Below, piece after piece: positions 1-64,000 of a stretch of DNA of 64,000 bases. Numbering within the stretch: the first letter of the stretch is position 1; each line of letters begins with the position of its first letter. Source of the DNA: an uncultured virus (IMG/VR IMGVR_UViG_3300043958_000209) (taxonomy: Duplodnaviria > Heunggongvirae > Uroviricota > Caudoviricetes). The DNA is taken from IMG/VR virus record IMGVR_UViG_3300043958_000209; one strand, given 5' to 3'. The notes under the pieces are model-generated. The model was not told the DNA's origin. It ran no database searches and worked only from the letters and a program-made list of their open reading frames with translations. Made by a program: the position numbers and the translations under genes.

Positions 1-222
1 TTATTCATCAAAATCCGGAATAAGCTCACCCGAAAGACTTTCAAATTCCTCATCACTCATAGCTGACAGCTTATCCATCACCGTCTTGGTAAGGGCAAGC
101 AGCTGGGTTTCATCTGCTGCAAGGTGGCTTTGCATTTCGGTAAGCTCGGACAGTAAATCCGTCCTCGAGCCTGTATTGTAAATGCACATCAAATTGCTTT
201 CTTCCACTGTAAATCTGCTCAT
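1..222 (-). CDS. Transposon-transfer assisting (TTRAP-like) small protein
   Basis: MSRFTVEESNLMCIYNTGSR...MSDEEF pattern, directly after the ArdC-like gene as in related ICEs. Confidence 0.7.
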   Translation of the reverse strand: MSRFTVEESNLMCIYNTGSRTDLLSELTEMQSHLAADETQLLALTKTVMDKLSAMSDEEFESLSGELIPDFDE

Positions 223-224
223 AA

Positions 225-2570
225 TCATCGCTCCATTTCCGCACCGTATGAGGGTGCTTTTTTAGATTTTTCTTTTTCCTGCGGTGGCTTTGTTTTAAGC
301 TGTTCCATGACAGACTGCTTTTCTTCTTTGACCGCATTTGCCAAATCAAGCAAAGAAATTGTGCCGCCTGCCTTGACGGTCTGTTCCAGTTCGGCAACGG
401 TTGGCTGATTGTTTAAGATACCGTCAATCTGATTGTAGTTTTGCTCGGTGGACATTTCAGCGGTACGGAGGGGGTTATCCTCGTTTCTGATGGCAAAGGC
501 ACGAGTGCCATTGCCCATAATGTGATATGCACCGTCATCAGAGCTGTGGTGGTAGCCATAGCCTGCCGCTTTCATCTGTTCCGTTGTCATATCGGCAAGA
601 GAAAAACTACCTCGAGGGGTTTGTATTTTTTCGCCTGTAAGGAAGTTATCCGGCACAAGGGGTGTAGGCTCTCCAAACTGTGGCAGCTCCTTAAAATCAT
701 AGCTGTCGCAGTAATGGTATGTTACAACACCGTTTTGCTTGATAGCAACGATGTCGCTGACAGAGAGGGAATGACCTTTGAAATCGGCAGGGTGGTCATT
801 GTTAAAACGCTCCCATATTTCCTCAAACCTATCCCTTTGACTTGCATACTGTGTAAATGGCTCGGTATATACAAAATTGTAGTTGTCGCGCTCCACCAAA
901 AGGTCACGGCTCTTTAGCAAGTCCAGTCCTTCAAAGCGGTAATCTCTAAGCTCGTCATCGTCTTTAAACTGATAAATGGCGAAGGCATCTTTGCTGTGTT
1001 CTAAAAAGAGCTGTTCGCTCATGTCGGGCGAGAGCTTATCCGTACCTTTCATTTCCTCGTATTCTTGCAGGGCAAGCCAGTCGGCTTTTTCTATGCCAAA
1101 CAAACCGCTGTGATTGTCAATATCCTCACGGTCAAAAGCCATTGCTTCGGTGTTATCCTCGTAAAGCAGATACACCGTCAAATCCTGTTCAAACAGCTCG
1201 ATGGCTCTTTCCTTTGAGAGAGGTAACAGCTCATCGGAGAGATAGCCGTAGGCATTGCGGTCTGCAATACTCACATCGGGGTCGGGCACGGGGTGACTGT
1301 GTTTCTCGATAGGCGGCTCGGGCAATGGTGCTTTTTCGGTAGCTGCCACAGGTTCAATGTTGTCAAAATGCTCTTTGAGGTCATCAAAGTCATTCCAAAC
1401 ATCTTCCAATACAAGGTTTGCATCGCTGTCTATGATTACGCAGGGTGCAATGTCACCATGTTCCTCATGTTCAAGAAGAAAATATTTTGTTCCGTCAATA
1501 ACCTTGGTATCAATGACATACCAAGTGCCGATATGCCCCTCAACTTCAATGTTAGAGCTGCCCTCGGTAATTTCATTCTTAGCAATGTCGGGGGCTTGCT
1601 GCAATGCAGGTGTTTCTGTGGCAATATCCATACCACGCTCTTTTATAATCTCGGCAAAGTGAGTATCAATACCACTTATCAGCACCGATGAGGTCTTGTT
1701 TATGGTTTCAAGAGAAGCACGAAGCTCGGCAAGTTCCTTGCCCTTGCTCCAAGTGGCAATATATCCCAAGCTGTTCTCGGCGGTCTGTATGCCGTAATAA
1801 CTGCAAACGGCAAAGGAAATACTTTCGGCTTCAACTTCCTCAGTGTTGCGGTCTTTGGGTTTCATCGGCTTTTTGTTTTCGCACTGCTGTGCTTGCAGTT
1901 CCTTTTCCATTTCTCGGTTGTGCAGGAGAGAGTGTGCAACTTCGTGAATGGCGGCAGAAATGGTCTGTACCTCGCTCATACCCTCACGGATTGCAATTCT
2001 CTTATCCTCAATGTGATAGTAGCCGTCCGTATCCTCAGACATCGGCTTGATTTCAATGGGAACAGGTGCGGTACGTTTCACCGCTTCCATGAATACCTCA
2101 AACTGCTCCACATTGCCCGTCAAATTGCTTGCAAGGGTTGGTAGCGGCTCACCCTCTGTTTGCGAAACATCAAACACCGATACCACACGAAACATGGGTA
2201 TCTGAATTTCCACTTCCTCGGTCTGCACCTTGCCGCTTGCATCAAGGATAGGTGCTTTGGTCTGTGGGTCGAGTTTTTCTCGTTCCTCTTTGATTTTGTA
2301 AGGGGTGGGTGCAATGATTTTAATGCCCTTTTCTCCCTTTTTGACATAACGGGAAAATCCGTCACGCCATTTGTTAAAGCCTGCAACGAGAGTTGCATCG
2401 GGTTTTTGCATGGATATAAGCATGGTGTTGTTAAGAGAGTATTTGTGAAAGCGGCTCATGGTCTGAAGATAGCTCTTGTATTTATCGCTCTCAAAAAGTT
2501 CCTTTATGCCTGCTTCAATGCTGTCGGTTATCTCTTTTAACCGTTCTTTTGGGTTTTGTTTTTCTGCCAT
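225..2570 (-). CDS. ArdC-like ssDNA-binding/metallopeptidase polyvalent protein with YodL-like and DUF4316-like C-terminal domains
   Basis: N-terminal FHKYSLNN/VKKGEKGI motifs, HEVAH zinc motif, FKGHSLSVSDIV (YodL-like) and NPLRTAEMSTEQNYNQIDG tail. Confidence 0.8.
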   Translation of the reverse strand: MAEKQNPKERLKEITDSIEAGIKELFESDKYKSYLQTMSRFHKYSLNNTMLISMQKPDATLVAGFNKWRDGFSRYVKKGEKGIKIIAPTPYKIKEEREKLDPQTKAPILDASGKVQTEEVEIQIPMFRVVSVFDVSQTEGEPLPTLASNLTGNVEQFEVFMEAVKRTAPVPIEIKPMSEDTDGYYHIEDKRIAIREGMSEVQTISAAIHEVAHSLLHNREMEKELQAQQCENKKPMKPKDRNTEEVEAESISFAVCSYYGIQTAENSLGYIATWSKGKELAELRASLETINKTSSVLISGIDTHFAEIIKERGMDIATETPALQQAPDIAKNEITEGSSNIEVEGHIGTWYVIDTKVIDGTKYFLLEHEEHGDIAPCVIIDSDANLVLEDVWNDFDDLKEHFDNIEPVAATEKAPLPEPPIEKHSHPVPDPDVSIADRNAYGYLSDELLPLSKERAIELFEQDLTVYLLYEDNTEAMAFDREDIDNHSGLFGIEKADWLALQEYEEMKGTDKLSPDMSEQLFLEHSKDAFAIYQFKDDDELRDYRFEGLDLLKSRDLLVERDNYNFVYTEPFTQYASQRDRFEEIWERFNNDHPADFKGHSLSVSDIVAIKQNGVVTYHYCDSYDFKELPQFGEPTPLVPDNFLTGEKIQTPRGSFSLADMTTEQMKAAGYGYHHSSDDGAYHIMGNGTRAFAIRNEDNPLRTAEMSTEQNYNQIDGILNNQPTVAELEQTVKAGGTISLLDLANAVKEEKQSVMEQLKTKPPQEKEKSKKAPSYGAEMER

Positions 2571-2596
2571 AGGGGTGTACTCCTTTCAGTTTTTTA

Positions 2597-2625
2597 TTGT
2601 TTATGGTGTTATTTTTCGATATAAT
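2597..2625 (+). promoter_or_regulatory. Sigma-A-like promoter for the antisense cargo gene
   Basis: TTGTTT-17 bp-TATAAT upstream of the GGAGG RBS at 2647. Confidence 0.55.
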
Positions 2626-2658
2626 ATAATCAGTAAATAAATTTTCGGAGGACTTTTG

Positions 2659-3300
2659 ATGGATGTAGAAATGCCTAATGAAAAAGAACTGGAAGTTTTA
2701 ACATTGTTCTACAATCGGTTTTATGATTTATATGATGAAATTACAAACGATAATTTCATGAACATTGATGCTGAAATACGCTTTTTCAAATTAAGAGAAG
2801 CTTTTTCTATATACAAAGAATTACTGAGTTATGAGCCAATAAAAAGCTACATTAAATGGATGAAAACGGGTGGAAAACCTCCGTTACAAGGTATCATTGC
2901 AGATGATTTATTCAGTTTTATCCGAAATCTGCTGTTGCATTTTCCTGTTTTTAGAACATGGGATGAAGTGTATATAAATAAAAATCTTGCTACTTGGAGC
3001 AAAGTAGGGCAAATTGATAAGTTTTTGCATAAAGCTACAATGATAAAAATTGACGGAACAGGAACGCTTGAGTATAGAATTTGGGAAAACTCCAATAAAA
3101 AAATGACTTATTTTTCAATAAATTTCCCTGAGAAGTATGAACAAAACAACATTTACTTGAAGGACATAATTTCTGAACAAGTAGGAATGAAATTTTGTAT
3201 GGCTCTAATGATAGAAATATTAGATAAACAAGTAGAAAATGCTGATGAACCCAATATTGTAATTATGTCGCAGGTATTGATGCCAATAGAACCAAATTAG
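2659..3300 (+). CDS. AT-rich cargo protein, possible HEPN-domain RNase
   Basis: 213 aa ORF with RBS on the strand opposite the ICE backbone. Contains the R-x4-H motif RNLLLH (2923-2940). Confidence 0.55.
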   Translation: MDVEMPNEKELEVLTLFYNRFYDLYDEITNDNFMNIDAEIRFFKLREAFSIYKELLSYEPIKSYIKWMKTGGKPPLQGIIADDLFSFIRNLLLHFPVFRTWDEVYINKNLATWSKVGQIDKFLHKATMIKIDGTGTLEYRIWENSNKKMTYFSINFPEKYEQNNIYLKDIISEQVGMKFCMALMIEILDKQVENADEPNIVIMSQVLMPIEPN

Positions 3301-3349
3301 TTATAGTTATAAAACAATAGCCTCCACAGTTGGGGCGACTTGTTTTATC

Positions 3350-5410
3350 TTACCTCGTGCCAAACTCCATTGTAAAATTCACAAACCGACCACCTGTATC
3401 ATCAAGAACAACAACACAGTCATAGGTCTTGCCTGTCTTTTCAGAATAGCAGCCTTTCAGCGGCACTTTTCCGTTTTTCAAAAGCTCCGTAACAATCGCC
3501 TTTGTCACGGTCTTTTTCTTTGCGGTGAAAAAGCGGTTTTCTTTCCAAATTGCAAAGCCGCAAGCCTTATCAGAACAGCAAAAGCCCTTTTTATTTTCAC
3601 TAACTGCACCGCCGCAGCGAGGGCATTTTCCTACGCTCTCACGGTCGGACAGAAAGAGGGTATCTGCTCCCTTAATCATTTCATAGGTATTTACAAGGGC
3701 GGTGGTCATGCTCACAATCTCCGATAAAAAGCCATCGGCTGACAGCTCCCCAAGCTCTATAAGTTTCAGTTTTTCTTCCCATTCTGCTGTCATCAAAGGG
3801 GATTGCACCTGTTCGGGCAATACGGTGACTAAGGCTGTGCCTTTGTGGGTAGCAGTGAAATACTTGGTCTTTTTATCACCCTTACGCTCGGCAAGCCCCG
3901 ATTTAATCAGCTTTTCCAAAATGCCTGCCCTCGTTGCCGGAGTGCCAATACCTTTACGCTTTGCATCGGTTTCTGCTCTGTTGGCATTTTCCATAGAGGA
4001 CAGCAGGGTATCGTCTGTAAAAGGCTTTGGCGGTGAGGTTTTACCCTCCTTAATTTCAGCCTTTGCGGTAAACACTTCGCCCTGGTCAATGCTTGGCAGG
4101 GCTTGGTCTTTATCTTCTTTTTCCTGTTCGCCCTTATAGAGCTTTTGTACCGTCTTAAAACCGTCTTGCAGAACGGTTTTCCCTTTGGCTGTGAAAACGG
4201 ACTCACCACATTTTGCAGTGATAACCGTTTCACTGTATCGGTGGGTATCGCCTACGGCAACCAAAAGGCATATCTCAAGGAGTAACAGCGTTTCACGCTC
4301 TCCATGCGGCAGGCTCTGCACATCAAGCCCCTTTGTGTTCATGGTGGGAATAATGGCATGGTGGTCGCTGACTTTGGAATTATCAATGACCTGTGCCGTG
4401 TTGACAGGCAGCTCGACGGCACTCTGCATAAAAAAAGCCGCCGTAGCTTTCGCTAAGACGGGAATACCGCTTTCCATATCCTCGGTTAAAAATCGGCTGT
4501 CAGTTCGAGGGTAGGTGATGTATTTCTTTTCATAAAGGCTCTGTGCATACTGTAAGGTCTGCTCGGCGGTAAAACCTAACAGCTTATTGGCTTCACGTTG
4601 TAAGGTGGTAAGGTCATAGAGCTTTGGCGGCTTTTCTGATTTTTCCTTTTGCTCAATGCTTTCGATTACAACATCTTGACCGTCACAAGCTGTTAAAACC
4701 GCAGTAGCCTGTGTCTTGTCCTTGAGCTTTTCACCTATAAGGGAAAATCCATTACAGGCGAGATGTACCGTGTAAAATGGTTCGGGCTTAAAAACGGAGA
4801 TAGCGGCATCACGCTCACAAATCATGGCGAGGGTGGGTGACATCACTCGTCCGATATTTAGGGTCTGATTGTAAAGAACGGAAAACAGACGAGTGGCATT
4901 GATACCCACAATCCAATCGGCTTTTGCCCTGCACAGGGCAGCTTCATAGAGGTTATCATACTCTTTACCGTCCTTGAGATTTTCAAAGCCCTTTTGAATG
5001 GCGGTATCCTCGAGGGAGGAAATCCAAAGCCTTTTGATAGGCTTTTTGCACTTTGCTTTATCGTACACAAGACGGAAGATAAGTTCCCCCTCTCGCCCTG
5101 CATCGGTGGCACAGATGACGGTATCTACTCGGCTGTCATTTAACAGCTTTTTCAGCACATCAAACTGCTTTTTTGTACTGTTTGAAACTTGGTATTGCCA
5201 AAGGGCAGGAAGTATGGGTAAATCCCCATACCTCCACTTGGCATATTTTTCATCGTAGCTGTCGGCAGGGGCAAGCTCCACCAAATGCCCTACACACCAC
5301 GAAACAATATATCCATTGCCCTCGGTATAACCGTCCTTGCGGCTTGTTGCACTTATAATCTTTGCAATGCTCTGTGCAACGCTTGGTTTTTCTGCTATGA
5401 CTAACTGCAT
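3350..5410 (-). CDS. topB: DNA topoisomerase III
   Basis: LVIAEKPS, ATDAGREGE and ITYPRTD motifs with a C-terminal Zn ribbon. Start moved to the ATG at 5410 behind an RBS. Confidence 0.95.
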   Translation of the reverse strand: MQLVIAEKPSVAQSIAKIISATSRKDGYTEGNGYIVSWCVGHLVELAPADSYDEKYAKWRYGDLPILPALWQYQVSNSTKKQFDVLKKLLNDSRVDTVICATDAGREGELIFRLVYDKAKCKKPIKRLWISSLEDTAIQKGFENLKDGKEYDNLYEAALCRAKADWIVGINATRLFSVLYNQTLNIGRVMSPTLAMICERDAAISVFKPEPFYTVHLACNGFSLIGEKLKDKTQATAVLTACDGQDVVIESIEQKEKSEKPPKLYDLTTLQREANKLLGFTAEQTLQYAQSLYEKKYITYPRTDSRFLTEDMESGIPVLAKATAAFFMQSAVELPVNTAQVIDNSKVSDHHAIIPTMNTKGLDVQSLPHGERETLLLLEICLLVAVGDTHRYSETVITAKCGESVFTAKGKTVLQDGFKTVQKLYKGEQEKEDKDQALPSIDQGEVFTAKAEIKEGKTSPPKPFTDDTLLSSMENANRAETDAKRKGIGTPATRAGILEKLIKSGLAERKGDKKTKYFTATHKGTALVTVLPEQVQSPLMTAEWEEKLKLIELGELSADGFLSEIVSMTTALVNTYEMIKGADTLFLSDRESVGKCPRCGGAVSENKKGFCCSDKACGFAIWKENRFFTAKKKTVTKAIVTELLKNGKVPLKGCYSEKTGKTYDCVVVLDDTGGRFVNFTMEFGTR

Positions 5411-5575
5411 ATATTTATCCCTCCTTATGCGGTTTTTGAGTGTCGGTTTTTTCGTGTACAATGATGAGCTTACGGATTTTCTGCTCCTTTTTCGGCGGTC
5501 TGTCTGTGACAGGTGGCGGCGAACACTGGGGCTTTTGCATCATCATTCTTTCGTAGGCACTGTCGGTAAAATATT

Positions 5576-6292
5576 TCATTTGCTATCGTCCTCACTTTCT
5601 TCGGGAGCGTCCTCCTGTTCCTCAGAGGTCGGCTCATATTCGTCCTCGTCCTCATCATCGCTGTAATCATACTCGTTCATATTGGGGTTGCTCTGCGGCT
5701 TTGCCTTATTTTTTACCACCTTGAAATAGTAGAAAGCACCACCGCCGATTAAGCCAAACGCACCAAGGAGTGCCACAATCCCCATCGGGTTTCCCTTGCT
5801 TTTTTCGGGCTGTGGCTCGGCAGGCTCGGTCAGCTCGGGAGCTTTGCCTGTGCAGCTTACTCTGTCGGTACTGCATACAGAGCAATCAGCATTTACCGCA
5901 CCGGCTTCGCATTTTTCCTTGCAAGAGCAAACTTTAGGCTCGGTTGGGGCATCTTCCATGAGGGCAAGCAAATCGGCTTCGTCTACCATGTTCAAAAGGT
6001 AAACATTGTCCTCTTTGCCTGCACGGTCAATGACAAGGTAATAATAGTTGCCGTTTTTGGACACAGCGGTAATAAACTGCTTATCAATCTCGTCTGTTCG
6101 CTCCACATCGTCCACAAGGGTTAAATTGCCCTCGGGGGTGAGAGGAACAGAGGGGGTGGGTGTTTCTGTCACTTCGGGTATCGGCTCGGTAGTATCCTCG
6201 CCACCGCCTGCAAAGGCAGTGGTGGAAAAGGCGGTCATGCAAAGCACCGTCATAAGCATAACGGCAAAAATACGGATTTTAGTTTTCTTCAT
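5576..6292 (-). CDS. DUF4366 / CD1107-family ICE surface protein
   Basis: Signal peptide, PLTPEGNLTLVDD and LNMVDEADLLAL motifs, Cys cluster, C-terminal TM helix and acidic tail. Confidence 0.8.
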   Translation of the reverse strand: MKKTKIRIFAVMLMTVLCMTAFSTTAFAGGGEDTTEPIPEVTETPTPSVPLTPEGNLTLVDDVERTDEIDKQFITAVSKNGNYYYLVIDRAGKEDNVYLLNMVDEADLLALMEDAPTEPKVCSCKEKCEAGAVNADCSVCSTDRVSCTGKAPELTEPAEPQPEKSKGNPMGIVALLGAFGLIGGGAFYYFKVVKNKAKPQSNPNMNEYDYSDDEDEDEYEPTSEEQEDAPEESEDDSK

Positions 6293-6530
6293 TCTTGTTT
6301 TCCTCCTGTTTTTCAGATAAAAAAGGCACACCGCTTTTACTGCGGTATGCCGTGATAACATCGGTTAAATTTTCTGTGCTGATTTTCGCACCTCGGATAA
6401 GTCCGATAATTTCAAGGTTTTCAAACTCGGTTTTTTGCTTGTTCAGTTCTTCCCATTTCCCTTGCAAAAGCCCGATTTTATCCTCGATTTTCTTCATATC
6501 GGAAAGCACCTTTTTTAGTTTTGCATTCAA
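6279..6530 (-). CDS. DUF4315-family small coiled-coil ICE protein
   Basis: KTEFENLEIIGLIR motif and position between the CHAP gene and DUF4366 gene. Confidence 0.75.
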   Translation of the reverse strand: MNAKLKKVLSDMKKIEDKIGLLQGKWEELNKQKTEFENLEIIGLIRGAKISTENLTDVITAYRSKSGVPFLSEKQEENKNEEN

Positions 6531-6542
6531 ATCCTTTCCTCC

Positions 6543-8306
6543 TTAATTCATAAGCCCATAGCCCATAATCACACTGCTGTTTAGGTCATAATCTCTGATT
6601 TTGCAGGCATCGCCGCTGTTTCCCTCCACGGTGTAAACACGGTTTCCGTCTGTGCCGATAACAATACCCACATGGTCGGAGCTGCCATCGCCCTCCCAAT
6701 CGAAGAAGATAACATCGCCGGGGGCAATGTCCTTGTACCCTCTGTTTGCCCATTGTCCTTTGGACGAGAAGTAAGGGATACCCTGTGACTGGCAGGCGGC
6801 AAACTTAGGCTCGGAATACCCTGCTTGATTAAGCACCCATGACACAAAGCAGGCACACCATTCCACACGGTAATCAAAGCCATACCATGACCAATAAGGC
6901 TGACCGCCTACATTTCCCACCTGTGATTTTGCAATGTCCACGATATTTTGATTGCCCGGTCTTTCGCCATTTACAAAGTCAACACCGCTTAAATCAGTGG
7001 AGGGGCTACCGTCAATAGATCCGCCGCCAAAGAGCAGCGGTTTATTGCCTTTCGTTTGCAGATAGACATTGTACATTTGGAGCTGTTCAGCAGAAAGCAG
7101 GTTGTTTGCAACGGCATTTATGCCGCTATTGGTTAGGCTGACATTTAGAATGTAGTAATCATACGGCACTTGCACCTCATAGGTATCGGAGTGGGTATTT
7201 CCGTCCTCGTCTGTCCATGTGTCCGTCCTTGTTTCGGTGCGATAGCGTACCTCTACCGTTTCCGTCAGCGTGAGCTTGTATTGCTTTTCAAACACCCTCT
7301 GTAATTCGCCCTGCACCTCGCTTGCCTTGAAATATTGCAGTAAGGCGGTAAGGTATGATGCAAGCTGATGGGGGTCGTGTGCTATGGGGTCTAAGTCATA
7401 GCGGTACTCATCATAATCGGGATAATTCCTTTCGATGTTGTTAATCTGTGCCTGCAACGCTGTTTCAAGTGCTGTGTAGTTGTTGTTGGCGGCGATGAGT
7501 TCCTCGTTTTCGGAAGTGTAAGAGGTGGATACCACATTGGTTATCGCCCCTTGAAACATGACCGAGCAGGAAGAAACCGCCCCGGCAATTAAGGTAATCA
7601 TCAAAAATAGGGCAAGTAGAATGAGCAATACTTTTGGTTTTTTAGCAACCGCCGATACTGCCTTTGATACCGTGTCAGCCCCTTTTTTAATCGCTGATTT
7701 TATGGTCTTGGAGGTGGTCTGTGCTGCCTTTGTGCCTTTCCCGTACCGTGTGGCAATGTACTGTTTTTTAATGGCTCTTTTTTGCTGAAAGCGAGAAATA
7801 GGGTTACTTGCCGCCTGTGGGTTATCCCGAATACTTTTCTTGTAAAGGACATTCACATCGGCTTGTATGCTCTTTTTCTCTGCCTTTGCCAGTGTGCGGT
7901 AGGGCTTCAGCTTGTGGGAGTGATAGGCACTTTGAATACGGTGTACAGCAAATTCACCTGCCTTTTCGGTGCCGTGTGCGGCTTCAAGCCCCACATTGTC
8001 CTGCTCATCTTCGCTGATTTTCTTATGCACAGCAGACAGGACAGCCCTCTCGGGAGCTTTTTTAATGCCATGCTCAAGTTTTGAGGGTGGCTTTGGCTTA
8101 TCCACTTCCTCAAAATGCAAACGCACCGTCTTTTTGCCAGTGTCGGCATCAACGGTGCGTTCTTTGGTTTTTACTGTTTTCTTCGGTATATTGGTTTGTG
8201 CCTTTTCCAGTTTATCAGCCGCTTTTTCTGATTTTGCTATGGGCTTTTCTAAGGTCGGGTCGGCTCGTTCTTCTTCGGTAAATTGCAGTCTTGATTGTTT
8301 TTTCAT
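6543..8306 (-). CDS. Conjugative cell-wall hydrolase with C-terminal CHAP domain (CD1108-like)
   Basis: TM segment, then EWCACFVSW, DHVGIV and TVEGNS CHAP motifs. Confidence 0.9.
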   Translation of the reverse strand: MKKQSRLQFTEEERADPTLEKPIAKSEKAADKLEKAQTNIPKKTVKTKERTVDADTGKKTVRLHFEEVDKPKPPSKLEHGIKKAPERAVLSAVHKKISEDEQDNVGLEAAHGTEKAGEFAVHRIQSAYHSHKLKPYRTLAKAEKKSIQADVNVLYKKSIRDNPQAASNPISRFQQKRAIKKQYIATRYGKGTKAAQTTSKTIKSAIKKGADTVSKAVSAVAKKPKVLLILLALFLMITLIAGAVSSCSVMFQGAITNVVSTSYTSENEELIAANNNYTALETALQAQINNIERNYPDYDEYRYDLDPIAHDPHQLASYLTALLQYFKASEVQGELQRVFEKQYKLTLTETVEVRYRTETRTDTWTDEDGNTHSDTYEVQVPYDYYILNVSLTNSGINAVANNLLSAEQLQMYNVYLQTKGNKPLLFGGGSIDGSPSTDLSGVDFVNGERPGNQNIVDIAKSQVGNVGGQPYWSWYGFDYRVEWCACFVSWVLNQAGYSEPKFAACQSQGIPYFSSKGQWANRGYKDIAPGDVIFFDWEGDGSSDHVGIVIGTDGNRVYTVEGNSGDACKIRDYDLNSSVIMGYGLMN

Positions 8307-8318
8307 CGCACACCGCCT

Positions 8319-10715
8319 TTACTCCTGTTTGGTTTCGTCCAACTTGGTAGTCATAATGCTGTAAAGCTCAGTGTTCTTCGGGAATTTATCCACGAAAGGC
8401 AAAATGACATTACCATAGAACAACAAACCCTCACCAACACCGCTGCCTGTCACATAAGAGAGCTGATGAGGGGAAATATTAAGCTGTTTGGCAAGTATCT
8501 GCCTATCGCCTGCCGCTTGGTTGAGCATATACACAAAGTCGGAGTTTTCAAAGATGTTCTCCACTTCTCGAGAGGATAGCAGGTCTTTGATGTTCTGCGT
8601 AATCGCTGTGGGAATACCGCCCCATTTACGAAAGCGTTTCCAAATCTCCACCGAGTAGGCGGCGGTTTGTTCCTCTTTGAGTAGCAAATGAAACTCGTCC
8701 ATATAGTAGCGAGTGGAGCGTTTCTCTGCACGGTTTATGGTTACTCTGTTCCACACTTGGTCTTGGACGATTAACATACCGAGCTTTTTAAGCTGTTTAC
8801 CCAATTCCTTAATATCGTAGCAGACAGTACGGTTTGTAATATCCACATTTGTCCTGTGGTTGAACACGCTAAGACTACCTGTGACATAGATTTCAAGAGC
8901 AGAACGGATATGCTTTGCTTCTTTTTCCTCCTGTCTGCCTAAGGCATCGTAAAGGTCACCCAAAATTGGCATTTTGGCAGGGTCGGGGTCGGCAAGGTAT
9001 TCTGCATAAACGAGAGTAACACAGCGGTCAATAATGGATTTTTCCACAGGGGTCAATCCCTCTTTACCGCCGACAATCAGCTCACACAAGGAGAGGATAA
9101 AATCGCTCTTTAGTGCAAGAGGGCTATCGTCCTCAGAGTAGTTGAGGTTGATGTCCATAGGGTTGATGTACTGGCTGCTTGTAGGCGATATCTTGATAAC
9201 CTGTCCTTTGAGCCTTTGCACAAGGGAAAAATATTCACCCTCGGGGTCGCACACGATGATGTCATCGGTGGTAATCAGAAATACATTGGTAATTTCTCGC
9301 TTGGCGGCAAAGGATTTACCACTGCCGGGTGTACCGAGGATAAGCCCGTTGGGGTTTTTGAGCTGCTTTCGGTCTACCATGATGAGGTTGCTTGACAGAG
9401 CGTTTAAGCCATAGTATAAGGCTTCGCCGCCCGACTGAAAAAGCTCCTGTGTGGTAAAAGGCACAAAAATAGCGGTGCTTGAGGTGGTCAAGCTCCTCTG
9501 TATGGGTACAAGATTTTTTCCGAGGGGTAAGGAAGTCATAAAGCCTTGCTCCTGCTGATAATCAAGCCTTATGAGGGTGCAGTTGTGCTTGTTGGCAATG
9601 CCGCTTGCTTGGAGCAGGATATTGTCCAGTTCCTTTTTGCTGTCGGCGGTATTCAGCACAAGGAATGTGATTAAAAACATTCGCTCGTTTCGGCTTTGCA
9701 GGTCGGTAAGGAGTTTTTTGGCTTCACCGCCATAGGTGGCAAGGTCTGACGGAATGATGTCCATGTCATAGCCTGCACGAACAGCCTTTTTCTGTTCCTC
9801 AATCTTCATTTTGTCGAGGTCTGTAATTTTACGCTTAATAGTTTTGATTGCTTTCATTTGGTCTACCGACTGAATGTGCATGGTAACGACGAGGTTGCTT
9901 TCCATTTCCAAAAAGTCGGACAGTACACGGTCGTTCAGCTCGGGGGCGAGTATCTGCAAAAAGGATACCGCACCGTATTTATCGCCTGTTCTGAATGTGC
10001 CTTTCTCCTTAAACTCAAAAGAGGACGGGGCGATAAAGTCCTTTGTACTAAGCCCCGAGGGTGCAAGCCAGTTCCATTCAAAGGAAAAGGGGGCATTGCC
10101 ACTCATTCTAAGGATATTGTGCATGAGCTTTAACCGTTGTTTTCCGTCAAGGGAGGTGAGATGCACACCCAATCGCTTAAATGCGTTCCACAGGTCATTT
10201 TCAATGCGTTCAAGACGGGGCTTGGCGATTTTGATATTCTCGGCTTCAATACCAAAGGTAAGGTATTTTGTTTTCACGAGTCCGTTGTTGCCCCTTGCAA
10301 GCTGATTGTGCAGCATCTCACTGTACTCTGTTCGGATACTGTCGAAATCATCTGCCTGCGGAGCGATGAACACGCTTTTTTCAAAGTCCTTTGTATTCGC
10401 TGTGGTGTTTAAGAATGTGAGCTGAAATTTGATTGTGCTGTCAAAGTAATTGAGGAAGTCGCACCAACTTTCAAAAATGGCGGTCTTGTCCTCGTTCTGT
10501 GCAATCTGATAATTGATGTCATCAAATTGCAGGGTTTTGGTGTAGAGCTTATCACCCACATGACAGATACCATCGGGGAAGATATGACGGTAAGGGATAC
10601 TGTCCTGTGCAGACTTTACACCTTTGGGTTTATTGTTCGCCCTTTGCACCGCACTTGCGATGCTTTGCTTTTCCACTCGGGTGAGCTTTATGGGCTTCTT
10701 TTCGATTTTTGACAA
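8319..10715 (-). CDS. virB4: VirB4-like conjugal transfer ATPase
   Basis: Walker A GTPGSGKS, Walker B YYMDEFH, WKRFRKWGG motif. Confidence 0.95.
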   Translation of the reverse strand: MSKIEKKPIKLTRVEKQSIASAVQRANNKPKGVKSAQDSIPYRHIFPDGICHVGDKLYTKTLQFDDINYQIAQNEDKTAIFESWCDFLNYFDSTIKFQLTFLNTTANTKDFEKSVFIAPQADDFDSIRTEYSEMLHNQLARGNNGLVKTKYLTFGIEAENIKIAKPRLERIENDLWNAFKRLGVHLTSLDGKQRLKLMHNILRMSGNAPFSFEWNWLAPSGLSTKDFIAPSSFEFKEKGTFRTGDKYGAVSFLQILAPELNDRVLSDFLEMESNLVVTMHIQSVDQMKAIKTIKRKITDLDKMKIEEQKKAVRAGYDMDIIPSDLATYGGEAKKLLTDLQSRNERMFLITFLVLNTADSKKELDNILLQASGIANKHNCTLIRLDYQQEQGFMTSLPLGKNLVPIQRSLTTSSTAIFVPFTTQELFQSGGEALYYGLNALSSNLIMVDRKQLKNPNGLILGTPGSGKSFAAKREITNVFLITTDDIIVCDPEGEYFSLVQRLKGQVIKISPTSSQYINPMDINLNYSEDDSPLALKSDFILSLCELIVGGKEGLTPVEKSIIDRCVTLVYAEYLADPDPAKMPILGDLYDALGRQEEKEAKHIRSALEIYVTGSLSVFNHRTNVDITNRTVCYDIKELGKQLKKLGMLIVQDQVWNRVTINRAEKRSTRYYMDEFHLLLKEEQTAAYSVEIWKRFRKWGGIPTAITQNIKDLLSSREVENIFENSDFVYMLNQAAGDRQILAKQLNISPHQLSYVTGSGVGEGLLFYGNVILPFVDKFPKNTELYSIMTTKLDETKQE

Positions 10716-11067
10716 TTTGATTTACCTCCATGTCTAAGTGATATTGCCTTTCCAATAACGGATAGAAATTATCCGTAATGTAAGGTCTTTGTTTTGGGTT
10801 GAGAAAACGCACCGCCGCATAGTTTTTGAGGATTACCTCAAGGGGCTGACCGTGCTTTTCATACATGGCAAACATGAACAGCGGCAGCATGAGAAACATC
10901 ATTACAAGCACCGCAGGGCTTGTGCCGATATAGTCCTTGAGAATGAAAAAAGGCGGTAATCCTACCGCCAGTGCCGCCGAAAAACAGATAATTTGCCGCT
11001 TGGTAAGGTTTAGAGCAACCTTTGTTTTTACATTGCTTAAATCTTTGGGGATTGGTACATAAGCCAT
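10630..11067 (-). CDS. prgI: PrgI-family conjugation membrane protein
   Basis: MAYVPIPKDL...LTKRQIICF, two TM helices, overlaps the virB4 start. Confidence 0.9.
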   Translation of the reverse strand: MAYVPIPKDLSNVKTKVALNLTKRQIICFSAALAVGLPPFFILKDYIGTSPAVLVMMFLMLPLFMFAMYEKHGQPLEVILKNYAAVRFLNPKQRPYITDNFYPLLERQYHLDMEVNQIVKNRKEAHKAHPSGKAKHRKCGAKGEQ

Positions 11068-11083
11068 AAAATCCTCCTTTCTT

Positions 11084-11115
11084 GGCAACAAAAAAGCAAC
11101 CGCTTTTGCGGTTGC
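11084..11115 (-). terminator. Intrinsic terminator upstream of prgI
   Basis: GCAACCGC-AAAA-GCGGTTGC followed by a T6 tract on the minus strand. Confidence 0.7.
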
Positions 11116-11128
11116 AATGCCATAATTT

Positions 11129-11872
11129 TTAATCAAATATTACTTCGCAATATAGGAACTCAAATATCACAAGTTTTACTGTTATCCCACCTTCAGCATT
11201 AAGAGATACTTGATAACGATATTGGTTGTCTTGGACATCATTCCAAAAGGCAAGAGCCATGACCTCTCCAGTTTCTATATTTTGGGCTATGAAAGGCACG
11301 AACACACCTCTTGACCCAACTTCAGGAGCTTTATTCATTTCGGGAATTTCGTTAAAACTCAGTGCCGCTTCATCTGAAATGTTGAATGCAAAATCATACC
11401 ATATTTTCGCTTTGACATCATCAAGGTTTACATGGTCAAATTCAAAGCCTGCATGACATCTTGCGAGTTTGAACAGTATGCGAAGTATTCGTTCTTCATC
11501 GGGGTCATAATACACTTTGCCATCATTTTTTTGTATCTGTTTTCTAAGCGTTTCTTGTAGCTTTTTATCCTTCTCATTCCTCACAATGGTCTGTTTATGT
11601 TGAGGACAATCGTCATACACTTGGCTTTTCAACACATCTAAAAAGCAAGCGAGATATTTTTCATCCTCAGAATACCCATTATTGCACTCAAAACAAGCAG
11701 GAATTGTTGGTAAATTTTCTGGATAAGGGTCAACTAAAAATGCTTTAGATGGTATATGTTCTCTTGTGGTAGCAGGACTACCGCAATATATACAGCCATT
11801 GTTTTTGGATTTTTCCCATGAGGTATAATATCCTGCTCCGTTATTACCTCCCAATCTTTTTCTTTGCTCCAT
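11129..11872 (-). CDS. HNH-type endonuclease cargo protein
   Basis: CIYCG...TREHIP...PACFECNNG zinc/HNH motif. AT-rich gene between virB6 and prgI. Confidence 0.7.
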   Translation of the reverse strand: MEQRKRLGGNNGAGYYTSWEKSKNNGCIYCGSPATTREHIPSKAFLVDPYPENLPTIPACFECNNGYSEDEKYLACFLDVLKSQVYDDCPQHKQTIVRNEKDKKLQETLRKQIQKNDGKVYYDPDEERILRILFKLARCHAGFEFDHVNLDDVKAKIWYDFAFNISDEAALSFNEIPEMNKAPEVGSRGVFVPFIAQNIETGEVMALAFWNDVQDNQYRYQVSLNAEGGITVKLVIFEFLYCEVIFD

Positions 11873-11938
11873 TTGTTCATCTCCTTTTTTACAGTATAGC
11901 ATTTAAATCACCCCACATATAGTCAAAATCTGTTAATT

Positions 11939-12802
11939 TTAATGAGCTGAAAAGATGCTCTTTGCCAATGTACCTGTCTTAAAGAGGGAGAAGCAGAGCA
12001 GCACTGTGTACATCATGCAAGTCCAAATCGCTTTTATAGGGTCAGCGCCTGTTGCAATGGACTGAATAAGCACTGCATAAATGCCAACGCACACCATAAT
12101 CAAAAAACCTTGAAATGCGAGGGCAAGCAGAGCTTTGAGGTAGTTGTTTCCCATGTTCCACTCCTTGCTTGATATTGTAGCAATGGGGATTGCTCCAAGA
12201 GAAGTCATGAGGTAGATTTCAAGCATTCTTCCATACACGATAATGAAAATACAAACGGATAATGCCCACATGACTATCCCCATAAAGAAACTTTGCAGAT
12301 ACAGCCCCAAGAGTGAGCCTATATCCATTTGTAGCAAGCTCTCACGCAAGGCATCTAAGGTTTCAACTCCTACTGCGGTATCTCCGATAATCACTCCTGC
12401 CGCATTGGATATAACCGACTGTGCCACATCAAATATGCCCATCATAATGGGGAATGTATTTGTTACAAGTACCACAGCAATAAAGGTTTTCATCATCCAC
12501 TTGAAAATGTCCGAGGGTGGAAAGTCGTGCATATTGTTTCTGTCAATGACCATTTGTATCAGCTCGTAGCACATCACAAAGGTCAGAATTATTCCGGCTA
12601 TGGGCATGATAACGGTGTCCGATAAGTTCTCAATCATGGAGAAAACACCGCCATTCCATTGTGACGGTGTTTTTCCCACATCTCCGGCAATCCTTGATAC
12701 TTCTGAATTGATGTTATCGAACAAGCCCGTTAGATTACCCATAATGCCGTCAACGAGCAGATTGGTTATCCACTCGTTGATTGCATCAATGATAAAATCC
12801 AT
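11939..12802 (-). CDS. virB6: VirB6/TrbL-like conjugal transfer membrane protein
   Basis: Polytopic protein with YGRMLEIY and AFQGFLIMVCV motifs. Confidence 0.9.
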   Translation of the reverse strand: MDFIIDAINEWITNLLVDGIMGNLTGLFDNINSEVSRIAGDVGKTPSQWNGGVFSMIENLSDTVIMPIAGIILTFVMCYELIQMVIDRNNMHDFPPSDIFKWMMKTFIAVVLVTNTFPIMMGIFDVAQSVISNAAGVIIGDTAVGVETLDALRESLLQMDIGSLLGLYLQSFFMGIVMWALSVCIFIIVYGRMLEIYLMTSLGAIPIATISSKEWNMGNNYLKALLALAFQGFLIMVCVGIYAVLIQSIATGADPIKAIWTCMMYTVLLCFSLFKTGTLAKSIFSAH

Positions 12803-12813
12803 CGGCTGTTATC

Positions 12814-13026
12814 TTAAAACAATCCGCTGAGAAGTGGTACAAGGGTCATGCCAATCAGTGCTACGCCACCGCCTGCCATGAGCTGCTTCATACCCTGTGA
12901 TTTAGCACCGGGGTTATCGTTGCCGTACCCCTCAAGGAGATTGATAACTCCCCAAATGCCAAGTCCTGCTCCAAGGGCGATAACGAGTGTCTGCAATGCG
13001 ACTACTGCTTGATTAAAAAATTCCAT
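12814..13026 (-). CDS. Maff2-family small membrane protein
   Basis: LGAGLGIWGVINLLEGYGNDNPGAKSQGMKQLMAGGG signature. Confidence 0.9.
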   Translation of the reverse strand: MEFFNQAVVALQTLVIALGAGLGIWGVINLLEGYGNDNPGAKSQGMKQLMAGGGVALIGMTLVPLLSGLF

Positions 13027-13069
13027 AGTGTTTTTCTCCTTTAATTTTGTATTTGTTGGTTTGTGTTTT

Positions 13070-13102
13070 GGCAATAAAAAAACGCTGTTCACTGACAGCG
13101 TT
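13070..13102 (-). terminator. Intrinsic terminator upstream of maff2
   Basis: AACGCTGT-loop-ACAGCGTT plus T tract. Confidence 0.65.
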
Positions 13103-13180
13103 AAAGAGCCACAATCATAGGCAACACCTCCTTTGCGTGTGGCTTGTGTATATAAAAAACACCACCTTGAACGGTAGTGC

Positions 13181-13449
13181 TTATTGCCCGTCTGAGGGCG
13201 GTGGTTCGGTTGTTTCTTCTTTCTTGCTTAAATCATAAACCTCGTACACATCGTTCCCTTTGAACTTTAGTTTGGTGGATAAGAATTTCTCAATGTCAAA
13301 GGCATTTTTCTTATCGAAGTCCGAGGGTATTTGTATTTCGGGTGCTTTGTAATATCGTACTTATCGCTGAAAAAGGGGCGAACACCTCTAAGCTGTAAAA
13401 TACATTTCCCACCGTCCATGACAGATAGCTCATCTATGCTCATAAGCTC
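13181..13449 (-). pseudogene. virD4: virD4 3'-end copy C (probable ancestral end, with a 1-bp frameshift near 13325)
   Basis: Translates ELMSIDELSVMDGGKCILQLRGVRPFFSDKYDITKHPKYKY, then after the frameshift SDFDKKNAFDIEKFLSTKLKFKGNDVYEVYDLSKKEETTEPPPSDGQ*. Confidence 0.9.
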
Positions 13450-13450
13450 A

Positions 13451-13485
13451 TTGCAACATTGTCAAGTGATGAGTTTAAAAAGGGG
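13451..13485 (-). repeat. att-like arm, copy 2
   Basis: + strand TTGCAACATTGTCAAGTGATGAGTTTAAAAAGGGG, near-identical to 15502-15536. Confidence 0.85.
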
Positions 13486-13584
13486 CAAAGAAATATACCC
13501 TCCATTCCGTAATAGAAAAAAGGGTATATCTGTGCTTTTTATGTAAACATAATGAACAACTTAAATCATGTAAACGTATGGGAA

Positions 13585-14142
13585 TTACTGTATTTTATAA
13601 AAGAAAGTTCCTTTCTTCATAGTGTTAACCATAACATCCTCATCCTTAAGGGCTGATGTAATCAGCGATTGTTTCATAGGAACATGTATTGTTGCGACAT
13701 CCGACATGTACTTTTTAAATGTTGGCACTTTATCCCATAGATTTTTTATACTTTGCTTTATTCCCTCGCTATTAGCAATATCCGTTTTCTCATTATAAGC
13801 CGGATAAATAACTATAACTGGTAGGCTTTGCGTATTCATTCCATATTCAAGCTCTTCCTTCAATGCTTTGCTTTCAATAGTATTTGAACTCAAAAACAAA
13901 ATAATATTCTTTGACCCACGTAGACGCTCTCTCAGGCGGTCTCGCAAGGTTTCCCAACTGCTACCATCACGGACACTATAATTTTTGTTGTGTGAATCAA
14001 CAAATGGGAAAGTAGAATCTTTGCCTTTCCACATCCTTAAGGTGTTGTAGTAGCAGAAATCGTGAGCAGTATTAGCTCCAAGATTTGTTTCACTAAATGG
14101 TTCCTTTACATAAAATGCACAATAATTTCCTGTACGGTTCAT
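13585..14142 (-). CDS. thsB: Thoeris ThsB, TIR-domain protein
   Basis: TIR/MTH538-like: YCAF, LRERLRGSKNIILFLS, KALKEELEYG (candidate catalytic Glu), LPVIVIY. Directly downstream of thsA. Confidence 0.85.
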   Translation of the reverse strand: MNRTGNYCAFYVKEPFSETNLGANTAHDFCYYNTLRMWKGKDSTFPFVDSHNKNYSVRDGSSWETLRDRLRERLRGSKNIILFLSSNTIESKALKEELEYGMNTQSLPVIVIYPAYNEKTDIANSEGIKQSIKNLWDKVPTFKKYMSDVATIHVPMKQSLITSALKDEDVMVNTMKKGTFFYKIQ

Positions 14143-14164
14143 ATTCATCCTCCTTTTTATTACC

Positions 14165-14968
14165 TTAAGCAATAAATTTTTTCAAATTATAAAGACTGAT
14201 TTCGTTTATCCTATCGTAAACAACAATAGTAATAGGTGCTTTTAGCTGAACATTGCTTGTTTTTAATGTACAAAGCATACACTTTAGTAGCTCAAATGGA
14301 GATGGTTTTTCAGACACTCCATCAAAACGAGTTATACCATCGCCTAAGATTGGCAAGTAAATCGGTTTTCCAGAATAAACTCGCCCTATTTCCTGCCACA
14401 TTTTGCGCATAATACTTTCGTAATTTAAGTTATCAATGTGTGCTTCATTCTCGTTATTTAAATGTGTTAAGGCTAATAATATAAAATCTTTATATGGAAT
14501 TACATAGCCAAGCGAAACATTGCCGTTGAAGTTTGAAATGAAATCCTTGAATGCTTCAAGCTCTTCACTTTCTTTAAGTTGTTTTATTAGTTGCCCATGG
14601 AGAGATGAATGTGAAATTATTGCATCTTCCTCTGATGAGCTAAAAGTATCATCAACCCCAATAACTTTCCACCCATTTTGTTTAAAAATATCACCTTGAC
14701 GAATTGTAACCTTGATTCCTCTGATTTTCATAGTAACACTGTCTCGTGTATTCCACCACAAAAATACAACAGCAGCTAAATATGAACATAAAAGAGCCAA
14801 TATGGTGGACACGAGACTTATAAACATATTATCAAATATATCAGTAAAAGAAACTCCCAAAATCCCCATTATGGCAGATACACCACCGAAAATTGCAAAA
14901 CCAATCGCAATACTATCTTTCCAAAGTCGACTACTTTTGAATTGATAGATTTTTTTCTGCTTTTCCAA
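14165..14968 (-). CDS. thsA: Thoeris ThsA, two TM helices plus Macro domain (type II Thoeris effector)
   Basis: Two N-terminal TM helices, then KVTIRQGDIF, IISHSSLHGQ and LPILGDGITR Macro-like motifs. TTG start with AGGAG RBS. Confidence 0.85.
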   Translation of the reverse strand: MEKQKKIYQFKSSRLWKDSIAIGFAIFGGVSAIMGILGVSFTDIFDNMFISLVSTILALLCSYLAAVVFLWWNTRDSVTMKIRGIKVTIRQGDIFKQNGWKVIGVDDTFSSSEEDAIISHSSLHGQLIKQLKESEELEAFKDFISNFNGNVSLGYVIPYKDFILLALTHLNNENEAHIDNLNYESIMRKMWQEIGRVYSGKPIYLPILGDGITRFDGVSEKPSPFELLKCMLCTLKTSNVQLKAPITIVVYDRINEISLYNLKKFIA

Positions 14969-15047
14969 TAAAAACGCTCCTCCTTTTCACATGAGCCCTC
15001 GCGCTACTATTATTACAATACATTTTCTAATTTTCTTTCTATCCATA

Positions 15048-15076
15048 ATTATACTACGAAATGCTACTTTTCTCAA
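15048..15076 (-). promoter_or_regulatory. Sigma-A promoter of the Thoeris operon
   Basis: TTGAGA-17 bp-TATAAT. Confidence 0.7.
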
Positions 15077-15221
15077 TACAACGACATTTTTCACACCAAC
15101 ATAGAAAATATACCCTCAGCCCATTATTAGGTGCGAGGGCATATCTGTATAAATTTTACGCCCCAAGCTCACCAACAATAGGGGAGCGCAAAACAAATTA
15201 AACTTCAAACAATAATTTACA

Positions 15222-15500
15222 TTACCTACCATTATACACATTATTCTTACTTAAATCTACCATTTTTATTTTTTCACTTACATCAAAAACCTCATATACA
15301 TCGTTTGGTTTAAGTTTCAGCTTTACGGATAAAAACTTCTCAATGTCAAAGACGTTTTTCTTGTCAAAGTCAGATAGATACATGTATTTTGGGTGGTTTG
15401 TAATATCGTATTTGTCACTGAAAAAGGGGCGAACACCTCTGAGCTGTAAAATGCACTTGCCACCGTCCATAACGGATAGTTTATCCATTGACATGAGTTC
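15222..15500 (-). pseudogene. virD4: virD4 3'-end copy B (intact reading frame, alternative C-terminus)
   Basis: ELMSMDKLSVMDGGKCILQLRGVRPFFSDKY...EVFDVSEKIKMVDLSKNNVYNGR*, highly similar to the last ~80 aa of VirD4. Confidence 0.9.
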
Positions 15501-15501
15501 C

Positions 15502-15536
15502 TTGTAACATTGTCAAGTGACGAGTTTTAAAAAGGG
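15502..15536 (-). repeat. att-like arm, copy 1
   Basis: + strand TTGTAACATTGTCAAGTGACGAGTTTTAAAAAGGG. Confidence 0.85.
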
Positions 15537-15580
15537 TAAAAATAAGAGCTACTAGCTCGTAGTAGCCCTTACTGAGTATC

Positions 15581-16507
15581 TTATATTTCTCTAAAAATCA
15601 GGTCGAAAGATTCACTCAGCTCGTCAAAGAACATTTTGTATACTGGTATTTTTAATGTTTTACCTATCTTAATAAGCTTTTCAATATTGGACTCTGAGCA
15701 ATTCAATCCTATGTATATTTCTTTTGGCTTAGCCACTACATATGGCATTCCTTTAGCATTTGCTCCAGTTGTGCATCTAAATTCATTTTCATAGCTCCAT
15801 GACGAATGTTTTATGTTACAAAAGTAGGATGATAAGAATACTAATGATAAGTCATCAAGCAGGATTTCCTTTTTTCCTTCTGCTCCTTGAATTTCAATCT
15901 GGTTTATCATATATTGAACTTGCTTATCCATAACACTGGTTATATCTATTCGCTCGTTAGTGTATTGGACAGGAAATGTACAACCAGACAATTGCGTGTT
16001 GTGTTTCGTATCATATGAAACACAGTAACCTGAATGATTATTTGCGTAATGCGCCCACATTGGCATTGAGTTTACGCTATTAGCTGTTAAAGAGGATACC
16101 TTAGTAAATGTAGAAAAATCATCTATAAGCCGTCCGCCATGTGGAATTAATCTTTCATATTTTATAAGAGTGTCAGCCTTATAATAAAATGCTTTATTAT
16201 CAAAAGGGTCATTTAAAAACTTAACATCTGACATAAAAATCTTTTGTTGTTCTAAAGTTTGGAGTTTTTGCTGATTAAGTGTCTTGTCATCGGTAAATGA
16301 ATAATACTTATAAAGTGTATCTGGTATATAAAGTCGACTGATTTTATACAGAAGTTGAAAGACCTCATTTTTATTTGCCGAAATATTAATCATGTACATG
16401 AACTTAAAATAATCAACTGGATTCTGCAAACGCCATTTTTCAATATCAAAGTTTTCTTCATCAACAGGGATAGGTTGAAGGTCGTAATGTATATCTTCTA
16501 TTTTCAT
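15581..16507 (-). CDS. DUF2971-like protein
   Basis: LYKY, LNDPFD, MWAHYANNHSGYCVSY and KHSSWSYENEFR motifs. AT-rich. Confidence 0.8.
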   Translation of the reverse strand: MKIEDIHYDLQPIPVDEENFDIEKWRLQNPVDYFKFMYMINISANKNEVFQLLYKISRLYIPDTLYKYYSFTDDKTLNQQKLQTLEQQKIFMSDVKFLNDPFDNKAFYYKADTLIKYERLIPHGGRLIDDFSTFTKVSSLTANSVNSMPMWAHYANNHSGYCVSYDTKHNTQLSGCTFPVQYTNERIDITSVMDKQVQYMINQIEIQGAEGKKEILLDDLSLVFLSSYFCNIKHSSWSYENEFRCTTGANAKGMPYVVAKPKEIYIGLNCSESNIEKLIKIGKTLKIPVYKMFFDELSESFDLIFREI

Positions 16508-16600
16508 ACAATTTATGCCTTTCTTGATTATATTAAAAGAGGACAGGTAGTAAAATTATTTACTATTATACTACATAATCTTTACTGAAATCTATCATTT

Positions 16601-18361
16601 TTATTTAACCTTATCACTGACATCGAAAACCTCATACAAATCGTTTGGTTTTAGCTTCAGCTTTGTGGATAAAAACTTCTCGACATCAAAGGCATTTTTC
16701 TTGTCAAAGTCGGATAGATACTTGTATTTTGGGTGGTTCGTAATATCGTATTTGTCACTGAAAAAAGGGCGAACACCTCTAAGTTGTAAGATGCATTTGC
16801 CACCGTCCATAACGGATAGTTCGTCCATTGACATGAGTTCTTTTCCAAGCCGCTGATAGTTGATACCGTAACTGCGTTGGCTACCTCGAGTGTCGGAGGT
16901 ATTGAACATATCAATGGTTTCTTTGCCGAGGGTTTCAGTCAAATCCTTGAGGGTGGTTTTTTCCTTGCCACCGAGGAAAATCATGCTGTCACAGTTGCCG
17001 ATAATGGTATCGGAGTTGTCTTTGTAGAGTGCTTTTAACTGGCTCTGTGCCTGCAAAACAAGGCAAGCTGAGATTTCACGACTGCGAATGGTTGCCATGA
17101 GCTTCTCAAGGTTTGGTATCTGCCCGATATTGGCACACTCATCAATCAAACACCGCACATGAACAGGTAAGCGACCGCCGTACACATCATCTGCTTTATC
17201 ACAAAGCAAGTTAAATAACTGCGTGTAGCACATGGATACAAGGAAATTGAATGTCGCATCGGTATCACTGATGATAATAAAGAGTGCTGTTTTCCTATCT
17301 CCGAGGGTATCCAGTTCCAGTTCATCATAAGCGGTCAGCTCTCTAAGCTCTTTAATATCAAAGGGAGCGAGCCTTGCACCACAGCTAATTAAAATCGACT
17401 TCGCTGTTTTGCCTGCGGCTAATTTGTACTTCTTATATTGCCTTACGGCAAAGTGCTGAGGGTCTTTTTCCTCGAGCCTATCAAACATCAAATCCACATT
17501 GTTCTTAAATTCCTCATCGTCCTCACGGACTTCACTGGCATTGATAAACTCAATCAGCGTTGTGAAGTTCTGCTCATCTTCGGGGGCTTCATAATAGATA
17601 TAGGCGATAAGGGCGGTGTAGAGCAGTGTTTCTGCTTTCACCCAAAAATCATCGCCTACCTTACCCTCGCCTTTGGTGTTGGCAATCAAGGTAGTAACGA
17701 GCTTTAAAATATCCTTTTCACTTTTGATGTAGGCAAAAGGGTTATAGTGCATGGATTTCTTGAAATTGATAGTGTTGAGGATTTTCACCTTATAGCCCTC
17801 ACGGAGCAGGAGCTTACCGCACTCAATGACGATACTGCCCTTTGGGTCAGTTACTACATAGGAGCTGTGGCATTGCATGAGGTTTGGTTTGAGCCAAAAT
17901 CTTGTTTTCCCACTGCCCGAACCGCCCACAATCAGCACATTTTTATTTCGTGCCGTTTTTGGGTCTTTGGGGCGGTTGTTCATGGTCAGCCGTTCCGTTT
18001 GGGTGAGGATTACATTGTTTTGGAATGTGGGGTCTACATACGGCTCAATGTCTTTTGCGTTGCCCCACCTTGCAGAGCCATACTCCACACCTTTACGGTA
18101 CTTTTTTGCATTTTTACTGCGAATATAGATTATCAGCTTTAGTAATGCACTGATGGCAAGCCCGATGAGTAAGTCGGTGGGATAAAAGGACGGAAACGGT
18201 ACTGCAAAAGCTCTCGATAAGCCCTCGCCCAAATTCAGTATCTTTTGCCCTAAATCAACACCGTTTGTGTGCCGCCATGCTTCAAGCAGCTTTGTAAACA
18301 GCAGCCCCAACACAAGGTAGGGAATGTTAAGGATAAGGAGCTTTTTCATCTTTTTACTCAT
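16601..18361 (-). CDS. virD4: VirD4/TraG type IV coupling protein
   Basis: N-terminal TM helices, Walker A GGSGSGKT, LIDECANIG, TIIGNCD. Confidence 0.95.
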   Translation of the reverse strand: MSKKMKKLLILNIPYLVLGLLFTKLLEAWRHTNGVDLGQKILNLGEGLSRAFAVPFPSFYPTDLLIGLAISALLKLIIYIRSKNAKKYRKGVEYGSARWGNAKDIEPYVDPTFQNNVILTQTERLTMNNRPKDPKTARNKNVLIVGGSGSGKTRFWLKPNLMQCHSSYVVTDPKGSIVIECGKLLLREGYKVKILNTINFKKSMHYNPFAYIKSEKDILKLVTTLIANTKGEGKVGDDFWVKAETLLYTALIAYIYYEAPEDEQNFTTLIEFINASEVREDDEEFKNNVDLMFDRLEEKDPQHFAVRQYKKYKLAAGKTAKSILISCGARLAPFDIKELRELTAYDELELDTLGDRKTALFIIISDTDATFNFLVSMCYTQLFNLLCDKADDVYGGRLPVHVRCLIDECANIGQIPNLEKLMATIRSREISACLVLQAQSQLKALYKDNSDTIIGNCDSMIFLGGKEKTTLKDLTETLGKETIDMFNTSDTRGSQRSYGINYQRLGKELMSMDELSVMDGGKCILQLRGVRPFFSDKYDITNHPKYKYLSDFDKKNAFDVEKFLSTKLKLKPNDLYEVFDVSDKVK

Positions 18362-18834
18362 AGGCTCTGCTCCTTATTTTTATGTTTCACCTTATCCACA
18401 ACGGTGTTTTTCACAATCTGAGCCAACTTTCTAAGCTCTGCAAGCACAGACGGTCTAGCCGCCTTTTTCACTATATCTGCGGTATATTCCTTAAAGGCAT
18501 TGGTAATGGCATCGGCATCTTTGCCTTTGAAAAAGACCACATATTTCGGCGGTACTTCGTGCTTATCTTTCATAACAGCAAAGTCCACACCATACTTTTT
18601 TGCCACACGCTCAAAATCTTTGATGTTTTGGTCGGTGATTTCAATACTGTTCATACCTTGACCTTGCTCGGCAAGCTGTTTTACCGATTGTTTTCCCTGC
18701 GGGATATTGGGGTGGGCTTTTTTGTCTTTCAAATGTGCAAGCAGTTTTAGCATTGCTTTTTTCAGCTCTCTGCCTGTGAGCTTGCCTGCACTGATGACAA
18801 GGGCAACGGTTTTTTGTTCCACTTCTTCCTGCAT
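18358..18834 (-). CDS. pcfB: PcfB-family protein
   Basis: MQEEVEQKTV, GKQSVKQL and AKKYGVDFAV motifs, upstream of virD4. Confidence 0.9.
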   Translation of the reverse strand: MQEEVEQKTVALVISAGKLTGRELKKAMLKLLAHLKDKKAHPNIPQGKQSVKQLAEQGQGMNSIEITDQNIKDFERVAKKYGVDFAVMKDKHEVPPKYVVFFKGKDADAITNAFKEYTADIVKKAARPSVLAELRKLAQIVKNTVVDKVKHKNKEQSL

Positions 18835-18869
18835 GAAAAATCCCTCCTTTCACGGTTTTCCTACGGTCA

Positions 18870-19214
18870 TTATTCCTCTCTGCCTTGCCCCTTGACGGTT
18901 AAAATACCCTCAAGGGTAGTTGCGGTGATATTCAGCCTTTGGGCGATAGCAATGTCATTTTTCACATTTTCATCTACGATACTGCCGCACACCACAAGCA
19001 CTCTCGCACGGCGTAGCATATCCCTTGCCATATCAATTCCGTCCTTATGCTCCTGCGGCACTTCGTCACACAGGAACAGGGGAAGATAAAGTGGTGGACA
19101 AATTGGGGTGTAGCCTGCTTCATAGAGCTTTCTACAATAGTTAGCCGCCGTTTCGGTTACTTCAAATTCGTTATTGCTCCAAGCCGCGGTAATATAAGCC
19201 ATTGGTTTTCTCAT
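18870..19214 (-). CDS. DUF4406/DUF7768-like small protein
   Basis: AYITA...YCR...GYTPICP pattern, similar to 57831-58316. Confidence 0.65.
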   Translation of the reverse strand: MRKPMAYITAAWSNNEFEVTETAANYCRKLYEAGYTPICPPLYLPLFLCDEVPQEHKDGIDMARDMLRRARVLVVCGSIVDENVKNDIAIAQRLNITATTLEGILTVKGQGREE

Positions 19215-19240
19215 TTTGAGATTCTCCTTTCATTTTTTTT

Positions 19241-19283
19241 GCATGAAAAAAGGCACTCTGCAAATTTCTTTACAAAGTGCCTT
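19241..19283 (-). terminator. Intrinsic terminator after the rep-like gene
   Basis: AGGCACTTTG...CAGAGTGCCT followed by a T tract. Confidence 0.65.
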
Positions 19284-20172
19284 AACGGTTAGGACTGTAT
19301 AAATCGTGATTGACTAAAGCGGAGTAGTAGTTATCTATGGTAGATGGCGCATTAAAAAGGGTTGCAAGCAAATACCGCTTGATGTTCCGCACATAGGTGG
19401 TATTTTTATTTAAGCAGTCAAACACATACTCAATGTGGGACGAGGTAATTCTCAGCATCTTGTCTTTCACAAGCCTTGCAGGGTAATCATCACCGGCAAT
19501 GTTTATGGTGTCCTTTTTAGAACACAGGGTTTCGATGATGATATCGGCTATTTCATCTAAACGCTCACGCATACCGATACCGCCGTGCTGCTTAAAATGC
19601 CTGTATTCAATATTCTCATAGACCATTTCTTTTACTTCTTCGTAAGTTTCACATCCTATCTCATCATATCCCGTTTTCTTGCTCCCGTAGGGATTTGATT
19701 GATAAGGATTTGATGTTTCAGTAATGAATAAATCTTTTTTTGATTTATCAATAGTTTGTAGATAAGTATTTAATTGGTGGGGTTCTTCCTGTATTGGCAT
19801 AGCCTGTATTGGATTTTCCAGTATAGGGCTTTCCTGTGCAGGCAAGCCCTCGGCAGGGAATGTGTCACCGCCCATGTTTTGAGGATACTCACGGATTGTA
19901 TATTCCGTAGTGGTGAGCTGTCCTCGGTCATTTCTGACACGCTGACGGTGCATATATCCTGTGGTTTCAAGCTCCTTAATCGCCCCGTTAATACTGTCTA
20001 TGCCGTCTTTGCAGATATAGGCAAGCCCCTTTACGGTGTAATCCCAATCCTCGGGGAGCGACAGCATAAGGGATAACAAGCCTTTTGCTTTGAGCGACAA
20101 GCCTTTATTGCGTAAATGGTGGTTTGCCATGACGGTGTAATCCTTTGTTTTTTCTATTCTGCACACAGCCAT
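19282..20172 (-). CDS. Replication-initiator-like protein (N-terminal HTH, C-terminal DUF6017-like)
   Basis: YTVMANHHLRNKGLSLKAKGLLS and VRNIKRYLLATLFNAP motifs. Confidence 0.75.
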   Translation of the reverse strand: MAVCRIEKTKDYTVMANHHLRNKGLSLKAKGLLSLMLSLPEDWDYTVKGLAYICKDGIDSINGAIKELETTGYMHRQRVRNDRGQLTTTEYTIREYPQNMGGDTFPAEGLPAQESPILENPIQAMPIQEEPHQLNTYLQTIDKSKKDLFITETSNPYQSNPYGSKKTGYDEIGCETYEEVKEMVYENIEYRHFKQHGGIGMRERLDEIADIIIETLCSKKDTINIAGDDYPARLVKDKMLRITSSHIEYVFDCLNKNTTYVRNIKRYLLATLFNAPSTIDNYYSALVNHDLYSPNR

Positions 20173-20202
20173 TTCCTCACTTCCTTTCAGTGCTGTTTTG
20201 CC

Positions 20203-21129
20203 TTATCGCTCTTGGCTTTGAGTACGTTTTTTATGCCATGTTTCCAATAGTTTAAGTATGGTTTCTTCCATTTTCTGCGGTGTATAGGACTTGGGGAAAT
20301 ACTTACGGAGCTTATCGCTTGTAAGCGTTACCTTGTCGAGTTCGCCTTTCTTTTCTTCGCTCATAATGGCACACATGGCTTCAAGGGTGCATTTGCCCTC
20401 GGCACTAAACTTTTTAAGCCGCTGTGCCTGCGAAAGAGAGGGGGTTGCCTGTTCCATATCCATTGATTCAAGTAAATTTGTTTGTTCCTCGGGCTTTAGG
20501 TAGGACAGCTCCACAGCAGGGTTAAAGGCGATTTTCTTATCATCTACCATGTCTAAAAGCTCGGGGATAAGCTCGGTAAGACGGATATAACGGTGTATTT
20601 GCCGCTGACTATCGGGAGCATTTTTCGCAAGTTCTTCCACACTCCACAACTTCTCGCCAACTTGGCGAGAAGTTAAATCGGAACGCTCTCCCTGCCTTTT
20701 AATAGCATCTAATTTCAGCTTATATGCAAAGGCTCGTTCACTTGGAAGGATATTTTCTCTTTGCAGATTGCTGTCCACCATAATAATAGTGGCGGCATCA
20801 TCGTCAAGGTTACGGACAAGGACGGGCATAGTTTCAAGCCCTGCCAGTTCACTTGCCCTGTGCCTACGGTGTCCTGCTACAAGTTCATAGCCGCCATCGT
20901 CACGGGGACGGGCGATTGCAGGAACAAGCACACCATATTCCTTGATACTCTCGGCGGTGTCTGCCATTGCTTCATCGTCTTTTACCTTAAATGGGTGGTC
21001 TTTGAACGGAAACAGCGATGTCAAGGGTATCTCTATGACCTTTTCTCTGCCTGCATCGGCTCGACTTTCCTCGGTGGAAAACAAATCATCTACCGATGTC
21101 AGATTTATGTTTTTGGCGGAGCTTTTCAA
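20203..21129 (-). CDS. parB: ParB/Spo0J partition protein
   Basis: YELVAGHRR and DSNLQRE motifs. Confidence 0.9.
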   Translation of the reverse strand: MKSSAKNINLTSVDDLFSTEESRADAGREKVIEIPLTSLFPFKDHPFKVKDDEAMADTAESIKEYGVLVPAIARPRDDGGYELVAGHRRHRASELAGLETMPVLVRNLDDDAATIIMVDSNLQRENILPSERAFAYKLKLDAIKRQGERSDLTSRQVGEKLWSVEELAKNAPDSQRQIHRYIRLTELIPELLDMVDDKKIAFNPAVELSYLKPEEQTNLLESMDMEQATPSLSQAQRLKKFSAEGKCTLEAMCAIMSEEKKGELDKVTLTSDKLRKYFPKSYTPQKMEETILKLLETWHKKRTQSQER

Positions 21130-21907
21130 TTTTCAACACCTCCTTTGTCAGTTCTCGGTAACTCTCGGCAACTTTGCCTTTGGGGTCATGGGCAAAAATA
21201 CTTTTGCCCTCGGCACTAATTTCGGCGGCTCGTACTGAGTGGGGAATGTCCGTAGCGAACACCTTGATTTTACCGCCATAGGTATCACGGAGCAGGGTGC
21301 TAATGTCCTTTGCAAAGTTGGTACGGTTATCCACCATAGTCAGCAGAATACCGTCTATTTGCAGTTTGGGGTTAATCTGCTTGCGTACCTTGTTTATAGT
21401 CTGTAAAAGCTGCTCTAAGCCCTTTGCCGGGAGGTATTGAGCCTGCACGGGGATAATCACGCTGTCTGCCGCCGCCAGTGCATTGACGGTCAGCATACCA
21501 AGTGAGGGCTGCGTATCAAGCAGGATATATTGATAGTCCTTTTTCACCGTATCAAGGTACTGCTTCAAAATGGTTTCTCTACTCATAGCGTTGATGAGAG
21601 ATACCTCCATGCCTGATAGCTCAATGTTGGCAGGGAGCAAGTCCACACCCTCGGGGTGAGAAATGATACCCTCTTTATGCTCTATGGGGCTGTCGGTGAT
21701 TACCTTACCCATAACCGTTGCAAGGGTAGTGGGGATATTGTCGGGCTGTGCGTGTCCTAAACTGATAGACAGTGAGCCTTGAGGGTCACTATCCACGATT
21801 AAAACCTTTTTGCCCTCCTGTGCCAGTCCTATGCCTAAGTTGGCACAAGTGGTTGTTTTGCCGACACCGCCTTTCTGCATGGCAATGGCGATTACTTTTG
21901 CGTTCAA
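21086..21907 (-). CDS. parA: ParA/Soj ATPase
   Basis: KGGVGKTT and DSDPQG motifs. TTG start with RBS. Confidence 0.95.
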   Translation of the reverse strand: MNAKVIAIAMQKGGVGKTTTCANLGIGLAQEGKKVLIVDSDPQGSLSISLGHAQPDNIPTTLATVMGKVITDSPIEHKEGIISHPEGVDLLPANIELSGMEVSLINAMSRETILKQYLDTVKKDYQYILLDTQPSLGMLTVNALAAADSVIIPVQAQYLPAKGLEQLLQTINKVRKQINPKLQIDGILLTMVDNRTNFAKDISTLLRDTYGGKIKVFATDIPHSVRAAEISAEGKSIFAHDPKGKVAESYRELTKEVLKIEKLRQKHKSDIGR

Positions 21908-21990
21908 CTTTTGTTCCTCCTTTCGAATTTGGGCATGAAAAATGCTCCTTACAAAATGTAAAGAGCAATTTCATATTTGTGTTTAGTTTT

Positions 21991-22332
21991 CTATATTACT
22001 TGAAAATAAGTAAGAGCATCTTTGATAGCATCTACTTGAATAGGAGTGGGGTGCTTTCTCGGCTGTTTTAATGTTTCTACTGCATTAGGAGCATCGTACA
22101 TGGGTAAACCTAAATCTCGCTTGACCTCAGCAATGTATGCTGTGTGTACTTTAAAGCTGTATTTTTCAAGGATATATTCCTTTATCAGCTTGTAAGTAAT
22201 TCTCTGTTTTGGCTTGTATGCCTCTGCTTTTTCAATTATACTATTAAGTGGTATCATACCAACGCTGTTTCCAAAGTCCACAGATACATTGATATAGCTG
22301 TCTGGAGCTTTGTGGGTTTTTGGTAATACCGT
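21991..22332 (-). pseudogene. Element-borne C-terminal fragment of an RlmD/RumA-type RNA methyltransferase
   Basis: In frame TVLPKTHKAPDSYINVSVDFG...ITYKLIKEYILEKYSFKVHTAYIAEVKR, resembling the tail that rlmD-targeting elements carry to repair their target gene. Confidence 0.7.
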
Positions 22333-22372
22333 TGAGACGGTTGTATTGATGTCAAGAGTTGAGGGAAAATAG
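22325..22372. other. Putative att junction between prophage and ICE, with a + strand rlmD-like C-terminus
   Basis: Palindromic core ACCGT-TGAG-ACGGT (22328-22341). 22331-22372 reads VETVVLMSRVEGK*. Confidence 0.65.
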
Positions 22373-22508
22373 GCGCGAAATCCCTTGATTTCAGGGCATT
22401 TTCGGGTTTGGAGGAAAAGCAGTTGAGGAGCGCATAATCCCCTGAGGAAACTCGTTCAAGGTTGTCAAGCAGAACGCCTTGTTACGAAGATTGACATTCA
22501 GTTGGCGA

Positions 22509-22578
22509 ATTAGATGTTTTTCGCAGTGTTTAGACTGTGGATTAGATGTTTTGCCGCTGAGTGAGCGGATTAGATGTT
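22509..22578. repeat. Three direct copies of ATTAGATGTT
   Basis: At 22509, 22541 and 22569. Confidence 0.8.
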
Positions 22579-22688
22579 AAGGCAGACAAACTGGAAGTTG
22601 ATATTGTCAGCTGAGATTTTTATATACCGTTTAGCAGCCTTGAAATATAGCCTGCTATTGCATTGCCAACAAAACTTTGCAAATAGTA

Positions 22689-22740
22689 TTGACAAATACA
22701 TTTTGCAGCAGTACGATTATGACAATAAAACTTGTCATAA
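22689..22740 (+). promoter_or_regulatory. Sigma-A promoter with an overlapping palindromic operator
   Basis: TTGACA-17-TACGAT, then TTATGACAA-N6-TTGTCATAA (22717-22740). Confidence 0.75.
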
Positions 22741-22764
22741 TGACAAATGTGCTTGGAGGCAATT

Positions 22765-23085
22765 ATGAAAAAAGAAGAAATACTTGAGAAGAGCCGTGAA
22801 TCTAAAGAGGATGAAGGAACGGTTTATGCAGAAAACAAGGGCCGGCGCTATGGTGTGGCCGGATTCTGCATTGTGTTTATCATCATCATGTTTTTCAATA
22901 TCTTTACGAATCAAAATAATTTTGTTCCATACAGTATGTTTTTTGCGTACATAGCTGCTGAAGCATATGGCAGATACCGAATTACGAAGCAAAAATCTTT
23001 GAGGGTGACAACTATATTGGGTGCCGTTGCCTCAATTCTGTTTTTAGTGTGTCACATTATGACTGTTCTTGGTATTGGCGCATGA
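22765..23085 (+). CDS. DUF6442-like membrane protein
   Basis: MKKEEILEKSR...DEG start, three hydrophobic helices, GGAGG RBS. Confidence 0.7.
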   Translation: MKKEEILEKSRESKEDEGTVYAENKGRRYGVAGFCIVFIIIMFFNIFTNQNNFVPYSMFFAYIAAEAYGRYRITKQKSLRVTTILGAVASILFLVCHIMTVLGIGA

Positions 23086-23291
23086 AATCCGAACTGACTC
23101 TTAAAAATCGTTTAAAGGTTGCTCGTGCGGAAAAAGGTTTATCACAAGGCGACTTGGCGCAAATGGTTGGTGTTTCTCGCAACACGATAAGTTCCATTGA
23201 AACGGGGCAATTCAATCCGACCGCTAAGTTGGCGCTGATTCTCTGTACTGCGCTTGACAAAAAATTTGAAGAACTATTTTACTTTGAATGA
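23082..23291 (+). CDS. XRE/Cro-family HTH transcriptional regulator
   Basis: LSQGDLAQMVGVSRNTISSIETG...P. Confidence 0.9.
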   Translation: MKSELTLKNRLKVARAEKGLSQGDLAQMVGVSRNTISSIETGQFNPTAKLALILCTALDKKFEELFYFE

Positions 23292-23367
23292 GAATATCCG
23301 CATTTCGCCTCACAGACGTCACACGGCTTTTTGATGGAGATTATGAATATAATCAGAAAGAGAACAA

Positions 23368-23547
23368 ATGAAAATGAAACAGAAAAATATTTGGTTGCTA
23401 CTCTTAGGTTTGGTATTGACGGCGGGAACAATTTTAATTGACCGTTTTGTCATTAGCATTCCTACTTGGCTTACAATAATATTTATTGTTATTGCAATTA
23501 TTGCCTTTATTATGTTTTTTATTACAATCAGAAGGTCGCGCAGATGA
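23368..23547 (+). CDS. Small two-TM membrane protein (59 aa)
   Basis: Read by hand: MKMKQKNIWLLLLGLVLTAGTILIDRF...RRSRR*. Confidence 0.55.
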   Translation: MKMKQKNIWLLLLGLVLTAGTILIDRFVISIPTWLTIIFIVIAIIAFIMFFITIRRSRR

Positions 23548-23641
23548 GCATAACCCGACTATTTCCCAATCCCGATTTGTCGAAAAAGCAAGAGAGCAAG
23601 CCACTTCATAGGTAAAATTCCTATCGGAGCAGCTTGCTCTT

Positions 23642-25213
23642 TTATTCTGCGATATCCACGCTTACGCCGGACTTGAATTCGACGGTGAACTTATCCGTGT
23701 ATACCGTGATGCTTTTTATAAGTTTCCTGACGAGCGTTTCATCGAACACATGAATGTCTGTATTTTGCACGGTGACGAAGTCCTGCAGCTCTTTGATCCG
23801 GTTCATGGCTTCTTCTCTATGGTGATTGTCGACTGTGGACTGCTTCTTCATTTCCTGCAGGCGAACCATCTCGTCAGTGATGGCATTGTAGTCTTTGCCG
23901 CCCTCGACCTTTCGAAGCAATTCTTTCTGTAAATCCTCAAGCCTCAGTTGAATGCCTTCCGGTGAGAGAGTGTCGGTTGTGACGACGGCCCTGGCTACGT
24001 TTTCCTGCAGCTGGGCCAAGAACTCTTTCCTGCCTCGTAGAATCCGGTTTAAGGCTTTGACCGTGACGTCCTCAAGGGCAGCTTCATTTACCGTCCGATT
24101 CGTACAGTTGCTCTCAGCTTCCGATGGCTCCAAGCGGCTGATGCAGCGCCAGACCACGGATTTGCAGCCGTGATTGTTCCAATGAACGCGGCGGTAAAGC
24201 TCGCCACACTCACCGCAGAAGATCATCTGCGCAAAGCAATGATTGCAGGAGAAGCTGCGTTTCTTTCCGGATGGACTGACGTGAACTGCCCGGCGACGGA
24301 CAAGCTCCGCCTGCACCTGCATAAAGAGATCATTCGGAATAATAGCCTCATGATCGTCTTCCACATAGTACTGGGGCACCGTGCCATTGTTCTTGATTCG
24401 CTTCTTGGTAAGGAAGTCGGTGGTATAGGTCTTTTGCAGCAGGGCGTCGCCCATGTATTTTTCGTTCCGGAGAATCTTGTTGATTGTGCTCGTGTGCCAT
24501 TTTTCTTTACCGGCACCGGTAAGGATGTGATCCGCCTCAAGTCTGGAGGCTATTTTGTCCATGCTGAGGCCTTCGAGATATTCGCGATAGATGCGCTTTA
24601 CAACTTCGGACTGTTCAGCGTCAATGATGAGCTTTCCGTCACTGTCTTTCGAGTAACCGAGGAAGCGGTTGCGGTTGACGCTTACTTTTCCCTGCTGGTA
24701 ACGGTACTGCAGACCGAGCTTTACGTTCTGCGAAAGACTCTGGCTTTCCTGCTGGGCAAGCGAAGCCATAATCGTTATAAGAACCTCGCCCTTGGCATCC
24801 ATTGTGTTGATGGATTCCTTTTCAAAGTAGACCGGGATATTTTTATCCTTGAGCTGCCGGATATACTGCAGGCAATCAAGAGTGTTTCGGGCGAATCGGC
24901 TGATGGATTTTGTGATGATCATGTCGATATTTCCAGCCATACACTCGTCAATCATGCGGTTGAACTCATCACGCTTTTTGGTGTTGGTGCCGGAAATACC
25001 GTCATCGGCGAAGATTCCTGCCAGCTCCCATTCTGGATTTTTCTGAATGTACTCCGTGTAGTGGGAGACCTGTGCGTCGTAGCTGGTTTCTTGCTCGTCA
25101 GAATCGGTGCTGACACGGCAGTATGCGGCGACGCGAAGCTTAGGAGCTTCCTCTTTACTGATGTTGTTCCCTACCTGCCTTTTTGCCGGGATAAATGTAA
25201 CGCTTGCCATCAA
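23642..25213 (-). CDS. Large serine recombinase
   Basis: [18 protein letters not shown], recombinase domain, Zn ribbon CGECG. Confidence 0.95.
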
Positions 25214-25632
25214 ATCACCGACCTTTCTATCAGGCTGTAAATGTACTCGGCCTGCGCTGCTGGGTTATCGTAATGCTCGATCATTTTTCCAATGTGAAAT
25301 TGCGTAGGAGCTGACCGTTCCACCTTGCTTTGCTTTCTGTTCAACCGCCCGAGAGCTTTTGCCCGACTCTGCTTTTCGGCTTCGGCCTGTTCGAAGGTTT
25401 CCTTGTCAATGAGGGCCGGATAGAAGCTGTCGCCGAGATAATGACGATTTCCCATGATTCGTTTGGCACCACAATGCTTAACGTCAATACCGGCATCATT
25501 GGCAGCCTTCTGTAATGAAGCACCAGCAAGATAGGTTTCATACAGCTTTTGAATTTTTACGACAGCTTCGTTATCAATAACTGCCTTTCCATTTTCAATC
25601 TTGTACCCATAGGGTGTGTGTCCCATTTTCAT
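25210..25632 (-). CDS. Small recombinase-domain protein (middle gene of the triad)
   Basis: [18 protein letters not shown] and [10 protein letters not shown] motifs. Confidence 0.8.
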
Positions 25633-27179
25633 ATCCTTTCCTTGAGCGAGAGGCCGCATTTTAGTTCGAAGTGGTACTCGGTTCTGCTGATTACAGTTAT
25701 CCGGCTCACATGTTTTTCAAATAATTCTTCATTGAAGACTTCCAGCATTTCCTCTTTTTCGGCAAAGTGAAGAAGGGCGGTTGCTGCATTGACCTTAGAA
25801 ACATCCGACGAAACGTTATTGCTTTGCGCATCCATTTCTTTTCGGATGTGGTCAGCCTTTGTCAGAAGCTCATTTGTTTCCTTTGTAAAGAGTACCTTAT
25901 CAAGGAATCCCTGTGCGGCCAGCTGCTGGAGCCTTTCACGCTGCTCGGTGTTCTGAGCGAGTTCAGTCGTTAGCTCCTGAATCCGACGTAGGGAATCGTC
26001 TGTGGATTCTGTCTTGAGGGCCTCTGTATAAGGCTTCAGCAAGTAGCGATGAGCGAAGACCAGCTTGTTCATCATCGCGATAAAAGCCAGCTTCAGGTCA
26101 TCGTCCTTTATGGATTTCATGTCGCAGGCGTCCCTGTCGTTCAGATGCGTATTACAGCACCATGCTATATAACTGTCGCCAGATGTGTAATGTGTCCGGC
26201 GCTTGAAGGTGCTGCCACATTTGCCGCAGATTATTTTCCCTGAGAAGGCATAGCGATTCTGGTACTTCTCATTGTCCGGAATGACGTTTTTCTCTTTGGC
26301 ATGCTGCTTTAACATCTTACCAGCGGCTTCAAACTCGCTGTGGCTGATGATTGCTTCGTGATGATCTGATACAAAGTACTGATTTTTCTCACCGCGATTG
26401 TGGTGGCGGTTGAACTGCGCATCCGTGTAGGTCTTCTGGAAAAGAACATCGCCGGTATACTTCTCATTTGTCAGAATCCCTTTGACTGTGGATGCGCTCC
26501 AGTGATGACCTTTTCTGGTGGGAATTTTTTCTCCATTCAGCATGTTGGCAATTTTTGCGGTGCCAATGCCAGAAAGAGCAGAAGCGAAAATCCTTTTTAC
26601 AATTGCCGCCTGCTCCGGGTTGACGACTATGTTCTGCTTATTCCAATCGTAGCCGTAGGGCGGGCATCCGATCTTGAACGTCGCGTTTTCAAATCGGCGC
26701 TGCACAGACCACTTGCTATTCTTTGAAATAGATAGGGATTCGTCTGCGGCCATACTGGAAAGGATTGATAGAAATAATTCGCTTTCCATGGAGCCGGTAT
26801 TGATGTTTTCTTTCTCAAAGAAAATGGGGATATGCAGGGCGAGAAGCTTTCTGACAAGCTCAAGGCAGTCAGCAGTGTTGCGGCTGATTGATTTCGAGAT
26901 GATAAAATCTATCTTCCCGGCTTTGCAGTCGGCAAGCATGCGGTTCAGCTCAGGACGTTTCTCCTTCTTTGTACCTGTGATACCTTCATCATAATAAACG
27001 CCAGCACACTTCCAATCATTCCGGGCGGCAATATAGTTTTCATAGTGTGTGACCTGTGCTTCAAGACTTTCTGCCTGCGCGTCAGAGTCTGTGCTGACAC
27101 GGCAATAAGCAGCTACACGGAGCTTTCGCTTAGCATCAGTTACATTTTTGTTTTCTTCGATTTTTGTTATTTTTTTCAA
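25629..27179 (-). CDS. Large serine recombinase with an apparent 3-residue deletion in the SRFxRN motif
   Basis: AAYCRVSTD is present, but KSISRNTADC replaces the [13 protein letters not shown] seen in the paralog. Confidence 0.85.
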   Translation of the reverse strand: MKKITKIEENKNVTDAKRKLRVAAYCRVSTDSDAQAESLEAQVTHYENYIAARNDWKCAGVYYDEGITGTKKEKRPELNRMLADCKAGKIDFIISKSISRNTADCLELVRKLLALHIPIFFEKENINTGSMESELFLSILSSMAADESLSISKNSKWSVQRRFENATFKIGCPPYGYDWNKQNIVVNPEQAAIVKRIFASALSGIGTAKIANMLNGEKIPTRKGHHWSASTVKGILTNEKYTGDVLFQKTYTDAQFNRHHNRGEKNQYFVSDHHEAIISHSEFEAAGKMLKQHAKEKNVIPDNEKYQNRYAFSGKIICGKCGSTFKRRTHYTSGDSYIAWCCNTHLNDRDACDMKSIKDDDLKLAFIAMMNKLVFAHRYLLKPYTEALKTESTDDSLRRIQELTTELAQNTEQRERLQQLAAQGFLDKVLFTKETNELLTKADHIRKEMDAQSNNVSSDVSKVNAATALLHFAEKEEMLEVFNEELFEKHVSRITVISRTEYHFELKCGLSLKERI

Positions 27180-27231
27180 GGGTTCATCCTCCTTTCCGCA
27201 TGTCTATACATCACTCTGAATGCCTTTACTA

Positions 27232-27438
27232 TCAAGCATTATTCGGATATATTTCCGCGAACAAGGGAGAGAAAGTTTTAAGGTTGATGTCCGATAATTT
27301 GTTGAATTCAGCAACGGATATGAGCCTGGAATCAAGCATTGTTTTCGCGATGGCCTGAGCTCTTTTGTAGTCAAGGTCTCCCTGAATGCGCTCCTGCGTG
27401 AAATATCCAGATGGAGCACTTGTATTATTGTCTGTCAT
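27232..27438 (-). CDS. SHOCT-like small protein upstream of the recombinases
   Basis: MLDSRLISVAEFNKL...FSP pattern with RBS. Confidence 0.7.
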   Translation of the reverse strand: MTDNNTSAPSGYFTQERIQGDLDYKRAQAIAKTMLDSRLISVAEFNKLSDINLKTFSPLFAEIYPNNA

Positions 27439-27456
27439 AACTTATCCACCTCCAAT

Positions 27457-27490
27457 TTCCCACTGGAGATGAACGGGCGATTTGAGCGGA
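27457..27490 (-). promoter_or_regulatory. Putative phage-sigma promoter, copy 1
   Basis: TCCGCTCAAA-N8-TCATCTCCAGTGG, with identical boxes at 58367 and 62874. Confidence 0.65.
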
Positions 27491-27557
27491 AGAAAATAAA
27501 AAAAGCCTGCGGGCATTCCAAAAAGGAACACTCGCAGGCGAGAAACGGGATATATGG

Positions 27558-28505
27558 TTATTTCACTCTGCTCTTCCAGCCAACCAGAATCAGATTAACA
27601 TTTTGAATCAGTGAGCTGTTCATGGACTGAATAGCAGAAACCGTTGTATCGTACTGATGGGCGATGGCAGAGAGCGTATCGCCTGACTTTACGGTGTAAT
27701 AAACAGGCTGGGGTTCATTATTGACGCCGCACAGCTCGTTCACCTTGGTCTGAACGGAATCATAATCATAACCGGCAGCAGCGAGACGGTTCTTCCAATC
27801 TTCGCCGTTGCCCCAGTTCCCGGCGAGCACTTCCTGCGCCAGCTCATCAACGGTTTTCGAAGCGACGGGAGTAGGAGTATCGTCAGCTGATTTTGAGTAT
27901 CCGTTAAACCTGCCGCCAGTGATGACCGCTGGAAAGTCCTGATAAGACCAGTCCATATCTACGCGGCCATTGATGCCGGGAACGGAGCCATTGGAGCTAT
28001 GCTGCCAGATCCCGCAGGAGTCTTCATAGCTGCAGCCATCGGCCCACTGGGCGCACCAGTAACAGTAACGTTTGCGGACAGCATCCGTCACAACAGATTC
28101 CGCGAAAGATGCAGAGGTATAAAATCCGGCAAAATATCCGGCAGCCTCCAGCCTGTCGCAGAAGGTCTTGATCAGACCAGAGCAGAAATCAGTCCCGGCT
28201 TCGATCTGTTTCTTTTCCTCCATGTCGAGGAAAACAGGATAGTCAAACTGCTTCCCGGCAATAACAGACAGGAACATTTCAGCTTCCTGCGCGGCCTCGG
28301 AAAAGCTGTCTGCATAGCTGTACCAGTAAGCGCCAACGTGAAGTCCGGCAGCTTTTGCCTTCCTATAGTTTTCTTCAAAGTACTTGTCCTTTGAGTTTGT
28401 ACCGTAGCCTGCGCGGATGATCACGCAATCGACTCCGCTGTTCCTGACAGCGTTGAAATCAATCGCACCCTGCCATACCGATATGTCAATTCCTTTTGTA
28501 GTCAT
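27558..28505 (-). CDS. Endolysin: GH25 muramidase, Cpl-7-like repeat and LysM
   Basis: GIDISVWQG, FLDMEE, KTVDELAQEVLAGNWGNG, YTVKSGDTLSAIA. Confidence 0.92.
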   Translation of the reverse strand: MTTKGIDISVWQGAIDFNAVRNSGVDCVIIRAGYGTNSKDKYFEENYRKAKAAGLHVGAYWYSYADSFSEAAQEAEMFLSVIAGKQFDYPVFLDMEEKKQIEAGTDFCSGLIKTFCDRLEAAGYFAGFYTSASFAESVVTDAVRKRYCYWCAQWADGCSYEDSCGIWQHSSNGSVPGINGRVDMDWSYQDFPAVITGGRFNGYSKSADDTPTPVASKTVDELAQEVLAGNWGNGEDWKNRLAAAGYDYDSVQTKVNELCGVNNEPQPVYYTVKSGDTLSAIAHQYDTTVSAIQSMNSSLIQNVNLILVGWKSRVK

Positions 28506-28506
28506 G

Positions 28507-28932
28507 TTATTTTTCCTCCTTATCCGTGTCTTTTTCATCACGGTTATGCAGCTGCTCCAGTACTTCCTTCAGCTTTCCCGGAATCGGAAGTCCAAGGTGG
28601 GCAGCATTTTCAATCAGGGACAGACCTTCATTCGAGATGTAAAAGAAGATGACTGCCGTCCGTAGAACACCGACCTGTCCGAGCACATTGATGTCGATGA
28701 CGTTTGCAATGCCGACCAGAATGAAGATCAGCACCTTGCGGCAGATGCCGCGAAAGCCGACCGCCGAGGAGAGCTTCTTGTCGCTGATTGCGCCCATGAC
28801 ACCGATGATGTAGTCGCAGATGACAAAGATCAGCAGCGCATAGAGCAGGCCGTCGCAACCGCCAAGGAAGTAGCCAAGCCAGCCTCCGACAGCGGCAAAA
28901 ACAAGTTGTAACGAGTTCCAAAATTCTTTCAT
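28507..28932 (-). CDS. Phage holin
   Basis: LGGCDGLLYAL, FFYISNEGLSLIEN, GLPIP motifs, next to the lysin. Confidence 0.9.
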   Translation of the reverse strand: MKEFWNSLQLVFAAVGGWLGYFLGGCDGLLYALLIFVICDYIIGVMGAISDKKLSSAVGFRGICRKVLIFILVGIANVIDINVLGQVGVLRTAVIFFYISNEGLSLIENAAHLGLPIPGKLKEVLEQLHNRDEKDTDKEEK

Positions 28933-29016
28933 GAGTAATTCCTCCTTTGATTTTTGTAAAATAAAAGCTGCCTGCATGATTGCAGACAGCCTTATGAACT
29001 AAATCTGAATATGAAG

Positions 29017-31488
29017 CTATATTTGTTTCGGTAGCGCCTCCCAGAGACGCATATCCTCTTGTCCCAGCGACCACATGGCAAAACCTCTCACACCCCAGCG
29101 GTAGGCTGCTTCATTTGCCCAGTAAATGAGTGAATCCACATCCTGATAGTAGAGGATTGAGAAGCCATCCGCGTCGCCGAGGAATAATCTGGCAATCCAT
29201 ATATTGATATCCATTGGCGTGATGGTCACCATATAGTCGCTTCCGCAGCTCAGGTCAAGCTCATGGGAATGATAGAACTCATAATCGAGCGAGATGTTTT
29301 CACTGCGAGTTGCACTTTCCTCAATATCTGAGGTCACCGTAAAGACCTGAAATTCAGAGTCCCATGTAACATTGCTGCGGCTGATCCTGCCATACTGCGT
29401 GACGGTGCCGTCCGGAAAGGTCACGTCGAAACGCTCATAAGGCTCGTATGTCCAGGCATCGCCCATGCGGAGAAGCTCGCAGACCGTCCGGTGATCTGAC
29501 CGGTAACCTGCATGGCCTCCGGGAAAACCGCTCAAGGTTGCCGTGAAACGGAGCGTGTAAGAGGAACCTGTGTAGATTCTAACCTTGTTTCTTCTGATCC
29601 GCATTTCGACCGTGTACATGGATGGGTCGGTTCTCAGATTGCTGTTCGCAGTCCGTTCGATGGTCTGGCTGTAGCTTCCAAGGAGTGTATTCCCGTAGTA
29701 AAGCTCTACGGCCTGAGAATCAACATTCAGGCAGCAGAACAGGCCGCCACAAAAAACTCCAGCCTTGCCGCTTCCGGATGATGGAAAAGCCAGTCTCGCC
29801 CGCAGGTGGACATCTAAGAAGCCATCATATTGCCATGCCAGCTGCCCGGAGCCGTCAAGTTGTGAGTAGACACGTTCTTCCGAATATTCATCCTCACGCC
29901 AGACCGTCCATGCGCCGGAAAGCGTCTGCCAATAGTTTGTCTTCAGTACGCCGTAGTCACGGAAATCTTCATACCAGATCAGTGCGGAGTCTGGTTTTCT
30001 CCGGAGCATTTCACAGGTAAGCTTGAAAGCCCTGTCCGGCTGGCATTCCTTGCCATCCACATCGATGAAGTGCCGAGGTGATAAGGTAAACCTTGCTTCC
30101 CCGGCAGAGGGTGCTTCCGTAAATGCAGAACAGACCTTGTAGCCATAAAACTGCACATCTTTGACATCGACAGAGACTTTGATGGTATGCGTACCTGGTA
30201 ATAAATTGATTCCGCTGGCAAGCACCGTCCAGAAGGTACTTCTCCAATATGGCCACCAGAGCCTGTTTTCCGAGAAATGCTTCCGATTTCCATCAATAGA
30301 GATATAGATCCCGTTCTTATCCCAGAAGGGATAACAGAGTTTCACGGCGATATCGTAATTCTCTGCAGATGAAACTGAGAAGGTATAACTGGCTGTTCCC
30401 TCATCTCCGAGCGTCAGGACTCCGTTTTCAACTGAGACCACGCCGCTATAACTGCCCCCAGAGGCGTCATGCTCAAAAGTCACGTTATGGAAGGCCGTTT
30501 TCTGTTCTTTGTTGTAGGCAGTTAGATAATTTCTCCGGTTATAGGTTCCGTTCATCAGTGGATATTCAACCTTCGCAGCATCTTTTCCTTCCATAAAGTC
30601 GTAGACCTGTGGCAATGCCCAGGGTACCTTGTCGTAATCGTCCCAGTAGGCCAGAATCGGAATAAATGGCTGTGGCGGCTTATCATCCGTGAAGTTATAC
30701 TTTCCGGTCATCCAATTCTTTGCCGCGTAGTAGGTATTGGAAGTACCACGGTAGGTTTTGCCGAGATTTTCCGGGGTATCATCAATCTGCCAGTTCCAGC
30801 CATATGCTGGGAGACCAAGGAAGACCTTGTCCGGTGTCATTGCCTTAACCGCATAGTCATAGATTCCTTCCAGCCAGTCTCTTGGCGATACCGGGCCGGG
30901 CGCAGAGCCTGCCCATGCCATGCCGTAGCTCATGATGGCTGCGGTATCACAGTAAGGGTTGAGATCAGCATATACGCACCAGTTCTCACCGCCGACCGAC
31001 CCGTTGACAGAAGTCATGCCGGGAAGGCAGATATTCATATGCTTTGTGTTATCGTAGGACTTCACTGTGTTGCAGATCTTTGCAAACATCTGCGTAGAAG
31101 CCGCATGCGTAGAATATCCGTCGCCTCTCTCAAGGTCGATGTCAATCCCGTCACACCACTGGTATTTCTTCATGATGCGGATGACCTCGGAGAGAAAGGT
31201 ATCCTGAGCACCGCTCGTATTCTCACGGATTGCCTTAAAAATGCTGTTTGTACCTTCATTGGATATGGTCAGCAACCATTTAATATGTGGCCACTGATGG
31301 ATGTAGGGTAGCATGTTGGAGATCGCCACACCGGATTCCGTAATGACTCCGGTCTTATCCACCTTAAAGGAAAAGAGTCCGACCTGCGAAATCCTGTCAC
31401 CATACATGGAAAGCGTCTGGTACATACGTGCATTTCCCATAAATGTCCAGACCATGCATCTGCGGCCTTTTAAATAATCTCTGCTCAT
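29017..31488 (-). CDS. GH18 glycosyl hydrolase-domain tail-associated protein
   Basis: GIDIDLE catalytic motif, IMSY, GLPAYG and C-terminal GFAMWSLGQED. Confidence 0.8.
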   Translation of the reverse strand: MSRDYLKGRRCMVWTFMGNARMYQTLSMYGDRISQVGLFSFKVDKTGVITESGVAISNMLPYIHQWPHIKWLLTISNEGTNSIFKAIRENTSGAQDTFLSEVIRIMKKYQWCDGIDIDLERGDGYSTHAASTQMFAKICNTVKSYDNTKHMNICLPGMTSVNGSVGGENWCVYADLNPYCDTAAIMSYGMAWAGSAPGPVSPRDWLEGIYDYAVKAMTPDKVFLGLPAYGWNWQIDDTPENLGKTYRGTSNTYYAAKNWMTGKYNFTDDKPPQPFIPILAYWDDYDKVPWALPQVYDFMEGKDAAKVEYPLMNGTYNRRNYLTAYNKEQKTAFHNVTFEHDASGGSYSGVVSVENGVLTLGDEGTASYTFSVSSAENYDIAVKLCYPFWDKNGIYISIDGNRKHFSENRLWWPYWRSTFWTVLASGINLLPGTHTIKVSVDVKDVQFYGYKVCSAFTEAPSAGEARFTLSPRHFIDVDGKECQPDRAFKLTCEMLRRKPDSALIWYEDFRDYGVLKTNYWQTLSGAWTVWREDEYSEERVYSQLDGSGQLAWQYDGFLDVHLRARLAFPSSGSGKAGVFCGGLFCCLNVDSQAVELYYGNTLLGSYSQTIERTANSNLRTDPSMYTVEMRIRRNKVRIYTGSSYTLRFTATLSGFPGGHAGYRSDHRTVCELLRMGDAWTYEPYERFDVTFPDGTVTQYGRISRSNVTWDSEFQVFTVTSDIEESATRSENISLDYEFYHSHELDLSCGSDYMVTITPMDINIWIARLFLGDADGFSILYYQDVDSLIYWANEAAYRWGVRGFAMWSLGQEDMRLWEALPKQI

Positions 31489-32063
31489 ATTGGATCACTC
31501 CCATCCTGCATTTCCTGAAATTCCACATAAATCCTTGCTGATTTCTTATCCTCAACCGTAATCGGATGTTTGCTGTCACCGGAAGCGGAATATTGAAAGA
31601 AGCCATCCTTTTCTGTTGCTGCGCCATTTTTCATACACTCACGGGTAGAAGCAAAGAGGTCAAATTCATCCCCGGCGTTGGCGGCAACTTTGAAGACTGC
31701 TTTATGTGCACCGGCTCCGAGGGAAAGAGAAATGCTACCTGATTTCATGTTCTGATTCGGATAGATCTTGTAGTCAAGTCCTGCAGCCGTAGAACCCAGA
31801 TTGAAAATAATGCAGTCTGCATTAGAGCGGACGAGGCCGTTATAGAACCGCTTGCCTGTGACATCATTTTCGCCACTACATTTCTTCAGCAATGCATCTG
31901 TATGAGAAACATACCCGGAGAGTTTGTTGCCTTCCTGCAGCATAAGATCGGTAAACCCAATGGTGCCGGTACTGTCAGAGACCAGATACTCTACCGTGAT
32001 GCTGACAATGCGCTTCTTCTGTTTCTTTTCCATTGCCTTTGTAAATCTTGTAAATTCCGGCAT
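31485..32063 (-). CDS. Phage tail-region hypothetical protein
   Basis: ORF coupled to both neighbours. Start set at MPEFTRF. Confidence 0.7.
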   Translation of the reverse strand: MPEFTRFTKAMEKKQKKRIVSITVEYLVSDSTGTIGFTDLMLQEGNKLSGYVSHTDALLKKCSGENDVTGKRFYNGLVRSNADCIIFNLGSTAAGLDYKIYPNQNMKSGSISLSLGAGAHKAVFKVAANAGDEFDLFASTRECMKNGAATEKDGFFQYSASGDSKHPITVEDKKSARIYVEFQEMQDGSDPI

Positions 32064-32254
32064 TATCCATCCTCCGTCCACTTTATCTCGCTGACATGGC
32101 CTACCCACCCGGTCGCGATGGAGCCGCCCTGAAGAAACATGTCAGTGATGTAAAGCGTCCCGGTGCAGTCCGTCACGCAGATGCGGATGGTGATTTTCTT
32201 TACCCGCTCACCCTGCGGATTTACAGCTTGTGCCGTATGCGTAAAACTTGCCAT
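32063..32254 (-). CDS. Small phage tail-region protein
   Basis: AGGAGG RBS. DCTGTLYITDMFLQGG resembles the N-terminal part of the next gene. Confidence 0.7.
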   Translation of the reverse strand: MASFTHTAQAVNPQGERVKKITIRICVTDCTGTLYITDMFLQGGSIATGWVGHVSEIKWTEDG

Positions 32255-32265
32255 AACGCCTCCTT

Positions 32266-33630
32266 TCAGAGCAGATCGATAAATCGTGTCTCCGTGGTTC
32301 CGTCTTCATATTCGAAGGTGACCTCAATCCCTACCTGACCATTCTCGCCTTTCTTCAGATTTTCCGATGCAATCTGGCAGGAGAAGGTATAGCTTTCCCT
32401 GTTGGCAGGTGTTATGGTTTGCATCAGACTTTTTGTCGTATTCAGCGCTCCTTCGCATTTGAAAGAAGCCATCCCAGACACGCCATTCTCTGCATCCACA
32501 GAAAAGCCGGAATTTTGCCAATACTTAAGCCCGGAATCTGCCCTGGAGTTTCGCAGGTGATTAAATGGAACCAGATCCTTTATTTCCTGGCTGTCCACGA
32601 GATTTGCACCGGCCAGCGTATCGGCGGCAAAGTCCCACTGGGCGGAGGAATCACCGAGTTCACGAAGGGTTGTGGAAAGTTCCAGAACCGTGTTCCAAGG
32701 CTCCAGCAGGTTATATTCCCTCCGGACGATTCTTGTCTTGATGCTGAGGCCTAGTTCATCGTCCTTTACCGTTACGATGTCCCCAAGTTTCCACGTTTCA
32801 TGCGCATATCCGGTCAACACAGACAGGTCCACCGCATTCAGCACATAGGAAATACGAGGCGATGCATAGTCCGCCAGCCGCATCTGGGTATATTCTTTCA
32901 TCTGGTAAGGATTCGTGAAGTTCGAACAGTCCAGTGTGGACACCCGGATTTCACTGGTATAGGTGCTATCCTCGACATACTCCCTGCCGCCATTGATGGA
33001 AGCAAAGGTCAAGCCGTCTTTTCCATAGGCATAGAGCCTTGTTATCAGGCTTTCTGTATCAATTACGCGTTTAATGGATTTCATGTTCTTCCGGTAACAG
33101 AAAAGTGCCCCGGAATCTGCCCCGCTGAAAGTGAGAAGACTTACGGTATGATTGGTATTATCAAAGATGAGGTCCCCGCCATGAAGATCCTGCACCTTTC
33201 TAAGGATTGCCAGCGTGTTCTTCTCACTGCAAGTCCAGGTACGTTTCGTCCTGACATTTACGGTCCCGAGTGTCCAACCGGTGTCTTTCATTGCGTAAGC
33301 CATCGGGACATCTGCGGTATCCGCATTAAAAGAGAACTCCGCTTTTTTCTCTGAAAAGCCAAGATCATAAAAGGCCGCTTCCGCATAGACGGAAGTTATA
33401 GCAGCGCCCTGTTCCTTCTTTTCATCGGTGACGGTACGGATGCGATAGATATCTTTTCCAGCGCGGATCTGTTTTTCATTTTCGATGTATTTTCTCTTTT
33501 CATCCTGAAACGGCAATGAAAATGCTGCAGTATCAACGCCATTGATCTCACCTGTCACGATGATATCATAGGCATTCTCAAGTACCTCATCCGGACTGCC
33601 GTTTTTATCCAGAAGAATCAGTTTTTCCAT
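32266..33630 (-). CDS. Phage tail (Tal/endopeptidase-like) protein
   Basis: ITRLYAYGKDGL and LGDIVTVKD motifs, after Dit. Confidence 0.8.
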   Translation of the reverse strand: MEKLILLDKNGSPDEVLENAYDIIVTGEINGVDTAAFSLPFQDEKRKYIENEKQIRAGKDIYRIRTVTDEKKEQGAAITSVYAEAAFYDLGFSEKKAEFSFNADTADVPMAYAMKDTGWTLGTVNVRTKRTWTCSEKNTLAILRKVQDLHGGDLIFDNTNHTVSLLTFSGADSGALFCYRKNMKSIKRVIDTESLITRLYAYGKDGLTFASINGGREYVEDSTYTSEIRVSTLDCSNFTNPYQMKEYTQMRLADYASPRISYVLNAVDLSVLTGYAHETWKLGDIVTVKDDELGLSIKTRIVRREYNLLEPWNTVLELSTTLRELGDSSAQWDFAADTLAGANLVDSQEIKDLVPFNHLRNSRADSGLKYWQNSGFSVDAENGVSGMASFKCEGALNTTKSLMQTITPANRESYTFSCQIASENLKKGENGQVGIEVTFEYEDGTTETRFIDLL

Positions 33631-33632
33631 CT

Positions 33633-35537
33633 TTACCTCCATCTGCTCTTGGCCCTGATGACCAGTTTTTTAAAGGATGACTTTCCCGGAACGGAAAGGC
33701 GGATACTCTTAAATTTCGGTGTTTTAGCGGTATCCGAAGTTGTAAGCGTCACCCGAAAACGGATGTAATTTGCAGATACAGATTGAATTTTATCTTCCAC
33801 ATCCGGCGCAGCCCATTCACTCCATGTGATCAAATCATCCGAAGTGGAAGTCTCGGCCATTACACCCGTTCCTTCCGGCTGTTCTGAGTCAACGGAAAGA
33901 TAACATGCCCCGATAATGCCATAGGAAACAGCTTTTGTTGTAAGAATTCCGCTTGCCGGATAGACACCTCCGGATGCCTTTAGGATGACCGCGCCAGCAG
34001 TTGTCAGTCCATCCACATCCGATGCGGAATCTGCCGCATTGGCAAATAGGGACGCCTTAAACCACGAAGCGATCTCTTCTGCGGTCAGGCTAAAGTCACA
34101 GTCTATAAACCAGTCATCAAAGTTTCCTGAGTACCAGTAGGAATCGGCGTGCATGCCCCAGATAAGGTCCGCCGTACAGGAACGGTTCAGTTCCCCGGTA
34201 AACTGAACCACTTCCGATATCCAGGTCTCCCCAGACGTTCTGCTGCCAAGGACATACTGGGCTGTTTTATCGTTCGGTTTGATCAGGCATACAAGGAAAT
34301 ACCACTCCCCGTTGCTTAGGGAAAAGGAAGGAGAGAAATCCTGATCAAGAATCAGCGTCCCAGAAGCATCATAGAGCATCAGCCTTGGTTTTCCGGAGTG
34401 CAGCGACAGATAAAAGATCGGTTGTCCTGGCCCATAGCGGGTATTCAGCAAAGGTGTAAAGGTATTTCCGACCGAGTAGGTGGTCGGCATAAACCAGCCA
34501 CCAACAGCGACCGTCTTCCCGAGGGAAGAAAACAGCGTGTTATCATTGGCCACTTTGAGATATGTTTTCTCTGTTAGTGGATTGTTGATGTTTATCCGAA
34601 ACGATCGTCCCAAATGTCCTGTCTGCAGAGAGACGGTAGTACCGCTCCAGTTCTGGACAAAAGCCTTTCTGCCTTTGCTGGACGAATCAGACAAGCAGGT
34701 GTCCGCATCCGGCGCGGATTCATTGAACCGACAGAGACCATCCGGCCCCCAGACATCCGGGACTTGCCCGGTAAAATTATCCTGAGTGTCCAGACCTGTC
34801 ACCGTCTGTCCTGCACCATCATCTGCCTCAATCACTATGGTGTTCGTACCCGGCTTAAAAAATGGAAAATCCATAGCGGACAGCAGGGGCAGCCCATTTC
34901 GAAGCATATTTCCACCTGCATCGATCACCTTTGCCGTCATAAGCGAGGAGTCGATGACAAGAATTTCGTTTTCCGAAAGAGGTCCCTCTTCCTGCATTAT
35001 TTTCCCATTTGTGTTAAGAACTACATGCTTTTCCTTGGGAAGATCTGCAGTAAGAGAATATACCGGCAGAGAGCTTGCGTTTCCAAGATCTCGTATGACT
35101 TCATGCGTTCCGGTTTCTGTGATTTCATAACACTCATCTTCTTTTGCATAGGCATAAGGGTCGGGGCAGAAAAAGACAAGGTCAAAGGTGCAGGAATTGC
35201 GCACGGCCTTATCAAAGGAAAAGCCGCCTTCCAGTCTTGCCTGATAGATCCGTCCCGGTTCTTTGTCGAGAATCAACGGGCAAAGCCCAATATCAGGATT
35301 CAACCATGCAATAATCTCATCCTTCCGTGTAAGGAAATCCGCGTCACCTTTTCCGGGCGGGATGAAGCAGGAAATCTCGATCTTCCGTTCTCCGATGGTT
35401 TCGCCGAAATCAAAGATGCCTTCGCGGCCCGAAACCGTGATGGTATGGTTAGTAAAATCCGGCATCCGGTTTTCCTTTGTCATACGCGTGGCAAGTCCGA
35501 AACTCTGCGACGTCCTGCTATTAAATGTAAAGCCCAT
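33633..35537 (-). CDS. Distal tail protein (Dit) with an inserted LamG/ConA-like domain
   Basis: MGFTFN start, FFCPDPYAY, long beta-rich insert, ...AKSRWR end. Confidence 0.75.
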   Translation of the reverse strand: MGFTFNSRTSQSFGLATRMTKENRMPDFTNHTITVSGREGIFDFGETIGERKIEISCFIPPGKGDADFLTRKDEIIAWLNPDIGLCPLILDKEPGRIYQARLEGGFSFDKAVRNSCTFDLVFFCPDPYAYAKEDECYEITETGTHEVIRDLGNASSLPVYSLTADLPKEKHVVLNTNGKIMQEEGPLSENEILVIDSSLMTAKVIDAGGNMLRNGLPLLSAMDFPFFKPGTNTIVIEADDGAGQTVTGLDTQDNFTGQVPDVWGPDGLCRFNESAPDADTCLSDSSSKGRKAFVQNWSGTTVSLQTGHLGRSFRININNPLTEKTYLKVANDNTLFSSLGKTVAVGGWFMPTTYSVGNTFTPLLNTRYGPGQPIFYLSLHSGKPRLMLYDASGTLILDQDFSPSFSLSNGEWYFLVCLIKPNDKTAQYVLGSRTSGETWISEVVQFTGELNRSCTADLIWGMHADSYWYSGNFDDWFIDCDFSLTAEEIASWFKASLFANAADSASDVDGLTTAGAVILKASGGVYPASGILTTKAVSYGIIGACYLSVDSEQPEGTGVMAETSTSDDLITWSEWAAPDVEDKIQSVSANYIRFRVTLTTSDTAKTPKFKSIRLSVPGKSSFKKLVIRAKSRWR

Positions 35538-38239
35538 CAGATCACCGTTCCTTTCGCCCGCCTACTTCCTGTCAGCAGATTGTTTAACTGCTGGGAAATT
35601 CTGCGGATATCATCGTCATTTCTAACGTTCATTTCCTGAATGTTGATAAGCGGCTGCTCACCGGATGCTATAGAGGCAGTGCTACTCACGGCATCTTTGA
35701 TCATAGAGCGAAGCGAATTTACGCCGACGACGGCTTCCGCACCGGCCTCGCCTCCGGCAAGCAGGCTGTTTCCGCTCATCCCGAAGATGGTCGGCGAATC
35801 CAGAATCATGCCGTTTCCCATTGCCTTCTTATACCAGTCCACAGAAAAATACGGGATGGACGGCGGGTTGAGCGAGAAGCTGCCGGAAATGGAGAAGTGC
35901 GGCAGTTTAATCTTTGGCAGTTCCCAGTTGAAATTGAAGATGCCCTTGAGCTTATCTACAATTCCGGATACAAAGCTCCAGATGCCGTTGAACACGCTGC
36001 TGAACACATCCTTAATGCCGTTCAGGATTCCGGAGATTGTATTATGGATTGCGTTGAAGGCTGTGGAGATGCCGGTCTGCATGGCATTCACAACGCCCAT
36101 GACCACACTCTTGATGCCGTTCCAAACGGTGGTGAAAACTGTACGGATTGCATTGAAAACCGTGCTGGTAACCGTCTGGATGGTATTCCATGCCGTTGTA
36201 ATAAAGGTCTGAATCGCGCTGACCACTGTGGTTATGACTGCTTTTATTGCGTTCCAGATGGCAGTGACAACAACACTGATTGCCGTCAGAACGGTTGTAA
36301 TGATCGTTTTATAAAATTCAAAATAGGTCGTCACGACGAGCTGGATCGCGGTAAAGATGGTTTCAAAGAAAGTCTTGATTCCGTTCCAGATTGTAGAGAT
36401 TACCGTCTGGATTGCCGTCATGACGGTTTCAACCGTGGTCTTGATCGTGTTCCATGCATTCGTCAGGAACGTGCCGATGGCAGTGACGACGGTCGTGAAT
36501 ACCGTCTGGATTGCCTGCCATGTGGCAACAAAGAAATCCTTGATTGCCGTGAACACGGTAATGACAGTCTGCTTGATGCCTTCCCAGAGGTCGATCCAGA
36601 ACTGCCGGAAGCCGTCGCAGTTATTCCAAAGATAAATGAATGCCGCGACCAGCGCAGCGATTGCCGCAATAATCAGGATGATCGGGTTTGCCAGCATGAC
36701 CGCGTTCAAGGCTCCGAACACCGGAGTAAGGGTGCCGATGACAGAAGTAATGGTACCGACAGCCGAGATGACCTTGCCGATGACCACCAGAAGCGGCCCG
36801 ATTGCAGCTGCAATCAGCGCGACCTTGATGATGACCTGCTGTACCGGTTCTGGGATGCCGTTCCAGATCTGCGAGAATGATTTCAGGGCATTGGAGATGT
36901 CCTTCAGCACCGGTGCAAGAACGGAAGCAAGGCTGTTTCCGATGTCGGCTCCGGTTTTCTTCAGGGAGTTTATGGTCATCTTGAACTGGTCAATCGGGTC
37001 GAGCGTTTCATTGAAGGTGTTCTCGACGCTTCCGGAAAAGTTGCCGAGGGAGCCGGACAGATTGTCAAGGTTCAGCTTTCCCGTTGCGCAGGCATTGTAG
37101 ATTGCCACGCCTGCCTTACTTCCGAAAAGGTCGTAGGCAGCCTGCAGCTTTTCTGTTTCAGAGCCGTTGCCCTTCATGGTGGCGGAGAAACCGGCAATCG
37201 CCTGATCCAGCGTCTTGCTGTCCTTCGTCGCGTTCTTCATGGCGGTCTTTAGGCCCATCATGGCTGCCGAGGTATCAAGACCGGACATCTCGACCATGCC
37301 CATGAAGCCTGCGGCCTGCTGTGAATTCAGCCCCAGCTCTTTAAGCTGCACTGCGTTTGTCTGCAGAGCGGAAGCCAGCGTATCCATGTCGATGCCGGTT
37401 GCCTGTCCGGTCGCATTCATGGCATCCAGCAGGTCGCCCGCGTCCGAAGTATCCTGCCCGAAGGCATTCAGAACGCCGGAGACATTGTCCACAGAGGTAG
37501 AAACATCCGTATTGTTCAGGTCAGCAAACTTGATGAACTTCCCGGAGAGATCGTCCAACGCCTGTCCGGTCAAGCCAAAACGTGTATTGACTTCGCCGAC
37601 AGCGGCACCGGCAGTCTCAAAGTCGGTCGGAATTTCCGTCGCAAGGTCTTTGACGGTCTGGTTCATATCTTTCAGCGCCTGACCAGTTGCGCCGGTTTTC
37701 TGTTCGACGATATCAAGGCCGGAATCCACCTCGCTGAAAGCAGCCAGAGAGGCCGCGCCGACCGCCACAATCGGAGCCGTCACGTGTGTAGTCAGCCCTT
37801 CACCGACCCCGGATATTTTGTCGCCTACCTTCTGCATCTTGCTGCCAGCCTGCTTTAAGGTGGCGGAGATGCTGGTATCAGTTTTTTTACATTGCTGCTC
37901 CAGATCCTTTAGTTCCTGCTCGGTGGCGATGATCTCACGTTGCCATGCATCATACTGTTCCTGTGTGACGGAGCCGTTTTTCAGGCCCGTGTCCATCTGA
38001 TCCTGCACAGATTTTAACTGCGTAAGTTTATCTTTTGTCTCGCCGACTGCCTGTGACAGGAGTTTTTGTTTTTGTGAGAGCAGATCGGAATTGGTAGGGT
38101 CGAGCTTTAACAGGCGGTTGACGTCCGTGAGCTGTGACTGTGTGTTTTTTATCTCCTTGTTGACACCGGAGAGGGCTTTGGAAAGGCCGGTCGTATCGCC
38201 GCCGATTTCTACTGTGATTCCTTTGATTCTGTCAGCCAT
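35537..38239 (-). CDS. Tail tape measure protein
   Basis: RIKGITVEIGGDTTGL start, periodic W/F amphipathic repeats, GEAGAEAV. Confidence 0.92.
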   Translation of the reverse strand: MADRIKGITVEIGGDTTGLSKALSGVNKEIKNTQSQLTDVNRLLKLDPTNSDLLSQKQKLLSQAVGETKDKLTQLKSVQDQMDTGLKNGSVTQEQYDAWQREIIATEQELKDLEQQCKKTDTSISATLKQAGSKMQKVGDKISGVGEGLTTHVTAPIVAVGAASLAAFSEVDSGLDIVEQKTGATGQALKDMNQTVKDLATEIPTDFETAGAAVGEVNTRFGLTGQALDDLSGKFIKFADLNNTDVSTSVDNVSGVLNAFGQDTSDAGDLLDAMNATGQATGIDMDTLASALQTNAVQLKELGLNSQQAAGFMGMVEMSGLDTSAAMMGLKTAMKNATKDSKTLDQAIAGFSATMKGNGSETEKLQAAYDLFGSKAGVAIYNACATGKLNLDNLSGSLGNFSGSVENTFNETLDPIDQFKMTINSLKKTGADIGNSLASVLAPVLKDISNALKSFSQIWNGIPEPVQQVIIKVALIAAAIGPLLVVIGKVISAVGTITSVIGTLTPVFGALNAVMLANPIILIIAAIAALVAAFIYLWNNCDGFRQFWIDLWEGIKQTVITVFTAIKDFFVATWQAIQTVFTTVVTAIGTFLTNAWNTIKTTVETVMTAIQTVISTIWNGIKTFFETIFTAIQLVVTTYFEFYKTIITTVLTAISVVVTAIWNAIKAVITTVVSAIQTFITTAWNTIQTVTSTVFNAIRTVFTTVWNGIKSVVMGVVNAMQTGISTAFNAIHNTISGILNGIKDVFSSVFNGIWSFVSGIVDKLKGIFNFNWELPKIKLPHFSISGSFSLNPPSIPYFSVDWYKKAMGNGMILDSPTIFGMSGNSLLAGGEAGAEAVVGVNSLRSMIKDAVSSTASIASGEQPLINIQEMNVRNDDDIRRISQQLNNLLTGSRRAKGTVI

Positions 38240-38260
38240 GCGATGACCTCCTTCCCTTGG

Positions 38261-38425
38261 TTAAAATTGATCCATCTGTTCCTGCGTCGCTTTTGCGGGC
38301 CAGTCGTAGTTGTCGTTACTCATTTCTGAGTACATGTCATTGACCGTACCGATGGTGAGCAGGTCGAGCTCGGAAATAGAAAGCCCGATCTGCACACAGC
38401 GGAGCAGGAACAGTGGCGTCGTCAT
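38261..38425 (-). CDS. Tail assembly chaperone C-terminal (gpT-like) ORF, probably reached by -1 frameshift
   Basis: MTTPLFLLRCVQIGLSISELDLLTIG...QMDQF*, in the -1 frame and open from the slippery site A AAA AAC (38452-38446). Confidence 0.75.
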   Translation of the reverse strand: MTTPLFLLRCVQIGLSISELDLLTIGTVNDMYSEMSNDNYDWPAKATQEQMDQF

Positions 38426-38799
38426 TTCGCGTTCAGTTTCATAAGGTTTTTTTTAGACTCGACCTCCGTCTCCACGTTCAGTCCCCACAGCGAGATGATC
38501 TGCGGCAGAATTTCATAAATGGAGAAGGTATTGAACTCGTCAAGCCATTCCTCCGGAGTGTCCGGTATATCCGGATTCTTATGCTTGGCCATAAGCCAGG
38601 CGATATTTTCAAACAGCTCCAGACTGAAGGTATCCAGATCTGACTCCTTTGGATTGGATTCGTCTATTCCTTTCTGCAACTGGTTGAGATCCTTGTAGAT
38701 ATCCCTATGAAACTTATTTCTGTACAAACGGGGAATGGCGGCAGAGGCGCGGAATTCGACCGGCTTGCCGTCAATCTCGATGGTTTTCGTAACTGCCAT
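38422..38799 (-). CDS. Tail assembly chaperone (gpG-like)
   Basis: Between the major tail and tape measure genes, ends ESKKN at the slippery site. Confidence 0.8.
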   Translation of the reverse strand: MAVTKTIEIDGKPVEFRASAAIPRLYRNKFHRDIYKDLNQLQKGIDESNPKESDLDTFSLELFENIAWLMAKHKNPDIPDTPEEWLDEFNTFSIYEILPQIISLWGLNVETEVESKKNLMKLNAK

Positions 38800-38811
38800 A
38801 ATGCTGCCTCC

Positions 38812-39462
38812 TTATGCTGTCTGTGAGCTGGTCTTGGAAGACGTTGTCGCAGTGGTTCCAGCGCTTGTGCTGGTAGTCTTTACAACCTCGGTGGCCTTGG
38901 CCTGAGGCTCATAGACCTTGGTGTACCAGTTGTTGTAGGTTTCCTCGCTGGTGTTCGTACCTGTCTTAACCTTTACCAGGCCGCTCGGGAGCGGCGAAAC
39001 AGTAAGCGAGAGCTTCTCCGTCTTGACTTCTTTCTTGTCCTCCGTGGTATCGCCTTCCATCGAAGGTCTGGTCGCGCTGCAATAATACAGGCAATGGCGG
39101 ATCTTCCGCTGGTCGCCGGAGAACTCAAAGAGCAGAGCAAAATGCTCCGGCTCCACATCCTTGTTTTCCACCAGCACGCCATTGGCATCCTCGGTTTCAT
39201 GCAGGACATCCACAAGAAAACTTTCTAGGATGAGCGCAAGCTCGAAGTCGCCGGAATAACCGTTATTGTTGCTGACCATGTAGTACACGGAATCATCCGC
39301 GTAGAACGGGTCGTTATCGCCCTCCGCATCCAGTGAGAGGCTCACGGAGCCGGGCATACTGACAGGCGTCCCGAAGGTGACCTTGCCATCCTCGTCAATC
39401 GTGACAAGTGCGTAGTGACAGTTCTTAAGACCGAACTTCACTTTGTTTTTTCTGTTAGCCAT
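38812..39462 (-). CDS. Major tail protein (phi13-like)
   Basis: KVKFGLKNCHYA, FYADD, FALLFEF. Confidence 0.88.
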   Translation of the reverse strand: MANRKNKVKFGLKNCHYALVTIDEDGKVTFGTPVSMPGSVSLSLDAEGDNDPFYADDSVYYMVSNNNGYSGDFELALILESFLVDVLHETEDANGVLVENKDVEPEHFALLFEFSGDQRKIRHCLYYCSATRPSMEGDTTEDKKEVKTEKLSLTVSPLPSGLVKVKTGTNTSEETYNNWYTKVYEPQAKATEVVKTTSTSAGTTATTSSKTSSQTA

Positions 39463-39476
39463 AGTGGCATCCTCCT

Positions 39477-39794
39477 TTAAATCTCAGTTTGATAGAGCAC
39501 TTCAAACATCTTCTCGGATTCGATCCAGACCTCGGATTTCTCCCACGGGATTTCATGGGCGGTCAGGATATCCTCCAGTTTTTCTTCCAGTTCCGGGTCT
39601 TTCTTATCCGTGTAGAGTTCCATGTTCAGCTGGCTGATTTTGAAATACACGCCGTTGTCTGCGAACATGTTGTCGCTGCCCGGAAAGAGAAAAATAAGGA
39701 AGGGCGGCTCAGGAGACTCACCTTCGGCGAAATGGTCGTAGGCAAGAGGGAGTCCGGCTTCCTTTAACATGTTGGTTATGTCGTCATAGGTCAT
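39477..39794 (-). CDS. Tail completion/terminator-like protein
   Basis: Position and the LPLAYDHF/ADNGVY/ELYTDKKD motifs. Confidence 0.7.
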   Translation of the reverse strand: MTYDDITNMLKEAGLPLAYDHFAEGESPEPPFLIFLFPGSDNMFADNGVYFKISQLNMELYTDKKDPELEEKLEDILTAHEIPWEKSEVWIESEKMFEVLYQTEI

Positions 39795-39796
39795 AC

Positions 39797-40180
39797 TCAG
39801 CCGCCTTTCAGTTTCTGCTCGATGGTTTTTACAAGCGTTTCGTTGCCGCGCTGTTCGGCAGGCGCGATGTGAGGTTTTCCCTCTACACGGCCTCCGCCGC
39901 GTTTGGCGTGTCCGTTCTCAAGCAGGTGCGCAATCTGGTACCGGTTCCTTGAATGCACCACAAGGTCAATACTCTCGGAATCCTCGTGGACGTTTTTTAC
40001 CGACCAGCTTTTCTTGTACTTTCCGGTATCGACAGGAGCGCCAGATTGGATGTCCTTACGGACAGAAGCCGCCGTATCCTTTACGGCATCCTTCATATCG
40101 TCGGTTGCGAGCTTCGAATATTTATGAAGCTCCTCCATGATTGCGTCGTCCATTTCGCTGATCGGTATTTTTCTGCTCAT
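39797..40180 (-). CDS. HK97 gp10-family protein
   Basis: APVDTG, HLLENGH, PHIAPA. Confidence 0.85.
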   Translation of the reverse strand: MSRKIPISEMDDAIMEELHKYSKLATDDMKDAVKDTAASVRKDIQSGAPVDTGKYKKSWSVKNVHEDSESIDLVVHSRNRYQIAHLLENGHAKRGGGRVEGKPHIAPAEQRGNETLVKTIEQKLKGG

Positions 40181-40509
40181 GATTTTTTCTCCAGCTTGCA
40201 GTTGAATTTAAGGCTGTTCCGCTTGTAGCCCATCGGGTTCACATAGGTGATGTTGTAGATGCGGCCTTCCGTTATGATCCGGTATTTCGTGGATTCCACG
40301 GCGGCAAGCTCCGAAGAATACCGGCAGGTAAAATCCAGGGATTCCTCCGGGTTAACTACAACGCCTTCGGATTCCGAGCCGGTGCTTGTGCCGACTGTTG
40401 CCCAGCAGGAGCAGTAGTCCGTCCAGCCGTTGGTGTGGTTTCCGTACTTGTCAACGGTGACCGCATTTTTCTGTAAAGTGATTCTCGTCCGCATTGCGCC
40501 GATATTCAT
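40177..40509 (-). CDS. Head closure / head-tail adaptor
   Basis: MRTRITLQ and CWA motifs, gene position. Confidence 0.8.
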   Translation of the reverse strand: MNIGAMRTRITLQKNAVTVDKYGNHTNGWTDYCSCWATVGTSTGSESEGVVVNPEESLDFTCRYSSELAAVESTKYRIITEGRIYNITYVNPMGYKRNSLKFNCKLEKKS

Positions 40510-40796
40510 CAGAAGCCCTCCTTCCGCGTGCCAAAGAGAAGGGAGCGCAGCGTCATGTTGAGGGCATGGTGGTCGGCTTCCTCCCGGTGCTCGTAGAGAT
40601 AGGCCACGGTGTAAAGGATGGCCACCCGGATGCGGATCAGGGCTTTTTCCTCGTTTGCCATAAACTCCTCGTCGGACTGCCTTGTGATGTCCTGTACCTG
40701 CTTTGTCGCCGCAGAAATCAGGCTTTTTATCAGATCGTCCTCGTCACTGGTGGTGACCCGGAGATAGGCTTTTGCTTCCTCAAGTGTTGCTTCCAT
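40509..40796 (-). CDS. Head-tail connector (gp6-like)
   Basis: TLEEAKAYLRV, EDDLI, YEHRE. Confidence 0.88.
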   Translation of the reverse strand: MEATLEEAKAYLRVTTSDEDDLIKSLISAATKQVQDITRQSDEEFMANEEKALIRIRVAILYTVAYLYEHREEADHHALNMTLRSLLFGTRKEGF

Positions 40797-40874
40797 CGTC
40801 CGCCTCCTTAAAAAATGCCGCCTGTAGGAAGGTTAATCCCTGCAGGCGGCTGGTTACGTTAGCTGCCATTTTAA

Positions 40875-42080
40875 TCAGGCACCGGCTTTGACGGACAGTC
40901 CCTTCACAGCCTCCGGCAGGATGAGCTTGCCGTCGACGCGCTCAGAGGCAAGGAAGCCGATCTGGCCGTTTGCCGCGTAGAGCTCGGAGAGGCGTTTGAA
41001 GGAACGTCCCTGGCGCTCAGCGATCCAGTAGTAGGAGAAGTCGCCGAACAGAATCGGCACATTGCCTGCAGCCAGCTCCGGTGCATAAATCGAAGTCTTG
41101 TAAGGACGGTTCAGAATCGTGTCGGGCTGACCGACGACAACGGAAGGCTGCCAGATGTAGTTGCCATTGTTGTCCTTAATCTTGCGGAGCGCCTTGATGG
41201 TGGTGTCGTTCAGAATCCAGATGGCCTTGCTCCTGTAGACGGAACGCAGGGAGTGGAACACATCCATGATGTTGTCGAAGGAAACCGTGCTACCGGTAAT
41301 CTCTGTGGTCGCGCCCTTGGTAGCTGCTACCTTGGTGAAGATGCCTTCCGGCTTCTTGCTGCCGTCGCCGGTGAGGAATGCTTCTTCCTCCGCAGCGCCG
41401 ATCCTGCGGCCAAACTCCGATGCGATGTAGGTTTCGAGGTCGAAAACGGAATCGTTCATGAGTTCCTCGGATACCTTGATTGCCGTGCCCAGCTTGTAGG
41501 CGGAGAGGCTGATCTGGTCGAAGGTGTCGTCGGATTCCGGGTACAGGCCGTTTTCCTCCATCCATGCCGCCGTCCCGTGGGAAGCAACAACCGGAATGGT
41601 ATGCGTGCCGCTCTGGGTCTGAATGACCGTTGCAATCGTGCGGAAGAAGTTTTCCTCCTGCAGGGCGTCAATCAGGCGCTTCTCATATTCATCCGGGACA
41701 AGATAGCCGCCGTTGGCGTCGGTGCCGATTTCCAGCACATCCTTTACGTCGTAGTAGTTGCGCTTGCGGATGTTGTTCCAGAAGGCCGCCTTGTATGCCT
41801 TGGAAGCAATGCCGGGCTTGTCGTCCTGTTCGTTCTTCGCGCCGGGTTTGCCGGTAAGCGGAGCAGAGGTCGGGGCGGAGAGCATCTTGTCGATCTCTTC
41901 CTGACGCTGCAGACGCTCAATGTCGTGCGTAAGGTCAGTAACTTCCTTTTCCATCTTGTCGTAGGTCGCGGCATCCTCTGCGGATACCATGCCGCCGTTC
42001 TGAGAGTGTGTGTTCAGGAATGCTTTTGCTGCTTCCCATGCCTTCGCTCTCTTGTCCATAAGTTCCATAATCTGAGTCAT
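40875..42080 (-). CDS. HK97-fold major capsid protein
   Basis: GGYLVPDE, KVSEELMND, ILFGDFSYY, ERVDG. Confidence 0.95.
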   Translation of the reverse strand: MTQIMELMDKRAKAWEAAKAFLNTHSQNGGMVSAEDAATYDKMEKEVTDLTHDIERLQRQEEIDKMLSAPTSAPLTGKPGAKNEQDDKPGIASKAYKAAFWNNIRKRNYYDVKDVLEIGTDANGGYLVPDEYEKRLIDALQEENFFRTIATVIQTQSGTHTIPVVASHGTAAWMEENGLYPESDDTFDQISLSAYKLGTAIKVSEELMNDSVFDLETYIASEFGRRIGAAEEEAFLTGDGSKKPEGIFTKVAATKGATTEITGSTVSFDNIMDVFHSLRSVYRSKAIWILNDTTIKALRKIKDNNGNYIWQPSVVVGQPDTILNRPYKTSIYAPELAAGNVPILFGDFSYYWIAERQGRSFKRLSELYAANGQIGFLASERVDGKLILPEAVKGLSVKAGA

Positions 42081-42095
42081 AGTAAAAATCCTCCT

Positions 42096-42824
42096 TTAGT
42101 GTGCGAGAAGCGAAAGTCGCTTCTCAAGATCGGTAACGGGTACCCTGTGTTTATCTGCTTCCGGCTTTTTCTTTGGAATCAGCCGTGAGAGCAGTGAATC
42201 TGTGACAGTCTTGCGGGAGAAAAGCATCTCTATGGTGTCGTTTTCTTCCTGCAACGGGTTTTCACCGCCAGCGAAAAGAACCTCATCCGCAAAGCCGAGC
42301 TTCTTGGCCTCCTTGGCATTCATCCAGGTTTCGGCATCCATGAGATTTGAAATCTTCGCGCGGGAGAGCCCGGATTTAATTTCATAGGCGTTCATAATGG
42401 ATTCCTTCACCTCGGACAGCATGTCGATGGCCTTCTGCATTTCTTCGGTATCGCCAATGGCGATGGTCGCCGGGTTGTGGATCATCAGCATGGCCACGGG
42501 ACTCATACAGACCTTGGTTCCGGCCATTGCGATGACGGATGCCGCAGAAGCGGCAAGCGCGTCAATCTTGACCGTGACGTTGCCCTTGTAGTCCATGAGC
42601 ATGTTGTAGATTTGCGCGGCAGCAAAAACATCACCGCCCGGACTGTTGATCCAGAGGGTGATGTTCCCGTCTCCTGCATTCAATTCATCTTTAAAAAGCT
42701 TGGGTGTTACTTCATCGCCGTACCACGTCTCATCGGAAATTTCTCCGTCGAGGTATAGTGTGCGTTCGCTGCCGAACGAGTCCGATTCCTCGTTTCGTAC
42801 CCAGTTCCAAAACTTTCTGTTCAT
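42096..42824 (-). CDS. ClpP-type prohead protease
   Basis: INSPGGDV, AASAAS, MIHNP, ETWM. Confidence 0.92.
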   Translation of the reverse strand: MNRKFWNWVRNEESDSFGSERTLYLDGEISDETWYGDEVTPKLFKDELNAGDGNITLWINSPGGDVFAAAQIYNMLMDYKGNVTVKIDALAASAASVIAMAGTKVCMSPVAMLMIHNPATIAIGDTEEMQKAIDMLSEVKESIMNAYEIKSGLSRAKISNLMDAETWMNAKEAKKLGFADEVLFAGGENPLQEENDTIEMLFSRKTVTDSLLSRLIPKKKPEADKHRVPVTDLEKRLSLLAH

Positions 42825-42833
42825 AATGCCTCC

Positions 42834-44126
42834 TTACGTTTGTGCCGGGAGCTGCCGTTTTCTGGCTGCTTCATCCGGTTCCTCCTTTGCAGGTGCCGCA
42901 GCCGCAAAGATTCCTGCGTCCGCAAGCTTTGTCATGTTGCCGTTGATCAGATACAGATCGCCGCCGTCCTCTGCCGGAATGCGGTCGAGATTTTCAAGCT
43001 CCCGGATATCATTGGCGGACATCCAGCCGTTCTGGCGACCCGTTGCATAACCGTTCATACGGCTTTGGTAATCGCCGCGGAGCAGACCGTCCACATTGAA
43101 TTTGCAGAAGTATTCCTTTTTCTCATCCTGCGTCAGGAGCGCCCGCTGCATCGACTGTTCCCAGCGGCAGACCCACGGGTCAAGCGTGTACTTCACAAAT
43201 TCCAGTGACTGTTGCTCGATATTGGAAAAGCTTGATTTCTCAAGGTCGCCAATCATGTGCGGTGGGATGCGGAAGATACGCGCAATCTCATCAATCTGGA
43301 ACTTCCTTGTTTCCAGAAACTGTGCCTGTTCAGGTGAAATGGAGATAGGCGTATATTTCATGCCTTCCTCCAGCACGGCCACCTTGTTGGAATTGGAGCT
43401 GCCGCCGAAGGCCGCATTCCAACTGTCGCGTACTTTATCCGGATCTTTTACAACACCGGGATGCTCCAGAATGCCTCCGGGCGTCGCGCCGTTAGCGAAA
43501 AACTTAGCTCCGTATTCCTCGCAGGCAATCGCCATGCCGATGGAGTTCTTAGCCATTGCAATCGGCGAGTAGCCGACCAGACCATCGAAGCCGAGCCCTG
43601 GAATATGAAGCACGTCATATGGAGAAAGCCGGACGCGGCTTCCGTTCATTGTGTGCGCTTCCTCCTGTGAGGTCTGGTACTCGTAATAAAGGTGCCCATC
43701 CTCGTCGCGATCGACCGTCATGCGGTTTGGCATGAGCGGGTAGAGCGCCACCACTTCGCCTTTGCCGTTTCGGATGATCTGCGCATAGGCATTGCCCCAG
43801 AGCAGAAGATGCGTCATAAGCGTTTCCCTGAAAACAAAAGAGGTCATTTCCGGATTCGGCTCATCGTGCAGGATAAAGTAAAGCGGATGGTCTGTTGCCT
43901 TTTCCTTGCTGCCGTCGTCATCGCTTCGGTACAGATGAATCGGAAGTCCCGCAATCGCCTCAGAGAGAATCCGGACGCAGGAATAAACCGCCGTCATCTG
44001 CATGGCAGACCGTTCTGTCACGGCTTTCCCAGAGGTTGTGCCGCCGAATAGGAAGCGGTAGGTGCTGCCGGTCGTCGAATCGGTCGGCTTGTCCCGGCTC
44101 CGAAAAAGTCCAGAAAATATGCTCAT
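42834..44126 (-). CDS. HK97-family portal protein
   Basis: LLWGNAY, GYSPI, IARIFRIPP, SNIEQQ. Confidence 0.95.
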   Translation of the reverse strand: MSIFSGLFRSRDKPTDSTTGSTYRFLFGGTTSGKAVTERSAMQMTAVYSCVRILSEAIAGLPIHLYRSDDDGSKEKATDHPLYFILHDEPNPEMTSFVFRETLMTHLLLWGNAYAQIIRNGKGEVVALYPLMPNRMTVDRDEDGHLYYEYQTSQEEAHTMNGSRVRLSPYDVLHIPGLGFDGLVGYSPIAMAKNSIGMAIACEEYGAKFFANGATPGGILEHPGVVKDPDKVRDSWNAAFGGSSNSNKVAVLEEGMKYTPISISPEQAQFLETRKFQIDEIARIFRIPPHMIGDLEKSSFSNIEQQSLEFVKYTLDPWVCRWEQSMQRALLTQDEKKEYFCKFNVDGLLRGDYQSRMNGYATGRQNGWMSANDIRELENLDRIPAEDGGDLYLINGNMTKLADAGIFAAAAPAKEEPDEAARKRQLPAQT

Positions 44127-44194
44127 AGCCATCCCTCCATTTCGTTTATGGCTTCCCGGAGTACGAGAAAGCCAATCAGTGTCAGTAGAATCAT
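44123..44194 (-). CDS. Possible 23-aa hydrophobic peptide
   Basis: MILLTLIGFLVLREAINEMEGWL*, stop overlaps the portal ATG. Confidence 0.35.
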   Translation of the reverse strand: MILLTLIGFLVLREAINEMEGWL

Positions 44195-44202
44195 TTCATT
44201 GC

Positions 44203-45810
44203 CTATATGAATAAAATGCCTCTCGTGTCATACACGGAGGCTCCGTTATCGTTGCCGCAGCGGATCGCGCGGTCAAGCGCCATGATGGTTGCCACGGCAC
44301 CGTCGATTTTCTCTGTGGATTTTTCCTTATCTGCTTTAATGTTTCCGGCAGGATCGGTGCGGATGAAGATGTTGTCCATCATCCAGCGGAGCACCGGGTG
44401 ACCGCCGTGGGCGATACGCTTTTCCAGCGTCAGCTTCATCAGTTCTTTGGTAGGTGGCGACATATCTTTGAAGCCCTGTCCGAAGGGCACGATGGTAAAA
44501 CCCATGCCTTCCAGATTCTGAACCATCTGCACAGCTCCCCAGCGGTCAAATGCAATCTCACGGATATTGAATCGCTCGCCGAGCCCTTCGATAAACTTTT
44601 CAATGTATCCGTAGTGGATGACATTTCCCTCTGTGGTTTCAAGGAAGCCTTGTTTCTCCCAGAGGTCGTATGGAACATGATCACGCCGGACGCGGAGATC
44701 CATCGTATCCTCCGGCACCCAGAAGTATGGAAGGACCACATATTTGTTATCCTCGTCAAGCGGCGGGAACATAAGCACGAAAGCCGTAACGTCGGTTGTG
44801 GAACTCAGATCCAGTCCTCCATAGCAGACGCGGCCCTCCAGAGATTTTTCATCAACCGGGAATGCGCAGGCGTCCCATTTGTCCATCGGCATCCAGCGGA
44901 TAGCCTGCTTTACCCATTGATTCAGGCGCAGCTGCCGGAAGGAATTCTCCTCGCCGGGATTCTGCTTGGCAGATTCGCAGGCGGCTTCCACCTTGTCGAT
45001 GCCGACCGTGATACCAAGGGACGGATTGGCTTTTTTCCAGACCTTCGGGTCAGTCCAGTCCTCGGTTGCTTCGGCTCCGTAGATGACCGGGTAGAAGGTC
45101 GGGTCAAGCTTCCTGCCGTCAAGAATGTCCTGCGCTTTCTGGTGAACCTCATAGCAGATGGAGTTCGTATCATTTCCGGCGGTCGTGATCAGAAAGTAGA
45201 GCGGCTGCATTCTGGCATCGCCGGAACCCTTGGTCATAACATCAAAGAGCTTTCGGTTCGGTTGCGTGTGCAGTTCGTCAAAGACCACGCCGTGAATGTT
45301 AAAGCCGTGCTTTGAGTAGGCTTCAGCGGAGAGAACCTGGTAGAAGCTGTTGGTCGGCTCGTAGATAATCCGCTTCTGGGAAGCAAGGATTTTCACGCGG
45401 CGATTTAAGGCCGGGCACATCCGCACCATGTTGGCAGCAACATCAAAGACGATGGTTGCCTGCTGGTGGTCAGCGGCGCAGCCATAGACCTCGGCACGTT
45501 CTTCACCATCACCGCAGCAAAGGAGCAGGGCGACGGCAGCGGCAAGCTCAGACTTTCCCATTTTCTTGGGGATTTCGATGTAGGCTGTATTGAACTGCCG
45601 GTATCCGTTTGGCTTTAAAACACCGAACAGGTCGCGGATGATCTGCTCCTGCCAGTCAATGAGTTCAAAGGGCTTTCCGGCCCATGTGCCTTTGGTATGA
45701 GTCAGGCTTTCAATGAACATGACGGCATAGTCGGCCATCTCATTGCTGTAGGTGGAGGTCTTCGCCATGAAGCGGGTCGGCTTGTGTTTTTTCAGCTTTC
45801 GCATTGCCAT
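44203..45810 (-). CDS. Terminase large subunit
   Basis: IPKKMGKS Walker A, VFDELH, ITTAG, GGLDLS, KIDG. Confidence 0.95.
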   Translation of the reverse strand: MAMRKLKKHKPTRFMAKTSTYSNEMADYAVMFIESLTHTKGTWAGKPFELIDWQEQIIRDLFGVLKPNGYRQFNTAYIEIPKKMGKSELAAAVALLLCCGDGEERAEVYGCAADHQQATIVFDVAANMVRMCPALNRRVKILASQKRIIYEPTNSFYQVLSAEAYSKHGFNIHGVVFDELHTQPNRKLFDVMTKGSGDARMQPLYFLITTAGNDTNSICYEVHQKAQDILDGRKLDPTFYPVIYGAEATEDWTDPKVWKKANPSLGITVGIDKVEAACESAKQNPGEENSFRQLRLNQWVKQAIRWMPMDKWDACAFPVDEKSLEGRVCYGGLDLSSTTDVTAFVLMFPPLDEDNKYVVLPYFWVPEDTMDLRVRRDHVPYDLWEKQGFLETTEGNVIHYGYIEKFIEGLGERFNIREIAFDRWGAVQMVQNLEGMGFTIVPFGQGFKDMSPPTKELMKLTLEKRIAHGGHPVLRWMMDNIFIRTDPAGNIKADKEKSTEKIDGAVATIMALDRAIRCGNDNGASVYDTRGILFI

Positions 45811-45976
45811 GCAGACCGCCTCCTTCAGGGCAAAAGAAAAGACCGCCGAAGCGATCTTCAAATCTTTATCAGTACGAGAGAAAGAGCCGCGTGGCTCCTG
45901 TCTCCCGGAATTTTCATTCTCAGGTTTTGCTTAGTTGTAGTTGTTCAGAAGAATGCAAAGCGCCAGCTCTGCTTCC

Positions 45977-46342
45977 TTAGGCATCCTTCACCGTCATCTT
46001 GAATGCAGGGATCAGGGCATGCTCGTTGCTTCCAAAGTGGGTGCAGCGTTCCTTGACTCTTACGATTCCGTCCAGCGTGCAGCCGAGGTCTTCGAGCTTT
46101 GCGATGGTTTCGATGAGGCTTGAAAAGGTGGAGCTGATGGTGAATTCCTTCACACCGAGCCGTCTGCAGTCTGCAAGGATGGTTTCAATATCCTCGTCCC
46201 AGATGACCTCGGCAAAGTTCGGCAGCTCGTTCCCGGCATCCTTGCTGTAAAGATAAGCCTGCGCAAGTGTCCACTGCACTCCGATGTCGCTCCATTTCAT
46301 TCCGGCCTTTGCGTTCTCAATCGCTTCAATTGTGTACTTCAT
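45977..46342 (-). CDS. Hypothetical phage protein
   Basis: ORF with GGAGG RBS downstream of a repeated promoter. GVKEFTISSTFS motif. Confidence 0.7.
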   Translation of the reverse strand: MKYTIEAIENAKAGMKWSDIGVQWTLAQAYLYSKDAGNELPNFAEVIWDEDIETILADCRRLGVKEFTISSTFSSLIETIAKLEDLGCTLDGIVRVKERCTHFGSNEHALIPAFKMTVKDA

Positions 46343-46369
46343 GGTGGTTCCTCCGTTTTCTTTTTGTTA

Positions 46370-46434
46370 TCTCGGCTGCCGCCTCGGTCGGTGCTTTTGC
46401 CTTCGGCAAAGGTCGCCACCGGCGACCCGCACCC
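46370..46434 (-). repeat. Structured mini-element, copy 1
   Basis: GGGTGCGGGTCGCCGGTGGCGACCTTTGCCGAAGGCAAAAGCACCGACCGAGGCGGCAGCCGAGA. Confidence 0.85.
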
Positions 46435-46539
46435 TTTCGGTATGTACATATATCACTCTGAAGCCCTTTATTAGCAAGGGATTCAGGCAAAATATATGTG
46501 CCAATCCTGCGGATAAATCACAGGGCCAAACTGTGTATT

Positions 46540-46716
46540 TTAGCCTTCGCCGGTCAGGATGAAGTGTGCATATTCTGACCGGTGATCTTCGAGGTAGAGA
46601 ACCAGTTCATAGAAGTCACGCTCATAGGCAAGGCGCTGAACCATGCCAATGTCAAACATGTTGGTAAGGCCGGTATCGCGGATGGCAAGAATCTGTTCTT
46701 TGATTTTCTGCTCCAT
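46540..46716 (-). CDS. DUF5049-like small protein
   Basis: IKEQILAIRDTGLTNMFD...YAHFILTG. Confidence 0.8.
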   Translation of the reverse strand: MEQKIKEQILAIRDTGLTNMFDIGMVQRLAYERDFYELVLYLEDHRSEYAHFILTGEG

Positions 46717-46717
46717 G

Positions 46718-46942
46718 TCAATCTGCCACCTTCCGTACAAGGTCAACTCCGTAGATTACATTGAGGCCGGAGCCGTTGTCCCAGTTTACGAGGAGGGAAC
46801 CGGTATCATCAATCCCAGTTACCGTTCCTCTGGTGCCGATGGGCGGTGCCTGCACATCGTCCATCTGAAGAAGCTCCACACGGGTTCCAGCAGGATAGCG
46901 GGAGCGGAGAGCGTCAAGCTCATTTTGCCTGATCATTCGCAT
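46718..46942 (-). CDS. DUF4314-like protein
   Basis: YPAGTRVELLQMDD, GTRGTV, VNWDNGSGL. Confidence 0.85.
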   Translation of the reverse strand: MRMIRQNELDALRSRYPAGTRVELLQMDDVQAPPIGTRGTVTGIDDTGSLLVNWDNGSGLNVIYGVDLVRKVAD

Positions 46943-46946
46943 GTTG

Positions 46947-47011
46947 GTCTCACCTCCGGTTCGGTCGGTGCTTTTGCCTTCGGCAAAGGTCTCCACTGGA
47001 GACCCGCACCC
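46947..47011 (-). repeat. Structured mini-element, copy 2
   Basis: GGGTGCGGGTCTCCAGTGGAGACCTTTGCCGAAGGCAAAAGCACCGACCGAACCGGAGGTGAGAC. Confidence 0.85.
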
Positions 47012-47114
47012 TTTCGGTACGTACATATATCACTCTGAAAGCCTTTATTAGCAAGCGATACCGGGCATATTCTGTAGTAAAACATCGACGAATATCAGGT
47101 GCGGAATTTGTGTA

Positions 47115-48373
47115 TTATACAGTCTCAAAATCCACCTGCTTGGCAAGCTCAGAGTAGCTGATCCGTTCGCCGTTTCTTACGACATATACATTTTTTGCGT
47201 CATCTGTGTCCTCAACGTAGCGGCGCAGAATGACAGAAGCGTACTTCGGATCAAGCTCCATCATGTAGCAGATGCGGTTCAGCTGCTCGCAGGCCATGAG
47301 CGTGCTGCCGGAGCCGCCGAAGGTATCAATCACCACAGAGTTTTCCTGTAAGGAATTCTGGATGGGATAGTCCAGAAGATCCAGCGGCTTTGAAGTGGGA
47401 TGATCCTTATTGCGCTTCGGCTTGTCGTAGTTCCAGATGGTTGTCTGCTTGCGGTCGGAGTACCATGGATGTTTGCCGTTTTGCAAAAATCCATAGAGGA
47501 TTGGTTCGTGCTGCCATTGGTAATCGGAACGACCGAGTACGAGGGAATTCTTTACCCAGATGCAAACACCGGCGAGGTGGAAGCCTGTGTCAATGAAGGC
47601 TTTCCTGAAGGTGAGACCTTCGGTATCCGCATGGAAGCAGTAGGCGGCACCACCTTTTTCAAGGTGGTCGGCCATGTTCTTGAACGCGGAAAGCAGGAAG
47701 TTGTAAAACTCCTCGCCCTTTAAGCTGTCGTTTTCAATGGTCAGACCATCCGAGGCTTTGAAGGAAACGCCGTAGGGTGGATCAGTCAGGATCAGGTTGG
47801 CGCTCTTTCCATCCATGAGCAGGTTCACATTGTTGGCAGAAGTGGCATCGCCGCACATGAGACGATGCTTTCCAACAGCCCAGATGTCGCCGCGTTCCAC
47901 AAAGGAGGCTTTCTCCAGAGCGGCGGTCAGATCAAAGTCGTCATCCTCGACATCCTTATCCGCACCGCCATCAAGGAGCTTCTCCAGTTCATCGGCACCA
48001 AAGCCAAGAAGCGAGAGATCAAAAGCGGAATCCTGCAGATCGGATAATTCTACGGACAGCATTTCTTCATCCCAGCCTGCGTTCAGAGCCAGCTGATTGT
48101 CCGCAAGAATATATATGCACGCTTCTGAGCGTCCGTCAGGTTCTCTGCAAAGACGCAGGGCACGGTTTCATAGCCTTCCGCGCGGGCGGCTTCGATTCTG
48201 CCGTGTCCGACGAGGATGTTGTAGTCAGCGTCAATGACGGCGGGGCTTACAAATCCAAATTCACGGAGGGATGCACGAAGCTGTGCAATCTGTTCTTTAC
48301 TATGCGTCCGGGCATTTCGGACATAAGGCACCAATTTATCAATGGGTACCTGTTCCAATTTTTGTGTGTTCAT
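47115..48373 (-). pseudogene. ParB-N-terminal N6/N4 DNA methyltransferase, frameshifted by one extra AT at 48109-48116
   Basis: NARTH/GHGR ParB-like N-terminus, DPPY and DTFGGSGST motifs. Removing 2 nt joins both ORFs through KRAYILADNQLALNAGWD. Confidence 0.85.
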
Positions 48374-48925
48374 TTACATTCCCTTTCTGGCCTGCAGGAG
48401 CCGTTCCATCACGTCGTCCTGGGGATTGAGCCCGCTGTATTCGGCGGAGCAGTTTTCCTTTACGATCTGAAAAATTTCATTCCACAGGCGGCTTGCCTGA
48501 TTCATGTAGTTGATGCCAATGTTGATGAAGGGTGAAGGGATCGGCTTCCCAGTCGTCGGATGCTTGCTCAGGTATCCGAGCCGAGTGGTCATCTCTTCAC
48601 ACTGAATCCATCTTGCAGAGCACATCGCGTATCGCTCCAGAAGCTGTGGAGATACCGCTTTTGCTACGCCGAGCTTATCCAGCCATTCCCATGTTTCCCG
48701 ATAGATATCACCGGCTTCCAGCGTGGAGCCGTCATGCTGTTTGGCAGATAGAAAGTCATGCGGGGTTGGCATGTCCTCGCCTTCGACATCCGGGATGTCC
48801 AGCACAGAGAGATCTCTGCCGCCTGGATTTCCGTTTTCGTATTTTTCTTTGACGGCGGTCTTTTTCCGGCCCGCACTGGGACGTCTGCCGCCGCGACCGC
48901 CTGTGTTATTCGATTTTGTCGGCAT
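48374..48925 (-). CDS. Terminase small subunit (P27-like)
   Basis: GGRRPSAGRK, RWIQCE, HPTTG, DDVMERLL. Confidence 0.85.
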   Translation of the reverse strand: MPTKSNNTGGRGGRRPSAGRKKTAVKEKYENGNPGGRDLSVLDIPDVEGEDMPTPHDFLSAKQHDGSTLEAGDIYRETWEWLDKLGVAKAVSPQLLERYAMCSARWIQCEEMTTRLGYLSKHPTTGKPIPSPFINIGINYMNQASRLWNEIFQIVKENCSAEYSGLNPQDDVMERLLQARKGM

Positions 48926-49070
48926 GATTTTCAACCGCCTCCTTTATTACCCGTTTGAAATCGCCTTTTTTGCACGCAAGAGGGGGCGCCGTTTTCCGGG
49001 GTCTAAAGCAACAGAGATGGAGATCACCCCTGCCGCACTGCATAAATGTTTTGCAATGTTTTACATAGTG

Positions 49071-49099
49071 TTGACACCTCTTGCATTCGAGATTATACT
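49071..49099 (+). promoter_or_regulatory. Sigma-A promoter of the relB-like gene
   Basis: TTGACA-17 bp-TATACT. Confidence 0.75.
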
Positions 49100-49130
49100 A
49101 TCCATAGCAACAAGAAAGGAGTGAAGAACT

Positions 49131-49406
49131 ATGTCTACTACCAATATCAATGTCCGAGTTGACTCTTCCCTCAAGCAGGAGGCTGAGGAACTTTTCAATG
49201 ACCTTGGTCTCAATATGTCCTCCGCCATTACGATGTTCTTAAAGAGCGCTGTCAGTCACGACGGCATTCCCTTTGAAGTGAAGCGTCTGACGCAGAACGT
49301 CGAAACGATGGCGGCTCTTTCTGAGTACAAAGCGATGAAGGAGAGCCCTGACCTTTACAAGTGCTACAATTCCTTTGAGGATTCGGTCAAGAACATAAGT
49401 GAATAG
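49131..49406 (+). CDS. RelB/DinJ-family antitoxin (no adjacent toxin)
   Basis: NINVRVDSSLKQEAEELFNDLGLNMSSAITMFL...GIPFEV. Confidence 0.88.
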   Translation: MSTTNINVRVDSSLKQEAEELFNDLGLNMSSAITMFLKSAVSHDGIPFEVKRLTQNVETMAALSEYKAMKESPDLYKCYNSFEDSVKNISE

Positions 49407-49445
49407 TGTTAAAAAAATGTTTCATGAAGGCAACGGTGAATAATT

Positions 49446-49844
49446 ATCAAAAAAATAAATATCATTCAAAATCTACTTTTATGGATAGGGCTATTTCTTT
49501 TAATATTAGTTATATTGGAACAGACCAATGTGATTAGCTTTGGGCGTTTCACACTAAATCCTTATGCCCCAACAACTACTGCTCAAATAAATTCTTATGA
49601 AAATCTTATAGTTTCACTATGTTTCTTAGGATATTTTTTTATAATTGCTTCACTGGTTATAAAAATATATAAATCGAAAACAAACATTGCCATCAAAGAT
49701 CTTCAAGGTAAAAATAGTACTCTCCTAAAGCTTTTACGTTTATTGTTAAAGATCATATGCGTGATACTCATTCTGTTAATAATCGCATTCTCCATCCTTA
49801 TTGTCATATTAAATTCCGTAAATGTTAGTAACATTCCAATTTAA
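49446..49844 (+). CDS. AT-rich three-TM membrane protein (start uncertain)
   Basis: The frame is open 23 codons upstream of the tracked TTG and adds a TM helix (KKINIIQNLLLWIGLFLLILVIL). It would begin at ATC. Confidence 0.5.
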   Translation: MKKINIIQNLLLWIGLFLLILVILEQTNVISFGRFTLNPYAPTTTAQINSYENLIVSLCFLGYFFIIASLVIKIYKSKTNIAIKDLQGKNSTLLKLLRLLLKIICVILILLIIAFSILIVILNSVNVSNIPI

Positions 49845-49888
49845 AAGAGGTCAACGACACTATTGGGGTATCGTTGACCTTCTCTCTA

Positions 49889-52204
49889 TTAATTGCTCGG
49901 ATTCTCCATGAAATCCGCAAACACATCTGCCAATATTTCAGCTTCCTCTTTTGTTGGCAATTTATCTGCTTTCGCAGCTTTAAGCAGTAAACTTGTATTT
50001 AGATTTTCAATCGCATAAAAATCAATTCCGTCCGCTAACTTTTTAAAAGCACTGATCACATTTTCTCTTGAAGAATCAAATCTTTCTTTGTAGAATCTCT
50101 TTATTCTATTAGCCTTACTGTTTTTGTAGGTCTCAGCTACACTATCCGAAAGATTGATTGTTCCCTTGCTTGCAATCAAATATGCATCTGCATCTCCCAG
50201 TACATCGTCAAATCCAAAGCCTTTACCATCTGTTTTATTTCCAAGATGTTGCCTTAACCAAGTTTTCAAATCTTGGTTCTTTGCTTCCTTATCATAAAAG
50301 CCCCAAATCTGAAGCAAATCCAGCGGCCATCCGCCCAAATCTCCTAAACTATAATCAGCCTTGTTATCTGAGAATCCCCAGTGGATATATCCCAAGATGG
50401 TAGCCGACATATGAGCGACATCAATACTTGTCACTTTTTCTTTGATGTCAGGTTGTTCAGCACAAGTAATCTGGCAGGCAGCTCTTGCCCCTGTTTCATT
50501 TTGATCTGTCCCAGTCTCAGGTGTATATAGCTGCCACAATCCAGCATAGCTGTCTCCCCAATATTCCGGTTTTCTGAGATATTCAAGAATTGCTCTTCCA
50601 ATGACATAATTGTATCCATACCAAGGTGACAAAATATTTTTAAAATTATTACTGCACGCCTTCTCTGTTACTTTTAGCCAGTTAATGAAACTAACCTCAT
50701 CTCCTGAATATTCTTCCTTTGGCAGAACAGAACTGCACGGCGGATTGTTCCCGCTAAAAGCAACTTTATCTAAATCCCAATTACCACCATATCCAGAAAT
50801 TTCATGAAATTGATCATAATTCCAGTTGTTAGGAATTGGAAAACCTAAGTTGCCGCTAAATCCAGTCGACATATCCGATACAAAACTTGTTATAGCATAT
50901 CCAGCCTTTGCCACTCTTGAACAAACATTTCTTGATGCATAAATACCAACGGAATATCTTGCATCAATCGTTTCATTGATCCCCCGGAAATAAGGAATAA
51001 TATTGCTGTCAATTTGATAGTCGTAAATATCCATATCCACTGCAAAATATATTACTGTAGACGGTATTCCTTTTTCTAATGCAGCTTTGCTGGCAATTTC
51101 CCCATGTTCACAACCTTTGGCGTATGTAAATTCATTAAGGTCTCTTCCGTTTTCCTGAAAAATCGGAAAATATTTCATTCCTCCATTTACAATCCTATTT
51201 AACTCGCCCTCTCTTGTTTCTTTAAACGATCCCCCAGTCAAATATCTGCCAACAATTTGATAACCATCAGATCTGAGTTTATTCAAAAATTCCGATGTGA
51301 CTTCAAATCGGGTATCGCACGCCGTTGCAGATCTATCTGGATTTCCCTTGCTGGTCAGCAATGACATCCATGTATCAGTGTCAATTTTCCCAGTGACTGA
51401 AATCTGATAATCATCTTGGAATTTGAATAAATTGTTTTCAAAATCACTATCCCATGTATTGTTCTGCGTACATGTATAGCCGATACAATTTAATGCGGAC
51501 TTGGCAAGCCATACCCAGCTTCCATTCAACGAAGCGTTGCCAGAATCAATTGTCTTCAGCTTACTTTTTGTTCCAGATCCAAAATTACCAGTAGCACCAC
51601 TCGGTGAATATCCTTCAAGCGATTGAAGCACCTGAATCAATGCTTTATTCATTTCTCTACCATATAAACCGTCTGTAGGAATAATCCCTGTGTAATTGCT
51701 GTATTTTCGATTTATTTCCTGCTGAATACTTCGTATGGAGGATTTACCGCCATACGATGATAGCAATACAAACTGCTGCATAGACAGCAGAGCCTTCATG
51801 ATATCAACTGTGACGGTAGAGTCGCCACCAATTCCCATGTCGGATTTTAATTTCTCGATGCCTTTTCCTGTCCCACCATAAAAGTTTTGAGTGATATGTG
51901 CTCCTGTAGAATACCCCTTGCACCAAAGTGCGCCTTGAATGACAGAATACACGTTTGATTTTGTTGTATCATTATCATTCTGCTGCCTGATTCCAGACGG
52001 CCACTTCTGAGAGAATAATCGCTGTGTACTGGGTCCGAAATTATTAGCTGTACTCTGAATTCCTAATTCAATCTGTAATGCACGCGTCAAGCCATAAATT
52101 GTTGGCCATCCTGTTTGCCCGTTTTCCGTAACACGCTGATATCTGCTGTCACTCCCATAAGTGTCGTTAAGCCACTGTTGCGTTTCCAAAACCATTTGAT
52201 CCAT
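49889..52204 (-). CDS. YbfG/BacA-like cell-wall hydrolase (peptidoglycan-binding repeats plus DUF1906 GH25-like domain)
   Basis: MDQMVLETQQWLN, ALQIELGI, IVGRYL, FPIFQ, IYFAVD, SFVSDMSTGFSGNLG. Confidence 0.8.
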   Translation of the reverse strand: MDQMVLETQQWLNDTYGSDSRYQRVTENGQTGWPTIYGLTRALQIELGIQSTANNFGPSTQRLFSQKWPSGIRQQNDNDTTKSNVYSVIQGALWCKGYSTGAHITQNFYGGTGKGIEKLKSDMGIGGDSTVTVDIMKALLSMQQFVLLSSYGGKSSIRSIQQEINRKYSNYTGIIPTDGLYGREMNKALIQVLQSLEGYSPSGATGNFGSGTKSKLKTIDSGNASLNGSWVWLAKSALNCIGYTCTQNNTWDSDFENNLFKFQDDYQISVTGKIDTDTWMSLLTSKGNPDRSATACDTRFEVTSEFLNKLRSDGYQIVGRYLTGGSFKETREGELNRIVNGGMKYFPIFQENGRDLNEFTYAKGCEHGEIASKAALEKGIPSTVIYFAVDMDIYDYQIDSNIIPYFRGINETIDARYSVGIYASRNVCSRVAKAGYAITSFVSDMSTGFSGNLGFPIPNNWNYDQFHEISGYGGNWDLDKVAFSGNNPPCSSVLPKEEYSGDEVSFINWLKVTEKACSNNFKNILSPWYGYNYVIGRAILEYLRKPEYWGDSYAGLWQLYTPETGTDQNETGARAACQITCAEQPDIKEKVTSIDVAHMSATILGYIHWGFSDNKADYSLGDLGGWPLDLLQIWGFYDKEAKNQDLKTWLRQHLGNKTDGKGFGFDDVLGDADAYLIASKGTINLSDSVAETYKNSKANRIKRFYKERFDSSRENVISAFKKLADGIDFYAIENLNTSLLLKAAKADKLPTKEEAEILADVFADFMENPSN

Positions 52205-52298
52205 ATTAACACCTCCATATAATGTATATTGATGAACCATCAGCTATTCAATTTTTGTCTTTACATAATAAACACCCCCTTTACTTCGAATTCCTTAG

Positions 52299-52658
52299 TC
52301 AGCAACGAATTTGTCTGTCACCCATCTCGAGATGGATTTTCGTGTGGCACGAACGACATAGACTCATGAGATTGCTCTCGTCGTTCGTTCCTCCCTCGGA
52401 GAGAGGAATGATGTGGTGGACTTCCTCGACCGCCACGTAGCGTCCTTCCTTCAGACACTGCTCACACAGCGGATGCTTGTGAACGTAGCGGTCACGGATT
52501 CGTTTCCATGCTCTGCCGTACCTCTTGCCGGAGGAGTAACCGCGCGTGAACTTCTCGTAGTGTCGCTGCATAACCTTGGCATGTTCTTCACAGTACAGAC
52601 CATCAGTCAGCTTCGGGCAGCCGGGGTAGCGGCACGGCCTTTTGGGTTTCCTTGGCAT
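52299..52658 (-). CDS. Packaging-associated HNH endonuclease
   Basis: MPRKPKRPC, PLCEQC, VHHIIPL, LCRSCH. Confidence 0.92.
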   Translation of the reverse strand: MPRKPKRPCRYPGCPKLTDGLYCEEHAKVMQRHYEKFTRGYSSGKRYGRAWKRIRDRYVHKHPLCEQCLKEGRYVAVEEVHHIIPLSEGGTNDESNLMSLCRSCHTKIHLEMGDRQIRC

Positions 52659-52818
52659 GGCCGCCGCCTCCTTCCTTGCATAACAAAAGCCCTGCAGTGT
52701 TTCCTGCAAGGCTTAGGGGCTGCGCGTGCAACCGTTCTTTATTCTGTTTCGCTGATTATATACTATCATAATGGCGGGGTGGACATCTTTGGACAAAGCA
52801 GGACATTTCGGGCGCATT

Positions 52819-53247
52819 TCATATAATGATGGGATGCTCCGGCAGAAAGGCATGCTGCAGAGCCTTGCCATGCCAGCGACGAATCGTGCGGGCGTCAGCA
52901 CAAAGCTCGATGCCGATCTGCTCCCAGGTTAGTCCATGAATGTAACGATACTTTAAAACCATGCGTTCATCCGTGTCCGGCACAGCCTCGATGACCTCAC
53001 GGATCTGTTTCTTTAGGTCGGAGAGGGTTTCAAGCTCTGCCGCGATCCTGTTTTCCAGATTCCACATCTTTTCCAGCGTCCGGATAAAGGGCGCGTCCGT
53101 AGATCGGGATGTCTGTACACGATCCTTGTCATATTGGATTGCCGACACGCTGCCAGCCATCACCCGGAGGTTCTGTACTTCCATCGTGTCAGACTTGATC
53201 TTCTGGTCAAGGCGATAAGCCTGATGAAGATATTCTTTTACGGTCAT
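52819..53247 (-). CDS. RinA/ArpU-like late transcription activator
   Basis: MTVKEYL, VLKYRYI, TWEQI, RWHGKAL. Located just before the packaging module. Confidence 0.8.
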   Translation of the reverse strand: MTVKEYLHQAYRLDQKIKSDTMEVQNLRVMAGSVSAIQYDKDRVQTSRSTDAPFIRTLEKMWNLENRIAAELETLSDLKKQIREVIEAVPDTDERMVLKYRYIHGLTWEQIGIELCADARTIRRWHGKALQHAFLPEHPIII

Positions 53248-53468
53248 TTTGACTTCGCCTCCTCTCGCAGCTTTTGTATCAGGTAGTCGCCGTCCACACT
53301 GGTGATGGTCTGATACCAGGCAGAATGGAAAAATCGTTCTATTTCCATCGCAGTGGACATGGCGTCTGTATTCTGCGGCTTTTTCTTCAGACGCTTTAAG
53401 GCATCCCGATAATCCTTCAATGCCTGCAGAACGATGGAATTGATAAGATTTTCATATGGCCTTGTCAT
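53244..53468 (-). CDS. Hypothetical phage protein
   Basis: Coupled to both neighbours. PYENL...ERFFHS motif. Confidence 0.7.
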   Translation of the reverse strand: MTRPYENLINSIVLQALKDYRDALKRLKKKPQNTDAMSTAMEIERFFHSAWYQTITSVDGDYLIQKLREEAKSK

Positions 53469-54820
53469 CGCGGCACCTCCAGATCCACCTTGACAGCATC
53501 AATCAAAGCGGACTGGGTCAGCTCCTTTTTGGAGAGTGCCTTCAGGATGCGTTCATCAATGGTGCCTTTGGTAATGATGTGCTGGATGACCACGGTATGA
53601 GACTGTTGGCCTTGCCGCCAGAGCCTTGCATTTGTCTGCTGGTATAATTCCAACGACCATGTAAGTCCGAACCAGACAAGCGTGGATCCACCCGCTTGCA
53701 GGTTTAGGCCGTGTCCGGCTGAGGCAGGATGAATGACTGCTACAGGAATCTTTCCCGCATTCCAGTCAGCAATGTCCCGACTTGTCTTGATTTCCCGGAC
53801 ATTGAAGCAATTCTTGATCCGGGCCAAATCATGCCGGAACCAGTAGGCCACCAGAAGCGACTTTTCATTGGCAGCCTCGATAATATCCTCCAAAGCGTCC
53901 AGCTTCCGGTCATGGAATTCCATGATCTCGCCGGTATCAGAATAAATGGCACCGTTCGCAAGTTGGGAGAGCTTCCCTGTCAGCGCGGCAGCATTTGTAG
54001 CGGTTATTTCGCCGTCCGGCAACTGCAGGATTAACTTCTGCTTTAAATTCTCGTATCGGTCACGCTCGGTATCCGAAAGCTCTACTTCATATTGCGTCGA
54101 AATGAGCTCTGGCATTTTCAGGTGGTCGGTGGACTTCATGGAAATCGTGATATCTGAAATCCTCCGGTAAATGGCATCTTCTGCGTAGGGCAGCGGTTTA
54201 TAGGAATAGATGATTTCGCCGTTTCGCTTGTCCGGGATAAAATAATTCATCCGGTACTGTGTGATAAAGCGTCCGAGGCGCTGTCCCATATCCAGCAGTT
54301 TGAATTCTGCCCACAGATCCATAAGTCCGTTGGAAGAAGGTGTGCCGGTAAGACCGATGATCCTGTGGATATAGGGACGTACCTTCATCAGGGATTTGAA
54401 GCGTTTTGCCTTGTTGTTTTTAAAGGATGAGAGCTCATCTATGATTACCATGTCAAAATCAAACGGGAATCCGGAATCGTCAATCAGCCACTGCAGGTTT
54501 TCGCGGTTGATGATTGTGATATCGGCGCTTTGCATCATGGCAGCTTTCCGTTCCTTGACAGTCCCGACTGCAACCGCATAGGTCAGACCCGAAAGGTGCG
54601 ACCATTTTTCTATTTCGGAAGGCCAGGTATCACGGGCAACTCGGAGAGGCGCTACCACAAGGACTCGATGGATTTCAAAGCTGTCAAATAGAAGGTCAAA
54701 GATCGCCGTCAGGGAGATGATCGTTTTTCCAAGACCCATATCTAACAGGACAGCCGCGATGGGGTGGGCCTCAATATATTGGATGGCATAAGCCTGATAA
54801 TCATGTGGTTCGAATTTCAT
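53465..54820 (-). CDS. SNF2-family helicase
   Basis: DMGLGKT, IIDELS, LTGTP, AGHGLNLQ, ARLWRQGQ. Confidence 0.92.
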   Translation of the reverse strand: MKFEPHDYQAYAIQYIEAHPIAAVLLDMGLGKTIISLTAIFDLLFDSFEIHRVLVVAPLRVARDTWPSEIEKWSHLSGLTYAVAVGTVKERKAAMMQSADITIINRENLQWLIDDSGFPFDFDMVIIDELSSFKNNKAKRFKSLMKVRPYIHRIIGLTGTPSSNGLMDLWAEFKLLDMGQRLGRFITQYRMNYFIPDKRNGEIIYSYKPLPYAEDAIYRRISDITISMKSTDHLKMPELISTQYEVELSDTERDRYENLKQKLILQLPDGEITATNAAALTGKLSQLANGAIYSDTGEIMEFHDRKLDALEDIIEAANEKSLLVAYWFRHDLARIKNCFNVREIKTSRDIADWNAGKIPVAVIHPASAGHGLNLQAGGSTLVWFGLTWSLELYQQTNARLWRQGQQSHTVVIQHIITKGTIDERILKALSKKELTQSALIDAVKVDLEVPR

Positions 54821-55082
54821 TCAGCATTCCTCCAATCTGCTCCGGGTTGTCAACGACATAGACCTTAAAGCCAAGCCGCTGAAGCAGCCGGTGCCTTGAG
54901 AGCTGGAGCTGGCGCGGCAATTTTCCCGGAGCCTTAAGTTCTGCAAAAGCGATATGGCCGTCAGGGAGTAAGATCAGACGGTCGGGCATTCCTGCAAATC
55001 CCGGAGACACGAACTTCGGTGCAATCCCACCGGCCTTTTTTACTGCCACTGTTAATCTGTTTTCTATCTGTTTCTCGTTCAT
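54801..55082 (-). CDS. VRR-NUC domain nuclease
   Basis: EKQIE, GMPDRL, FAELKAPG. Confidence 0.9.
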   Translation of the reverse strand: MNEKQIENRLTVAVKKAGGIAPKFVSPGFAGMPDRLILLPDGHIAFAELKAPGKLPRQLQLSRHRLLQRLGFKVYVVDNPEQIGGMLNEIRTT

Positions 55083-55119
55083 TGGTAACCTCCGTCAGGC
55101 GCTTAATTACTGGAAGGTG

Positions 55120-55210
55120 CAAGGTGTATCAATGGTATTTACTGAACTTTTTCTTATAGCTTTTTTTATTGCCCTAAGAGAGTTTTTATATAAGACCTTG
55201 ATACACCTTG
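55120..55210. repeat. 13-bp perfect inverted repeat around an AT-rich spacer (candidate phage origin)
   Basis: CAAGGTGTATCAA (55120-55132) and TTGATACACCTTG (55198-55210). Confidence 0.65.
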
Positions 55211-55223
55211 TCATTCAGGACTA

Positions 55224-57497
55224 TTACTGCAGAAAATCTTCCTCTGCACCGGTGTCCTCACGAATGCGCAGCCCTTTAAAAAAGCGCTTCCGATTGAGTG
55301 TCAGCCGTTCAAATCCGGCCTTCTCCAGCGCAAAATAGAAGTCCGCCGTACTGCGCACATATTCGTTGCAGTCCAGCGAGTAGTTGCGGTACGCCTGATA
55401 CAGCGACGAGGAGCTTTCCTTAAAGGAGTCATCCACCTCGCACTTCTCATCCAGAAAATGCCCGAACCAGTCGTTCTGGCTGCGGTATTCTTCAATGGCC
55501 TTCGTCACGCAGTCCGGGATCGGGATCTGGTAGCCCAGCGCAATTACCTTCTTGGCTCCTTCAATGACCCAGGCCAGAATGCTTTCACCGGCATTTTCAT
55601 ACAGGTACTCGCCGTAATTCTTGATGTCGGTCTTGCCCTCAATCTTGGCACCGAAGGGAATCACGATGAGCCTGCGCCAGATGCCGTCATCAGACGCGGA
55701 AACGCGCGGCAGGTGGTTGGTGTATAAAACCAGCGTGTGACAGGGCTTGAAGGAGAACGGGTCTTTGTATTTCTTTTCCGCGAACACTTCGTCTGTGGAG
55801 CAGAGTTGCTTGACGGTAGAATCATTGAGCCTTGCGCCTTCCTGCATTTCGGCAGCAATCAGAAGACGCTTGCCCTTGACCTCCGCCATTTCCGGTTTGA
55901 TGTTCCTGCGGCAGCCGACAGTCAGGGTATCTGCAGAGATGTTGCCACTGTAAAGGCCCAGCACGCGGGAGATGGCATTCCAGAAGGTTGACTTGCCGTT
56001 TCGACCGTCGCCGTAGGCAATAATGAGGGCTTCCACATAAACCTTGCCAATGGCTGCAAGGCCGCAGATCATCTGAACATAGTCAATCAGCTGATGGTCT
56101 TTCTGAAAGATGAGGCTTAAGTTATCAAGCCAGAGCTGCTGGCCCTTGATGCCGGGTGAAACCGAGGTGATCTTCGTAATAAAGTCATTTGCGGAATGCT
56201 CCCGCGCACCGGCCATTCCCTTTCTGAGGTCATAGGTTGCCTCCGGAGTACAGAGCAAAAAGCAGTCGGCATCCAGATCACGCGGCGAGATCTCCAGCAT
56301 TGGATGGGATTCCTTCAACGTGGATGTGATATTCTTTGAGTCCCGACGATGGACAGCGAAGCTCTGATATGCCTTGGCAGAGAGAAATTCCTGATAGGTT
56401 TCCATCTGGCCTTTGTTCATGAGCTGTTCAGCCTTGGCCTTGGAGGTGTTGTCCAGAATGTCCTGCGCTCCGCAGTTTTTTAGCTTTTGGGCTGCATCCA
56501 TCATTGCTTTTGATGATTCGTTCATCTGTCTGCGCGTCAGCTCATGAGCGACAGCTTGTGCGCCGGGCTCTGTTTCCTGCCAGTAGTGATCGCTGTAACG
56601 GATAAAGTGCGTGGACGGAGAGTAGCGGAGCTCGCCGGAGAAATATTTCGCCAGCACCTCGGCCTGACCGACATCGGAGAAATCCTCCGGCTTGTAGCTG
56701 TTTTCGTCGTTGTAGGCTTCGGGAGGAACATATCCGTCCTCCTTGCTGATCTTTAAATAAAAGCGCTGGGCGCTGTGCCAGATGGTAGAAAGTTCATTGT
56801 TATCCAGCGGTGGGACGCAAGTCGCGGCTTTTTCCAGAAAACTTTGATAGGCCTTTTCGGAATCACCGTATTTCTTGACGACAATACCGGCAAAGCGGGA
56901 CATGACAGCATTGCGGCTGCCTTCCGGGATAACTGCGTCTTTTTCATGCCCGCCGGGAAGGCCTGCATCGAACTCGTCGTCATTTAAAAATTCCGTGAGA
57001 TTCATGCGGCCAGGATAGAGCTCTACATTTGGCTCCTGTGTACCGAAAAAGAAGCGGGCAGCATCCAGAGCCTTCGTATCAAAATACGGGAAGATGGAAT
57101 TGACCAGCTTTTTCATGTCGCTGTAAAGGGTAGCATCTGTCATCCGGTCGATGGGAAAGAGCACATGGAACTTCGGCCTTGCGGGCTTTCCGTTTTTCTC
57201 ACGGTTATTGAAGCGGCTGTAGTGGATGGCAATACTCACGCCAGGAAATGCTTCCAGCACATCGGCAGGTGTGACCCAATCCTTTGGATCTTCCGAGTGA
57301 TCGTTATCACAGTCAACGGGCAGACAGTCGGCGGAGATGAAGTTTTCACCGTTGCGGTAGTGATTCTTGTATTCGGCGCAGACATAGTCATGACAGACAG
57401 CCTCTCTCAGGTTGTCCGTATCCATGACGACGGTCTTGTGCGGGTAGGAGCAGTTGCCGGGATTGCCGGTAAAATCAGCACTATAAAGTGTGAACAT
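55224..57497 (-). CDS. P4-family primase/helicase
   Basis: DCDND, EGSRN (PriCT-like), GDGRNGKST, GIWRRL. Confidence 0.9.
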   Translation of the reverse strand: MFTLYSADFTGNPGNCSYPHKTVVMDTDNLREAVCHDYVCAEYKNHYRNGENFISADCLPVDCDNDHSEDPKDWVTPADVLEAFPGVSIAIHYSRFNNREKNGKPARPKFHVLFPIDRMTDATLYSDMKKLVNSIFPYFDTKALDAARFFFGTQEPNVELYPGRMNLTEFLNDDEFDAGLPGGHEKDAVIPEGSRNAVMSRFAGIVVKKYGDSEKAYQSFLEKAATCVPPLDNNELSTIWHSAQRFYLKISKEDGYVPPEAYNDENSYKPEDFSDVGQAEVLAKYFSGELRYSPSTHFIRYSDHYWQETEPGAQAVAHELTRRQMNESSKAMMDAAQKLKNCGAQDILDNTSKAKAEQLMNKGQMETYQEFLSAKAYQSFAVHRRDSKNITSTLKESHPMLEISPRDLDADCFLLCTPEATYDLRKGMAGAREHSANDFITKITSVSPGIKGQQLWLDNLSLIFQKDHQLIDYVQMICGLAAIGKVYVEALIIAYGDGRNGKSTFWNAISRVLGLYSGNISADTLTVGCRRNIKPEMAEVKGKRLLIAAEMQEGARLNDSTVKQLCSTDEVFAEKKYKDPFSFKPCHTLVLYTNHLPRVSASDDGIWRRLIVIPFGAKIEGKTDIKNYGEYLYENAGESILAWVIEGAKKVIALGYQIPIPDCVTKAIEEYRSQNDWFGHFLDEKCEVDDSFKESSSSLYQAYRNYSLDCNEYVRSTADFYFALEKAGFERLTLNRKRFFKGLRIREDTGAEEDFLQ

Positions 57498-57826
57498 CAG
57501 TCATACACCTCCCCGGATTCATCTTCGAGCACCTTCGTGATAAATTTCAGCGCCCGGATCATGGTTTCCAGTTCGCAGTCGCCGCCGAGAGTGACTTCAA
57601 AACCGTTGCAGCCGTACTTGTCCATGAAAGGCGTGACATGAATATCCGTGCAGGTCTCATCGGAGATACGGAAATAGGTGCGGCTGCCATGCCCGGTGTC
57701 GCCGCCCTGATAGCCATTTGTCCCAGCTTCAACTTCGAGAATATTGGCGCTTACAACATCACGGGTATAGGTCGTGATTTCTGTGCCGTCCTGCAGCTTC
57801 CTGCGATTTTCTTTAACTTCATACAT
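57497..57826 (-). CDS. Hypothetical phage protein
   Basis: GGAGG RBS, EAGTNGYQGGDTGHG motif, coupled to the primase. Confidence 0.75.
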   Translation of the reverse strand: MYEVKENRRKLQDGTEITTYTRDVVSANILEVEAGTNGYQGGDTGHGSRTYFRISDETCTDIHVTPFMDKYGCNGFEVTLGGDCELETMIRALKFITKVLEDESGEVYD

Positions 57827-57830
57827 AGCG

Positions 57831-58316
57831 TTAAACCTCCTGACATTCTTCTGTGAAATAGCGCAGGCAGTGGTTTTTCCACTTGGCGCGTTTGATTTCT
57901 GATTCCATTCCGGACGAGATGCGGTTTCCGAATACCCAGACCTCCGAGCATTTGCTCATGAGGGCATTCCCAAAAAACAGTCCCAGTTCCCGTTCGTCCG
58001 GGCGGCTGTCAGCCAGAAACTGCGGAAACAACAGATGTGGGGCGATGGGGATATATCCCTGCTCTACGGCAAAGCGGCTGTAGCGTCTTGCGGCGGCGAC
58101 GTTTCCTTCCACATCACCGGAATAGGGTGAGCAGATGTAGACGATAGGCCGGAATGCGCGAAGCGCTTGTTTTTCACTGTTCTGGATATTGGCCAGTGCT
58201 TCTGCCGCAGTCGGGTCGGGAGTCTCGGCTGCCGCCTCGGTCGGTGCTTCTGTGCTGCGCACAGAGGTCTCCACTGGAGACCCGCACCCCTCGCCATTTT
58301 GATAATCAAGATTCAA
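57831..58316 (-). CDS. DUF4406/DUF7768-like protein with an in-frame mini-element insertion
   Basis: VYICSPYSGD, IAPHLLFPQF, CSEVWVFG. N-terminal insert CGSPVETS...AET. Confidence 0.75.
   Translation of the reverse strand: MNLDYQNGEGCGSPVETSVRSTEAPTEAAAETPDPTAAEALANIQNSEKQALRAFRPIVYICSPYSGDVEGNVAAARRYSRFAVEQGYIPIAPHLLFPQFLADSRPDERELGLFFGNALMSKCSEVWVFGNRISSGMESEIKRAKWKNHCLRYFTEECQEV
58222..58289 (-). repeat. Structured mini-element, copy 3 (intragenic)
   Basis: GGGTGCGGGTCTCCAGTGGAGACCTCTGTGCGCAGCACAGAAGCACCGACCGAGGCGGCAGCCGAGAC. Confidence 0.85.
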
Positions 58317-58366
58317 TTTGGAGTTCTCCTTTCCGGGTGGATATAGAAAAGGCGTCCACCTCTAAT

Positions 58367-58400
58367 TTCCCACTGGAGATGAACGCCTGATTTGAGCGGA
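58367..58400 (-). promoter_or_regulatory. Putative phage-sigma promoter, copy 2
   Basis: TCCGCTCAAA-N8-TCATCTCCAGTGG. Confidence 0.65.
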
Positions 58401-58406
58401 TATTTT

Positions 58407-60395
58407 TTAATCTTTTTTATAAAAGTCTGTAACGTAGCCATCAGCACGGAGCCTGAGACCGGGAGCCCACGGCGGTGTTCTGCCCATCTGCGCACACAGT
58501 ACGTCAAGCGACATTTGCGGGTCGGCTTCGATGACCAGCTCATCATGGATGTGCATGACAATGGAACAGCAGCGCAGCGTCTTCATGGCGAAGCAGAGGA
58601 TGTCGCGGGAGGTTGCCTGTACGATGTTTTCCACAAATTTCGGGCCATAGGAATCAAGACGTTCCCATTTCTTTGTGGAACCGATACCTTCATAGGTGAT
58701 GCATTCGCCGCCGAACTTGTTCGTCCCGACCTTCGGCTTCACATAGGCAAGGTTCCTGCCGGAAGGAAGCGTAATAAAGAGCATCCCGGAGCGGCAGGAG
58801 AAGGTCAGACCGTGGCTGCTGGTTGTATGCTTATGCTTGACCGCTTCCATGACTGCGAGGTCAACGTCCCACCAGAACTGGACGATACGGGGATTTGTCT
58901 GCCGCCAAGCGTCTACCAGCGGAGGAAGCTCGTTCTCTGAAAGCCCCATCTCGATGGCACCCATAGCTTTGAGTGCACCGACCGAGCCGCCATAGCCAAG
59001 CGCCAATTCAGCAATTTTGCCTTTTTGGCGCAGGTGGTCGTTTATGCCATGTTTCACTACAGGAACATGGAACATCTGACTGGCGCTGGCGCAGTAAATG
59101 TCGCCGCCATCTTCAAAAACCTTTTGCCGCCAGGTCTCACCTGCATACCATGCGATAACTCGTGCCTCGATGGCACTGAAGTCGGAAACATAAAACTGAC
59201 AGCCATCCTTCGGAATAAAAGCAGTGCGGATCAGTTGCGAGAGCGTATCCGGCACATCCTCATAGAGCATTTTCATTGCATCAAAGTCACCGGATTTGAC
59301 AAGTGCGCGGGCGTCTGCGAGATCTTCAAGATGATTCTGCGGAAGATTTTGTAATTGAATCAGTCTGCCTGCCCAGCGGCCTGTGCGGTTGGCTCCGTAA
59401 AAAGCAAAGCAGCCGTGCGCTCTGCCGTCATCGCATGCGGCGCGTTCCATCGTCTGATATTTCCGGACAGAGGACTTGGCAAGCTGCTGGCGAAGTGTGA
59501 GAACGGTCTGCAGCTCTGGAGAGGCAGTTTTTAAGAGCTCTGCCACGGCCTTTTTGCCGAGCGTATCGGTTTCGAGTCCGTTTGCCGCGAGCCATTCCTT
59601 CATCTGCTGGACGCTGTTTGGATTATCAAGGGCAGTGAGTTTTTTCATTGCTGCGGTCAGCTCCGTCCGGGAGCGGGTATCCATTTCGATGGCCTTCTGC
59701 ACCAGATCCATGTCGAGGCGGACACCACGGTCGTTGATTTCCTGATCAATGTGGTATTCATCCCAGACAGATTCCGGCACCGGAAACTTGGAAAGCCTTG
59801 TTTTGATGCCCATTTCTGTTTCCACATCCCGAAGGTTATAGCGTTTGAAAGTCTCCCATTTGTCCGGCGCATCCGCAGGAAGGTTCCGGGTGCGACCGCC
59901 ATTTGCTTTTGTTGGAGTGCAGGGTACTGAAAAGTATTTGATGAGTTCCTTGCCCTCTGTGAGCTTCTGCTTCTCAAGGCCGAGGACAGTGCCGACGCCT
60001 TCCAGCGAAAGCGGCAGTCCCATTGTTGCGGCCCAGACCATAGAGCAGTGCCAGCTTCCTGGATTCAGAAACCGGGCGCACTCTTTTGAGAGTGGGTGGT
60101 TATCATGGAACGGATCAAGACTTATACCAATGTCTGAAAGATACCGGGACAGGCAGACCCGTTCAAAGTTTGCATTGAACGCCCACTTGGTGACGGAATC
60201 ATCGGTCAGGGCATCAATCAGCTCCTGCGGCAAATGCTCGCCCTGCGCGAGGTCAATAACCTGGACTTCATTTCCATCAAAGGAATAACCGAAGAGCAGA
60301 ATCTCAAAGTTCGGAGATTCCGTGTATTTATAAACGCCGCACTTTGCCAGATTTACGTCGCTGTAGGTTTCAATATCGATACTGAGTGTTTTCAT
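58407..60395 (-). CDS. Family A phage DNA polymerase
   Basis: SIDIET exonuclease motif, RTGRW, SDFSAIEARV, RQKGKIAELALGYG, HIHDE. Confidence 0.93.
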   Translation of the reverse strand: MKTLSIDIETYSDVNLAKCGVYKYTESPNFEILLFGYSFDGNEVQVIDLAQGEHLPQELIDALTDDSVTKWAFNANFERVCLSRYLSDIGISLDPFHDNHPLSKECARFLNPGSWHCSMVWAATMGLPLSLEGVGTVLGLEKQKLTEGKELIKYFSVPCTPTKANGGRTRNLPADAPDKWETFKRYNLRDVETEMGIKTRLSKFPVPESVWDEYHIDQEINDRGVRLDMDLVQKAIEMDTRSRTELTAAMKKLTALDNPNSVQQMKEWLAANGLETDTLGKKAVAELLKTASPELQTVLTLRQQLAKSSVRKYQTMERAACDDGRAHGCFAFYGANRTGRWAGRLIQLQNLPQNHLEDLADARALVKSGDFDAMKMLYEDVPDTLSQLIRTAFIPKDGCQFYVSDFSAIEARVIAWYAGETWRQKVFEDGGDIYCASASQMFHVPVVKHGINDHLRQKGKIAELALGYGGSVGALKAMGAIEMGLSENELPPLVDAWRQTNPRIVQFWWDVDLAVMEAVKHKHTTSSHGLTFSCRSGMLFITLPSGRNLAYVKPKVGTNKFGGECITYEGIGSTKKWERLDSYGPKFVENIVQATSRDILCFAMKTLRCCSIVMHIHDELVIEADPQMSLDVLCAQMGRTPPWAPGLRLRADGYVTDFYKKD

Positions 60396-60452
60396 GGATT
60401 TCACCTCAATTCAAACAAGCGGCAGAGATTGCTCCCTGCCGCCTGCGTTGTG

Positions 60453-60638
60453 TTAGTTGTCAGAGTCCTTTTTGACTTTTGCTTCCTTGTCTTTCTTAGC
60501 AAGACGCTTTTTCTCATGCCTGTCTTCAATCCAAAACTTGATGGAGAGGAAAACACCGCTGATTAAAAAGCCTACCGTAGCTCCGAAGCAGACCGCTCCG
60601 AAGCAGACCGAGAGCATCATTGACTGATATGTTGTCAT
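60453..60638 (-). CDS. Small membrane protein
   Basis: Hydrophobic N-terminal half, basic tail, RBS. Confidence 0.55.
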   Translation of the reverse strand: MTTYQSMMLSVCFGAVCFGATVGFLISGVFLSIKFWIEDRHEKKRLAKKDKEAKVKKDSDN

Positions 60639-60651
60639 GGTCGCGCCTTCC

Positions 60652-61224
60652 TTAATTCAGAAAGTCTTCATCGTCTTCAGTGACGAAGTCAGACTCAGCA
60701 CTTGCCTTGCCGCCAAGAGGCTCGCCGTCGCGGATCTTCTGCAGGTTATTGAGGCCGCAGGCGATTCCCTTGTTGCCGGAAGAATTGAAAGCGTAAAATG
60801 TAATGCTGGCTCTGCCGTAGACGCCGGAGTACACTTCGGAACGTGTCAGAATGGGATTCAGGTCTGCGTCCACGATACCTGGAGCAGAGGTGGCATTGGC
60901 GTTTACAAAGTAGGAATTCCTGTAGGCTTTGTCGTCCGGGCGTTCTGCATCGCCATCGCGCAGCGGGGTTTTCAGTACAGAGAGCGCAGGGACAGCCTTG
61001 CCGCTGCCCTTGAGCTTTGCTTCGCCTTCTTTATAAGCGGCTTCAATAGCAGCCTGAATTTTGGCAATGGTCTTGGTGTCAGACTTCGGAATAATGAGGC
61101 TCACGCTGTACTTCGGTGTGCCGCCGTTAATAGACTTCGGTTCCCAGATGTTTGCGTAGCTCCAACGGGTGTCGGAACCGGTGATAACCTTCATGGGGTT
61201 GCTGATTTTCGTATTCTTACTCAT
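60652..61224 (-). CDS. DUF2815-family ssDNA-binding protein
   Basis: RWSYANIWEP, PLRDGD, VYSGVY, GLNNLQK, acidic tail. Confidence 0.88.
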   Translation of the reverse strand: MSKNTKISNPMKVITGSDTRWSYANIWEPKSINGGTPKYSVSLIIPKSDTKTIAKIQAAIEAAYKEGEAKLKGSGKAVPALSVLKTPLRDGDAERPDDKAYRNSYFVNANATSAPGIVDADLNPILTRSEVYSGVYGRASITFYAFNSSGNKGIACGLNNLQKIRDGEPLGGKASAESDFVTEDDEDFLN

Positions 61225-62356
61225 AATGTTTTTCCTCCATAAAATCATTTTTTGCTGTATTCATGGCCGGGCGTTTATCGTTTTCCGGCGCAAGAGTGGG
61301 TTTGCCCTGCGGCTTTTCGATGTAAGCTGTCAGGAGTTCATTGAAGCGGGACTTACCGAGGAGCTTCTGCATGGCAGTGACGCCGAGCAGCTTCTTTTCA
61401 TACGGATCAAATCCTGCTTCCTCGACCGTCTGGATAACAGCGGCCTCGTTACTGTACTTACGGTTGGATCGGCCTTCAACCAGTTTCCAGCCGTTCCATT
61501 CCTTCCCGGAGAGCGCCTGCTGCAGGGCATATTCCTTGATGTCGGATGCCCAGCTGATCAGCTCGTCCACCTTAGAAAGAATGACTTCGACTTCGGTATC
61601 CGTCAGGAGCGGCGGGAGTTTGAAATCGTACTGTGCCAGCCTCAGATTGGCTTCGGCCCTGGCCCGGCATTCATTTCTTGCTTTGCAAAAGCCGCACCAT
61701 TCTCCGCAGAGAAAGTTTCCATCTCCGGCAAAGGCAAGCACTGCTGTCGGTTTCAGGACTTCGTCTGCCCAGCGGTATAAATCGTCCTTACTGATATCGA
61801 AGGTGCTGACATTCTGCCGTCTTGGCTGGTAGATGGTCATGCTGACCTGATCGATGTCGTAGATGTCATCAAAGAGTTCCAAAGCACCGAGGGCGTAGCA
61901 CTGCATCTGCGGGTTTTCTTCAGCGGAAACAAGAACGCCGAGGCCGTATTTGAAATCAATGACCCGGAGCGTGCCATCCGCGATGATGACGCAGTCGGCG
62001 GTACCGAAGCCCTGTTCTACCCAGCGGGAGAAATCTACTCGCTGCTCAATCAGGACAACCGGATCAGTGCAGGCCTTCTTTGCGGCTTCGACCTGTTCCA
62101 GCACGAATTCGGCATAACCACTGGTGCAGTTATCCATCTCTTCGGAATACCAGGAAAGCCCATCTGTCGGATCGTCTGCCGGAAGCCCCAGTGCTTTCTT
62201 AAGCTTGAATTCCGCAAGCGCATGAGCATCGGTGCCTTCGGCTGCGTAGTCACTTCCTTTATCTTCGTAGGTCTCGCAGAGCCGTGCCGACGGCGGACAA
62301 TGAATCCACCTGTCAGCGCCGGAGGCGGAGAGGATCGCGTGCTGCTTATTTCCCAT
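61217..62356 (-). CDS. DUF2800-family PD-(D/E)xK (Cas4-like) nuclease
   Basis: HAILSAS, GFGTAD, IDFKYG, WCGFC. Confidence 0.88.
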   Translation of the reverse strand: MGNKQHAILSASGADRWIHCPPSARLCETYEDKGSDYAAEGTDAHALAEFKLKKALGLPADDPTDGLSWYSEEMDNCTSGYAEFVLEQVEAAKKACTDPVVLIEQRVDFSRWVEQGFGTADCVIIADGTLRVIDFKYGLGVLVSAEENPQMQCYALGALELFDDIYDIDQVSMTIYQPRRQNVSTFDISKDDLYRWADEVLKPTAVLAFAGDGNFLCGEWCGFCKARNECRARAEANLRLAQYDFKLPPLLTDTEVEVILSKVDELISWASDIKEYALQQALSGKEWNGWKLVEGRSNRKYSNEAAVIQTVEEAGFDPYEKKLLGVTAMQKLLGKSRFNELLTAYIEKPQGKPTLAPENDKRPAMNTAKNDFMEEKHYE

Positions 62357-62684
62357 TTCCGATTGCCTCCGCGTCCTTCATCAGGGACTCATAGTTTGCC
62401 GGGTCGATAGCGGAGAGCTTTGTCGCTCCGTATTTCTGGAGCAGGTCACGTACCTCGGCAGTGTGTCCTGCGCGGGATTTCCCGGCGAGAACGGATCTTA
62501 CGTCCTCCAGCTTTAATTCCGGCTTGGGTTCTTCTTTTGTAGCAGCAGTTTCAGAAATTTGCTGCTTATTGGAATCGTCTGTGCCGGAGAACTGCTGGTA
62601 AAGCCAGTCGGCTGCGTCGTTAATAGCGGCAGCAGCACTGTGGAGATCTTCGATTGTCTGTTTCATGTCTGCCATTTTGCTCAT
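62346..62684 (-). CDS. Hypothetical phage protein
   Basis: LEDVRSVLA, KYGATKLS motif, RBS. Confidence 0.75.
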   Translation of the reverse strand: MSKMADMKQTIEDLHSAAAAINDAADWLYQQFSGTDDSNKQQISETAATKEEPKPELKLEDVRSVLAGKSRAGHTAEVRDLLQKYGATKLSAIDPANYESLMKDAEAIGNGK

Positions 62685-62829
62685 AGGTTCTTTCTCCTTT
62701 CTCGGATTGTCTTTGCGCGGCAAGAATTGAAAGATTTCTTGCCAGTCGGGCGGATACGTGGCTGATGGAGTTCAGAAGCTGAATCTCCTCGCGGACGTTC
62801 CCTCCGGTGTCTGTGTAACTTGATTTCAT
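62620..62829 (-). CDS. Small hypothetical protein, first gene after the sigma promoter
   Basis: GAGGTG RBS, ISHVSARLARNL. Confidence 0.5.
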   Translation of the reverse strand: MKSSYTDTGGNVREEIQLLNSISHVSARLARNLSILAAQRQSEKGERTYEQNGRHETDNRRSPQCCCRY

Positions 62830-62873
62830 CGTGCTCACCTCGCTTCCTGAAGGCCTTTTCTCTGTCCTTCAAC

Positions 62874-62906
62874 TTCCACTGGAGATGAGCAGACAATTTG
62901 AGCGGA
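62874..62906 (-). promoter_or_regulatory. Putative phage-sigma promoter, copy 3
   Basis: TCCGCTCAAA-N8-TCATCTCCAGTGG. Confidence 0.65.
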
Positions 62907-62981
62907 GAAAAAATAAAAAATTCCGACCACTATCCTGATGAGGGACAGTGGCCGGAATTGCTGCGGTTCGTGGTCTGGGTA

Positions 62982-63501
62982 TTACTTATCACCGGTGATC
63001 CTGCGCAGATCAATCCTGTACTTCTTCATCTGATCCGCGAAGGTTTTCTGTGGGCGACCGAGTTCTCTTGCAATAGCACGGTCAGAGATACCTTCCGGAT
63101 GATCCATCCAGAGTTGAATGATTGTATTCGCTTCTGGATCAAGTTCGCGTAGACGGGCAAAAAGCTGTTCCAATAATATGCGGTCGGAGATGAGTTTCTC
63201 TATAGGCGTGTTGTTGTCCGGCAGATAGTCGTACATTGCCGTTACCGTCCGGATTTGTAACGTCAAGAGAAAGGGTGTCCCCTGCTGCATGGTATTCGCA
63301 GCCGATGCAGTCGCCATCGCATTTCCATGCATAACGGTAAGGGCACATGCACCTGCCGTGATCCTGTTCCTTGTGACGGATGCGGTCGGCTTCCTTATAG
63401 AAAGCATCGTGCTGTTCTTTTGAGACGGGCACCTTTTCAGCGGTGCTACGGATGAAGATGAAGTAGGTCTTCTGTTTACTATCGTTTTCATTGTTTTTCA
63501 T
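62982..63501 (-). pseudogene. Sigma-70 region 4 / ECF-like phage regulator, frameshifted near 63235
   Basis: The N-terminal half (Cys motif CDGDCIGC, LSLD) and the C-terminal HTH (ISDRAIARELG) lie in different frames. Total length 520 nt. Confidence 0.7.
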
Positions 63502-63914
63502 ATTGAAACCTCCCAGTTTCGAGTTGCTTCCCGAGCCGGAGGTTTCACTGAAAAGAGCGCAGTTGACCTGTCGGAACGGGAAACTAATCCGTTTCGATGG
63601 CCAACCACGCTCGTAGGTTGGTTTATTCAGTTGTGACCGCTATTTCTGTTCGAGCCACTCTACATGCCGGGTGAACGTCCATAACGGTGAGCCTTTTAAC
63701 GCCATGCTCATGGCATCAATTAAATATTTACGTTCATAAAATATTTACTCCTGAACGCTAATAATTTATTGTAAATCGCTTAAAACGGTGATACAATCAA
63801 AAAAGAGTTTTGTAAGCAGATTTACTGATTCATATTATAGAAAATCTGACTGGTGCAGGTTTTACCGCTGATGACCGTGGTTTGACCTGAAAGGTCAAAG
63901 GAGGTTATGCGATC

Positions 63915-64000
63915 GTGTATTTCCATGAGATTGCCGGTGAACTTAAGACATATATGAGCCCAACAGAGCGCGGCGGTGAATTTATCATCTGGCTTGTCGG
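63915..64000 (+). CDS. Start of a divergent gene (partial)
   Basis: GGAGG at 63900, GTG start, frame open to the window edge. Confidence 0.35.
   Translation, partial: MYFHEIAGELKTYMSPTERGGEFIIWLV

Follow-up and report, generated by a model that had tools for sequence, protein, structure and literature searches.

How did the end of one transfer gene come to be present three times, interspersed with defence genes, inside a conjugative element? We address this question for a 64,000-nt stretch of DNA (the window) in which the coupling-protein gene virD4 is followed by two small units and two orphan copies of its own 3' end. The initial annotation regarded them as minimal cassettes, moved by a recombinase in trans, on an expandable, integron-like platform.

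Structure of the array

A repeat search located the last ~80 codons of virD4 three times, all in the same orientation and with start-to-start distances of 2051 and 1340 nt, which bears out the unit sizes given initially (Table 1). One repeat pair is spaced 2050 instead of 2051 nt because copy C has lost one nucleotide. Pairwise identity of the three copies is 70-88%, and in the alignment their homology sets in at one and the same GA on the minus strand (16840/39, 15500/499 and 13449/48; codon K|ELMS), in agreement with the direct copies and common breakpoint of the initial annotation. Directly before B and C lies a common arm of ~37-45 nt, CCCyTTTTwAAACTCrTCACTTGACAATGTTrCAAkGA. Both units share a left module of ~315 nt and a right module of ~45 nt; their cargo differs. 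The similarity of A and B extends 48-74 nt beyond the stop codon. As module B has lost this codon, its reading frame runs into the leader and ends at 15222. A conserved promoter had also been proposed. The leader with its TATAAT is indeed shared, but it lies directly upstream of the cargo only in unit 1.

The GC content of the units is 0.28-0.38, compared to 0.43-0.47 in the backbone. Consistent with the annotation, the ORF list and a profile search revealed no recombinase, relaxase or rep gene within either unit, only defence genes. The arm-less hairpin copy in unit 2 is as expected of a rearranged relic.

Table 1. Features of the array and its neighbourhood, in window positions.
Feature	Position	Strand	Remarks
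maff2	12814..13026	-	next ICE backbone gene; Pfam Maff2 6.5e-41; protein 100% identical in L022
Orphan copy C	13181..13449	-	original virD4 3' end of the ICE; relic, 1-nt deletion near 13325 causing a frameshift
Unit 2	13450..15500	-	2051 bp; GA and module B, leader, extra hairpin, thsA, thsB, hairpin, right-end arm
Hairpin and right-end arm, unit 2	about 13495-13450; core 13468-13452	-	ends in GA
thsB, unit 2	14172-13585	-	TIR
thsA, unit 2	14968-14165	-	TM and Macro
Promoter-like site for thsA, unit 2	15076..15048	-	TTGAGA-17-TATAAT; best such site
Arm-less copy of pre-arm hairpin, unit 2	about 15148-15099	-	upstream of thsA
Leader, unit 2	about 15265-15197	-	after module B
Orphan virD4 3' module B, unit 2	15500-15261	-	stop codon lost
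Unit 1	15501..16840	-	1340 bp; GA and module A, leader, DUF2971/PDC-S31 gene, hairpin, right-end arm
Right-end arm, unit 1	about 15545-15501; core 15519-15503	-	ends in GA
Terminator-like hairpin, unit 1	15558-15546	-	found by signal scan
DUF2971/PDC-S31 gene, unit 1	16507-15581	-	308 aa
Promoter-like site, unit 1	16554..16527	-	TTTACT-16-TATAAT
Leader, unit 1	16600-16527	-	downstream of module A
virD4 3' module A, unit 1	16840-16601	-	foreign; last 80 codons of intact virD4
virD4	16601..18361	-	586 aa, intact; Pfam T4SS-DNA_transf 2e-53, TraG-D_C 3.5e-33
DUF3801 (pcfB-like) gene	18358..18834	-	backbone, upstream of virD4; Pfam DUF3801 1e-40

The carrier element and the empty site of a relative

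The array is carried by a Tn1549/Tn5252-type ICE of a Lachnospiraceae-like host. The gene order DUF3801-virD4-maff2-virB6-virB3 is given as the backbone order of Tn1549-family ICEs in a passage of PMC12084326. The ICE occupies positions 1 to about 22300 and continues past the left end of the window. This part holds no recombinase gene; the nearest ones (23642-27179) are neighbours of prophage lysis genes and share 27-29% identity with the arm-linked recombinase described below.

A near-identical ICE (L022, genome G100) provides the empty virD4 site, with a single GA. It matches the window up to ...GGAAAAGA and then continues with a C-type tail that is intact, followed by the terminator also present in the window and by maff2, which there comes straight after virD4. 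The window contains 3391 bp in addition, exactly from GA to GA. Over 361 nt, copy C and its intact L022 counterpart (3' end plus downstream region) are 92.5% identical. virD4 is a mosaic: upstream of the GA at 16840/39 the gene belongs to the ICE itself, and the 80 codons downstream are the foreign module A. The body is 95.7% identical to L022 in nucleotides (dS 0.19; final 111 nt identical), whereas the tail shows a dS of about 1.8 at an omega of 0.03-0.05. Between modules A and B, dS is 0.49 and omega 0.085. The difference in dS between body and tail, together with the low omega, shows that the tails are foreign, were once functional and predate the split of the two ICEs; judged from these ratios, the 3' module is under strong purifying selection. 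Since each unit starts with a foreign 3' module and leader, virD4 stays intact. The virD4-maff2 interval is variable among relatives, and the trbL-prgI interval of the same ICE holds a second insertion, which is arm-less.

Predicted defence genes

The protein of unit 1 matches the PADLOC PDC-S31 profile PDLC04990 (E 4.4e-35) as well as Pfam DUF2971 (2.7e-12), and is a candidate defence system by this match. In unit 2, ThsA carries a Macro domain (PADLOC E 1e-57; Pfam ThsA_Macro 2e-32) and ThsB a TIR domain (PADLOC E 1e-70; Pfam ThsB_TIR 1e-22); the adjoining genes are a predicted type II Thoeris pair. The matches agree with the cargo named initially, a DUF2971-like gene and thsA-thsB, and with its assignment to anti-phage defence. 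Among about 160 loci, no full-length element with the Thoeris or DUF2971 cargo of the array was found.

The arm is the right end of an element family

The arm is the right end, conserved among the members, of a widespread family of Tn6104/Tn4451-type mobilisable elements, 11-22 kb in size. Both window arms show 0 mismatches to the 17-nt core of this end, and the sequence around it follows the order typical of the family: a terminator hairpin, a T-run and ...TCAyCACTTGACAwTGTkGCAnnGA. A cognate recombinase would be expected from an element with the arm subtype ...AATGTTGCA. The arm noted initially before both orphan copies is a genuine recombination end. An exact arm-pattern search of a 185k-species collection returned at least 120 stretches, and 80 loci were fetched. 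In at least 25 of these 80 a virD4 tail directly follows the GA; the others have unrelated targets. A serine recombinase co-occurring with the arm, as the initial annotation had anticipated, was present at all seven loci scanned: a Resolvase+Recombinase+Zn_ribbon+DUF4368 protein of 482-560 aa lies 1.5-3.7 kb inside the arm in six, and a DUF4368-type recombinase 5.2 kb inside it in the seventh. The arm-linked recombinase is 34.5% identical to an annotated TndX over 97% of its length.

Seven full-length relatives could be delimited from virD4 body to arm (10.9-22 kb). VirD4 is truncated after codon ~508 in every one; this does not support the idea, given initially as established, that serine-integrase elements with virD4 as their target restore the 3' end of the gene. 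On the left, all seven carry GA|TATGCCATA..GTGAAGAG, which forms an imperfect inverted repeat with the arm; the same left end also occurs in E175, whose left flank has no virD4 body match. The reconstructed joints read TTGACA-17-CATAAT/CATACT (7/7). The arm-proximal slot of canonical elements is a defence slot, occupied in 4 out of 10 by PD-T7-1, a SIR2 protein, DUF4297-HerA, or AbiQ with PDC-S33.

The right module and the defence slot of our units match these elements, whereas the left module (virD4 tail and leader) is no part of them. The canonical left end is absent from the units, and a virD4 tail directly follows each GA instead. Their left junction, body-GA-tail, is target-like and has no left half-site of an element, while the right junction, arm-GA-tail, is of attR type. 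In a decayed relative (E339/L174), all that remains of the recombinase is a fragment of 56 codons, 279 nt away from the arm, and a left end is missing within 32 kb.

Distribution

The array is not an assembly artefact. Genome G001 is 100% identical to the window over 5301 bases across the array, a metagenome contig of 5217 nt (L168) contains the identical array, and a Logan contig of 4276 nt from run X1, a possible source of the window DNA, spans it completely. Eighteen of 18 holder runs (12 studies) contain 100% of the sampled words, without partial holders. Number, order and cargo of the units, which an expandable platform should vary, are constant in G001, L168 and all holder runs; this constancy, and the fact that homologous units encode a recombinase themselves, speak against the integron-like interpretation, and both had been named initially as refuting it.

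The arm occurs in 23 of 401 genomes (one per genus), with two arms within 5 kb only in G001, which holds no further arm and no cognate recombinase (the closest shows 43% identity). Neither A/B module nor leader was found in 399 class-level genomes besides G001. A second C-terminal virD4 copy is missing from all 11 further arm-virD4 junctions that extend at least 5 kb upstream, and the 80 arm loci of the 185k-species collection likewise show neither a mini-unit nor such a copy within 10 kb. The 18 holder runs yielded neither a circle nor a unit on its own nor an unoccupied site for the array's own ICE lineage. Assembled contigs of four runs showed no circle joint or unit-sized deletion, which is not evidence of absence; only two weak joints were seen, both away from the GA sites.

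Indirect evidence comes from proteins. A/B-type tails occur in 19 of the 109 full-length VirD4 proteins among the best 120 matches, with five distinct variants among the matches listed (P0015, P0016, P0017, P0022 and P0023), and the tails of P0016, P0123 and P0128 likewise read into the leader. On the VirD4 body tree, which is poorly supported, the A/B label changes 7 times versus 16.9 times with shuffled labels; the starred branches are compatible with a single origin of these tails. In locus L169, a different left context precedes the leader and the first part of the DUF2971 gene; the boundary is at the virD4 stop and not at the GA, so that unit 1 may be composite.

Origin of the array

Our preferred explanation, to which we give about an even chance, is that the array consists of two stranded, recombinase-less derivatives of Tn6104/Tn4451-type IMEs, inserted in trans at the virD4 GA. 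The preferred target of the family would be the GA dinucleotide at codon 506/507 of virD4. Each unit retains the right end of the family with its cargo slot, its terminator hairpin and an arm of ~33 nt whose last two letters are GA. A functional foreign virD4 3' module and leader stand where canonical elements have their left end and their core, made up of a VapE-like gene and the DUF4368 serine recombinase gene. Each unit would have entered as a small circle with the joint arm-GA-virD4 tail, and a co-resident full-length element would have provided, in trans, the TndX/TnpX-type serine recombinase that joined this circle to virD4 at the GA. The incoming tail would become the new virD4 end and shift the earlier one downstream. 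Presumably, the earlier arrival was unit 2, which shifted the native tail C, since frameshifted, downstream; unit 1 followed and displaced tail B, whose stop codon has since been lost. Selection would have favoured an intact virD4. A recombinase in trans is the most economical account of the insertion, and to this extent the initial proposal stands; an active or general platform is unsupported. Several points count against our reading: the array lacks a canonical left half-site, and recombination of an attR-like arm-GA-tail with an attB-like virD4 is a premise. Neither circles, single units or empty sites of the lineage nor further mini-units were seen in the samples, the L169 boundary at the virD4 stop hints at a composite unit 1, and unit 2 holds its extra hairpin.

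The units might instead never have been small circles. Along the classical CIME route, two full-length elements would have inserted successively, each truncating virD4, and each would have lost its left end and core; at the same time or later, virD4 would have been mended with the 3' end and leader of the virD4 of another ICE. PMC5704250 outlines a three-step scenario in which IMEs decay to att-flanked remnants and accretion follows, a decayed relative exists in E339/L174, and the arm-less hairpin duplicate, the arrangement fixed wherever it was found and the restriction of mini-units to one lineage in our samples all suit it. Nevertheless, we consider it rather unlikely. The left junction is exactly the GA, with 111 nt identical to L022 followed by saturated synonymous sites, and such a sharp change from identical body to saturated tail speaks for site-specific joining and against a homologous or illegitimate event. 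Moreover, two independent repairs would be needed with related, 12% divergent tail-leader modules that both stop at about the same place, 48-74 nt on, and no plausible donor, i.e., an A/B tail on a co-diverged VirD4 body, is found among the best 120 matches.

An active platform, on which minimal defence cassettes are routinely gained, lost and reshuffled in trans at the virD4 3' end, would account for conserved unit ends with different cargo, and such an array could grow because an intact virD4 is a usable target. It also draws on the 19 A/B tails with their reduced number of label changes, on the three tails that read into the leader, and on omega values of 0.03-0.09, which show that the tails were long functional. 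Yet unit number, order and cargo are invariant in every holder, two arms lie within 5 kb in 1 of 23 arm-bearing genomes, mini-units are missing from the 11 other junctions and the 80 arm loci as are module and leader from the 399 genomes, no platform recombinase or cognate one in the host was found, and the weak body tree allows a single origin; this explanation seems improbable to us. Least of all do we believe in an ordinary ICE cargo hotspot, shaped by homologous recombination between ICE variants, with the repeated 3' ends as by-products of unequal exchange. The variable virD4-maff2 interval and the arm-less insertion between trbL and prgI would fit, but the canonical right end of a recombinase-borne family precedes both orphan copies, all three breakpoints fall on the same GA, the repeats are poor substrates for homologous exchange since they are 70-88% identical, and the empty site in L022, without arm-like sequence, already disfavours it.

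Comparison with known systems

The closest counterparts are Tn6104 and IME_traG elements (e.g., IME_Sco1050_traG_site1/2), serine-recombinase IMEs in the VirD4 gene of Tn5252-superfamily/CTn5-like ICEs. Passages of PMC5704250 place such IMEs at internal sites of traG/VirD4, and Tn6104 is described as a 15.6-kb element within a CTn5-like ICE that has a TnpX-related recombinase and a 2-bp repeat and excises (PMC3158075). Like them, our units target an internal site of the coupling-protein gene with a 2-bp crossover, and their full-length relatives have a TnpX/TndX-like recombinase and, in L005 and L008, similar cargo (sigma factors, ABC transporters, two-component systems). However, the units measure 1.3-2.1 kb instead of 11-22 kb and lack recombinase, replication and mobilisation genes as well as the canonical left end. 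They also restore virD4, whereas the elements described in the cited passages disrupt it (PMC5357655, PMC3158075), traG insertions being listed as gene disruption in the survey PMC5357655.

The family shares the GA crossover and the DUF4368-type large serine recombinase with Tn4451/Tn4453 (TnpX) and Tn5397 (TndX). TndX targets have a central GA (PMC4430133). For Tn4451, PMC5704250 gives 'numerous sites (GA)' as integration targets with no RDF involved, one recombinase sufficing for both directions. Unlike the units, these transposons are autonomous, and the target specificity of Tn4451 is low. The TTGACA of the arm faces a -10-like hexamer in the reconstructed canonical joint. Lyras and Rood reportedly found in 2000 a joint-formed tnpX promoter in Tn4451. 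The units have neither recombinase gene nor the left end that completes a joint promoter.

CIMEs and their tandem accretion are described in PMC5704250. Like CIMEs (ICESt1/ICESt3), the units carry no recombination or transfer genes, stand in tandem at an att site in a target gene 3' end, preserve this gene by a replacement end, and could be excised or transferred only with outside help. CIMEs, however, sit beside an ICE between the attL and attR sites of a tyrosine-integrase system, whereas the units lie inside an essential transfer gene of the ICE, belong to a serine-recombinase IME family normally without a gene-restoring end, and have a left junction resembling an unoccupied target, not attL. 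With integron cassettes they share small size, mostly one or two genes, head-to-tail order at one site, conserved recombination ends and, probably, the newest unit nearest the entry point. In contrast to integrons, there is no platform integrase, no attI/attC hairpin site and no common Pc promoter; the ends are serine-recombinase arms, recombination is of the serine and not the tyrosine type, each unit has its own promoter-like site, and no cassette variability was seen. SXT/R391-type ICEs carry defence cargo in hotspots. Here, too, the anti-phage systems of a conjugative element occupy a variable slot with conserved transfer genes on either side, but this slot arose where a site-specific insertion entered a coding sequence and replaced its end, not in an intergenic region.

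Conclusions

In their present host the units are stranded and fixed, without a cognate recombinase. As no other mini-unit was seen, a family of such units would so far count two members in one array, plus the indirect protein evidence. The units leave VirD4 whole, and the ICE therefore retains its transfer gene and gains two self-promoted, predicted anti-phage systems. Full-size relatives break VirD4; the units bring a replacement gene end instead, unlike the elements described in the sources cited.

Anatomy of the array and its host ICE

The 3' end of the coupling-protein gene virD4 occurs in three direct copies, found by repeat search at a spacing of 2051 and 1340 nt: copy A terminates the present gene, and copies B and C are orphans of the last ~80 codons. 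Alignment places the common start of homology at a GA dinucleotide (codon K/ELMS) in each copy, and the same short conserved arm, …CCCyTTTTwAAACTCrTCACTTGACAATGTTrCAAk, stands directly before this GA in both B and C. Copies A and B also have 48-74 nt past the stop codon in common, here called the leader. The stop of copy B itself is gone, so that reading continues 17 codons into the leader, and copy C lacks one base and is frameshifted. In unit 1, the cargo is a DUF2971 protein of 308 aa with a match to the PADLOC candidate system PDC-S31; in unit 2, it is a type II Thoeris system composed of thsA (TM + Macro) and thsB (TIR). The ORFs of both units include no recombinase, relaxase or replication gene, and the GC content is 0.28-0.38 inside the units versus 0.43-0.47 in the backbone. 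In these respects, i.e., the three virD4 ends with a common break and shared arm, the units without recombinase, relaxase or rep, and the DUF2971-like and thsA-thsB cargo, the initial annotation is borne out by repeat search, alignment, ORF search and profile matches. An NCBIfam search returned no family for the unit cargo, and an Rfam search gave nothing credible (a single match, E 0.45). A second, arm-less copy of the hairpin that precedes the arm in unit 2, ACAGATATrCCCT...GAGGGTATATTT, lies between the leader and the promoter-like site of thsA.

Positions of the features in the window
Feature	Position	Strand	Remark
ICE transfer module	1 to about 22.3 kb
Additional ORF	11129-11902	-	257 aa, AT-rich
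Unit 2	13450..15500	-	2051 bp
Unit 1	15501..16840	-	1340 bp
virD4	18361..16601	-	586 aa
GA, copy A	16840/39
GA, copy B	15500/499
GA, copy C	13449/48
Missing base, copy C	near 13325
Second pre-arm hairpin	~15148-15099	-	arm-less
Prophage	23642-63500
Large serine recombinase	23642-25213		without DUF4368
Large serine recombinase	25629-27179		without DUF4368

The ICE transfer module has the gene order ArdC/YodL, topoisomerase III, CD1107-like, CHAP hydrolase, VirB4-like, PrgI, TrbL_2, Maff2, VirD4, DUF3801, DUF6017, ParB and ParA, the organisation described for Tn1549-family ICEs in PMC12084326. Its ParA end is abutted by a prophage with lysis, tail, capsid, portal, terminase and replication genes as well as two large serine recombinases. 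The genome G001, though its ICE region is identical, shares only 26% of the window words, which suggests that it lacks most of this prophage. An additional ORF with a CxxC...H (HNH-like) motif, situated between trbL/virB6 and prgI/virB3, is missing from L022, an ICE with an empty site in which prgI directly follows trbL. The ORF has no flanking arm and no Pfam, PADLOC or NCBIfam family; it is a second cargo insertion in the same ICE and mechanistically separate.

Occurrence in genomes and metagenomes

The array is not an assembly artefact, an objection that the initial annotation had raised itself. The same 5301 bases are present at 100% identity in G001, the metagenome contig L168 matches without a difference over 5217 nt, and a 4276-nt contig of the public run X1 spans the array. 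This last contig may not be independent, since the window DNA possibly comes from X1, as a flag on that run indicates. In all 18 holder runs, which stem from 12 studies (manure, biogas and bioreactor sludge, isolates of one organism), every sampled word is present (share 1.00). Cover of the array by contigs is real in X1 and almost none in X2, X3 and X15, the other runs of the four considered. Two joints, 13614>16524 and 17208>17283, were not counted because of their short sides (22 and 29 nt), with one contig each and off the GA sites.

A 28-nt A/B tail pattern had no match in viral contigs, and the three matches of a 21-nt leader pattern there all belong to one unrelated gene and are due to chance. 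A 24-nt leader pattern in metagenome contigs met only L168 and the contig L169, and when the whole array was compared by blastn with about 160 loci, only L169 showed cargo or leader similarity. A DNA search with the left module in 399 class-level genomes other than G001 (two candidates scored per genome, two genomes unscored) found no A/B module or leader, with no match above 79% and none beyond the stop codon.

In L169 (L169:1-1556, an ENA metagenome contig), the terminal 126 nt match the leader and the initial 27 nt of the DUF2971 gene with 100% identity, starting at the virD4 stop codon. The remainder is unrelated and contains a truncated Tat/lipobox lipoprotein-like ORF, a tRNA-like stretch and pilin-like genes. 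As the leader sits behind this unrelated truncated ORF, which reads into it in frame, L169 may represent either a second context for leader and DUF2971 gene or an assembly-graph overlap. Near-identical orphan-tail variants occur in other metagenome contigs (P0123, P0121, P0135). One B copy among them has an A-run of changed homopolymer length before the leader, resulting in a different tail, and one C-type orphan shows the window tail sequence without the frameshift.

The arm and the full-size elements

A six-frame search with the 80-aa tail gave matches in 135 of 401 genomes (one genome per genus of the family), many of them in orphan-sized frames. Twenty tail loci were fetched, and in eight of them the arm stands directly before an orphan tail with no virD4 body within 10 kb. 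A Pfam scan took seven of these eight; L011 was omitted, its ORF layout mirroring that of L004. In six out of seven, a 482-560-aa Resolvase/Recombinase/Zn_ribbon/DUF4368 protein is encoded at a distance of 1.5-3.7 kb inward of the arm; a VapE-like gene usually precedes it, and the cargo between recombinase and arm varies. In the seventh, the recombinase lies 5.2 kb inside. This is the co-occurring serine recombinase that the initial annotation had called for, and it shares 34.5% identity with an annotated TndX over 97% of its length. The exact arm pattern yields at least 120 stretches in a collection of 185k species; the virD4 tail follows the GA in at least 25 of 80 flanked arm loci, and unrelated sequence in the others. 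Given the recombinases beside the arms and the varied sequence after the GA, the arm is the right end, conserved as such, of a broad family of elements with crossover at GA, for which virD4 codon ~506 is one favoured target.

An arm subtype, ...AATGTTGCA, is carried by elements such as the E405/L103 type. A seeming third arm of the unit-1 subtype in G370:C147 lacks flanks and GA and is a chance match. The arm TTGACA and the tail TGTCAA were also considered as a recombination inverted repeat, but their spacing is asymmetric, and the true repeat is the left end of the canonical elements.

Seven such elements of 10.9-22 kb were delimited (E404a, E404b, E405, E407, E403, E155, E145). At each of them, the virD4 body leads to the GA and the left end TATGCCATA…GTGAAGAG, which repeats the arm imperfectly in inverted orientation; then come the VapE-like gene (unmatched in E405 and E407), the recombinase gene, the cargo, the terminator hairpin and the arm, beyond whose GA lie the orphan tail and maff2 (missing in E407). 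VirD4 is truncated after codon ~508 in all seven, with 4-35 unrelated codons added. The circle joint, as reconstructed for E404a, E404b, E405, E403, E175, E155 and E145 (loci L149-L151, L154, L183+L190, L192+L004, L005+L193; E407 and E339 left out), reads TTGACA-17 nt-CATAAT or CATACT and points into the element in 7 of 7. At the arm junctions of the window, the -10 position is taken by TGTCAA or TGAGCA. For Tn4451, Lyras and Rood (2000) reportedly described a tnpX promoter that is formed by the joint.

PADLOC-recognised defence genes occupy the arm-proximal slot in four out of ten distinct elements, one set per element (PD-T7-1; a SIR2 protein; DUF4297-HerA; AbiQ + PDC-S33), and a fifth carries an ambiguous FtsK/HerA-like ATPase there. 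The scan covered 36 proteins, namely 33 of 53 cargo-region ORFs and three arm-proximal ORFs of L004 and L010; same-element duplicates, the known sigma/ABC set and three L183 ORFs at or beyond the recombinase gene were omitted.

A decayed member, E339 (L174+L191, G339:C24), retains the arm, an orphan virD4 tail and a 56-codon recombinase fragment 279 nt from the arm, with no left end or virD4 body within 32 kb. The virD4 genes of relatives are also split at codons ~96-101, ~178-182 and ~311-328 (G403:C1, E145 = G145:C2, L017-L021, L014). The insert at codon ~96 of E145 has a different serine recombinase (31% identity), the codon-313 breaks of L017-L021 show no arm, and L014 has a 2.5-kb insert at codon 457. 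These further recurrent splits fit the published 'traG site 1 / site 2' pattern. Serine-recombinase IMEs enter internal traG/VirD4 sites of Tn5252-superfamily ICEs, 'thereby leading to gene disruption' (PMC5357655, PMC5704250). The literature further describes integration of Tn4451 at 'numerous sites (GA)' without an RDF (PMC5704250), a central GA in TndX targets (PMC4430133), and Tn6104, a 15.6-kb element with a TnpX-related recombinase and a 2-bp repeat, which excises and lies in a CTn5-like ICE, within the conjugation module; transfer of this ICE was not demonstrated (PMC3158075).

Empty site and origin of the virD4 tails

The window units have the right end of the family, lack its left end and core, and start with a virD4 tail each. 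The near-identical ICE L022 (VirD4 body 98% aa identical, Maff2 100%) matches the window exactly up to …GGAAAAGA and continues with a C-type tail that is intact, followed by the same terminator and maff2. Given this empty site, an extra 3391 bp stand in the window precisely from one GA to another, and copy C is the native end, which they displaced. The virD4 bodies of window and L022 are 95.7% identical in nucleotides (dS 0.19), the final 111 nt being identical. In comparison with the C-type tail of L022, dS is about 1.8 for tail A (omega 0.03) and about 1.75 for tail B (omega 0.045); between A and B it is 0.49 (omega 0.085). Judged by these substitution rates, tails A and B are foreign to this ICE backbone and have evolved as functional VirD4 ends. 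Since the A/B split predates that of the window ICE and L022, two pre-existing related modules arrived, rather than one being duplicated locally. AT-amelioration of the tails was rejected, as GC and GC3 are alike in A, B and the C-type tail.

Platform, cassette family or relics

The initial annotation had regarded the array as an integron-like, expandable platform. As an active or general system this is improbable. Number, order and cargo of the units show no variation in G001, L168 and all 18 holder runs. The arm occurs in 23 of 401 genomes of the family sample (32 matches, one of them due to chance), and G001 is the only one of these 23 with two arms within 5 kb. Of the other arm-virD4 junctions, 11 have 5 kb or more of sequence upstream; a second tail was found there at none of them, nor at any of the 80 arm loci from the exact-pattern matches. 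The 399 class-level genomes besides G001 gave no A/B-type module or leader. G001, which is 97% complete, has no arms besides the two of this array and no recombinase closer than 43% identity; the two serine recombinases of the window show 27-29% identity to the arm-linked protein.

The VirD4 tails leave some room for a family of cassettes that reaches beyond this array. When VirD4 matches were ranked by the tail only, the best 120 included 109 full-length proteins. A/B-type tails occur in 19 of them, in 14 with 99-100% identity to the tail of the window protein and in five as distinct variants (P0015, P0016, P0017, P0022, P0023). All 19 sit on bodies of one tight ICE clade in which C-type tails are the majority. 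On the body tree, of weak branch support, the tail label needs 7 changes versus 16.9 with shuffled labels; the A/B tails are scattered on this tree but may still have a single origin. The tails of P0016, P0123 and P0128, the last being another B-type orphan, likewise run into the leader, and L169, if not an assembly-graph overlap, points in the same direction.

Regarding the mechanism, each unit would enter as a small circle with an arm-GA-tail joint, which a recombinase acting in trans from a full-size relative would join at the GA with virD4, unit 2 first and unit 1 second; the units would now be stranded. We consider this course of events about as probable as all others taken together. In-situ decay of two full-size insertions with subsequent repair of the gene is unlikely, and a homologous-recombination hotspot highly improbable. 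It is conceivable that the A/B tails with the leader are the left ends of a long-lived recombinase-less mini-IME lineage, which borrows the DUF4368 recombinase of full-size Tn6104-like elements. This lineage would turn an ICE-disabling site into a benign dock, because each insertion swaps the last 80 residues of the coupling protein for its own selected copy.

Biological implications

IMEs in traG, CIME-like remnants and tandem accretion are of a known kind, and the array belongs with them. The variant is new, in that defence units which lack a recombinase and restore virD4 have been derived from the right end of such IMEs. In the open-access main texts covered, among them PMC5704250, PMC5357655, PMC3158075, PMC4430133 and PMC12084326, no left end that restores the gene is described for the virD4 site.

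An ICE with a serine-recombinase IME in its coupling-protein gene is presumed to be crippled until the IME excises. The array shows an escape from this IME-ICE conflict, in which a derivative brings a functional replacement gene end, so that an essential transfer gene can take up defence cargo without a transfer penalty. It also provides a natural test of the half-site strictness of TndX/TnpX-type recombinases and of the need for the last 80 residues of VirD4 in transfer. If the mini-IME lineage is real, the ICE stays transmissible while defence cargo accumulates, and the tail would be a gene fragment under purifying selection within a mobile cassette and not within any one virD4. If the units move in trans, they would add a further layer, MITE-like or cassette-like, to the ICE/IME hierarchy, and anti-phage systems would have a way to travel with conjugative elements through the communities of gut, manure and digesters.
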